Positions 1-32,000 of a stretch of DNA of 32,000 nt are shown in pieces. The DNA is from Nitrosopumilus sp. (GTDB taxonomy: Archaea > Thermoproteota > Nitrososphaeria > Nitrososphaerales > Nitrosopumilaceae): positions 536,251 through 568,250 of the forward strand of contig OZ240211.1 in assembly GCA_965197525.1 (NCBI GenBank), in the 5' to 3' direction. Position 1 is the stretch's first letter, and each line of letters opens with the position of its first letter. The notes under the pieces are model-generated. The model searched no databases and had not been told where the DNA came from. It saw only the letters and a list, made by a program, of their open reading frames with translations. The translations under genes and the position numbers were made by a program.

Positions 1-388
1 TGCCTCTCGAGATGTCAAGCCAACTTCGGCAAGACCCCGAAATATTTCAGAGACATCCTCAAGTACCACCCAGTGAAGCTGAATATTCTCCCGAGTGGAG
101 AAATGTGCGCTTCCAATAGAGTACTGTTCACTTAGTTGAGATATCTTTTCGAGTTGTTCGGGATACACCTCGCCTGCAGGGAGTTTGATTCTTACCATTG
201 CATAGTCAGAGGTCATCCTAGTGCCATACGCTCCGTGCTGGAGTCTAAATCGTCTGAAACTATCCTCAGAGTACTTGCCCTGACGGAATAATTTTACTGT
301 GGCAGCAAAGTTATCGGCCTCTTCAATTCTAGCCCAATTGATAGAGGGTTTTGAAATATGTTGTACTTTGGTATCAGACAAGGTCAAT
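1..388 (-). CDS. Sulfite/nitrite reductase (ferredoxin-type sirohaem/4Fe-4S hemoprotein), N-terminal part; the gene runs off the window start
   Basis: This ORF is not in the supplied track because it is open to the window edge. My own minus-strand translation from TTG at 388 (alternative TTG at 382) gives LTLSDTKVQHISKPSINWARIEEADNFAATVKLFRQGKYSEDSFRRFRLQHGAYGTRMTSDYAMVRIKLPAGEVYPEQLEKISQLSEQYSIGSAHFSTRENIQLHWVVLEDVSEIFRGLAEVGLTSREA with no stop. The FRRFRLQHGxYGxR ... RIKxPxG ... TRxNIQLHW pattern is typical of the N-terminus of the nitrite/sulfite reductase family. Confidence 0.65.
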
Positions 389-527
389 GTAAAGAAAATC
401 CATAGAGCGGTTATAAATTTTTAAGAATAGGATATTATTGACTAAAAAATTTGTAAATATACAGAATATTCCTATTTTAACGCATAATACTCAAACATCC
501 ATATCATATTTTGAAGATATTGTATAG

Positions 528-1937
528 GGGTTCTGTCTAATCATAGTGAGATAAAATCTAAACTCCGAAAAAAAGTTTTGTTGTAATATTAACAAAGTGT
601 CTTTTTCCCATCAGTTGACTTTGACATATCGACTATTTGGATTACCGGTGTACAGGGTTCCAACATCGCTAACTCAAAAACATTAGACTTCGCTTCACTT
701 ATGCCAACTCTACTATCCCTAAACCTAGGGGACAGTTTGTGAGGTATATTTATAGCAGCAATAACGTCTCTGTCCATAAACAACCCACAATTATTGCACG
801 ACTTTTTACGATGGTGTTGCAAGTCCTCTTGGAGTTTCTTTCCGCATCTTGGACATTGCGAGCTCGTGTTTTTTGGGTCTACAAATTTTACTGGAAGCCC
901 TACCCATTGGGCTTTGTATTGTATTTGTCTTTGAAATTCAAAGAATTGCCATCCGTTTAATCTACGTCTGTACTTGTTACCTTGACCATTGCCTTTCTTG
1001 TATAATTTTCTTATTCCTTTTAGATCTTCTAGAATAATCATGGTTTTGTTTTTGACTGCTCGTTCTACAATATCTTTTGAGATTCTATGTATGTATTGTT
1101 TGGTTCTTTGAGACATTCTTCTCTGCTTTATCTTCCAGAACTGATCTTTCTTTCTACGGTCATTTCTATGAAATCCAGCTCTAGCGTGTATTGTATTTTC
1201 TTTAATTGATAGTAATTTATTTGTCTTGTATACTATAACTTTTTTCTCATTCCCACAAGTGACATTTCTAAGATTTCTGTCTAATTCCTACCGGTACATT
1301 AGTACATTCTATTTCTTCAACTTTTTTTGAAACACAAAAACTGATACTTTTTTCATTCATAATAAATGATCTTATATTTAAATCAGGATTAGATAGTATT
1401 TTTTGAGTGTGATCATTTAATAATATGTTTATGGGGTTTCTATTTTTGTATGGTATTGTCATTAAACTACCATTATGTTTGATACCATAACAATTTGTAA
1501 TAAATAACTTTTTTACAACTAGGTCTCTTACTGTAACACCACGCTTTATTGACTGTTTTCTGTTAGATAGTATGCCAACAGCACGTGATATTGCATTTAT
1601 TTTATATGAACCTAAAACATCATAGTCTCTAAATTCATGATAACAAAGTGGAGACAACTGTTTCAAACTATGTACGTCTTCTCTTAACCCTATTCTAATG
1701 GAACGATTTACCATTTTTATGAATATCTCCATCAACTCTTTTAGATCAGAATTTGGTGTATGTTTCTGTGTTATTGATTTTAATGCCTTCATACTACTAG
1801 AACATGTTTTATTTTTTTAATAAAGGTACTTTTTTTGAAATTATTTTTATTCTTTGCCACTTGATAATCCAATAAAACCATTATTTGTTATTGTAAATCT
1901 AGATAAAAATTTATCTCCCTATAAATAGACAGAACAC
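528..1937 (-). mobile_element. TnpB-only insertion element, family 1, copy A (tnpB inactivated by a frameshift)
   Basis: Termini GGGTTCTGTCTA (528..539) and TAGACAGAACAC (1926..1937) form a 12-bp inverted repeat with one mismatch. The flanking direct repeat is TGTATAG(G) at 521..527/528 and 1938..1944/1945. A subterminal palindrome AGATAAAAATTTATCT lies at 1901..1916. The body is one disrupted tnpB gene. Confidence 0.7.
589..1792 (-). pseudogene. tnpB: tnpB (IS605 OrfB-type RNA-guided nuclease family) split by a 1-nt insertion
   Basis: Track ORFs 1268..1792 (N-terminal part) and 589..1116 (C-terminal part with ILEDLKG, CPRCG..CNNCG, DRDVIAAINI) belong to one gene. Compared with copy C, copy A reads GGAATTAGAC where C reads GGAATAGAC (plus strand about 1281..1288). 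Removing one T restores GIDRNLRNVTCGNEKKVIVYKTNKLLSIKENTIHARAGFHRNDRRKKDQFWKIKQRRMSQRTKQYIHRI, with no stop across 1117..1267. Confidence 0.8.
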
Positions 1938-1955
1938 TGTATAGGTAAGTATTAA

Positions 1956-2798
1956 TTGTTTATGCTACAAGAATACAATATGCAAAAGGCGACCATAGCA
2001 GAGCAATCAACTAAGATATTTACAGATGTTCGTGAAGTAGATATTACACGTGCAATTGCAGATGAATTTCACAGTGTACTCGTCGATAGAGCAGATTCAG
2101 ATGTTATAATAATTGGAGCAGGGCCTGCAGGGCTAACTGCAAGCAGAGAACTATCAAACATGGGTTTTAAAGTTCTAGTCATTGAACAAAATAACTATCT
2201 AGGAGGAGGTTATTGGCTGGGAGGATATATGATGAATCCAGTCACAGTAAGAGAACCGGCACAGAAGATTTGGGATGAGCTGGGAATACCCTACAAAAAA
2301 GTTGCAGATGGATTGTATTTGACGCCAGGTCCACATGCCGTATCAAAATTGATTGCAGCAGCATGTGATGCAGGAGTAAAGTTCCTCAATCTTACAAAAT
2401 TCGACGATCTAGTTATGAAAAATAATAGGGTTGCAGGAATTGTAGTTAACTGGATGCCGGTATCAGCATTACCACGCAACATTACATGTGTAGATCCAGT
2501 TGCATTTGAGGCAAAGATAATCATTGATGCATCAGGCCATGATTCAGTAGCTGTAAAAAGATTGGTAGATAGAGGACTAGTCAACTGGAAAGGAATGAAC
2601 CCAATGTATGTCAACGAAGGAGAAGAACACGTGGTAAACAAGACAGGCGAGGTATACCCAGGACTAATTGCAGCAGGGATGTCAGTGACTGAAACACACG
2701 GATTGGCAAGGATGGGACCTACATTTGGTTCAATGCTTTACTCTGGTAAAAAAGCAGCAGATATTACAGCAATGAAGATCAAAGAGATGGAAAGATAA
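1956..2798 (+). CDS. thi4: Thiamine thiazole synthase (Thi4 family)
   Basis: A Rossmann dinucleotide motif VIIIGAGPAGLTA is followed by VLVIEQNNYLGGG, IIIDASGHDS and GMSVTETHGLARMGPTFGSMLYSGKKAA, as in archaeal/eukaryotic Thi4. The start is uncertain: TTG 1956, ATG 1962 or ATG 1980. Confidence 0.85.
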   Translation: MFMLQEYNMQKATIAEQSTKIFTDVREVDITRAIADEFHSVLVDRADSDVIIIGAGPAGLTASRELSNMGFKVLVIEQNNYLGGGYWLGGYMMNPVTVREPAQKIWDELGIPYKKVADGLYLTPGPHAVSKLIAAACDAGVKFLNLTKFDDLVMKNNRVAGIVVNWMPVSALPRNITCVDPVAFEAKIIIDASGHDSVAVKRLVDRGLVNWKGMNPMYVNEGEEHVVNKTGEVYPGLIAAGMSVTETHGLARMGPTFGSMLYSGKKAADITAMKIKEMER

Positions 2799-2988
2799 GC
2801 GATAACAAAGTTCAGATATAATGTAACATGTTCAAAAACTAGATTTTTTTCAAATAACATCCAGATCAAGCACAAAAATAGATGCAGTTAGAAGATTGTG
2901 AAAATAACGTACGACGAATACGAACTAGGAAAAACAAAGGATAAAAGTAGAAAAAAATGAATAGCGTGTCATCTGCAGATGATCGGCA

Positions 2989-3843
2989 ATGCCTGAAATA
3001 TCTAAGATTATTTTATATGACGAGGCGGCAGTTTCTGAAACTCAACTAGACGACATAAAGAAATTCATAGCTGATACGTTTTCAATAAAGGTAGAATCAA
3101 AAAGAGGCATAGTTCAAACACTGAATAACTCAGATGACAAAAATAAGATATTAGAAGAAATATCAAGTACAAAAATTTTTGATTTAAAAAAACAGTTTCA
3201 AAAACAAAAAAATGTTTTGGCAAATACGAATATACAAACAGAGATAGTAAAAAAAAATATCATAAATAACAGTGTGGCAGCAATAAAAGAAAGCAATAAT
3301 GCAATGACGACATTGTATGACGGATTTGAATTACAAAAGACTATTACAAAATTCCTTCCAAAAGACGAGGATGCGATAGATATCTTGCATGTAATTGTTA
3401 CAAACAAACTTGTATGTACATTTGATGATGAAGACTATAGATATCATGCAAGAGCGTTAATTAGCGCAAATCCCACGATAATTTCAACAAGCGGGATTGT
3501 TGAAGCTCCTGCAAAGCCAAAGCAATACTATATTGACATGATTACATGCTATTCAAAAGAGCAGAGCCGAGAGATCAATGCAAGATATCAAGATGAGTTT
3601 TTAAAATATAATGATTCAAGATTAAACGATGTCATAAAAGGATACGTGCTACAGGCCATAATATATTATTATTATGCAGAAGAAGCATTTTGTAAGAATA
3701 AAGAATGTAGACTGTTTAATGCACATTGGCAAAAAGATCTGATTTATTCACAGGTTACAAACAAAAAGTTTTGTAAAAAACATGCAGATATGATAGATAA
3801 ACTCAAGGATAGATGTTCTGCAAAGTCAGCTGGAGACAAATAG
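2989..3843 (+). CDS. Hypothetical protein with a C-terminal Cys/His cluster
   Basis: This 284-aa ORF has an ATG start and no competing ORF of similar size. The C-terminus carries CKNKEC...H...CKKH. I recognise no family. Confidence 0.5.
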   Translation: MPEISKIILYDEAAVSETQLDDIKKFIADTFSIKVESKRGIVQTLNNSDDKNKILEEISSTKIFDLKKQFQKQKNVLANTNIQTEIVKKNIINNSVAAIKESNNAMTTLYDGFELQKTITKFLPKDEDAIDILHVIVTNKLVCTFDDEDYRYHARALISANPTIISTSGIVEAPAKPKQYYIDMITCYSKEQSREINARYQDEFLKYNDSRLNDVIKGYVLQAIIYYYYAEEAFCKNKECRLFNAHWQKDLIYSQVTNKKFCKKHADMIDKLKDRCSAKSAGDK

Positions 3844-3914
3844 TTTTGTTGAGAAACCATACCATAGGGCACAAAATGTTAAAAAATACAAAAAATCATT
3901 CTTCAAGTAATAAA

Positions 3915-4940
3915 TTACTCTACAACCGACGAACCAAATACATAACCTAATCTAAGAACAAGCCAAATACGTTCTGACTCTTCATCAGCTGTATCAGGAT
4001 CGTCATAGACTATCCAAGTCCGACGATGATCTTGAAGATCAGCCATAATATCTTCAGACGAACGTGCTGTATTATCAAGTATGTCTGATGTTTGTCCTTT
4101 GGCGTTTTGGTCAGAACCATCTGCCACTATGGTGTAATCATCAGAGTCCAAGACAAACAAGTGGTTGGTACTAGTACTGCTGTCTAATCCATTAATAGTT
4201 GCAAATGTTAGTGTTGTGCCCTTGTCTCTGAACAGATCAAGGTATTCATCAACTATATTTTGAGCTCTAACGGCAGAGGTCAGATAGTATCCGGAACCAA
4301 ATATGTAATCATCATGTAATAACAGTCGAGTATGTTTGATGTGAGGGGTATTATTAAACTCAATAGTATATTCAACCCAAGTAGCGCCGTTAAGTGCAAG
4401 ATCTTCTAGTATCTAGCTGTTCGGCCTGTCAGGATTTGCAAGAATATCTAAAAGCGGTACAGGAACATCATCACCTGCATCAGATACAATATTCATGTCA
4501 GAATCCAGTATGAATGGGAACGTGGGACCAAGATACAATAGCGTAGGCAAGTTCAAATAATAAATGATGCCAGGAAGTGCATCATATAAATTTGCGTATG
4601 CTTTTGTTAGAGATTCAACTATAAGTTTAGAAGGAACATAGTAGCCAGAACCATAGTAGCCATTGCTATAAACTAGTGTGGCTTCTTTGTGTTGTATTGT
4701 ATTAGTTGCAGGATTGATAAATGGATATCTTAATATTATTTCATCAGATAATGCGCGAAAATCAAACCTATCTACGTTAATATTTCCATTGAAGAGGAAA
4801 TCACTAGCGTTTGTGTTTACAAGATCAGGATATGCACCTTCTGCAACCACGGTTAATGTATCAGCATCAATAACAAACGGATATGGCGAATCATCAACAC
4901 TATTCAATCCGTTGATGGTATCAAACACTGCTTGTCCGTC
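3915..4940 (-). pseudogene. Decayed paralog of the Cache-like repeat region of the 1019-aa secreted protein (in-frame TAG, N-terminus missing)
   Basis: Track ORFs 4413..4928 and 3915..4160 are in one frame. My translation of 4161..4412 (ILEDLALNGATWVEYTIEFNNTPHIKHTRLLLHDDYIFGSGYYLTSAVRAQNIVDEYLDLFRDKGTTLTFATINGLDSSTSTNH) joins them, interrupted only by TAG at 4413..4415. It contains three units of the type YPFVIDxD...GSGYY, like those in 12988..16047. The frame is closed by TAA just upstream of 4940, with no ATG and no signal peptide. Confidence 0.7.
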
Positions 4941-5098
4941 ATGATATTAAATAATGACTAGTACCATATGGATTGAATTGTAAATCCGCGCATTACTATA
5001 GCATAATTCAAATCTCCATTTGATTGGGCCCTCGAGATTGTTTCTGACTAATGAGAATAGTATATTGACTTAAATTATTGAAAGAAAAGATATAGCAT

Positions 5099-6124
5099 AT
5101 GATGGCAGCAGATGCTGGAACGACAGCAATGATACAAACAAAGGGAGACGAGGGAGGCAAAGACAAAGGGCCAGCAGTGCCAGAGAGGAAAAAGACAAAA
5201 TTCGATGTTATAATCATTGGAGCAGGCCCTTCAGGATATACTGCAGGAATTTACTGTTCTAGAGCAGGGTATGAAACCTTGATTTTATCAGGAATACTAC
5301 CAGGAGGGCAGCTAGTCAACACAACAGACGTAGAGAACTATCCGGGATTTGAAGATGGTATAATGGGTCCAGATTTGATGATCGAGATGAGAAAACAAAC
5401 TCAAAGAATGGGAACAACGATTATCGATGATGAGGTAGTAGATGTAGATTTTAGACGAAGACCGTTAAAAGTACTAACAGCATCAGAAGAATACGAAGGA
5501 CGTGCTGTCATCATTGCAACAGGTGCAAATCCAAAAAAGATGGGGTTAGAAGGAGAGACAACATTTGCAGGAAAAGGTGTATCGTACTGTGCAACATGCG
5601 ATGGGCCATTCTTTAGAAATCAGGAAATAATAGTTGTTGGAGGGGGAGACTCTGCAATAGAAGAAGCAACATTTTTGACAAAATTTGCAACTAACGTACA
5701 TCTAGTACATAGACGAGATGAATTACGTGCCAGTAAGGTAATGCAGAAAAGAGCAACGAATAATGAAAAGATAAAGTTCCATTGGAATTCAGTTATAACT
5801 CAAATAAATGGAGATCAGAAGATGAAACAAGTGACGTTAAAGAACATCAAGACAGACAAAGAGACAGTACTTGATGCAGGTGCTTTGTTTGTTGCAATTG
5901 GACATACACCAAATACAAAATTATTCAGTAGTCAAATTGAACTAGATGAACAAGGATACATCATATTAAAAGAAAAAACATCTACCAATATTCAAGGAGT
6001 CTTTGCAGCAGGTGATGTGCATGACAAGAATTATCGACAAGCAGTTACAGCAGCAGGATATGGATGTATGGCAGCAATTGATGTTGACAAGTATCTCACA
6101 GAAAGTGTAGATACACAAGAATGA
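5099..6124 (+). CDS. trxB: Thioredoxin-disulfide reductase
   Basis: FAD motif VIIIGAGPSGYTAG, redox-active CATCDG, NADPH motif VVGGGDSAIEEA and C-terminal FAAGDV, all in low-molecular-weight TrxR order. Confidence 0.9.
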   Translation: MMAADAGTTAMIQTKGDEGGKDKGPAVPERKKTKFDVIIIGAGPSGYTAGIYCSRAGYETLILSGILPGGQLVNTTDVENYPGFEDGIMGPDLMIEMRKQTQRMGTTIIDDEVVDVDFRRRPLKVLTASEEYEGRAVIIATGANPKKMGLEGETTFAGKGVSYCATCDGPFFRNQEIIVVGGGDSAIEEATFLTKFATNVHLVHRRDELRASKVMQKRATNNEKIKFHWNSVITQINGDQKMKQVTLKNIKTDKETVLDAGALFVAIGHTPNTKLFSSQIELDEQGYIILKEKTSTNIQGVFAAGDVHDKNYRQAVTAAGYGCMAAIDVDKYLTESVDTQE

Positions 6125-6283
6125 TTTGATGTCAACAAGTATTTTAAAAATTTACAACTTGATATATAGATAGAACACTATATTGTATCAAGGAAAATAA
6201 TAGAGATAACTAGGATTATAGGATGAGACAGTATATTAAAAATAAAAATTCAAATTCTTATTACATGTATAAATATACAAAGT

Positions 6284-6757
6284 ATGAAAGAGAAGACAAA
6301 TGATCAAAGAAAACAAATGAAAGAATGCAGTGATGTATTAGCAGAGATAGGATCAGAATTAGCCAATATACAATTTAGTTACAAGGTAAAAGAGATAGCC
6401 TCAAAGGAGTATTGGGAAAGCAGAATTGACCATTTTAAGAGATATACCGAAAAAGGATTAGAATATTACAATCAAGCGTATAACATGATGAATATGATAA
6501 ATAGATATGAGGCACAGATGTTTTTATTAAATATAAGTAAATTCAGACAACAAAGTAAGGCATTAGTTAAAGTTATGGAAAAGATAATTGAGAATCCATC
6601 AATAATCGATTATAAAGATAAACAGCAAAGCAGATGGAGTAGAGAGATCAAAAATCGGATAATACAGGATAGCGATAATGCTTTACAGCATGAAAAGAGA
6701 ATGAACACCATATTTAGAGAATTTTGTGATAAACATTTGAAAGATATGGAAAAGTAA
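6284..6757 (+). CDS. Hypothetical protein, charged and probably helical
   Basis: This 157-aa ORF is the only sizeable ORF in this interval. It is K/E/Q-rich and I recognise no motif. Confidence 0.4.
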   Translation: MKEKTNDQRKQMKECSDVLAEIGSELANIQFSYKVKEIASKEYWESRIDHFKRYTEKGLEYYNQAYNMMNMINRYEAQMFLLNISKFRQQSKALVKVMEKIIENPSIIDYKDKQQSRWSREIKNRIIQDSDNALQHEKRMNTIFREFCDKHLKDMEK

Positions 6758-6829
6758 TCATTATTGTTGAATTAGCGGGTTATCAAGACTGTTGTTGTTG
6801 TTGTTATTGCCATCTATTGCTATTGTTGT

Positions 6830-7813
6830 CTAATATTCCAATTTAGACATGTATTTTGCAGATGTAACATAATTATCAAATTCGTCTGCAGTCATGACAT
6901 TCTGGTCTGTGTAAATGCTTTTGAATTTTCTTCCATCATCAGCAAAGATTCCCACAACACATGCATCTTTAGAAACAGGATATTTTTTCATACATGCATA
7001 AACAGCTGCAGATGACGGACTAATCAACAGTTGATCCTCCTGAAACACCGTAGTTACTACAGAGAATGCCTCATTATTATCAGCATATATCCAATCATCA
7101 ACTACATTTTCTCGTTTTAAGAATAGATCAGGTTTTGCAGATTCGTCAAAATTTCTCAATCCTTGAATAAGATGATTTTGCTGGGGTTGGCAGCCAATAA
7201 TTTTTACATCCGGATTTTTACTTTTAAGAAAAGCACCAACGCCGGTAATCGTACCACCAGTGCCAACACCAGTAAAAAAATGAGTTGCTTTGCCATCAGT
7301 CTGTTTCCAGATCTCAGGCCCTGTTCCAATATAATGTCCTTTAAAATTTGCCTCATTAGCGTATTGATTTGGAGAGTAATATGTTTCAGGTCTAGATGAT
7401 GCAATGGATGTTGCAAGTGCAATACTTTGATCAGTACCAGAACCTACTTTAGGGCACAAGTCATCGCTTGTCTCAAATATTTTAGCACCCAATCTTCTGA
7501 TTATGTCTTTTGTCTCATTACTTGCTTTCTCAGGAATTACAATCTCAACTTTATAGTCCAATGCATTTGCAATCCCAGTTAGGGCAATACCAGTATTGCC
7601 TGAAGTTGGCTCTATAATTATACTGGATCCTTTTTTTAAAATTTGTCTCTCTTCAGCGTCTTTGATCATTTGATATGCAGCTCTATCTTTAACAGAGCCA
7701 AATGGGTTATGGCCCTCTAATTTGGCAAAATAATTTATTGTGTCATGAGACAGTGAATCCAACCTTACAAGAGGAGTATTTCCTATACGATTTATCACAT
7801 CAGCAATTGCCAT
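6830..7813 (-). CDS. cysK: Cysteine synthase family PLP enzyme (CysK/CysM/O-phosphoserine sulfhydrylase type)
   Basis: IGNTPLVRL, PLP-lysine context NPFGSVKDRAA, EPTSGNTGIAL and GVGTGGTITG are the classic fold-type II tryptophan-synthase-beta-like cysteine synthase motifs. Confidence 0.85.
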   Translation of the reverse strand: MAIADVINRIGNTPLVRLDSLSHDTINYFAKLEGHNPFGSVKDRAAYQMIKDAEERQILKKGSSIIIEPTSGNTGIALTGIANALDYKVEIVIPEKASNETKDIIRRLGAKIFETSDDLCPKVGSGTDQSIALATSIASSRPETYYSPNQYANEANFKGHYIGTGPEIWKQTDGKATHFFTGVGTGGTITGVGAFLKSKNPDVKIIGCQPQQNHLIQGLRNFDESAKPDLFLKRENVVDDWIYADNNEAFSVVTTVFQEDQLLISPSSAAVYACMKKYPVSKDACVVGIFADDGRKFKSIYTDQNVMTADEFDNYVTSAKYMSKLEY

Positions 7814-7821
7814 ACTAAGAA

Positions 7822-8085
7822 CTATCTCACTTTTTTAATTTGAAACGTAATGGTGTTACCGTCTTTTGATAAATTCAGTAATTCATGACCGTTTCTAGTA
7901 ACCCATCTTGAAATATCTTCCTCAGCTGCTGGATCATCAGCAGATACGGTTATTACCTGACCTACCTGCATCTTTTCAATCTCAATTTTTGTTCTAAATA
8001 CAGGTTCAGGACAGAACAGTCCGGTTGCATCTAGTGTTTTTTCAGGCGATTCTGACATGAACAGATGACAATATTGATTTGTCAT
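7822..8085 (-). CDS. tusA: TusA/SirA-like sulfur carrier protein
   Basis: LDATGLFCPEPV matches the TusA active-site Cys-Pro motif, and ADDPAAEEDI follows as in TusA. The true start may be the internal ATG giving MSESPEKTLD (about 8058), which yields 78 aa. Confidence 0.8.
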   Translation of the reverse strand: MTNQYCHLFMSESPEKTLDATGLFCPEPVFRTKIEIEKMQVGQVITVSADDPAAEEDISRWVTRNGHELLNLSKDGNTITFQIKKVR

Positions 8086-8125
8086 ATTAAAATCTATTTG
8101 AACGCTTTTGATGTCGCATTACAGC

Positions 8126-8266
8126 CATCACCATCATCACCATCATCACCATCACCATCATCACCATCACCATCATCACCATCACCATCATCATCACCAT
8201 CATCACCATCACCATCATCACCATCACCATCATCACCATCACCATCATCATCACCATCATCACCAT
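8126..8266. repeat. (CAT/CAC)n trinucleotide tandem repeat, 47 units, with a 57-bp higher-order unit
   Basis: Read directly from the sequence. Codons 4-22 and 23-41 of the run are identical 19-codon blocks. The plus strand has no G from 8125 to 8281. Confidence 0.95.
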
Positions 8267-8366
8267 TCAACACTAAAACAAGTAGACAAGTCATCAAGTT
8301 AACAAAATTCAGATCTAAAATACTATATACGTTATAAACAACAAAACGTGATTCAGTATTTTAAAT

Positions 8367-9281
8367 TTATAATGCCATTTTAAGGATGGTAGCAAGATTA
8401 CGTTCCGCCATAAAACTAGGATCTTGATTTTGAAGATTAATCTTCTTGGATATTCGGCTCATTGCATAAACAGAGATCTGGTAAAACAACGACCATAGAT
8501 AGCTGCTTTGGTTCAAGTTATAAAGTCGTAGTAAGAATGCAAAAAGCCGTTTTTGTCGAGGGTAATGCTCAGAGACATACTCCAAGATATACTCTTTAGA
8601 ATTATCAATCTTGTATTTGAGATGATCAAACACTTCAGTTTGTGATGTGTAGCCTGTTTGTGCGATCTTGATCTTACCTCTTTGCATAGCATGTAATACA
8701 TCATCAATGTTATTCTCAGAGTCGATAACATTTACGCATCTTCCAAGAGTTGACAATACATGCGAATCACTACCTGCAACTTGAATCATGCCATTATCAT
8801 GCGCAAACTGTAAAGCGCGTACATTTGAAAAGATGTCAATATTATTACTGTTAAACACCTCTATCATATCACATTGGTTAGCATTATCACGTAATGCATT
8901 AATTAGACCAAATGGATGTGGCGCAGAAGATACTGCATCCTGATCTCGTATTGCGTCTAGAATCTCCTCAAAAGACAGACAAGGGGCAATAGCATCGTGG
9001 AGTCCATATGCCAAAACATGTTCACCTAAATCAGTAGTAATTTCCTCAGCTGCAAAAACATCCATGTTTTTGAATTTTTCATGTGTGTTTTTATATTCTA
9101 AAAGTTGTTTATACCCGTCAAGAGTGTTATGGTTTGTGACAAAGACTGCATCTAATCCTTGATTGTAAGAATACTCTAATTGATCACGAATAGAGATCGG
9201 GCAGTCGTACTGCGGCTCTTCATCACCAACATGAAAATTTGAAAAAGAGTTATGGCAATGTAACTCAGTATTAATTGGCAT
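8367..9281 (-). CDS. PHP-domain metal-dependent phosphoesterase
   Basis: N-terminal ELHCHNSFSNFHVGD, then FVTNHNT, APHPF and GSDSH. These His/Asp clusters are spaced as in the polymerase-and-histidinol-phosphatase fold. Confidence 0.75.
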   Translation of the reverse strand: MPINTELHCHNSFSNFHVGDEEPQYDCPISIRDQLEYSYNQGLDAVFVTNHNTLDGYKQLLEYKNTHEKFKNMDVFAAEEITTDLGEHVLAYGLHDAIAPCLSFEEILDAIRDQDAVSSAPHPFGLINALRDNANQCDMIEVFNSNNIDIFSNVRALQFAHDNGMIQVAGSDSHVLSTLGRCVNVIDSENNIDDVLHAMQRGKIKIAQTGYTSQTEVFDHLKYKIDNSKEYILEYVSEHYPRQKRLFAFLLRLYNLNQSSYLWSLFYQISVYAMSRISKKINLQNQDPSFMAERNLATILKMAL

Positions 9282-9330
9282 TTATTAATAATATACGCTT
9301 TAAGATTATAACTTTTGTTAATTAAAAAAA

Positions 9331-10967
9331 GGGAATTACATACTTGGATTACATTATACGCCACTTATTTATAATACACCGATTATTAACTGGATGGAAA
9401 AAGAAATAGGAGATTTTATTTATAGAACAGTGATTGTAAAACCAAGGCAGACAAAAGAACTGTCATTGAAGGCACGCAGGATTGCAAACTTTCAGACGTA
9501 TTTTTTCAACATGGACGTAGAGGCAGGACTGGTTGAAAAATATGACAAAATCAAGACAAGCCGTACCATTACTGACATACATCACACCATGCCATGGAGC
9601 AACAAATACCACACCAATGTGGCAACAACTGCGTTCCAACAGGGGCATGATACGGCAGACAAACATTTGAAATCTTGCGCAAAAAAACGTAGGGTACGAA
9701 ACTGGGCAAAAAAGACTGGCGGTAAGAACCACAACTGGCACACATCATTTAAAAATCTCAAACCAAACAAATGGATTGACAGAAACAGTTTGTTCAGAAA
9801 CGCCAAAAATGCAAAACATGCATCCATAACAGTAAACGGTCAGAATCCCTCGCTAAGGATGGGAAAGTGGAAAAAACTGTACATGAACCTGCCCGGTATG
9901 GGCCAGGTGGAGCTGTTGTCGTCTTTGAAGAGTCTTCCAAAGCAACTGGTATGTGAAAGAGACAAAAACAATACCAACAAGTTCTACCAGACCAACATTG
10001 TGTCATACAGGCTTGTAGAGAACACCAAAAAAATCACTGTCAATACAAACGATTCGAACCGCACGTTTGAGATCCATCTGACACTAAAAATACAGAGACC
10101 TAAAAATACGGATCGTGCAGTCGTATGCGGAATAGACATGGGAGTTAGGAAATCCCTGGTAGTTCATGACGGAATAAACACCGATTTTTACAGGACGCCT
10201 TATACCTGTAGGAGAAAAAAAGATGATGTGATCTCAAAACAACAGTCAAAAAGAGACGGTTACAAACTGCATAGTAACAGATGGAAACAAAATGATCGTA
10301 AATTGAAGAAGATGGAAAAAACACTCAGCAACAGAAGAACCGAGCACAATAATTTCCTTGCCAAACAGATTGTGATGAGAACAGGAGTAATAGTCATGGA
10401 AAAACTAAACATTGGCAATATGACTGCAAAAAATGAAAAGTGGAAAAGCGGCCTTAACAGGGAGATTTACGGGGCAGGTATGGGAAGAATGGGAAAGAGA
10501 ATAAAAATGACTGCCGAAAACCATGGAACCAAAACGCTTGAGATTGTTCCACATTACACCAGCATAACGTGTAGTAGGTGCAATATGATCAACTGTGACT
10601 CTAGAACTACAAGGGATGTGTTTCAATGCGTATACTGTGGATTTCTGTGCGATGCAGACGATAACGCAGGCGCAAACATCAGACATTACGGACTTCCGTG
10701 CATACGAAGGCTCCCGCTTGTAGACAGATATGGAAACTACAGGTATGACAGCATGGAAAATATTATTTTAGCTAATAAAAATGGCACATCTAATAGTGTC
10801 AGTGTTATTAGTGGCGGTAGGGATTATCGTCACAAGACAGAAGAATCAAAACATGGCTTACACCATGTTGTTTCTAAAAAAGACGGCAAGAACCAAGCTG
10901 TGAATGATTTGTTGGACTGTCAGAAAAAAACCTTGGTGCAGAAACGTAACCTAGGTATATAATTCCC
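9331..10967 (+). mobile_element. TnpB-only element, family 2, full-length copy, with 13-bp TIR and 8-bp target duplication
   Basis: The left end GGGAATTACATAC (9331..9343) and the right end GTATATAATTCCC (10955..10967) match 12/13 as an inverted repeat. TAAAAAAA occurs immediately outside both ends (9323..9330 and 10968..10975). The boundaries are confirmed by alignment with the second copy at 25908..26293. Confidence 0.85.
9394..10962 (+). CDS. tnpB: TnpB-like RNA-guided endonuclease (RuvC plus zinc ribbon), 522 aa
   Basis: RuvC-I VCGIDMGVRK, RuvC-II VIVMEKLNIGNM, zinc ribbon CSRCN...CVYCG and RuvC-III CDADDNAGANI are all intact. An extension of about 90 aa follows RuvC-III. Confidence 0.9.
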   Translation: MEKEIGDFIYRTVIVKPRQTKELSLKARRIANFQTYFFNMDVEAGLVEKYDKIKTSRTITDIHHTMPWSNKYHTNVATTAFQQGHDTADKHLKSCAKKRRVRNWAKKTGGKNHNWHTSFKNLKPNKWIDRNSLFRNAKNAKHASITVNGQNPSLRMGKWKKLYMNLPGMGQVELLSSLKSLPKQLVCERDKNNTNKFYQTNIVSYRLVENTKKITVNTNDSNRTFEIHLTLKIQRPKNTDRAVVCGIDMGVRKSLVVHDGINTDFYRTPYTCRRKKDDVISKQQSKRDGYKLHSNRWKQNDRKLKKMEKTLSNRRTEHNNFLAKQIVMRTGVIVMEKLNIGNMTAKNEKWKSGLNREIYGAGMGRMGKRIKMTAENHGTKTLEIVPHYTSITCSRCNMINCDSRTTRDVFQCVYCGFLCDADDNAGANIRHYGLPCIRRLPLVDRYGNYRYDSMENIILANKNGTSNSVSVISGGRDYRHKTEESKHGLHHVVSKKDGKNQAVNDLLDCQKKTLVQKRNLGI

Positions 10968-10984
10968 TAAAAAAAAATAATGTA

Positions 10985-11752
10985 TCATCTAAAGAGATCT
11001 TCGTGCTCTGCACGAATCAGGTCGTTGATGCTAGGATGATACAAGTCATGATCAGAATAATCATTGCCAAAATCATTTTTAAATTCAAAGCTGTGATTAC
11101 GAATAATTGCAACTGGGCATCTCAGAGACTTACCCATTACCAACTCTGCTGCAGAAGATAGTTCATCTGCAATAGCGATTGCTGTAACACGCAATACTCT
11201 TTTAAAAGAGTCAATACACCCGGTATAGTCCAAAATCGGACCAAGGCCAGATACGCCAATTGCATGATTAGTTTGACCGTTTCTAAAAGGTCGTCCAAAG
11301 GTATCAGATATTATTACTGCTACATTTTTGTTTGTCTGCTCAAAAATTTGTGTTCTGATTCTATTTGCAGAGTGATCAGAATTTACAGGTAACAGAGTAA
11401 CATATCCTTGTGCAATGTTGCTCTCATCAACACCGGCGTTGGCGCAGATAAACCCATGCTTTGTCTCAACGATCAAGACACCGTTGTACATTCTAACAAT
11501 TCGTTTTGATTCAGATAAAATGAGTTCTACAATTCTGGGATCCTTTTGGTACTGGGAACCAATTCCTTGCGCCAATAATGAAGGAGTGACAGAAGATAGA
11601 TCAATCAGACGACCTTTTTCTTGTTTTGAGATAATCTTTTGAGCAACAACTAAAATGTCTCCATCACGTATTGGTTGAGCTTGGATTATCAAGCTAGAGA
11701 TATCATCAGATGGTGTAATCTCCTTTTCAATGCAGAGTGGGATGATTTCCAA
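10985..11752 (-). CDS. cofE: Coenzyme F420-0:L-glutamate ligase
   Basis: GDILVVAQKIISK and GFICANAGVDESN are characteristic CofE motifs, and the 255-aa size fits. Confidence 0.85.
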   Translation of the reverse strand: MEIIPLCIEKEITPSDDISSLIIQAQPIRDGDILVVAQKIISKQEKGRLIDLSSVTPSLLAQGIGSQYQKDPRIVELILSESKRIVRMYNGVLIVETKHGFICANAGVDESNIAQGYVTLLPVNSDHSANRIRTQIFEQTNKNVAVIISDTFGRPFRNGQTNHAIGVSGLGPILDYTGCIDSFKRVLRVTAIAIADELSSAAELVMGKSLRCPVAIIRNHSFEFKNDFGNDYSDHDLYHPSINDLIRAEHEDLFR

Positions 11753-11785
11753 GTATAATAAATAATAACATATACTAAAAAATTG

Positions 11786-12517
11786 TTACGTAGTGGTTGG
11801 GGTGGTAGTTGTAGCAGTAGCAGTGGCAGGAGAGAGGGTAGTAGACATATCATCAGTAGTATTAGCATCAGTATTAGGCTCAGTATCTAACTTTAGATTA
11901 TAGTGTCTGTTAATAATATGCAATATTTTGGAGAGGTCTTTGACTTCAAGAGTAGCATTAGCAAGATCCTTGACTATATCCTGTGCACGATAGGCAATTC
12001 CCAGACCACAGATATCAAATAGTTTTACATCATTTGCACCGTCAACAACACATACAATATTCTCTTTCTTTTCGCTCCATTCTGCAATCTTTATCTTTGC
12101 AGAAGTTGATTTATTAGAATCAACGAGGATCTTCAAACCGTCTAACTTTCCATCTTTGAAGATTAGTTCGTTGGAATAGACATAGTCAAGATCTAACTCT
12201 TTTTGCAGTCTGTCCATCATTATTGTGAACCCACCAGATATTGCCATGAGTTTCCAACCTGCCGCCTTTAGCACTTTGCATGCCTGTTTTGCACCAGTCA
12301 TAATTGGTAGCGAGTCTGATACATCTTGACAGGTTTTTTTATCAAGACCTTTTAGAGCATTAACTCGGGTTCTGAGTCCATCCTCCCAGTTAATCTTTCC
12401 CTGAATTCCTTGTTTTGTAATCTCCCAAATTTCATCTTCTTTGCTGAGTTTTTCAGCAAGTATGGGAAGGTATTCCTCATCATACAACACACCCTCAACA
12501 TCAAAAATTATTAACAA
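11786..12517 (-). CDS. HAD-superfamily hydrolase, phosphoserine phosphatase (SerB)-like, with a Thr-rich C-terminal tail
   Basis: HAD motif II AISGG and motif IV VDGANDV are present. Motif I reads FDVEGV rather than DxDxT. The tail is TATATTTTPTTT. Confidence 0.6.
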   Translation of the reverse strand: MLIIFDVEGVLYDEEYLPILAEKLSKEDEIWEITKQGIQGKINWEDGLRTRVNALKGLDKKTCQDVSDSLPIMTGAKQACKVLKAAGWKLMAISGGFTIMMDRLQKELDLDYVYSNELIFKDGKLDGLKILVDSNKSTSAKIKIAEWSEKKENIVCVVDGANDVKLFDICGLGIAYRAQDIVKDLANATLEVKDLSKILHIINRHYNLKLDTEPNTDANTTDDMSTTLSPATATATTTTPTTT

Positions 12518-12560
12518 TAGTCCTCGATCTGAAAAAAAATGTTAATTATATTAAAGTTGG

Positions 12561-12950
12561 GGGTTCTGTGAAGTTATAGAGACCTGAAACATGGATGAAT
12601 AAATATCGTTAATTATATCATAATTATGTTGAATCCAACAAACACGAACACGCAATGTCCAGGATGCGGAAAGATATTCCAAGAGGACATGCAATACAGA
12701 CGTAAAATATCGTGTACCAATTGTGGATTGTTCATGAACAGCAACAACATTGTCATGAACACATCTCACAAGCTGTCCCCTAGATTTAGGGATAGTAGAG
12801 GTGACATACATGAAGCACAGACTAACACTTTTGAGTTAGCAATGTCGGAACCCAGTACACAGGTAATCCGAATAGTCGATATGTCAAAGTCAAGTAATAG
12901 GAGAAACACACCTTGGTAAATCAACGGGTACCTATAACTTCACAGAACCG
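12561..12950 (+). mobile_element. MITE-like derivative of the family-1 TnpB element (copy B): both termini plus only the 3-prime third of tnpB
   Basis: A perfect 18-bp inverted repeat GGTTCTGTGAAGTTATAG (12562..12579) / CTATAACTTCACAGAACC (12932..12949) encloses a tnpB C-terminal fragment. The same GGTTCTGTGAAGTTAT terminus lies downstream of copy C at 31228..31243. Confidence 0.7.
12626..12919 (+). pseudogene. tnpB: tnpB 3-prime fragment (zinc ribbon to stop), catalytic motif degenerated
   Basis: It aligns to the C-terminus of copies A and C (QCPGCG...SCTNCGLFM...SPRFRDSRGD...VIRIVDMSKSS). RuvC-III DRDIIAAMNI is replaced by NSNNIVMNT, and the N-terminal two thirds are absent. Confidence 0.8.
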
Positions 12951-12987
12951 GATAAAGCTAAAGCGTATTTTATCTACGACTAGTAGA

Positions 12988-15900
12988 TCAGTTCTCGGCT
13001 GTTGCCCAGAAAGGCTCGTCTAGCAGAGGATCTGGTTCTTGTGGTACAAATTCTCCTCTAAGTGGCGCCTCGCCTAGCATCAAGGATTCCCAGTACTTGA
13101 AGGATGCAGTTCCTACAGCATCGCCAATCTCATCTATTACCTCTACAGATGGCCAGAAATGAACTCCGGACCATACTCGACTAGCGCCACATTCGTAAGC
13201 ATACTCAGTCCAAGTATCAAATTGGAGATGCACATCATTTGCTGGCGTACCAACTTCCCACGCAGATGATCCTGCAGGAAGTAAGCCTTGGTAGGCACCT
13301 ACCATATTACCGTTCGTGTCTACATATTGACCTATCTCATCAGTGCCGCTAAAGAGTCTCCACACTGCAGCATCGACTGCACAGAATGATGCAGTTGCCG
13401 ATGGGTATTCACCATGACCTGCAGTGCCAACATATGAAGTCCATTGACTAGCTGGAACTTGGGTCAGTTCACCTCCTCCTCCTCCAGGTGGCCCCCCACG
13501 GGCAGTTATCAACTCATCACCATACAGGTGTGGGATTGCAGATACAGGACGTACAGCGTCGTAACGATTTTTCTCCTGCCATACTACGATACCCATATCA
13601 TAGTTTGCCATATTAACTAAAAAGTCCCATTGGATAAAATCGACGACATCGTGGTAATTGCTAAGAGCGGGTCGGAACAATCCACCACGGAGTTTATTAT
13701 CAAAGAATTCTACAAGCATCTTTTGTTCATCTGTAATGTTAGCTGCAACTTCGATTACCTCGTCGGCCTGTGCCTTGTAGGCATCTATATTTGCATAGTT
13801 GCTAGCAGTTGGCGGAGGTACCCGGAGATCACGAGGATCAAAGTCAGAGTATGGCTCTACATTTGCATACTGGGGTGTAAGAAACTTTTGTGGAGCAAGT
13901 TCGCCTTGAATGTTTGGTGCATTCAGAGGCTGCCAACGTGTTGGATCAACTAACACATCAACTGTGTTTGTAGGAACGTAACCAGTGGTATCACCAAATG
14001 CAACGCCGTCAGTCTCAAGGCCAAGCTGATTAAAGCCATCGTGTCTGTGGGCATCCAGTACACATTTACCTGCAAAGTTGCCTATTGCTACCGGTGAAGA
14101 TATGCTCTGAGGTACGCTACAATCAAGATCAATACCGCTGTTATCATCTGGGTCAAATCCGTGAACGGTCATCATGGATCGCCAATCGTCTGCACGGCCT
14201 GGTGCAAACTCGAGCATCATTTGGTACACAGCGTGCATGATTGAAGTGTTAGGATTCTCGTTTGTCTCAGACTCTGAGGCAGGCAAACGATCTATACGCG
14301 ACTGTACACCTACTGCGGTCTCGTGGTATGGAGCTACAGCATCAAATGCACCGTTAAGCAACAATGTAACAATACGGAAGATGGGAGGAGGGTCGTTAAA
14401 GTTAGAAGACACATCTTGTTTTATGAAGGGGGCAAGATGCGGAATGAATACACCGTGTAGAGAATTACCGTTTACCATGTCAAATTCATGGTCACGACTC
14501 TCAAATGCTATGGGAGGATCTTCGACTACACCAAAGTCTGCCCATACACGTGTTGGGGCATAGTCAGACATGGTATATGGATCATCGATTACTGTGTCTT
14601 GAGAGTATATCAAGGGTGCAGACGAAATTGATGGGGAGCTAGATGACTGTGCGTCAGGGTGAGATATAAAGGCTGATTGATAGTAACCTGCTCCAAATAT
14701 GTATCCGTCATGCATTACAAGCCAAGAACGCTTCTCTTCTGCATAATCTGAACCAGGTAGTGGGAATAGATAGTCAACCCAAACACCTTCGTTATTTGAA
14801 AGATCCTCAAGAATTTGATCAGGTGGGGTATCAATTGACCCATCAAAGAATATTGAGGTAACACCGACTCTGTCAGGATTTGCTCCGTGTGCTACAATTA
14901 ACGCACTAGATGAATCTACTACAAACGGATAATGTGGATCCAGTGAGGTTTGGGTCAAGAGTTTAAAGGCATCTTTATCTTGTTCATAAAGAGCAATGGC
15001 GTTGTTTACTACACGTTTGACCTTTTCTTCTGCAGGATATGTGTATCCATGTGCAAGAATATATTCACCATAGTCATCTAGCATACCTGCAGCCTGAGCT
15101 GGTTCACCAGTTGCAGGATTAATTATCAACACATATGCCCTGATGGGTTCATCTGTGTTACGAAGTATTTCTGCAAAGTCCATCCAAGGTATTGGCAATG
15201 GTGGAAGGGGACCGCCGACTCTATGAGGTTGCCTAGAATTGGCAACTTCTATGCCGGCAACAGGATCAAAGACTGACGCATACTGTCCTCGATCACTTGC
15301 AGTCGTAATAATCTCAAATGCCTCATCGCCCTTCATATCAAGTAGATCAATAGTATTTTGGATTCCGTCAGCTAATTTTTCGTCTATGGAATAGTAGTAT
15401 CCAGAACCAAAGATATACCCATCATGCATTACAAGCCAAGAACGTTTTAGTTGATCCAAGTTGGTTACGGGATTTACAAAGACATAATCAGCCCAGACAC
15501 CCTCACCAGTCTCTAATTGAGCAATGATCTCATCAGGTGGATTGGTTGCAAACTCACCAATAACTGCAGACTGCATGCCAATTACTCCAGGATTAGAACC
15601 ATGAGATACAATGGTTCTAGTGTCAGGATCCAATACAAATGGATAATGAAGAACAGAGATATCAGATAGGGAATTTATGGTGTCAAAGGCGTTATCAGGG
15701 TCAGATTTGTACATCTCAACGGTTGCTGCTACTACCTGCTGTATATCAGAAGATCCTGCATCTTCAATTGAGATTATCAGATCACTTAACGTTGGGACAC
15801 TCAGATCTATGCCATAGTCAGACAAAGTCTGATACGTTGATTGAGTAATACATACCGGGAGTGGGACGGTATCAGAGTTTCGTATGTACAGATTTGTAGG

Positions 15901-16047
15901 TTCATTACACTGTACGCCATAAACAGAAACACCATCTCTTAGTTGCTGATACGGTGTCTGGTATTCAGCGTGTGCAAAGTCAACAGAATAAACACCAACA
16001 AACATCACTAGTATAATAAATATTGCAGGATGTGCAAATCTTGCCAT
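12988..16047 (-). CDS. Secreted or membrane-anchored 1019-aa protein: Cache-like repeats fused to a PAP2/vanadium-haloperoxidase-like domain
   Basis: The N-terminal hydrophobic leader is MARFAHPAIFIILVMFVGVYSVDFAHA. Repeated units read YPFVLDPDTRTIVSHGSNP...WADYVFVNPVTN...KRSWLVMHDGYIFGSGYY and YPFVVDSSSALIVAHGANP...WVDYLFPLPGS...KRSWLVMHDGYIFGAGYY. The C-terminal region has KNRYDAVRP (KxxxxxxRP), EYPSATAS (in place of PSGH) and SRVWSGVHFWPS (SRxxxxxH). Confidence 0.8.
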   Translation of the reverse strand: MARFAHPAIFIILVMFVGVYSVDFAHAEYQTPYQQLRDGVSVYGVQCNEPTNLYIRNSDTVPLPVCITQSTYQTLSDYGIDLSVPTLSDLIISIEDAGSSDIQQVVAATVEMYKSDPDNAFDTINSLSDISVLHYPFVLDPDTRTIVSHGSNPGVIGMQSAVIGEFATNPPDEIIAQLETGEGVWADYVFVNPVTNLDQLKRSWLVMHDGYIFGSGYYYSIDEKLADGIQNTIDLLDMKGDEAFEIITTASDRGQYASVFDPVAGIEVANSRQPHRVGGPLPPLPIPWMDFAEILRNTDEPIRAYVLIINPATGEPAQAAGMLDDYGEYILAHGYTYPAEEKVKRVVNNAIALYEQDKDAFKLLTQTSLDPHYPFVVDSSSALIVAHGANPDRVGVTSIFFDGSIDTPPDQILEDLSNNEGVWVDYLFPLPGSDYAEEKRSWLVMHDGYIFGAGYYQSAFISHPDAQSSSSPSISSAPLIYSQDTVIDDPYTMSDYAPTRVWADFGVVEDPPIAFESRDHEFDMVNGNSLHGVFIPHLAPFIKQDVSSNFNDPPPIFRIVTLLLNGAFDAVAPYHETAVGVQSRIDRLPASESETNENPNTSIMHAVYQMMLEFAPGRADDWRSMMTVHGFDPDDNSGIDLDCSVPQSISSPVAIGNFAGKCVLDAHRHDGFNQLGLETDGVAFGDTTGYVPTNTVDVLVDPTRWQPLNAPNIQGELAPQKFLTPQYANVEPYSDFDPRDLRVPPPTASNYANIDAYKAQADEVIEVAANITDEQKMLVEFFDNKLRGGLFRPALSNYHDVVDFIQWDFLVNMANYDMGIVVWQEKNRYDAVRPVSAIPHLYGDELITARGGPPGGGGGELTQVPASQWTSYVGTAGHGEYPSATASFCAVDAAVWRLFSGTDEIGQYVDTNGNMVGAYQGLLPAGSSAWEVGTPANDVHLQFDTWTEYAYECGASRVWSGVHFWPSVEVIDEIGDAVGTASFKYWESLMLGEAPLRGEFVPQEPDPLLDEPFWATAEN

Positions 16048-16292
16048 GATAATAGAGTATGGTTTACAGCAGATTAATAAATGAATCGAGGATATAAAGC
16101 GCTGCGCTATTCAATTTTATTTACCAACACAAGTACTAACTAATCTACGTTTGTTCCGATCAGGATAATAACACCAAGCACCATTCTTATCTCAAAGATG
16201 CTGTTTTAACTATAAATCTTGACATGTTCTATTATGGATAGGAACTCTTTTTGGTTGCTCTCCTCTCTATTAAATAAATACCCTATGCCAAC

Positions 16293-16949
16293 TTGCAGAT
16301 ATTATATCAAACAGGAATCGTTAATAATAAATCATGGACAGAACGCCTACAAGATATGGCAGATGAATTAGAGTACAAACATGAGGTCAGCATACAAGAA
16401 AGAGAAGGAGATCATTTGATTCCAAATGAGATCAAAGACGAGTTAAGAACATCAGGAATGATGGATTTAAAAGGAAAATTGAAATTAAAGGGTGTAAGCC
16501 CCAAGATGCTAAAGAAGATGAAGCAAGAATATGTGGACTGTCCGGTGTGGGAAGACGATATTCATTTTATTCACTGTTTTGTTTGTCCAAACTTTCAAAG
16601 CAGGGTAACAGGCAAAGTGCTCTGCAAGGGCGATCCCATAAGTTCGGACATGGATACAGTAGAGCACAAATTCAAAGTAGGAATCAAGATAAGCAAAGAG
16701 AAACAAAAGATCTCAAATAAACTCAAAGAGAGATTGAAGACTCTTGGAATGATTGATGAGGATAAAAAGATACAATTAGAAGGAGTTGATCAAATGATGC
16801 TCAAAGGTATGAAACAAGAATATGTGGATTGTCCGGTGTTAAAAGAGAAAGTTCAACACATAGAATGCTCCATATGCCCAAATTTTCAAGCCAATGTAAT
16901 GGGCAGAGTACTCTGTAAAGGCGAACCAATTTCAGATTTATCATTGTAA
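16293..16949 (+). CDS. Hypothetical protein with two copies of a Cys-rich module
   Basis: The internal duplication is KMKQEYVDCPVWEDDIHFIHCFVCPNFQSRVTGKVLCKGDPIS versus GMKQEYVDCPVLKEKVQHIECSICPNFQANVMGRVLCKGEPIS. The annotated start is TTG and the true start is uncertain. Confidence 0.5.
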   Translation: MQILYQTGIVNNKSWTERLQDMADELEYKHEVSIQEREGDHLIPNEIKDELRTSGMMDLKGKLKLKGVSPKMLKKMKQEYVDCPVWEDDIHFIHCFVCPNFQSRVTGKVLCKGDPISSDMDTVEHKFKVGIKISKEKQKISNKLKERLKTLGMIDEDKKIQLEGVDQMMLKGMKQEYVDCPVLKEKVQHIECSICPNFQANVMGRVLCKGEPISDLSL

Positions 16950-17124
16950 AGTGATCTCCATTTTATGAATAGTCAAGACTCAAGAGAGGTTTTCACTAAC
17001 TCTGTTGTTACCAGTAGTAATTAATTCGGTAAAATCAAAGTCTTTAACAACTGGATATAACTTTTTGTAAATAATCCAATCACATACTAGAAAAACTCTT
17101 TAACTAAATTAATTTAGCAATATC

Positions 17125-18573
17125 GTGGGAAAAGAAAAAGTAGGAATTACTGTTTCAAAAAAAACTGATTTTAGTGAGTGGTACACCCAAGTGGTACTAA
17201 AGGCAAGACTTGCAGATTATGCGCCAGTCAAAGGATTAATTGTGTTAAGACCTGATGGGTATTCCATTTGGGAATCACTGCAAAAAACATTTGATAAAAA
17301 ATTTGCAAAAAATGGAGTAAGAAATGGATTTTTACCAGTATTAATTCCGGAATCACTATTGGGAAAAGAGCAGAAACATTTTGCAGGATTTAACCCAGAG
17401 GTGTTCTGGGTAACACATTCAGGAACAAACAAGATTGGGGACAGACTTGCACTAAGACCAACATCTGAGACATTAGCATACACCATGTATGCTAAATGGA
17501 TTCAGAGTTGGAGAGATTTACCACTGAAGATCAACTTTTGGAATACAGCATTAAGAGCTGAGATCAAGGCAACAAAACCATTCCTTAGGACGTCAGAATT
17601 TTTATGGCAAGAAGGTCACACAGTACACTCGACACAACAAGAAGCAGAGGACGAGGTAATAACGATGCTAAAAATTTACAAAAATACCGTGGAAGAAGAA
17701 CTAGCCGTGCCTGTAATAACTGGAACAAAGAGTGAGAAAGAAAAGTTTGTAGGCGCAGAATATACAACGACTATGGAGGCAATCATGCCAGATGGAAAGG
17801 CACTACAGATGGGCACATCGCATTTTCTAGGACAGAACTTTTCAAGACCGTTTGAGGTAAAGTTTGCAGATAAAGACAACGTTGAACATTTTGTATGGCA
17901 GACCTCGTGGGGCGTGTCTTGGAGATTGATTGGAGCGATGATTATGGTCCATGGAGATGACAAAGGACTTGTATTACCGCCTAGAGTGGCACCAATACAG
18001 ATAGTCATTGTTCCAATTTATAAAAACCAAGAAGAGAGAGACAAAATCATATCCAAAGCAGGAGAGATTAAAGATATGTTAGAGTTGGAGGGTGTGCGCC
18101 TTCATATAGACAGCAGGGAAGGAATATCCACAGGATACAAATTCAACGACTGGGAACTGAAAGGAGTACCATTACGAATAGAGATAGGTCCCAAAGATAT
18201 GGAAAAACAAAGTATGGTTGTTGTAAAGAGATACAACCGTGAAAAGACCAATCTGGATTTTGCCAAAGTCAAAGAGATTACTGAGATACTAGAACATATA
18301 CAAGATGAGATGCTAAAAAAAGCAAGAGAAGAGGCACAGAGTAATACGATGCATGTGACAGATTATGACGAATTTAAATTAAAGATAGAGAACCAAGGGG
18401 GTTTTCTTTATGCGCCTTGGTGTGGCAGAACAGAGTGCGAAGAAGCGATAAAAGAAGAGACATCAGCTGAGATCAGAGCTATTCCGTTTGAGAACGACGA
18501 GTACAATGACAAAAAATGTATTTACTGCAAGGAACCAAATAAAACAGTGCCAATCTTTGCAAGAGGATACTAG
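17125..18573 (+). CDS. proS: Prolyl-tRNA synthetase, archaeal/eukaryotic type
   Basis: The class II aaRS architecture shows FSEWYTQVV, LRPTSET, FLRTSEFLWQEGHT, the anticodon-binding region and a C-terminal zinc-binding region ending in ...ARGY, typical of archaeal ProRS. The start is GTG. Confidence 0.95.
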   Translation: MGKEKVGITVSKKTDFSEWYTQVVLKARLADYAPVKGLIVLRPDGYSIWESLQKTFDKKFAKNGVRNGFLPVLIPESLLGKEQKHFAGFNPEVFWVTHSGTNKIGDRLALRPTSETLAYTMYAKWIQSWRDLPLKINFWNTALRAEIKATKPFLRTSEFLWQEGHTVHSTQQEAEDEVITMLKIYKNTVEEELAVPVITGTKSEKEKFVGAEYTTTMEAIMPDGKALQMGTSHFLGQNFSRPFEVKFADKDNVEHFVWQTSWGVSWRLIGAMIMVHGDDKGLVLPPRVAPIQIVIVPIYKNQEERDKIISKAGEIKDMLELEGVRLHIDSREGISTGYKFNDWELKGVPLRIEIGPKDMEKQSMVVVKRYNREKTNLDFAKVKEITEILEHIQDEMLKKAREEAQSNTMHVTDYDEFKLKIENQGGFLYAPWCGRTECEEAIKEETSAEIRAIPFENDEYNDKKCIYCKEPNKTVPIFARGY

Positions 18574-18706
18574 ATAAATTTTTAATGGTTTCATACAAGG
18601 TAAGAGTTTATCTTAACAAAAATGTACACATTTAACTATACAGATTCAAACAAGATAATAAAGTAATGGGATTTATCATATTTACAATGGCATTTTTGTA
18701 TTATTG

Positions 18707-19540
18707 TTACTCTGCTGACAAATCCCAATAATTAGCATCTGGTTGTGTATCAGTTGGCATCTCGTGTTCTGTCCAATCCTTAAAAGATTTAGAATACATT
18801 TTGACATTTGTAATGCCTGCCGATTTTAGTGCATAATATGCCAGACCAGATAATGTACCAGCACTACCACAATATGTTATGATTTGTATGTTTTTTTCTG
18901 CTGTTATGTTACGATTCTCAAATAGTCGTTTAAGCTCTTTTGGTGAACGCAGTATAGAATTATTGTCCGGATCTGCTAATGTACGATAGGGTAAATTAAC
19001 TGCACCAGGAATATGATTTTCTAGAAAGTTCAAGCGTTCTCTGTTATCTAGCAGTATGGCGCCATCTGCGTCTTTTACATCATTTAGATTAGCACCTATG
19101 TCGTAATTTGGATCAGATGCAAACTTTACGCTACTGCTATTATTATTATTATTGTTATCATTTGCTTGAACCTCGCTTTGTTCTATTGGCAGACCTAATT
19201 TCTTCCAATCTGCAAAAGTCTTTGAAAGTAATGATATTGATTTGTGTCCTGCATGTTCTAACGTCCAAGCCACACGTGAGGCCACTGCACCAAAAGAGTC
19301 ATCATAAACAACTGCGTGCTGTATACCATCAATACCTGCATCGCCTGCAAGTTTTGCCACTGTTTCGGGAGAGTCATCCTTAAGCAAGTCCCACAAGGGA
19401 AATGAAATTGCACCATGCAAATGACCTTGAATATAATCTTGTGTTCTACGTGCATCAATGACACATAGTGACTTGTCTTTAATTGCATCAAGTACCGCGT
19501 CTGGTTCCATAACACATGATGCAAGCGTCATATTGGACAT
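18707..19540 (-). CDS. Tandem-rhodanese sulfurtransferase (thiosulfate/3-mercaptopyruvate type)
   Basis: Two rhodanese-like halves are joined by an Asn-rich linker. The active-site loop YCGSAGTLSG lies in the C-terminal half and resembles the CGSGVTA loop of mercaptopyruvate sulfurtransferases. Confidence 0.85.
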   Translation of the reverse strand: MSNMTLASCVMEPDAVLDAIKDKSLCVIDARRTQDYIQGHLHGAISFPLWDLLKDDSPETVAKLAGDAGIDGIQHAVVYDDSFGAVASRVAWTLEHAGHKSISLLSKTFADWKKLGLPIEQSEVQANDNNNNNNSSSVKFASDPNYDIGANLNDVKDADGAILLDNRERLNFLENHIPGAVNLPYRTLADPDNNSILRSPKELKRLFENRNITAEKNIQIITYCGSAGTLSGLAYYALKSAGITNVKMYSKSFKDWTEHEMPTDTQPDANYWDLSAE

Positions 19541-19732
19541 GGTATAAATTGCAAGTTAGGGATTAATATAATTACTGATATATTAACTGCCTATCAACAA
19601 ATTTTCTAAATGAGGTTATATGTCATCAAGTTTGAATTAAATCTAGACTAGCAGTTAGTGCTTTTGCTTGTAATATGAAATCCACAGGAGCGGAAACAAC
19701 GTGTACTAGAATTAACGACTAGCACATGAACG

Positions 19733-19918
19733 CTAGGGGTCAAAGGATTCGCCAAAGATCTTCTCAATTCTTGTAGGCTTGCCACACGAGTCACACTTGC
19801 CAATTTCAGCAAACAGAGTATCGCCTGTAGCAAACTTTCGTTTGCTCTGCAAATCGCAGCCAGTGCATTGCACCACGGTATATGCAATTGTAATCTTTTC
19901 TTTCTTTGAGAAGATCAT
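19733..19918 (-). CDS. Small zinc-ribbon protein (61 aa)
   Basis: CTGC...CDSC gives two CxxC pairs. Its ATG overlaps the stop of the upstream gene as ATGA (19915..19918), which suggests translational coupling. Confidence 0.6.
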   Translation of the reverse strand: MIFSKKEKITIAYTVVQCTGCDLQSKRKFATGDTLFAEIGKCDSCGKPTRIEKIFGESFDP

Positions 19919-21060
19919 TGTAAAACTCCAACAGTATTGCCCACACCAATGACAAGAACTAGTTGACCTTGTACGGTGTTTTCTCTGATCATATCATACA
20001 CCTGTTCTCTTACATCATCTGCTTGATCAGCAATCTCTTTGGTCATCAAAGTGATCGCATCTTTTACAGATTCTTTTACCACAATTGAGAATATCGGGAT
20101 GTTGTTCTCAACGGCAACCGCTTCAATCTGAAACCGCTCAGTACCAATTCCTCCTATTGCAGCACCAAAACCTTGTGCAACGGATGCAGAATCCTCACCT
20201 TCAAGTTTTAATGCCGCATCAACCATAATTACTGCATCTAATTTATTATCAGAGATAGTCGCCTCTAAAGCATCTGCAGGTCGCCCTACAACAGACAGAG
20301 GACCTTGAGCTTTTAAAAGGAATAATTCTCGACCCTCAAAATCAGTCTTTGCAAGGACGGTCTGAAAAGAGGCAATCTCTTTTTTGTGTGAAAGCATCAT
20401 CTTTCCTACAACCATAGGACCAATTCCATCACCTATTGGTTGACCAGTCTCAAATGCAGATAGTGCATCCTTCATGGCTTTGGCCTCCTCCATAATAAAC
20501 GGAAGAATCATCTGTAATGGCAGAATCAGAGGATAGTTATTCTGTTTTTTTGCAGTCAAAAACATGTGATTGATGATTTTGTAGATCATCTGGAGGGACG
20601 AGGCAATCTCAAGCAGGGTTTGAACTTTTGCCAACTCTACATCACTCATCTCAGGAGAAGAGATGGATTTGATGCGCTCTCTGGTATGATCCTCCCTTGA
20701 TCGTACAATATGTTGAACCTTTTGAACAATCCCATTAGGATCCATGTCAACAGGCATGATTGTAAAGTAGTCAATGAATTGATCAATCTTTTTGATAGTA
20801 TTACTACTGTCATGTATTGACAGATTATTGTCCTTTACATAGTCAATCAGCGCAGTTCTTGACTCTATTCTAAAATTATCGAGTTTTTTAATGTCTTTTT
20901 TGAGGTCTCGTGACGTAACAAATAGCTGAATACGTTGGCCATAAAATACAAAGAGAATTATCGGGAGAATCCATATCAGCATTATAAGCGGGTTGGAATC
21001 ATCGCCTGTTGAGAATACCTGGTCTAGATCAAAATTTGTAAAATTCACTAATATCAGCAT
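19915..21060 (-). CDS. Conserved archaeal protein, DUF1512-like, with an N-terminal membrane anchor
   Basis: This 381-aa protein has a hydrophobic segment LIMLIWILPIILFVFY followed by a soluble region. The size and layout match my recollection of the archaeal DUF1512 family, but I have not verified this with an HMM. Confidence 0.6.
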   Translation of the reverse strand: MLILVNFTNFDLDQVFSTGDDSNPLIMLIWILPIILFVFYGQRIQLFVTSRDLKKDIKKLDNFRIESRTALIDYVKDNNLSIHDSSNTIKKIDQFIDYFTIMPVDMDPNGIVQKVQHIVRSREDHTRERIKSISSPEMSDVELAKVQTLLEIASSLQMIYKIINHMFLTAKKQNNYPLILPLQMILPFIMEEAKAMKDALSAFETGQPIGDGIGPMVVGKMMLSHKKEIASFQTVLAKTDFEGRELFLLKAQGPLSVVGRPADALEATISDNKLDAVIMVDAALKLEGEDSASVAQGFGAAIGGIGTERFQIEAVAVENNIPIFSIVVKESVKDAITLMTKEIADQADDVREQVYDMIRENTVQGQLVLVIGVGNTVGVLQ

Positions 21061-21153
21061 ATTTAAACCAAATTAAAGCATTCGTCTTCAAAAAATACCG
21101 TGCATATTAGTCATATTAGTAAAAAAACAGAAATCTAGGTCAAGCACGAGTGC

Positions 21154-21163
21154 TTTTATTATA
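21154..21163 (+). promoter_or_regulatory. Candidate TATA box of tbp
   Basis: TTTTATTATA is centred about 28 nt upstream of ATG 21187. That spacing fits an archaeal promoter driving a leaderless or near-leaderless mRNA. Confidence 0.3.
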
Positions 21164-21186
21164 GTGCAAATATTAAAAAAATCACA

Positions 21187-21748
21187 GATGCCACAAACAA
21201 AACCCATGATAAATATAGTAAATGTAGTAGCGTCAGCAGACGTAATGCAGAAGATGGATTTGAATGAGATCACAAGAACGTTTCCTGATGTAGAGTATCA
21301 TCCGGATCAGTTTCCAGGATTGGTCTTTAGATTAAAGTCACCAAAGACTGCAACGCTCATCTTTACTTCAGGTAAGATGGTATGTACAGGTTCAAAATCA
21401 GAAGAGCTGGCACGAAGAGCGGTAAAGACGGTTGTACAGAAACTCAAAAAAGGAAAGATAAAGATAAAGAAAGACGCAGAGGTAACCATTCAAAACATTG
21501 TCGCGTCAATCACGCTAGGCGGAAAAATTCACCTAGAACAAGCAGCAAGGACATTGCCACGAAGTATGTATGAACCAGAACAATTTCCAGGACTGATTCA
21601 CAGAATGATAGATCCAAAGACAGTGATCCTGTTGTTCTCATCAGGAAAACTTGTATGTACAGGAGCCAAGCATGAAACAGATGTATTCAGATCTGTAAAC
21701 AATCTACATTCGCTACTTGAAGAAAAGAATTTGATGATTTATGACTAG
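21187..21748 (+). CDS. tbp: TATA-box-binding protein
   Basis: Two direct repeats are present: NIVASADV...YHPDQFPGLVFRL...ATLIFTSGKMVCTGSKS and NIVASITL...YEPEQFPGLIHRM...VILLFSSGKLVCTGAKH. The track ORF begins at GTG 21164, but ATG 21187 is the more likely start. Confidence 0.95.
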
Positions 21749-22008
21749 TATAAAACATCATAAATACATCTTTAACAATTTTTAATTATATATTAGATTC
21801 AACATACATGAATACATAATGTCAAAATAATCATGACATGTGGATAGAGGTAACACATGAGAAATATTTGCGTACGTAGTAAATGGCAAGACAGATGGTA
21901 AAGAAGGTTTTGTGTAACTTAGATCAAATTAAATCAAATCAAAAAAAAAAAAAATAAAAAAGAGAGATATGTATTGCGTATTATTGATTTTGGTTGTTTA
22001 AAAAATAG

Positions 22009-22359
22009 TCATTTGACAATACTGCCCAAAGGAATACTGTCTCCTCTACCTTCTTCGTCTTCTTTTACTGTCAACCAAAACGGTTTATCATCAACATCTA
22101 CTGCAAGTAACATTGCATTGGATTCAACACCTGCCATTTTTCTTGGCTCAAGATTTGCAACGACAATAACTATCTTGTCCAACATAGATTCAGGAGTAAA
22201 ATACTGAGCGCCGCCAATTATAACATCACGCAGGTCATCATTACCTAGATCAATTTTGCCTCGGATGATTCTAGATTTGCCGGGAATTGGTGCAGCTTCA
22301 ATAACTTTTGCAACTCTAATATCCAGCTTTGCAAAATCATCATATGATACACTATTCAT
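22009..22359 (-). CDS. tRNA-binding OB-fold protein (Trbp111/CsaA/EMAPII-like)
   Basis: FAKLDIRVAKVIEAAPIPGKSRIIRGKIDLG...IVIVVANLEPRKMAGVESNAMLLA is the typical tRNA-binding domain signature. ATG 22359 is preferred over the track start at TTG 22380. Confidence 0.8.
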   Translation of the reverse strand: MNSVSYDDFAKLDIRVAKVIEAAPIPGKSRIIRGKIDLGNDDLRDVIIGGAQYFTPESMLDKIVIVVANLEPRKMAGVESNAMLLAVDVDDKPFWLTVKEDEEGRGDSIPLGSIVK

Positions 22360-22396
22360 GGTAACCAAACAGAGTACCAACTAAAATAAATTTCGA

Positions 22397-22498
22397 ATTA
22401 ATTAATCAACAATCAATCAATTAATCAATCAATTAATCAACAATCAATCAATTAATCAACAATAATCAATTAATCAACAATCAATCAATCAATCAACA
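22397..22498. repeat. G-free AATC/TCAA-based tandem repeat with five TTAATCAA cores
   Basis: TTAATCAA occurs at 22402, 22421, 22433, 22452 and 22470 (spacings 19, 12, 19, 18), embedded in (CAAT)n. It lies immediately upstream of the minus-strand gene that starts at 22359/22380. Confidence 0.9.
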
Positions 22499-22570
22499 TT
22501 ACCCATATTATTTAATTAAAGACGGAACGAATTGTAAAAAATAGACGTCATCAGTGAGTCAAATATTCGT

Positions 22571-22768
22571 TTATTGCAACTCTTCTTTTGAGACTCCACT
22601 AGTCTCAATATCATATCGTAACGAGACATCAAGCTCCTGATAGCTCTTGTCGACTAGAATAATAATTTGATCCTCAGGCACATTGACTATCTTGAGCAAT
22701 TTGCCTCTCTGGTGAGCGTATGCACTCTTCCAAAAACTAGAGGCGTCAAAAGTCTGTATTTTAACCAT
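22571..22768 (-). CDS. Hypothetical small protein (65 aa)
   Basis: It has an ATG start and is the only ORF in this interval. I recognise no motif. Confidence 0.35.
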   Translation of the reverse strand: MVKIQTFDASSFWKSAYAHQRGKLLKIVNVPEDQIIILVDKSYQELDVSLRYDIETSGVSKEELQ

Positions 22769-22917
22769 CTACTACCCCTATCTCAAGTATTCCCATTTAA
22801 ATAAAGTGACTGTGACGGAAGAATGGCAAACGCCATTGGAACTGGAGTTAGTGTTCCGGATTTTAGGCATTTACCCATCACAGTCTATTCAAAGAATAAA
22901 ATGATCTAATATATTTA

Positions 22918-23361
22918 ATGCGGACGCATTCTCAAAATGTGGCCAAAATCAAGGTACAGCTAGAGATTGATGCAACAATTGACAAAGTATGGAGTGTTGT
23001 GTCTGATTTAGATAATGAACCAAAATTTTGGAAAGGGACAAAGACTGTAAAGAATATATCAAAAGAAGACGATGGGCATACCATTAACAGAGAAATTACA
23101 ATTGCGTTCAGGGATCAGGTGTGTCATCAACAAGTAAAGCTTTATCCGAAAGAGAAGATAGTAGCTAAATTCACAAAAGGCATCATAGACGGCGAAAAAG
23201 AGATAACTCTGGTGCCAAAGGATAAAAAAACTATACTATATGCGTACTGGGACATAAGTTTAACCGGTATGATGGGCATCTTTACTGGAATGATTAAAAA
23301 ACACATCAAGAACGGGACGCAACAAGCCTTGACAAACATCAAAGAGGAGATAGAAAGATAG
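22918..23361 (+). CDS. SRPBCC (START/Bet v1/polyketide-cyclase-like) ligand-binding protein
   Basis: IDATIDKVWSVVSDLDNEPKFWKG is a typical N-terminal SRPBCC signature, and the size is about 147 aa. Confidence 0.7.
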   Translation: MRTHSQNVAKIKVQLEIDATIDKVWSVVSDLDNEPKFWKGTKTVKNISKEDDGHTINREITIAFRDQVCHQQVKLYPKEKIVAKFTKGIIDGEKEITLVPKDKKTILYAYWDISLTGMMGIFTGMIKKHIKNGTQQALTNIKEEIER

Positions 23362-23362
23362 T

Positions 23363-24580
23363 ATGGATAGCATCATACTGTTTACGGACATCTTCAACTA
23401 TGTATTGACTGCAATTTTAATTGCAGTATCAGGTACATGGATATTTTTTATAAAATCAATGATAGATTCATTTAGACTGTCACCACAGCTAGATAAATTC
23501 AAGAATACTTCAAAATCAGCACCCAAAGTATCAATAATTCTCCCCGCAAGAGATGAGGAGAAGTTCATAAGAAAATGTTTGGATTCACTGATTAAGCAAG
23601 ATTACAAAAATTATGAAATAATAGTGATTGATGACTCTTCAAAAGATGCAACTGGAAAAATAATTACAGAGTATGCAGAGGCGCATTCCAATATAATAGC
23701 AGTATCTGCAAGACCAAAACCAGATGGCTGGATGGGGAAAAATTGGGCATGCATGGAAGGATATAAAAAAGTAACAGGAGACCTATTGCTGTTCACAGAT
23801 GCTGATACTGTCCACGCTAAAAACGTAATATCGCTTGCGGTAGCACATTTGAACACTTTTGATTTAGATGCGTTATCTGTAATGCCAAAACTGCTGACAT
23901 ATGATTTCTGGACAAATATCACACTGCCGCTGATCTCTGCATTTTTGCACACAAGATTTTCACCATTAAATGTAAATAATCCCGCAAAGAAGACGGGTTA
24001 CTTTTTTGGAAGTTTCTTCATTTTGAAAAATACAACGTATCAGGAGATTGGGACACACAAGGCAGTAAAACATGAGATTATCGAAGATGCCGCACTAGGA
24101 AGAAAAGTAAAAGAGTCAGGCTACAAACTAAAGATGGTGAGGGGAGAGCACCTAATTGATGCCGTCTGGGCCAGAGAGAAAAATACGTTATGGCACGGAT
24201 TGAAGAGACTGATAATTCCGTTATATATTCAAGATAAAAAGATTGGAGTAGGGGTGTTCCTTGCGGTGTTATTTCTGCTATTTGTTCCGTTTTTGGTATT
24301 TGGAGTATCAGTACTATTACAGGTAGAGTCCGCATCTGCCTACGTACTGTGTATCAGCTCAGCAGTTGCGTCAATTTTGGCCTACATTGGGACAATAATT
24401 GAGGTAAAGGTAGGATTAAAGTTAAAAAGCATCTACATATTTTTTGCGCCACTAGGAGGTCTAGTAGTAGTTTCAGCATTTCTAAGTGGACTACTACAGG
24501 CTACGACGAACTCTGCAGTAGAATGGAGGGGAAGAAGTTACTCTATTGGCGACGGCAGTCACATGCAGAAAACAGTATAA
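23363..24580 (+). CDS. Family 2 glycosyltransferase with an N-terminal anchor and C-terminal transmembrane segments
   Basis: VSIILPARDEE...IIVIDDSSKDATG...PDGWMGKNWAC...LLLFTDADTVH are GT-A/GT2 motifs including DxD. The start lies 1 nt after the stop of the SRPBCC gene. Confidence 0.85.
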   Translation: MDSIILFTDIFNYVLTAILIAVSGTWIFFIKSMIDSFRLSPQLDKFKNTSKSAPKVSIILPARDEEKFIRKCLDSLIKQDYKNYEIIVIDDSSKDATGKIITEYAEAHSNIIAVSARPKPDGWMGKNWACMEGYKKVTGDLLLFTDADTVHAKNVISLAVAHLNTFDLDALSVMPKLLTYDFWTNITLPLISAFLHTRFSPLNVNNPAKKTGYFFGSFFILKNTTYQEIGTHKAVKHEIIEDAALGRKVKESGYKLKMVRGEHLIDAVWAREKNTLWHGLKRLIIPLYIQDKKIGVGVFLAVLFLLFVPFLVFGVSVLLQVESASAYVLCISSAVASILAYIGTIIEVKVGLKLKSIYIFFAPLGGLVVVSAFLSGLLQATTNSAVEWRGRSYSIGDGSHMQKTV

Positions 24581-24653
24581 TCCATAGAATGCAAAAATGA
24601 CATAAAATATGAGTAGTAATCCTTTTAGATAGAAAAATAAAAAAAATCATCAC

Positions 24654-25904
24654 ATGGTAAATACAAATTCGGTTATAGGTGGAAGTATCGGGGCAATAAT
24701 GATAATTGCGCTAGTTGTAACTGTGTTTGTTGCACCTCCAGAATCGATGAGAACGGTCATAAATGATTATGGTGATGATGATGATGATTATAATGATATA
24801 GACGATGTAACGGTTAATGCAATCAAAAATGAGAGCATGCTAAAAGATGAAATTAAAGCACTCAAAGGCGAGATTGAGGCATTAAGCAAAATAACAACAG
24901 TAACGGCAAAAGATGAAGGCAAATTATCGTTAATTGAGATCTTTGAGAGATCAGAACCGAGCGTAGTCAGCGTCAATGTACATAGAAATCAGACTACAAA
25001 CATAATAAATGACAATGGCGGTAACAGCCTAGGCTCAGGTTTTGTATTTGACATAGAAGGGTACATAATAACAAACGAGCATGTTGTAACGAATGCAACA
25101 AAGATAGTAATAACATTTCTTGACGGCAGAGAATACAATGCAGAGATTATAGGATATGATGCAGACACAGATATTGCAGTACTCAAAGTTAATTCAGAGT
25201 TAGCATCACTGCGTCCACTGATCATAGGAGATTCATCAGAGCTCAAAGTTGGAGAGACGATAGCTGCGATTGGAAATCCGTTTGGACTATCAGGTTCGAT
25301 GACATCAGGGATTGTAAGTCAGTTAGAAAGACTGCTTCCGGCAGAATCAGGATTTTCAATTCCGGGCATAATCCAGACAGATGCTGCAATTAATCCAGGA
25401 AATTCAGGAGGGCCGCTGCTCAACTTGTACGGAGAGGTAGTTGGTATCAACACTGCAATACAGTCAACTACAGGGGAGTTTACAGGCGTGGGGTTCGCAA
25501 TACCTTCACAGACAGTCTCCAAGATTGTTCCCAGACTCATAGAGGAAGGAGAGTACAAACATCCATGGATCGGGATCTCAGGCAGAGATATTGATCCAGA
25601 CCTAGCGAAAGCGTTGAATCTAAAAGAGGCAGTAGGGTTTCTCATAATTACAGTCGTGGAGGATAGTCCTGCATACAAAGCAGGTTTGATAGGTTCTGAC
25701 CAAACAGTAGAGATTGACGGAGTCGCTCATACAATAGGAGGAGATATAATTATAGCAGTAGACGGAATCGAAGTAAGAAAGATTGATGATATCTTAGTTC
25801 ATCTGCAGGGGACAAAGGCAGTAGGAGATGAGATGGTATTGGAGGTTCTCAGAGACGGAAGAACAACAGAGATTACAGTTTTGTTACAGGCAAGACCCGG
25901 TTAA
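24654..25904 (+). CDS. htrA: HtrA/DegP-family serine protease with a PDZ domain
   Basis: An N-terminal TM segment is followed by catalytic His (TNEHVV), Asp (DTDIAVLKV) and Ser (GNSGGPLLN) contexts, then a C-terminal PDZ-like region. Confidence 0.9.
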   Translation: MVNTNSVIGGSIGAIMIIALVVTVFVAPPESMRTVINDYGDDDDDYNDIDDVTVNAIKNESMLKDEIKALKGEIEALSKITTVTAKDEGKLSLIEIFERSEPSVVSVNVHRNQTTNIINDNGGNSLGSGFVFDIEGYIITNEHVVTNATKIVITFLDGREYNAEIIGYDADTDIAVLKVNSELASLRPLIIGDSSELKVGETIAAIGNPFGLSGSMTSGIVSQLERLLPAESGFSIPGIIQTDAAINPGNSGGPLLNLYGEVVGINTAIQSTTGEFTGVGFAIPSQTVSKIVPRLIEEGEYKHPWIGISGRDIDPDLAKALNLKEAVGFLIITVVEDSPAYKAGLIGSDQTVEIDGVAHTIGGDIIIAVDGIEVRKIDDILVHLQGTKAVGDEMVLEVLRDGRTTEITVLLQARPG

Positions 25905-25907
25905 CAT

Positions 25908-26293
25908 GGGAATTATATACCTAGGTTACGTTTCTGCACCAAGGTTTTTTTCTGACAGTCCAACAAATCATTCACAGCTTCCTGTTGGAACGCAGTTGTT
26001 GCCACATTGGTGTGGTATTTGTTGCTCCATGGCATGGTGTGATGTATGGTAGTAATGGTACGGCTTGTCTTGATTTTGTCATATTTTTCAACCAGTCCTG
26101 CCTCTACGCCCATGTTGAAAAAATACGTCTGAAAGTTTGCAATCTTGCGTGCCTTTAATGACAGTTCTTTTGTCTGCCTTGGTTTTACAATCACTGTTCT
26201 ATAAATAAAATCTTTTATTTCTTTTTCCATCCAGTTAATAATCGGTGTATTATATATAATTGACGTATAATGTAATCCAAGTATGTAATTCCC
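25908..26293 (-). mobile_element. 386-bp internal-deletion (MITE-like) derivative of the family-2 TnpB element
   Basis: It is collinear with 9331..9643 plus 10895..10967 of the full copy, so 1251 bp are missing. The termini are GGGAATTATATAC (25908..25920) and GTATGTAATTCCC (26281..26293). An 8-bp direct repeat GTTAACAT lies at 25900..25907 and 26294..26301. Confidence 0.85.
25913..26230 (-). pseudogene. tnpB: In-frame deletion remnant of tnpB (N-terminal 83 aa fused to the last 22 aa)
   Basis: The track ORF MEKEIKDFIYRTVIV...TTAFQQ|EAVNDLLDCQKKTLVQKRNLGI matches both ends of the 522-aa TnpB. All RuvC and zinc-ribbon motifs are deleted. Confidence 0.8.
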
Positions 26294-26302
26294 GTTAACA
26301 TA

Positions 26303-27602
26303 CAGTAGTCGGAAATGTACCCATTAGGCAGGTTTTCCGACATCATACGGTTGACCCACCATCCTACATAATTCCAATGCAGCCATTGCTGTAGCATATA
26401 CGACAAGTGCCAAAGTCACACGATCATAACTCGAATCTGCACGATACTGCTCCACTGCCCACGCGTTGTACATGAACAGCGAGACGTAAAACATGATTAC
26501 CCTAAACGACGCATTGCGGCTTGTTGTCCTCGGGCGTACCTGCTCGACTTGCTTGTATCCTGTCTCTATCCCCCACCTTCTCCGGTACTCCTCCGGAAGC
26601 GTCTCAATCTCGTCTAGTGCCCTGGTAGGAGAAAGATTGGTGGCAAAGACATGATATCTTTCCGTGGTATTGACATCAGGATCGTCTATCTTTTTTGAGG
26701 GTGTGATTATCAATGTGAATGTGACAGACTGGCCTGCTGCGTTTCTGACGGTGTACTGCGAGACTGCCTTGCGTAATTTATCGTGATGCTCTTGTATCAT
26801 CCTCTTTATCCCCGTGTTCTTGACTGCAGGCATCAGGAACTTGCGTCCGTGTTCTGATACAAGTTTGATTATCTCAGTCGAGTAAAACTCGCGGTCCATC
26901 AGCAGCAACCGGGCCCGTATCCTGTAATCCACGAGTTTTTGGACGAATTTACGCACAAAGTCGGCGTCATCCACGCTGCGCGTGACCTGCATGCACTCTA
27001 AAATGGCCGGAACCTGTTCTGCTACCACATGCATTGTTGCGTAACACTCGAACTTGCTTGTACCGCCCTTTGGTTTGGATCTTGTCAGATGTGACATGTT
27101 GTCCTTGTCGTGCCTTGGTATCAGGTGTTTATCTATTGCTACTAGTACGCCCCCCTTGTACCGGCACGTATTCTTGGCAAGCCTTGCGGTGCGTGTGATC
27201 ATATCCATGCAGAGCTCGTCTGCACTGTCTGATTCCAGCGAGTTTATCATGTTGCGAAACCACTTGGGCGACGGCATCTTCTTTTTGGCGTGCTTGAGCA
27301 GCCGGATTGCCTCCTCAGAAGCTATGTTGGATTCAGACATCTTCATCAGTATGGCTGCAAACTCGCTTACCCCGTATTGGGCATTGTTCCTCGTAGAGAA
27401 TCCTATGGGTGCAGACTCTAGTATTCCTGACAAGGTATTAAGTATCCTTTCTCCAATCTTATTGTGGTGTACCTGCCCACCTTTTTGCGTTAACACTAAG
27501 GTGGGTAAGGGCACTGTAGGTAATAGATCAGTATGTTCGAAGAATGTTAACATAATTGAGAACATCTGTTGGTTGATTTAGGGAGTACATTTCCGACTAC
27601 TG
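26303..27602 (-). mobile_element. Complete 1300-bp insertion sequence with a DDE transposase (IS4/IS5/ISH3 superfamily)
   Basis: A perfect 18-bp TIR is CAGTAGTCGGAAATGTAC (26303..26320) and its complement (27585..27602). A 5-bp direct repeat ACATA lies at 26298..26302 and 27603..27607. A single transposase ORF fills the element. Confidence 0.85.
26324..27565 (-). CDS. DDE transposase (IS4/ISH3-like)
   Basis: The candidate catalytic contexts are VLVAIDKH (D), LLLMDREFYS (D) and YRRRWGIETGYK, the last being the Y-x2-R-x3-E signature of IS4/IS5-type transposases. Confidence 0.85.
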   Translation of the reverse strand: MFSIMLTFFEHTDLLPTVPLPTLVLTQKGGQVHHNKIGERILNTLSGILESAPIGFSTRNNAQYGVSEFAAILMKMSESNIASEEAIRLLKHAKKKMPSPKWFRNMINSLESDSADELCMDMITRTARLAKNTCRYKGGVLVAIDKHLIPRHDKDNMSHLTRSKPKGGTSKFECYATMHVVAEQVPAILECMQVTRSVDDADFVRKFVQKLVDYRIRARLLLMDREFYSTEIIKLVSEHGRKFLMPAVKNTGIKRMIQEHHDKLRKAVSQYTVRNAAGQSVTFTLIITPSKKIDDPDVNTTERYHVFATNLSPTRALDEIETLPEEYRRRWGIETGYKQVEQVRPRTTSRNASFRVIMFYVSLFMYNAWAVEQYRADSSYDRVTLALVVYATAMAALELCRMVGQPYDVGKPA

Positions 27603-27616
27603 ACATAGAATACAAG

Positions 27617-27624
27617 CATAAATA
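27617..27624 (+). promoter_or_regulatory. Candidate TATA box of cofG
   Basis: CATAAATA is centred about 27 nt upstream of the TTG start at 27648. It lies between the IS end (27602) and the gene. Confidence 0.25.
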
Positions 27625-27647
27625 CGACCAAGCAAGAGAAGATTCTG

Positions 27648-28817
27648 TTGAACAATCTTGTCTTAAAATCAGAATATCTGAACAATGTCTTAGAAGATAA
27701 AGCAATATCCAAACAGCACATATTTGAGATCTATAGCAAAGCAGTAACTGATCCTCAGGAGCTGTTCCTGACTGCACAGAATTTGAGAATAAAATTCAAA
27801 AATAGAACAGTGACATTCTCAAAGAAAGCATTTTTCAACATTGTAAATCTTTGCAGAGATACATGTACGTATTGCACATACAAAGCAGAGCCCAAAGATA
27901 CAAAGCTCTCTCTGATGTCAAAACAACAGATATCGGATTTATTACACTTGGCAAAAAAATACAGATGTGTGGAAGCTCTATTTGTAACAGGAGAACGGCC
28001 AGAGCAGAGATACCAGCTAGCACGAGATTGGTTAAGAGATAATGGTTTTAAGACAACAGCAGAATATCTAATTCATGCATCAGAGATGGCATTAGAGGAG
28101 GGGTTATTCCCACATACAAATGCAGGTAATCTGAATTTTGAAGAGATGAAGGAGCTAAAGAAGACCAATGTATCGATGGGTATAATGCTTGAAAATACAA
28201 GCAAGAGACTAACCTACAAAGGAATGCCTCATCACATGGCACCTAGTAAGAGACCAGATACAAGATTAGAGATTTTAGAGAATGCGGGAAGATTGAAGAT
28301 TCCAATGACTACAGGCGTCCTTGTAGGAATCGGTGAGACAGCCAATGAGATAATCGATTCGTTATTTGAGATAAAGAGATTAGACAAAGAATACGGAAAT
28401 ATTCAAGAAGTAATTTTACAAAACTTTCAACCAAAGCCAGATACATTGATGAATGACAAACAGGCAGCTGATCAAAATTACTTCAAAATAGTAGTTGCAT
28501 TGGCAAGAATCATCATGCCACAGATGAACATACAAATTCCACCGAATCTATCTCCTGAATCATATCATAGTTTTCTCTCAGTTGGAATAAATGACTGGGG
28601 AGGTATATCACCACTGACTCCAGATTTTGTAAATCCTGAATTTTCTTGGCCTGAGATAAACAGAGTTGACAGATATTCAAGGAAGGCAGGATTTGAACTC
28701 CAGTGCAGATTTCCAGTATATCCAGAGTTCTTTCCTCTAATCGGTAAAGGGTTGATGGAGAAGATATCAGTCATCAAAGATAATAAAGGATTTGTAAGGG
28801 AATCTTATTGGAGATGA
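27648..28817 (+). CDS. cofG: FO synthase subunit 1 (7,8-didemethyl-8-hydroxy-5-deazariboflavin synthase, CofG)
   Basis: The radical-SAM cluster is CRDTCTYCTY, and the layout is that of CofG, immediately followed by and overlapping cofH. The start is TTG, with no early in-frame ATG. Confidence 0.9.
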   Translation: MNNLVLKSEYLNNVLEDKAISKQHIFEIYSKAVTDPQELFLTAQNLRIKFKNRTVTFSKKAFFNIVNLCRDTCTYCTYKAEPKDTKLSLMSKQQISDLLHLAKKYRCVEALFVTGERPEQRYQLARDWLRDNGFKTTAEYLIHASEMALEEGLFPHTNAGNLNFEEMKELKKTNVSMGIMLENTSKRLTYKGMPHHMAPSKRPDTRLEILENAGRLKIPMTTGVLVGIGETANEIIDSLFEIKRLDKEYGNIQEVILQNFQPKPDTLMNDKQAADQNYFKIVVALARIIMPQMNIQIPPNLSPESYHSFLSVGINDWGGISPLTPDFVNPEFSWPEINRVDRYSRKAGFELQCRFPVYPEFFPLIGKGLMEKISVIKDNKGFVRESYWR

Positions 28818-30088
28818 CAGTTAACATTGAGTCGCTGTTAAGGAATGCAGATTCTAAGATAGCAGACATACTAAATGATGCACTAGCAGAAAAAGAGATA
28901 ACAGTTAATGATGGATTGGTACTTCTTAACGCATCAGGAGTCGACTTTCACCTAGTGGGCCTTGTTGCAGACGAATTAAGAAGGAGAAGGGTAGGAGATA
29001 TCGTATCATATGTAGTCAATAGAAATATCAACTTTACAAATGTATGTATAAAACAGTGCGGTTTTTGCGCATTTAGTCGAGATTTTAGAGAAGAAGAAGG
29101 ATACTTTCTGCCAACCAGTGAGATCGTTCGTAGAGCAAAAGAAGCATATCAGCTGGGAGCAACTGAAGTATGTATTCAGGCAGGACTTCCACCTGACATG
29201 GACGGTAGGCTGTATGAGAATATATGCAGAGATATAAAAAAAGAGATTCCAGATATTCATATTCACGGATTCTCTCCTGAAGAGATCTTGTATGGCGCAA
29301 CAAGATCAAATGTATCGATAGAAGAGTTTCTCAAGAGAATGAAAGATGCAGGAGTAGATACATTGCCAGGAACGTCAGCTGAGATACTAGACCAAAGGCT
29401 CAGAGACAAGATATCACCTGGCAGAATTACCGTAAAAGACTGGGAGAAGGTAATCAAAACTGCACACAAGATAGGCATTAACACGACATCCACTATGATG
29501 TTTGGGCATGTAGAGACTCTGCAGCACAGAGTAGAGCATATCGGACGATTGCGAGAGATTCAAAAAGAGACGGGAGGATTTACAGAATTTGTTCCGCTGA
29601 ATTTCATACATACAGAAGCACCAATGTACAAACACCAACTACATACAGGGATAAGACGTGGAGGTAGTGGAAATGATGTCTTGTTGACACATGCAGTTGC
29701 ACGGATAATGCTCAATAATCATATTGATAATATCCAGATGTCATGGGTAAAAGAAGGCCAAAAGATGTCCCAATTGTTGTTGATGTGGGGAGCAAATGAT
29801 TTTGGAGGTACTTTGATCAATGAGAGCATCTCAACGTCTGCAGGTTCTCAATACGGTCAATTGTTAAGACCAATGGAGATAAAGAGAATGATAAAGGAGA
29901 TAGGCAGGATACCTGCAGAGAGAAGTACACAGTACAAGATCCTAAAAAAGTTTGACAGAGACGCATCGCATGATCAGATACAAGATAAACTAGACACAGT
30001 CTCAGATACACAGTTTGGATCATATATAGAATTGATAAAGATAAACAAGTTCAATTACAAAAATCCCAGACGGCCTAAACAAGGGTAA
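28808..30088 (+). CDS. cofH: FO synthase subunit 2 (CofH)
   Basis: The radical-SAM cluster is CIKQCGFCAF, with MMFGHVET and GANDFGGT motifs of the CofH/MqnC-like group. It overlaps cofG by 10 nt. Confidence 0.9.
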   Translation: MEMTVNIESLLRNADSKIADILNDALAEKEITVNDGLVLLNASGVDFHLVGLVADELRRRRVGDIVSYVVNRNINFTNVCIKQCGFCAFSRDFREEEGYFLPTSEIVRRAKEAYQLGATEVCIQAGLPPDMDGRLYENICRDIKKEIPDIHIHGFSPEEILYGATRSNVSIEEFLKRMKDAGVDTLPGTSAEILDQRLRDKISPGRITVKDWEKVIKTAHKIGINTTSTMMFGHVETLQHRVEHIGRLREIQKETGGFTEFVPLNFIHTEAPMYKHQLHTGIRRGGSGNDVLLTHAVARIMLNNHIDNIQMSWVKEGQKMSQLLLMWGANDFGGTLINESISTSAGSQYGQLLRPMEIKRMIKEIGRIPAERSTQYKILKKFDRDASHDQIQDKLDTVSDTQFGSYIELIKINKFNYKNPRRPKQG

Positions 30089-30201
30089 GAATTCAAATGG
30101 AATGGATTGAAACGATACTAGACAGACAACACCAAAGAATTAATTTCTTAATCGTCACAAACATAAATGAAACCATATGTTAGAGAAGAGTTAGCCTGTC
30201 A

Positions 30202-31185
30202 TTATTTGAAGAGTGTCACTGCCAAATACAATACATAGCAAGCAGATATGCAAATTCCCATCATTCTATTAATGATTCCGGTTTTCAAGGCAACTAACAG
30301 TGAAAGACTAAAGATGATCATGATTGCATAGTCAATGTATACATCAGGGGTGATAGCCACACTGCTAAGAACAGCACCAATGCCCATAATCATTAAAATG
30401 TTGTATATGTTACTGCCAATTATATTGCCAATACCAATATCAGTATGGCCTTTTCTAATTGCAATGATTGATGTTATTAGTTCTGGAAGGGATGTTCCAA
30501 TTGCAATGACAGTCAATCCAATTATCTTCTCAGATAATCCAAACTCTTGAGCTAATACTATAGCATTATCAACGGTAAGTATTGCACCCACATACAGCAA
30601 AACTATGCCCAGGATTAGCAGTCCTACAGATTTAAGATAAAAATTATTTTTGGTAGTGGTCGCTTCTTTTTCTTCTTCTTTTTCTTCTTTCTCCACTTCT
30701 TCTTCTTCTTGTTTTTTGGTTTTTTCTCTATGTTTTATTATATCACGACATGTGTAAAATGTAAACACACCTAATCCAGCTAGCAGTATGCCACCGTCAT
30801 AGTAAGAGATTTCACCGTCGATGGAGACTAATACAAGCAGGAGTGAAACACCCAGCATTATCGGAATTTCTTTTCGTAAGATAGACTTACTGACTGCAAG
30901 AGGAATAACTATTGCAGATATTGCAATGACCATTCCAATATTTGATATATTACTCCCAATCACATTTCCAAGAATGATTGCACTATGCTCATTTATGGCA
31001 GCCACAACACTAGATGCAAGTTCTGGAGTAGAGGTGCCATAAGCTACAACAGTCATTCCAATGATAATATTGCTTATGTGAAATTTCTTTGCGATTGCAA
31101 CGCCACCGTTAACTAACCAATTACCACCAAAACACAACAGAGTCAGACCCACTATGGTAAGTACTGCGCTTGTTAAAACTTCCAC
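30202..31185 (-). CDS. Ca2+/cation antiporter (CaCA family, YrbG-like)
   Basis: Two alpha-repeats, GTSTPELASS...GNVIGSNISNIG and GTSLPELITS...GNIIGSNIYNIL, are separated by an acidic loop (EEEEVEKEEKEEEKE). Confidence 0.9.
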   Translation of the reverse strand: MEVLTSAVLTIVGLTLLCFGGNWLVNGGVAIAKKFHISNIIIGMTVVAYGTSTPELASSVVAAINEHSAIILGNVIGSNISNIGMVIAISAIVIPLAVSKSILRKEIPIMLGVSLLLVLVSIDGEISYYDGGILLAGLGVFTFYTCRDIIKHREKTKKQEEEEVEKEEKEEEKEATTTKNNFYLKSVGLLILGIVLLYVGAILTVDNAIVLAQEFGLSEKIIGLTVIAIGTSLPELITSIIAIRKGHTDIGIGNIIGSNIYNILMIMGIGAVLSSVAITPDVYIDYAIMIIFSLSLLVALKTGIINRMMGICISACYVLYLAVTLFK

Positions 31186-31226
31186 AAAGAAATTTCAGAG
31201 AAGGGTGGTTTAAAGGAAATGATCTA

Positions 31227-32000
31227 TGGTTCTGTGAAGTTATCAGGAGTTAACCCCTATAACTCGACTTTGACATATCGACTATTCGGATTACCAATGG
31301 TGTGCTGGGTTCCGTCATCGCAGGCTCAAAAGTGCCAGACTGTGCTTCACATATGTCACCTCTACTACCCCTAAACCTAGGGGGCAGTTTGCGTGATATG
31401 TTCATGGCAGCGATAATATCCCTATCCATAAACAAACCGCAATTATTACACGACAATTTACGATGTTGTTGCATGTCCTCTTGGAGTCTCTTTCCGCATT
31501 GTGGACACTGCGTGCTCGTGTTTCTTGGGTCTACTATCTCGACTGGAGGTAGTCCGACCCATTGGGCTTTGTATTCTATTTGGCGTTGTAACTCGTAGAA
31601 TTGCCACCCGTTCAATCTACGTCTGTACTTGTTACCTTGAGTGTTTCCTTTTCGGTACAATTTTCTTATTCCTTTCAGGTTTTCCATGACGATTGCAGTC
31701 TTGTTTTTGACTGCGTTGTCTACTATATCCTTTGAGATTCTGTGGATGTACTGCTTTGCTCTGTTAGTCAGTCTTCTCTGTTTTTCCTTGTAGAACTGAT
31801 TTTTCTTCCTGCGATCATTTCTGTGGAAGCCTGCCCTGGCGTGTATTGTGTTCTCCTTTATGGATAACAGTTTGTTTGTCTTGTAGACTGTCACCTCTTT
31901 CTCGTTCCCGCACGTCACATTTCTTAGGTTTCTGTCTATTCCCACTTTCTTGGTGCACTCTATCTCTTGTACTGTTTTTGAAACACAAAGACTGATGTTC
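31227..32000 (-). mobile_element. TnpB-only element, family 1, copy C (apparently intact; extends past the window end)
   Basis: The terminus GGTTCTGTGAAGTTAT (31228..31243) is shared with copy B. A subterminal hairpin lies at the stop codon (sense strand GUUAUAGGGG-UUAA-CUCCUGAUAAC). Confidence 0.7.
31250..32000 (-). CDS. tnpB: TnpB (IS605 OrfB-type), partial at the window edge
   Basis: The track ORF begins at Met 31945, but the frame stays open to position 32000 (NISLCVSKTVQEIECTKKVGIDRN), matching copy A upstream of its frameshift. RuvC-I GIDRN, RuvC-II IVMENLKG, zinc ribbon CPQCG..CNNCG and RuvC-III DRDIIAAMNI are intact. Confidence 0.85.
   Translation of the reverse strand, partial: NISLCVSKTVQEIECTKKVGIDRNLRNVTCGNEKEVTVYKTNKLLSIKENTIHARAGFHRNDRRKKNQFYKEKQRRLTNRAKQYIHRISKDIVDNAVKNKTAIVMENLKGIRKLYRKGNTQGNKYRRRLNGWQFYELQRQIEYKAQWVGLPPVEIVDPRNTSTQCPQCGKRLQEDMQQHRKLSCNNCGLFMDRDIIAAMNISRKLPPRFRGSRGDICEAQSGTFEPAMTEPSTPLVIRIVDMSKSSYRG

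What the first reader, a model, noticed from the sequence alone, without database searches (positions are those of the whole stretch)
9323..10975. TnpB-only element with 13-bp terminal inverted repeats and an 8-bp target duplication, unlike canonical IS200/IS605
**Seen in sequence:**
- The ends GGGAATTACATAC (9331..9343) and GTATATAATTCCC (10955..10967) form a 12/13 inverted repeat.
- The octamer TAAAAAAA lies directly outside both ends.
- The second copy (25908..26293) has the same termini but a different flanking octamer (GTTAACAT on both sides), so the duplication is target-derived and 8 bp long.

**Established knowledge:**
- IS200/IS605 elements mobilised by the Y1 transposase TnpA have no TIRs and generate no target duplication.
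- A fixed-length duplication next to TIRs is the signature of staggered-cut DDE-type integration.

**Inference:**
- This catalytically intact-looking TnpB (GIDMG, MEKLN, DADDNAGANI, CxxC..CxxC) rides in a non-autonomous cut-and-paste element with no transposase of its own.
- The element would be mobilised in trans by an unidentified enzyme. The neighbouring IS at 26303..27602 has unrelated TIRs and a 5-bp TSD, so it is not the partner.
- At 522 aa the protein is also larger than typical TnpB (about 400 aa), with a tail of about 90 aa after RuvC-III that may simply overlie the guide-RNA scaffold.
Basis: partly seen in the sequence, partly recalled or inferred. Interest (0 to 1): 0.75.

Follow-up and report, generated by a model that had tools for sequence, protein, structure and literature searches.

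The report
TnpB cargo inside IS1595-type transposon ends
A 1.6-kb mobile element in a probable archaeal genome carries only an RNA-guided nuclease gene (TnpB) and its likely guide-RNA scaffold, yet its ends and 8-bp target duplications are those of IS1595-family DDE transposons, so it is probably moved by a transposase encoded elsewhere.

Summary
Element 9331..10967 has 12/13 inverted termini and the direct repeat TAAAAAAA on both sides. A 386-bp internal-deletion copy (25908..26293) has the same termini and a different 8-bp repeat, GTTAACAT.

The 522-aa protein is a TnpB with its RuvC D-E-D residues and zinc finger intact. It belongs to a rare subfamily: 18 clusters among 5.8 billion, all from metagenome assemblies. 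I recovered seven independent insertions in five assemblies. Each has a perfect 8-bp duplication, and all seven differ.

A scan for the terminal sequence found 40 distinct elements with these ends in IMG/VR. Of these, 22 encode an IS1595-family transposase and 23 have perfect 8-bp duplications. The element is therefore a transposase-less IS1595-type shell carrying TnpB.

The last ~160 nt of the gene show excess synonymous conservation and a covarying six-helix structure that ends at the right terminus. This fits an omegaRNA scaffold.

No matching transposase was found in 143 kb around the archaeal copies, so the partner is inferred, not shown. DDE-associated and solo TnpBs are already published (Altae-Tran 2023). 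The IS1595 link appeared in no paper I could search. Verdict: new variant of a known kind.

The parts
9323..9330 (.). Left copy of the 8-bp target-site duplication, TAAAAAAA
   Evidence: Read directly. It is identical to 10968..10975 and is bounded by non-matching bases.
9331..9355 (+). Left terminal inverted repeat. The core is GGGAATTACATAC (9331..9343). An imperfect extension runs through the GATTAC motif.
   Evidence: The left end matches the consensus of 38 ends of IS1595-transposase-encoding elements at 18/25 positions.
9366..9375 (+). A+T-rich TATA-like box (ATTTATAATA) about 24 nt upstream of the ATG. It may be an archaeal promoter for a leaderless tnpB mRNA (inferred only).
   Evidence: Seen in the sequence. 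No tool tested it.
9394..10962 (+). tnpB ORF, 522 aa. It has WED/REC-like N-terminal half, a RuvC domain (D248, E336, D422), a CxxC..CxxC zinc finger, and a tail of ~75-90 aa.
   Evidence: Pfam PF01385 and PF07282. NF040570 at 110.5 bits, above its cutoff of 100. A profile of the subfamily hits ISDra2 TnpB, Fanzor L79 and Cas12f in the PDB. Foldseek's best match is ISDra2 TnpB at E 1e-7, on a low-confidence model. Invariant catalytic columns are listed.
10812..10956 (+). Conserved structured region on the sense strand, overlapping the last ~50 codons. It is a candidate omegaRNA (reRNA) scaffold. Helices: H1 10812-20/10824-32, H2 10836-39/10918-21, H3 10844-48/10905-10, H4 10850-56/10863-69, H5 10884-87/10897-900, H6 10930-35/10951-56.
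   Evidence: RNAalifold predicts 33 pairs, 13 with compensatory changes. 95.8% of cells are paired, against 28-44% when the partners are slid, and the covariation score is 0.509 against at most 0.148. 42 of 264 cells are G-U, which points to the sense strand. Codon identity at conserved residues is 0.76 here against 0.44 in the rest of the gene. Invariant codons number 7/11 here against 10/113 elsewhere, Fisher p = 6e-5. No other 165-nt window of the gene folds below -7.3 kcal/mol.
10955..10967 (-). Right terminal inverted repeat. On the minus strand it reads GGGAATTATATAC. It contains the tnpB stop codon.
   Evidence: It is identical at 13/13 positions to the termini of IS1595-family elements.
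10968..10975 (.). Right copy of the 8-bp target-site duplication, TAAAAAAA
25900..25907 (.). Target-site duplication of the short copy, GTTAACAT. It contains the stop codon of the upstream HtrA-like gene.
25908..26293 (-). MITE-like internal-deletion derivative, 386 bp. It consists of element positions 1..313 joined to the last 73 nt. Both TIRs are kept. It has no intact ORF and lacks the 5' part of the structured RNA region.
   Evidence: (I1 97%, I6 100%).
26294..26301 (.). Second copy of the duplication GTTAACAT

Best explanation
The 1637-bp element is a non-autonomous member of the IS1595 family of DDE transposons, judged by its ends and its insertion footprint. The transposase gene is absent. 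The whole interior is an OMEGA module: a tnpB gene plus a structured RNA encoded in its last ~160 nt.

**Shown**
- The element has IS1595-type terminal inverted repeats.
- It makes variable 8-bp target duplications at A+T-rich sites.
- It has produced a MITE-like deletion derivative in the same genome at 97-100% identity, which indicates recent mobility.
- The TnpB keeps all catalytic and zinc-binding residues.
- The 3' region is constrained at the nucleotide level and has a covarying secondary structure that ends at the right terminal repeat.

**Inferred**
- An IS1595-family transposase (zinc ribbon plus DDE) encoded elsewhere in the genome binds the GGGAATTAYATAC ends. It integrates the element through cuts staggered by 8 bp.
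- The structured RNA is an omegaRNA that is transcribed through the right end. Its guide would then be the flanking DNA, starting with or just after the duplicated octamer.
- TnpB-omegaRNA cleaves copies of the site that lack the element. This would promote retention or spread by recombinational repair, as proposed for IS200/IS605 elements and for Fanzors in DDE transposons.

**Open question**
The octamer differs at every site. How a fixed TAM requirement could be met is not explained.
For: **Ends and footprint**
- The window has two copies with different perfect 8-bp repeats.
- Five further insertions of relatives down to 42% identity have perfect, distinct 8-bp repeats. Their termini are conserved as GGGRMTTAYATAY.

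**Family of the ends**
- Scanning IMG/VR for GGGAATTATATACNNNRGT gave 110 loci, containing 40 distinct TIR-paired elements.
- 22 of the 40 encode a protein 57-100% identical to a 311-aa IS1595 transposase. That protein scores 198 bits on NF033547 (cutoff 75) and matches PF12762 and PF12760.
- 23 of the 40 have perfect 8-bp repeats, mostly A+T-rich. One of them is TAAAAAAA.
- Most of the others are 263-785-bp MITEs.
- Similarity extends beyond the searched bases. The L091 and L004 ends match single IS1595 ends at 22/25 positions. For L091 this includes all of positions 20-25, which the search did not constrain.

**TnpB identity**

**RNA**

**Precedent**
Altae-Tran et al. 2023 (PMC10691335) report inverted terminal repeats around all six DDE-associated TnpB branches. 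[quoted passage not shown]
Against: - No IS1595 transposase with matching ends was found in the window or in any flank of the archaeal subfamily, 143 kb in all.
- The one IS1595 gene remnant next to a relative (L002 4031..4504) belongs to another subgroup. Its termini are GGTGATT..., so it is not the partner.
- All elements found with both a transposase and these ends are G+C-rich (51-66%) bacterial or phage sequences. The TnpB elements sit in ~38% G+C genomes that are probably archaeal.
- The IS1595 elements were retrieved using the terminus itself as the query. Identity over the first 13 nt of at least one end is therefore by construction.
- Expression of the RNA, its 3' end, and nuclease activity are untested.
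- The variable octamer leaves the TAM logic unexplained.
Confidence: 0.7

Rival explanations
1. The element is mobilised in trans by a DDE transposase of another, possibly undescribed, archaeal family that also makes 8-bp staggered cuts. On this view the resemblance of the ends to IS1595 termini is convergent, or reflects only distant common ancestry.
For: No matching IS1595 gene was seen in 143 kb of host sequence. All IS1595 elements with these ends are bacterial or phage-borne. Several IS families give 8-bp duplications (own knowledge: IS6, IS256, ISL3, IS66, hAT). The window also holds a second TnpB-only element with different ends (GGTTCTGT...) and an 8-bp duplication. This shows that more than one such system operates in this genome.
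Against: The termini are identical at 13/13 positions. Up to 22/25 positions match IS1595 ends, including positions the search did not constrain. The duplication length and the A+T-rich target preference are the same. Convergence over that length is very unlikely.
Confidence: 0.15
2. The element is autonomous. The unusually long TnpB-like protein, whose RuvC domain has the RNase H fold shared with DDE transposases, itself carries out TIR-dependent excision and integration with an 8-bp stagger. It may do so with its RNA.
For: The ORF fills the element. The pairing of this TnpB subfamily with these ends is conserved down to 42% protein identity. No partner was found nearby. The N-terminal ~230 aa match no sequence family.
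Against: The same ends flank 22 elements that encode a bona fide IS1595 transposase. They also flank MITEs with no ORF at all, so the ends are recognised by that enzyme class. TnpB is dispensable for IS200/IS605 transposition (stated in PMC13565253). The N-terminal half is modelled as a strand and helix arrangement that Foldseek aligns with ISDra2 TnpB and Cas12f. No extra transposase-like domain is detected.
Confidence: 0.05
3. It is an ordinary IS200/IS605 IS1341-type element mobilised by a Y1 TnpA. On this view the apparent TIRs and duplications are part of the element or are coincidental.
For: TnpB-only (IS1341-group) elements are common. A hairpin (H6) sits next to the right end.
Against: Seven insertions have seven different flanking octamers, each perfectly duplicated. 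Homology between copies stops exactly at the TIR tips. No conserved tetra- or pentanucleotide lies next to the left end. No Y1 gene was seen in any locus.
Confidence: 0.02

Closest known systems
DDE-transposase-associated TnpB branches and solo TnpBs sharing their ends (Altae-Tran et al. 2023, PNAS, PMC10691335). The 2026 review PMC13565253 names the families as ISL2, IS630 and IS1031.
   Same: TnpB lies inside a unit bounded by inverted terminal repeats. Its 3' end lies close to the transposon end. Solo copies have the ends of transposase-encoding elements and are presumed to be mobilised in trans.
   Different: The end type here is IS1595-family, which neither paper's main text names. A search for papers containing both 'TnpB' and 'IS1595' found none describing the association. 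No copy with the transposase in cis was found. The hosts are probably archaeal. The duplication is a variable octamer rather than a fixed TA. I could not read that paper's supplement, so an overlap with one of its unnamed DDE branches is not excluded.
IS1595 family of insertion sequences. The ends resemble the ISNwi1 group as I recall it from ISfinder (ends ggnnatTAT, 8-bp duplication, members with passenger genes). That group assignment is from memory and untested.
   Same: The termini GGGAATTATATAC, the 8-bp duplications, the A+T-rich targets, the MITE derivatives and the carriage of passenger genes are all shared.
   Different: The element has no transposase gene, which is the family's defining protein. 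The cargo is an RNA-guided nuclease module instead.
Fanzor1 elements of eukaryotes, which are TnpB homologues carried in DDE transposons with TIRs and TSDs
   Same: An RNA-guided RuvC nuclease, longer than canonical TnpB, rides in a cut-site-duplicating transposon. Its guide RNA is encoded at the transposon end (PMC13565253).
   Different: This element is prokaryotic. The protein groups by sequence with TnpB and Cas12f. In Fanzor1 the 5' duplication serves as part of the TAM and is usually a fixed short motif. Here the octamer varies freely.
IS200/IS605 IS1341-group elements (TnpB only)
   Same: The only gene is tnpB, and an RNA scaffold overlaps its 3' end.
   Different: Those elements have no TIRs, make no duplication, and insert next to a fixed short motif through a Y1 transposase (PMC13565253). 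All three features were tested here and not met.

Membership tests
TnpB (RNA-guided endonuclease, OMEGA) | Sequence-model match above the curated threshold | tested here: met
   NF040570 scores 110.5 bits against a cutoff of 100. PF01385 scores 46.4 (cutoff 30.5) and PF07282 scores 46.5 (cutoff 26.3).
TnpB (RNA-guided endonuclease, OMEGA) | RuvC-I/II/III catalytic D-E-D and a CxxC..CxxC zinc finger | tested here: met
   D248, E336, D422, C393, C396, C412 and C415 are invariant in 17 subfamily members. They align with the ISDra2-type RuvC domain.
TnpB (RNA-guided endonuclease, OMEGA) | Overall TnpB fold (WED, REC, RuvC, TNB) | tested here: inconclusive
   The AlphaFold model has mean pLDDT 54 and the RuvC half is poorly modelled. 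Even so, the best Foldseek matches are ISDra2 TnpB (E 1e-7) and Cas12f.
TnpB (RNA-guided endonuclease, OMEGA) | omegaRNA scaffold encoded at or overlapping the 3' end of the gene and reaching the element end | tested here: inconclusive
   A conserved sense-strand structure has 13 compensatory pairs and excess synonymous constraint. Transcription and the guide portion are untested. There is no Rfam match.
TnpB (RNA-guided endonuclease, OMEGA) | RNA-guided, TAM-dependent DNA cleavage | not testable with these tools
   This needs biochemistry.
IS200/IS605 (Y1 TnpA-mobilised), including the IS1341 group | No terminal inverted repeats, with subterminal hairpins instead | tested here: not met
   The element has 13-nt TIRs (12/13 match), extending imperfectly to ~24 nt, conserved across the subfamily.
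IS200/IS605 (Y1 TnpA-mobilised), including the IS1341 group | No target-site duplication, and insertion next to a fixed tetra- or pentanucleotide | tested here: not met
   Seven insertions have seven different, perfectly duplicated octamers.
IS1595 family | Family-type terminal inverted repeats | tested here: met
   The termini are identical at 13/13 positions to those of 22 elements that encode an IS1595 transposase. Up to 22/25 positions match.
IS1595 family | 8-bp target-site duplication | tested here: met
   7 of 9 insertions of the TnpB elements show it, as do 23 of 40 reference elements.
IS1595 family | Encodes a DDE transposase with an N-terminal zinc ribbon (PF12762 and PF12760) | tested here: not met
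   The only ORF is tnpB. tblastn finds no such gene in the window. The element can therefore be filed only as a non-autonomous derivative.
MITE (for the copy at 25908..26293) | Short, bounded by TIRs, flanked by a duplication, non-coding, and derived from a longer element | tested here: met
   It is 386 bp with both TIRs and the duplication GTTAACAT. It is an internal deletion of the full copy.
IS607 (serine-recombinase TnpA plus TnpB) | Serine recombinase gene, no TIRs and no duplication | tested here: not met
   No such gene is present, while TIRs and duplications are. NF038280 scores 81 bits against a cutoff of 350.

The most novel reading that the evidence does not exclude
No IS1595 transposase exists in these archaeal genomes, and the long TnpB (with its RNA) mobilises its own TIR-bounded element. 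It would then be a RuvC-fold protein acting as both transposase and guided nuclease. A milder version is also not excluded: the partner exists, but the omegaRNA guide begins in a freely variable octamer. The nuclease would then have to work with little or no TAM constraint, or serve a purpose other than homing.
Probability: 0.05. Interest if true: 0.95.

Novelty: new variant of a known kind. Interest (0 to 1): 0.55.

Why it matters
TnpB is thought to help transposons that excise without a scar (IS200/IS605, IS607). Why it should help DDE transposons, and how a TAM-dependent nuclease copes with variable duplications, is an open point in the field. The 2026 review read here raises it explicitly.

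This family offers a compact prokaryotic test case:
- the element is 1.6 kb and contains nothing but TnpB and its RNA;
- its IS1595-type ends are well defined;
- its insertion sites are clean and recent;
- natural MITE derivatives exist.

IS1595 is, from my own knowledge, the prokaryotic relative of eukaryotic Merlin transposons. The family may therefore also inform how Fanzor-type associations arose.

The practical interest is modest. It is one more divergent TnpB, 520 aa long, with a predicted scaffold. If the guide really starts in arbitrary flanking sequence, its TAM requirement could be unusual.

Tried and rejected
- **Exact look-up of the window's TnpB and of a neighbouring gene**. Neither was on record, so I could not reach the rest of the source genome. 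Two window proteins are recorded on a 2,210,164-bp NCBI/ENA contig.
- **GTDB representative genomes scanned with the subfamily alignment**. This returned only one unrelated 33%-identity hit. The family, and the source genome, are absent from that collection.
- **IMG/VR scanned with the same alignment**. It found only generic TnpBs at 34% identity or less, none with these ends.
- **The IS1595 gene remnant beside the L002 copy, tested as a candidate partner.** I collected its relatives. They form a ~910-bp subgroup with GGTGATT... termini, and the L002 remnant ends in the same motif. Rejected as partner.
- **The solo end at L001 7008, tested as the tip of an autonomous element**. It is a 126-bp fragment abutting a host gene. 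It has no informative protein match, and no exact match to its first 23 nt was found in JGI metagenomes.
- **Possible ends at L002 11146 and 11526**. Judged to be chance matches.
- **Rfam gathering-threshold scan and tRNA scan of the window**. Neither found anything.
- **Structure prediction from the 17-sequence alignment**. Confidence was too low for domain-level claims about the N-terminal half or the tail.
- **The TIR of the second TnpB family (GGTTCTGTGAAGTTAT) scanned in IMG/VR**. It gave only 15 unpaired matches, which are uninformative.
- **The supplement of Altae-Tran 2023.** It is not held, so I could not check whether one of its unnamed DDE branches is IS1595.
Full report
**1. The observation**

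The sequence is as described.
- The full copy spans 9331..10967 (1637 bp). Its ends are GGGAATTACATAC and, on the other strand, GGGAATTATATAC, a 12/13 match. TAAAAAAA flanks it on both sides.
- A second copy spans 25908..26293 in the opposite orientation. It consists of the first 313 nt (97% identical) joined to the last 73 nt (100% identical) of the full copy. It is a MITE-like internal deletion, flanked by GTTAACAT on both sides.
- With up to two mismatches allowed, the degenerate terminus occurs only at these four positions in 32 kb.
- The adjacent IS (26303..27602) has perfect 18-bp TIRs, a 5-bp duplication ACATA and an ISH3-like transposase. Its duplication overlaps that of the MITE. Removing both elements restores a single target, which independently shows that the octamer is target-derived.

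**2. The gene**

ORF 9394..10962 (522 aa) fills the element. It leaves 63 nt upstream, and its stop codon lies inside the right TIR.
- It matches PF01385 and PF07282. It passes NCBI's TnpB model NF040570 at 110.5 bits against a cutoff of 100, but not the IS200- or IS607-specific TnpB models.
- A homology search found a sharply bounded subfamily of 18 clusters (41-93% identity, 320-564 aa). All come from ENA or Logan metagenome assemblies. Scores then drop abruptly to ordinary TnpBs that match only the C-terminal half.
- In 17 aligned members, D248, E336, D422 and both CxxC pairs are invariant.
- A profile of the subfamily hits ISDra2 TnpB, the mimivirus TnpB-like protein L79 and Cas12f in the PDB, over the RuvC half only.
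- The AlphaFold model is poor (pLDDT 54). Its best Foldseek matches are nevertheless ISDra2 TnpB and Cas12f.

The host is probably an archaeon. It has an ISH3-like IS, an archaeal-type thiazole synthase, a family-I ProRS and the genes cofE and cofH, and its G+C content is 38%. I did not establish its taxonomy.

**3. The ends and footprint are a property of the whole subfamily**

I recovered DNA for seven relatives.
- Five have both ends and perfect 8-bp flanking repeats, all different:
  - L003: TTGAATTT
  - L004: TCATGTCT
  - L088: TGAATTTT
  - L089: TTTTATTT
  - L091: TTTATCTT
- With the two window copies, that makes seven independent insertions with seven different octamers.
- L002 has both ends but unmatched flanks.
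- L001 lacks its left 54 bp.
- The termini are conserved as GGGRMTTAYATAY, followed by GGTTAC in the closer relatives or AGTA in the 42%-identity group.

This excludes a Y1-type mechanism. It is the signature of integration by staggered cuts (established knowledge).

**4. Whose ends are these?**

From memory, 'GG..ATTAT' with an 8-bp duplication is the ISfinder description of one IS1595 group. I tested that lead.
- A scan of IMG/VR for GGGAATTATATACNNNRGT returned 110 loci.
- They contain 40 distinct elements with the terminus in inverted pairs.
- 22 of the 40 encode a ~310-aa protein. One of them scores 198 bits on NF033547 'IS1595 family transposase' and matches PF12762 and PF12760. The others are 57-79% identical to it.
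- 23 of the 40 have perfect 8-bp duplications, mostly A+T-rich although the contigs hold 51-66% G+C.
- Most of the rest are 263-785-bp MITEs.
- Several transposase-bearing members carry a passenger ORF after the transposase gene (seen in L101, L138 and L154). The one tested is weakly PAPS-reductase-like.

One end of each hit is identical to my query by construction, so the informative comparison is beyond the searched bases. The L091 left end (GGGAATTACATACAATAGTACAGTT) matches an IS1595 end (GGGAATTATATACATGAGTACAGTT) at 22/25 positions, including all six unconstrained positions 20-25. L004 and L088 also reach 22/25.

I conclude that the TnpB elements carry IS1595-family ends.

**5. The partner is not yet seen**

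tblastn with the IS1595 transposase found nothing in the window or in 143 kb around the relatives. The exception is a decayed gene next to the L002 copy. Its relatives form a different subgroup: ~910-bp elements with GGTGATT... termini. The L002 remnant ends in that same motif, so it is a bystander.

The two window copies are 97-100% identical. A source of transposase should therefore exist, or have existed recently, in this 2.21-Mb genome. I could not read the rest of it.

**6. The 3' region**

I compared eight family members at residues conserved between them.
- **Codon identity.** The same codon is used in 44% of such pairs along the gene, but in 76% from residue 467 onward. Among columns with an invariant degenerate amino acid, the codon is invariant in 7/11 in the tail against 10/113 elsewhere (Fisher p = 6e-5).
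- **Predicted structure.** RNAalifold on the last ~160 nt predicts six helices with 33 pairs, 13 of them with compensatory changes.
- **Controls.** On the named structure, 95.8% of cells pair, against 28-44% when the partners are slid by 1-3 columns. The covariation score is 0.509 against at most 0.148. No shuffle out of 500 reaches the observed pairing or covariation score.
- **Strand.** One cell in six is G-U, which only the sense strand can form.
- **Specificity.** Sliding the same analysis along the whole gene gives at best -7.3 kcal/mol elsewhere. The tail gives -14.9 (coding part only) to -21.4 kcal/mol.

The structure ends at 10956, and the last 11 nt are the outer TIR. This is what an omegaRNA scaffold looks like in IS200/IS605 TnpB systems. 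Its expression and its guide are untested. The MITE keeps only the last 73 nt and so lacks most of the structure.

**7. Mechanism**

*Shown:* IS1595-type ends, 8-bp duplications, recent mobility, an intact nuclease gene and a constrained structured 3' region.

*Inferred:* mobilisation in trans by an IS1595-family transposase; read-through of the RNA into the flank to supply a guide; and cleavage of element-free copies of the site to favour retention or spread.

*Weak point:* in Fanzors the 5' duplication forms part of the TAM (PMC13565253). Here the octamer is different at every site. Either the TAM lies elsewhere, or it is very relaxed, or TnpB does something else for this element.

**8. Comparison with what is known**

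- TnpBs inside DDE transposons are published. These have inverted terminal repeats, and solo TnpBs share such ends (Altae-Tran et al. 2023, PMC10691335).
- A 2026 review lists the DDE families as ISL2, IS630 and IS1031, and stresses how rare such associations are in prokaryotes.
- IS1595 is not mentioned in either main text.
- No paper in the searchable library links TnpB with IS1595 as one element, or TnpB with Thaumarchaeota.

The kind is therefore known. The IS1595 shell, the transposase-less archaeal subfamily with a free 8-bp duplication, and the long protein whose tail doubles as RNA scaffold together make a new variant.

**9. Wider pattern noticed along the way**

- Three IMG/VR contigs carry a canonical 388-390-aa TnpB (NF040570, 261 bits) that exactly fills a 1.2-1.4-kb unit bounded by the same IS1595-type ends. 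None has matching flanks. IS1595 ends have thus captured TnpB in at least two unrelated lineages.
- The window itself holds a second, unrelated TnpB-only element (529..1937). Its ends are different (GGTTCTGT...), and it has a perfect 8-bp duplication TGTATAGG.
- TnpB riding in DDE-type shells may therefore be common in this genome.

Noticed in passing
window 521..1945 (element 529..1937, minus strand); related sequence at 31228..32000 and 12562..12949: A second, unrelated TnpB-only element of 1409 bp. Its ends are GGTTCTGTCTAATCATAG and GTGTTCTGTCTATTTATAG. It has a perfect 8-bp duplication TGTATAGG at 521..528 and 1938..1945. Its ~400-aa tnpB is frameshifted at the RuvC-I motif. A ~80%-identical copy with an intact GIDRN motif starts at 31228 and runs off the window. 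A 388-bp MITE-like derivative (12562..12949) has TIRs of 18 bp perfect, 23 bp at 91%, keeps the 3' part of the gene, and has no matching flanks. From memory, the GGTTCTGT terminus with an 8-bp duplication resembles IS6-family ends. An IMG/VR scan for the terminus gave only unpaired matches.
   Followed up: partly
L093 1865..3074; L152 7525..8737; L288 1863..3290: Phage or bacterial contigs (53-58% G+C) carry a canonical 388-390-aa TnpB (NF040570, 261 bits) that fills a 1.2-1.4-kb unit bounded by the same IS1595-type ends. In all three the 8-bp flanks do not match. Two further relatives (L286, L287) have no recognisable ends. L287 has a separate IS1595-like gene 1.6 kb away.
   Followed up: partly
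window 26303..27602: An ISH3-like insertion sequence with a 413-aa DDE_Tnp_1 transposase (NF033541, E 8e-46). It has perfect 18-bp TIRs CAGTAGTCGGAAATGTAC and a 5-bp duplication ACATA that overlaps the MITE's duplication. A similar ISH3-like IS sits next to the truncated left end of the L001 copy.
   Followed up: yes
L101 1971..3852, L154 708..2831, L138 5447..7405 and others: IS1595-family elements with GGGAATTATATAC ends, 1.5-2.1 kb long. L101, L138 and L154 carry a passenger ORF of 230-270 aa after the transposase gene. The L101 ORF, the only one tested, is weakly PAPS-reductase-like (PF01507, 21.8 bits, just under the 22.5 cutoff).
   Followed up: partly
L207 2217..3129, L208 140..1058, L209 2216..3130, L265 87..1000, L275 53..962; L002 4031..4504: A compact (~910 bp) IS1595 subgroup with GGTGATT... 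termini is abundant in A+T-rich metagenome contigs. A decayed member lies 440 bp upstream of the L002 TnpB element. About five tandem ~54-bp repeats follow it (L002 ~4620..4870).
   Followed up: partly
L001 7008..7133; L091 19843 (minus strand): Solo ends with the same terminus and no partner end. The L001 one is a 126-bp fragment abutting a host gene. The L091 one is of the GGGGCTTATATA subtype.
   Followed up: partly
window 8094..8300: A run of imperfect CAT/CAC repeats with 9- and 15-nt spacing and 12 registered copies. Depending on the frame, it reads as poly-His or as Ser-Pro repeats. It lies between two genes, and its function is unknown.
   Followed up: no
window 22396..22500: Tandem A+T-rich repeats of the type AATCAATTAATCAAC, downstream of ORF 22009..22380 (family D4).
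   Followed up: no
L004 7863..8345; L088 1892..2170: The 1.13-Mb circular contig carries further short ORFs with the TnpB zinc-finger (TNB) domain near the full copies. This suggests many decayed TnpB elements in that genome.
   Followed up: no
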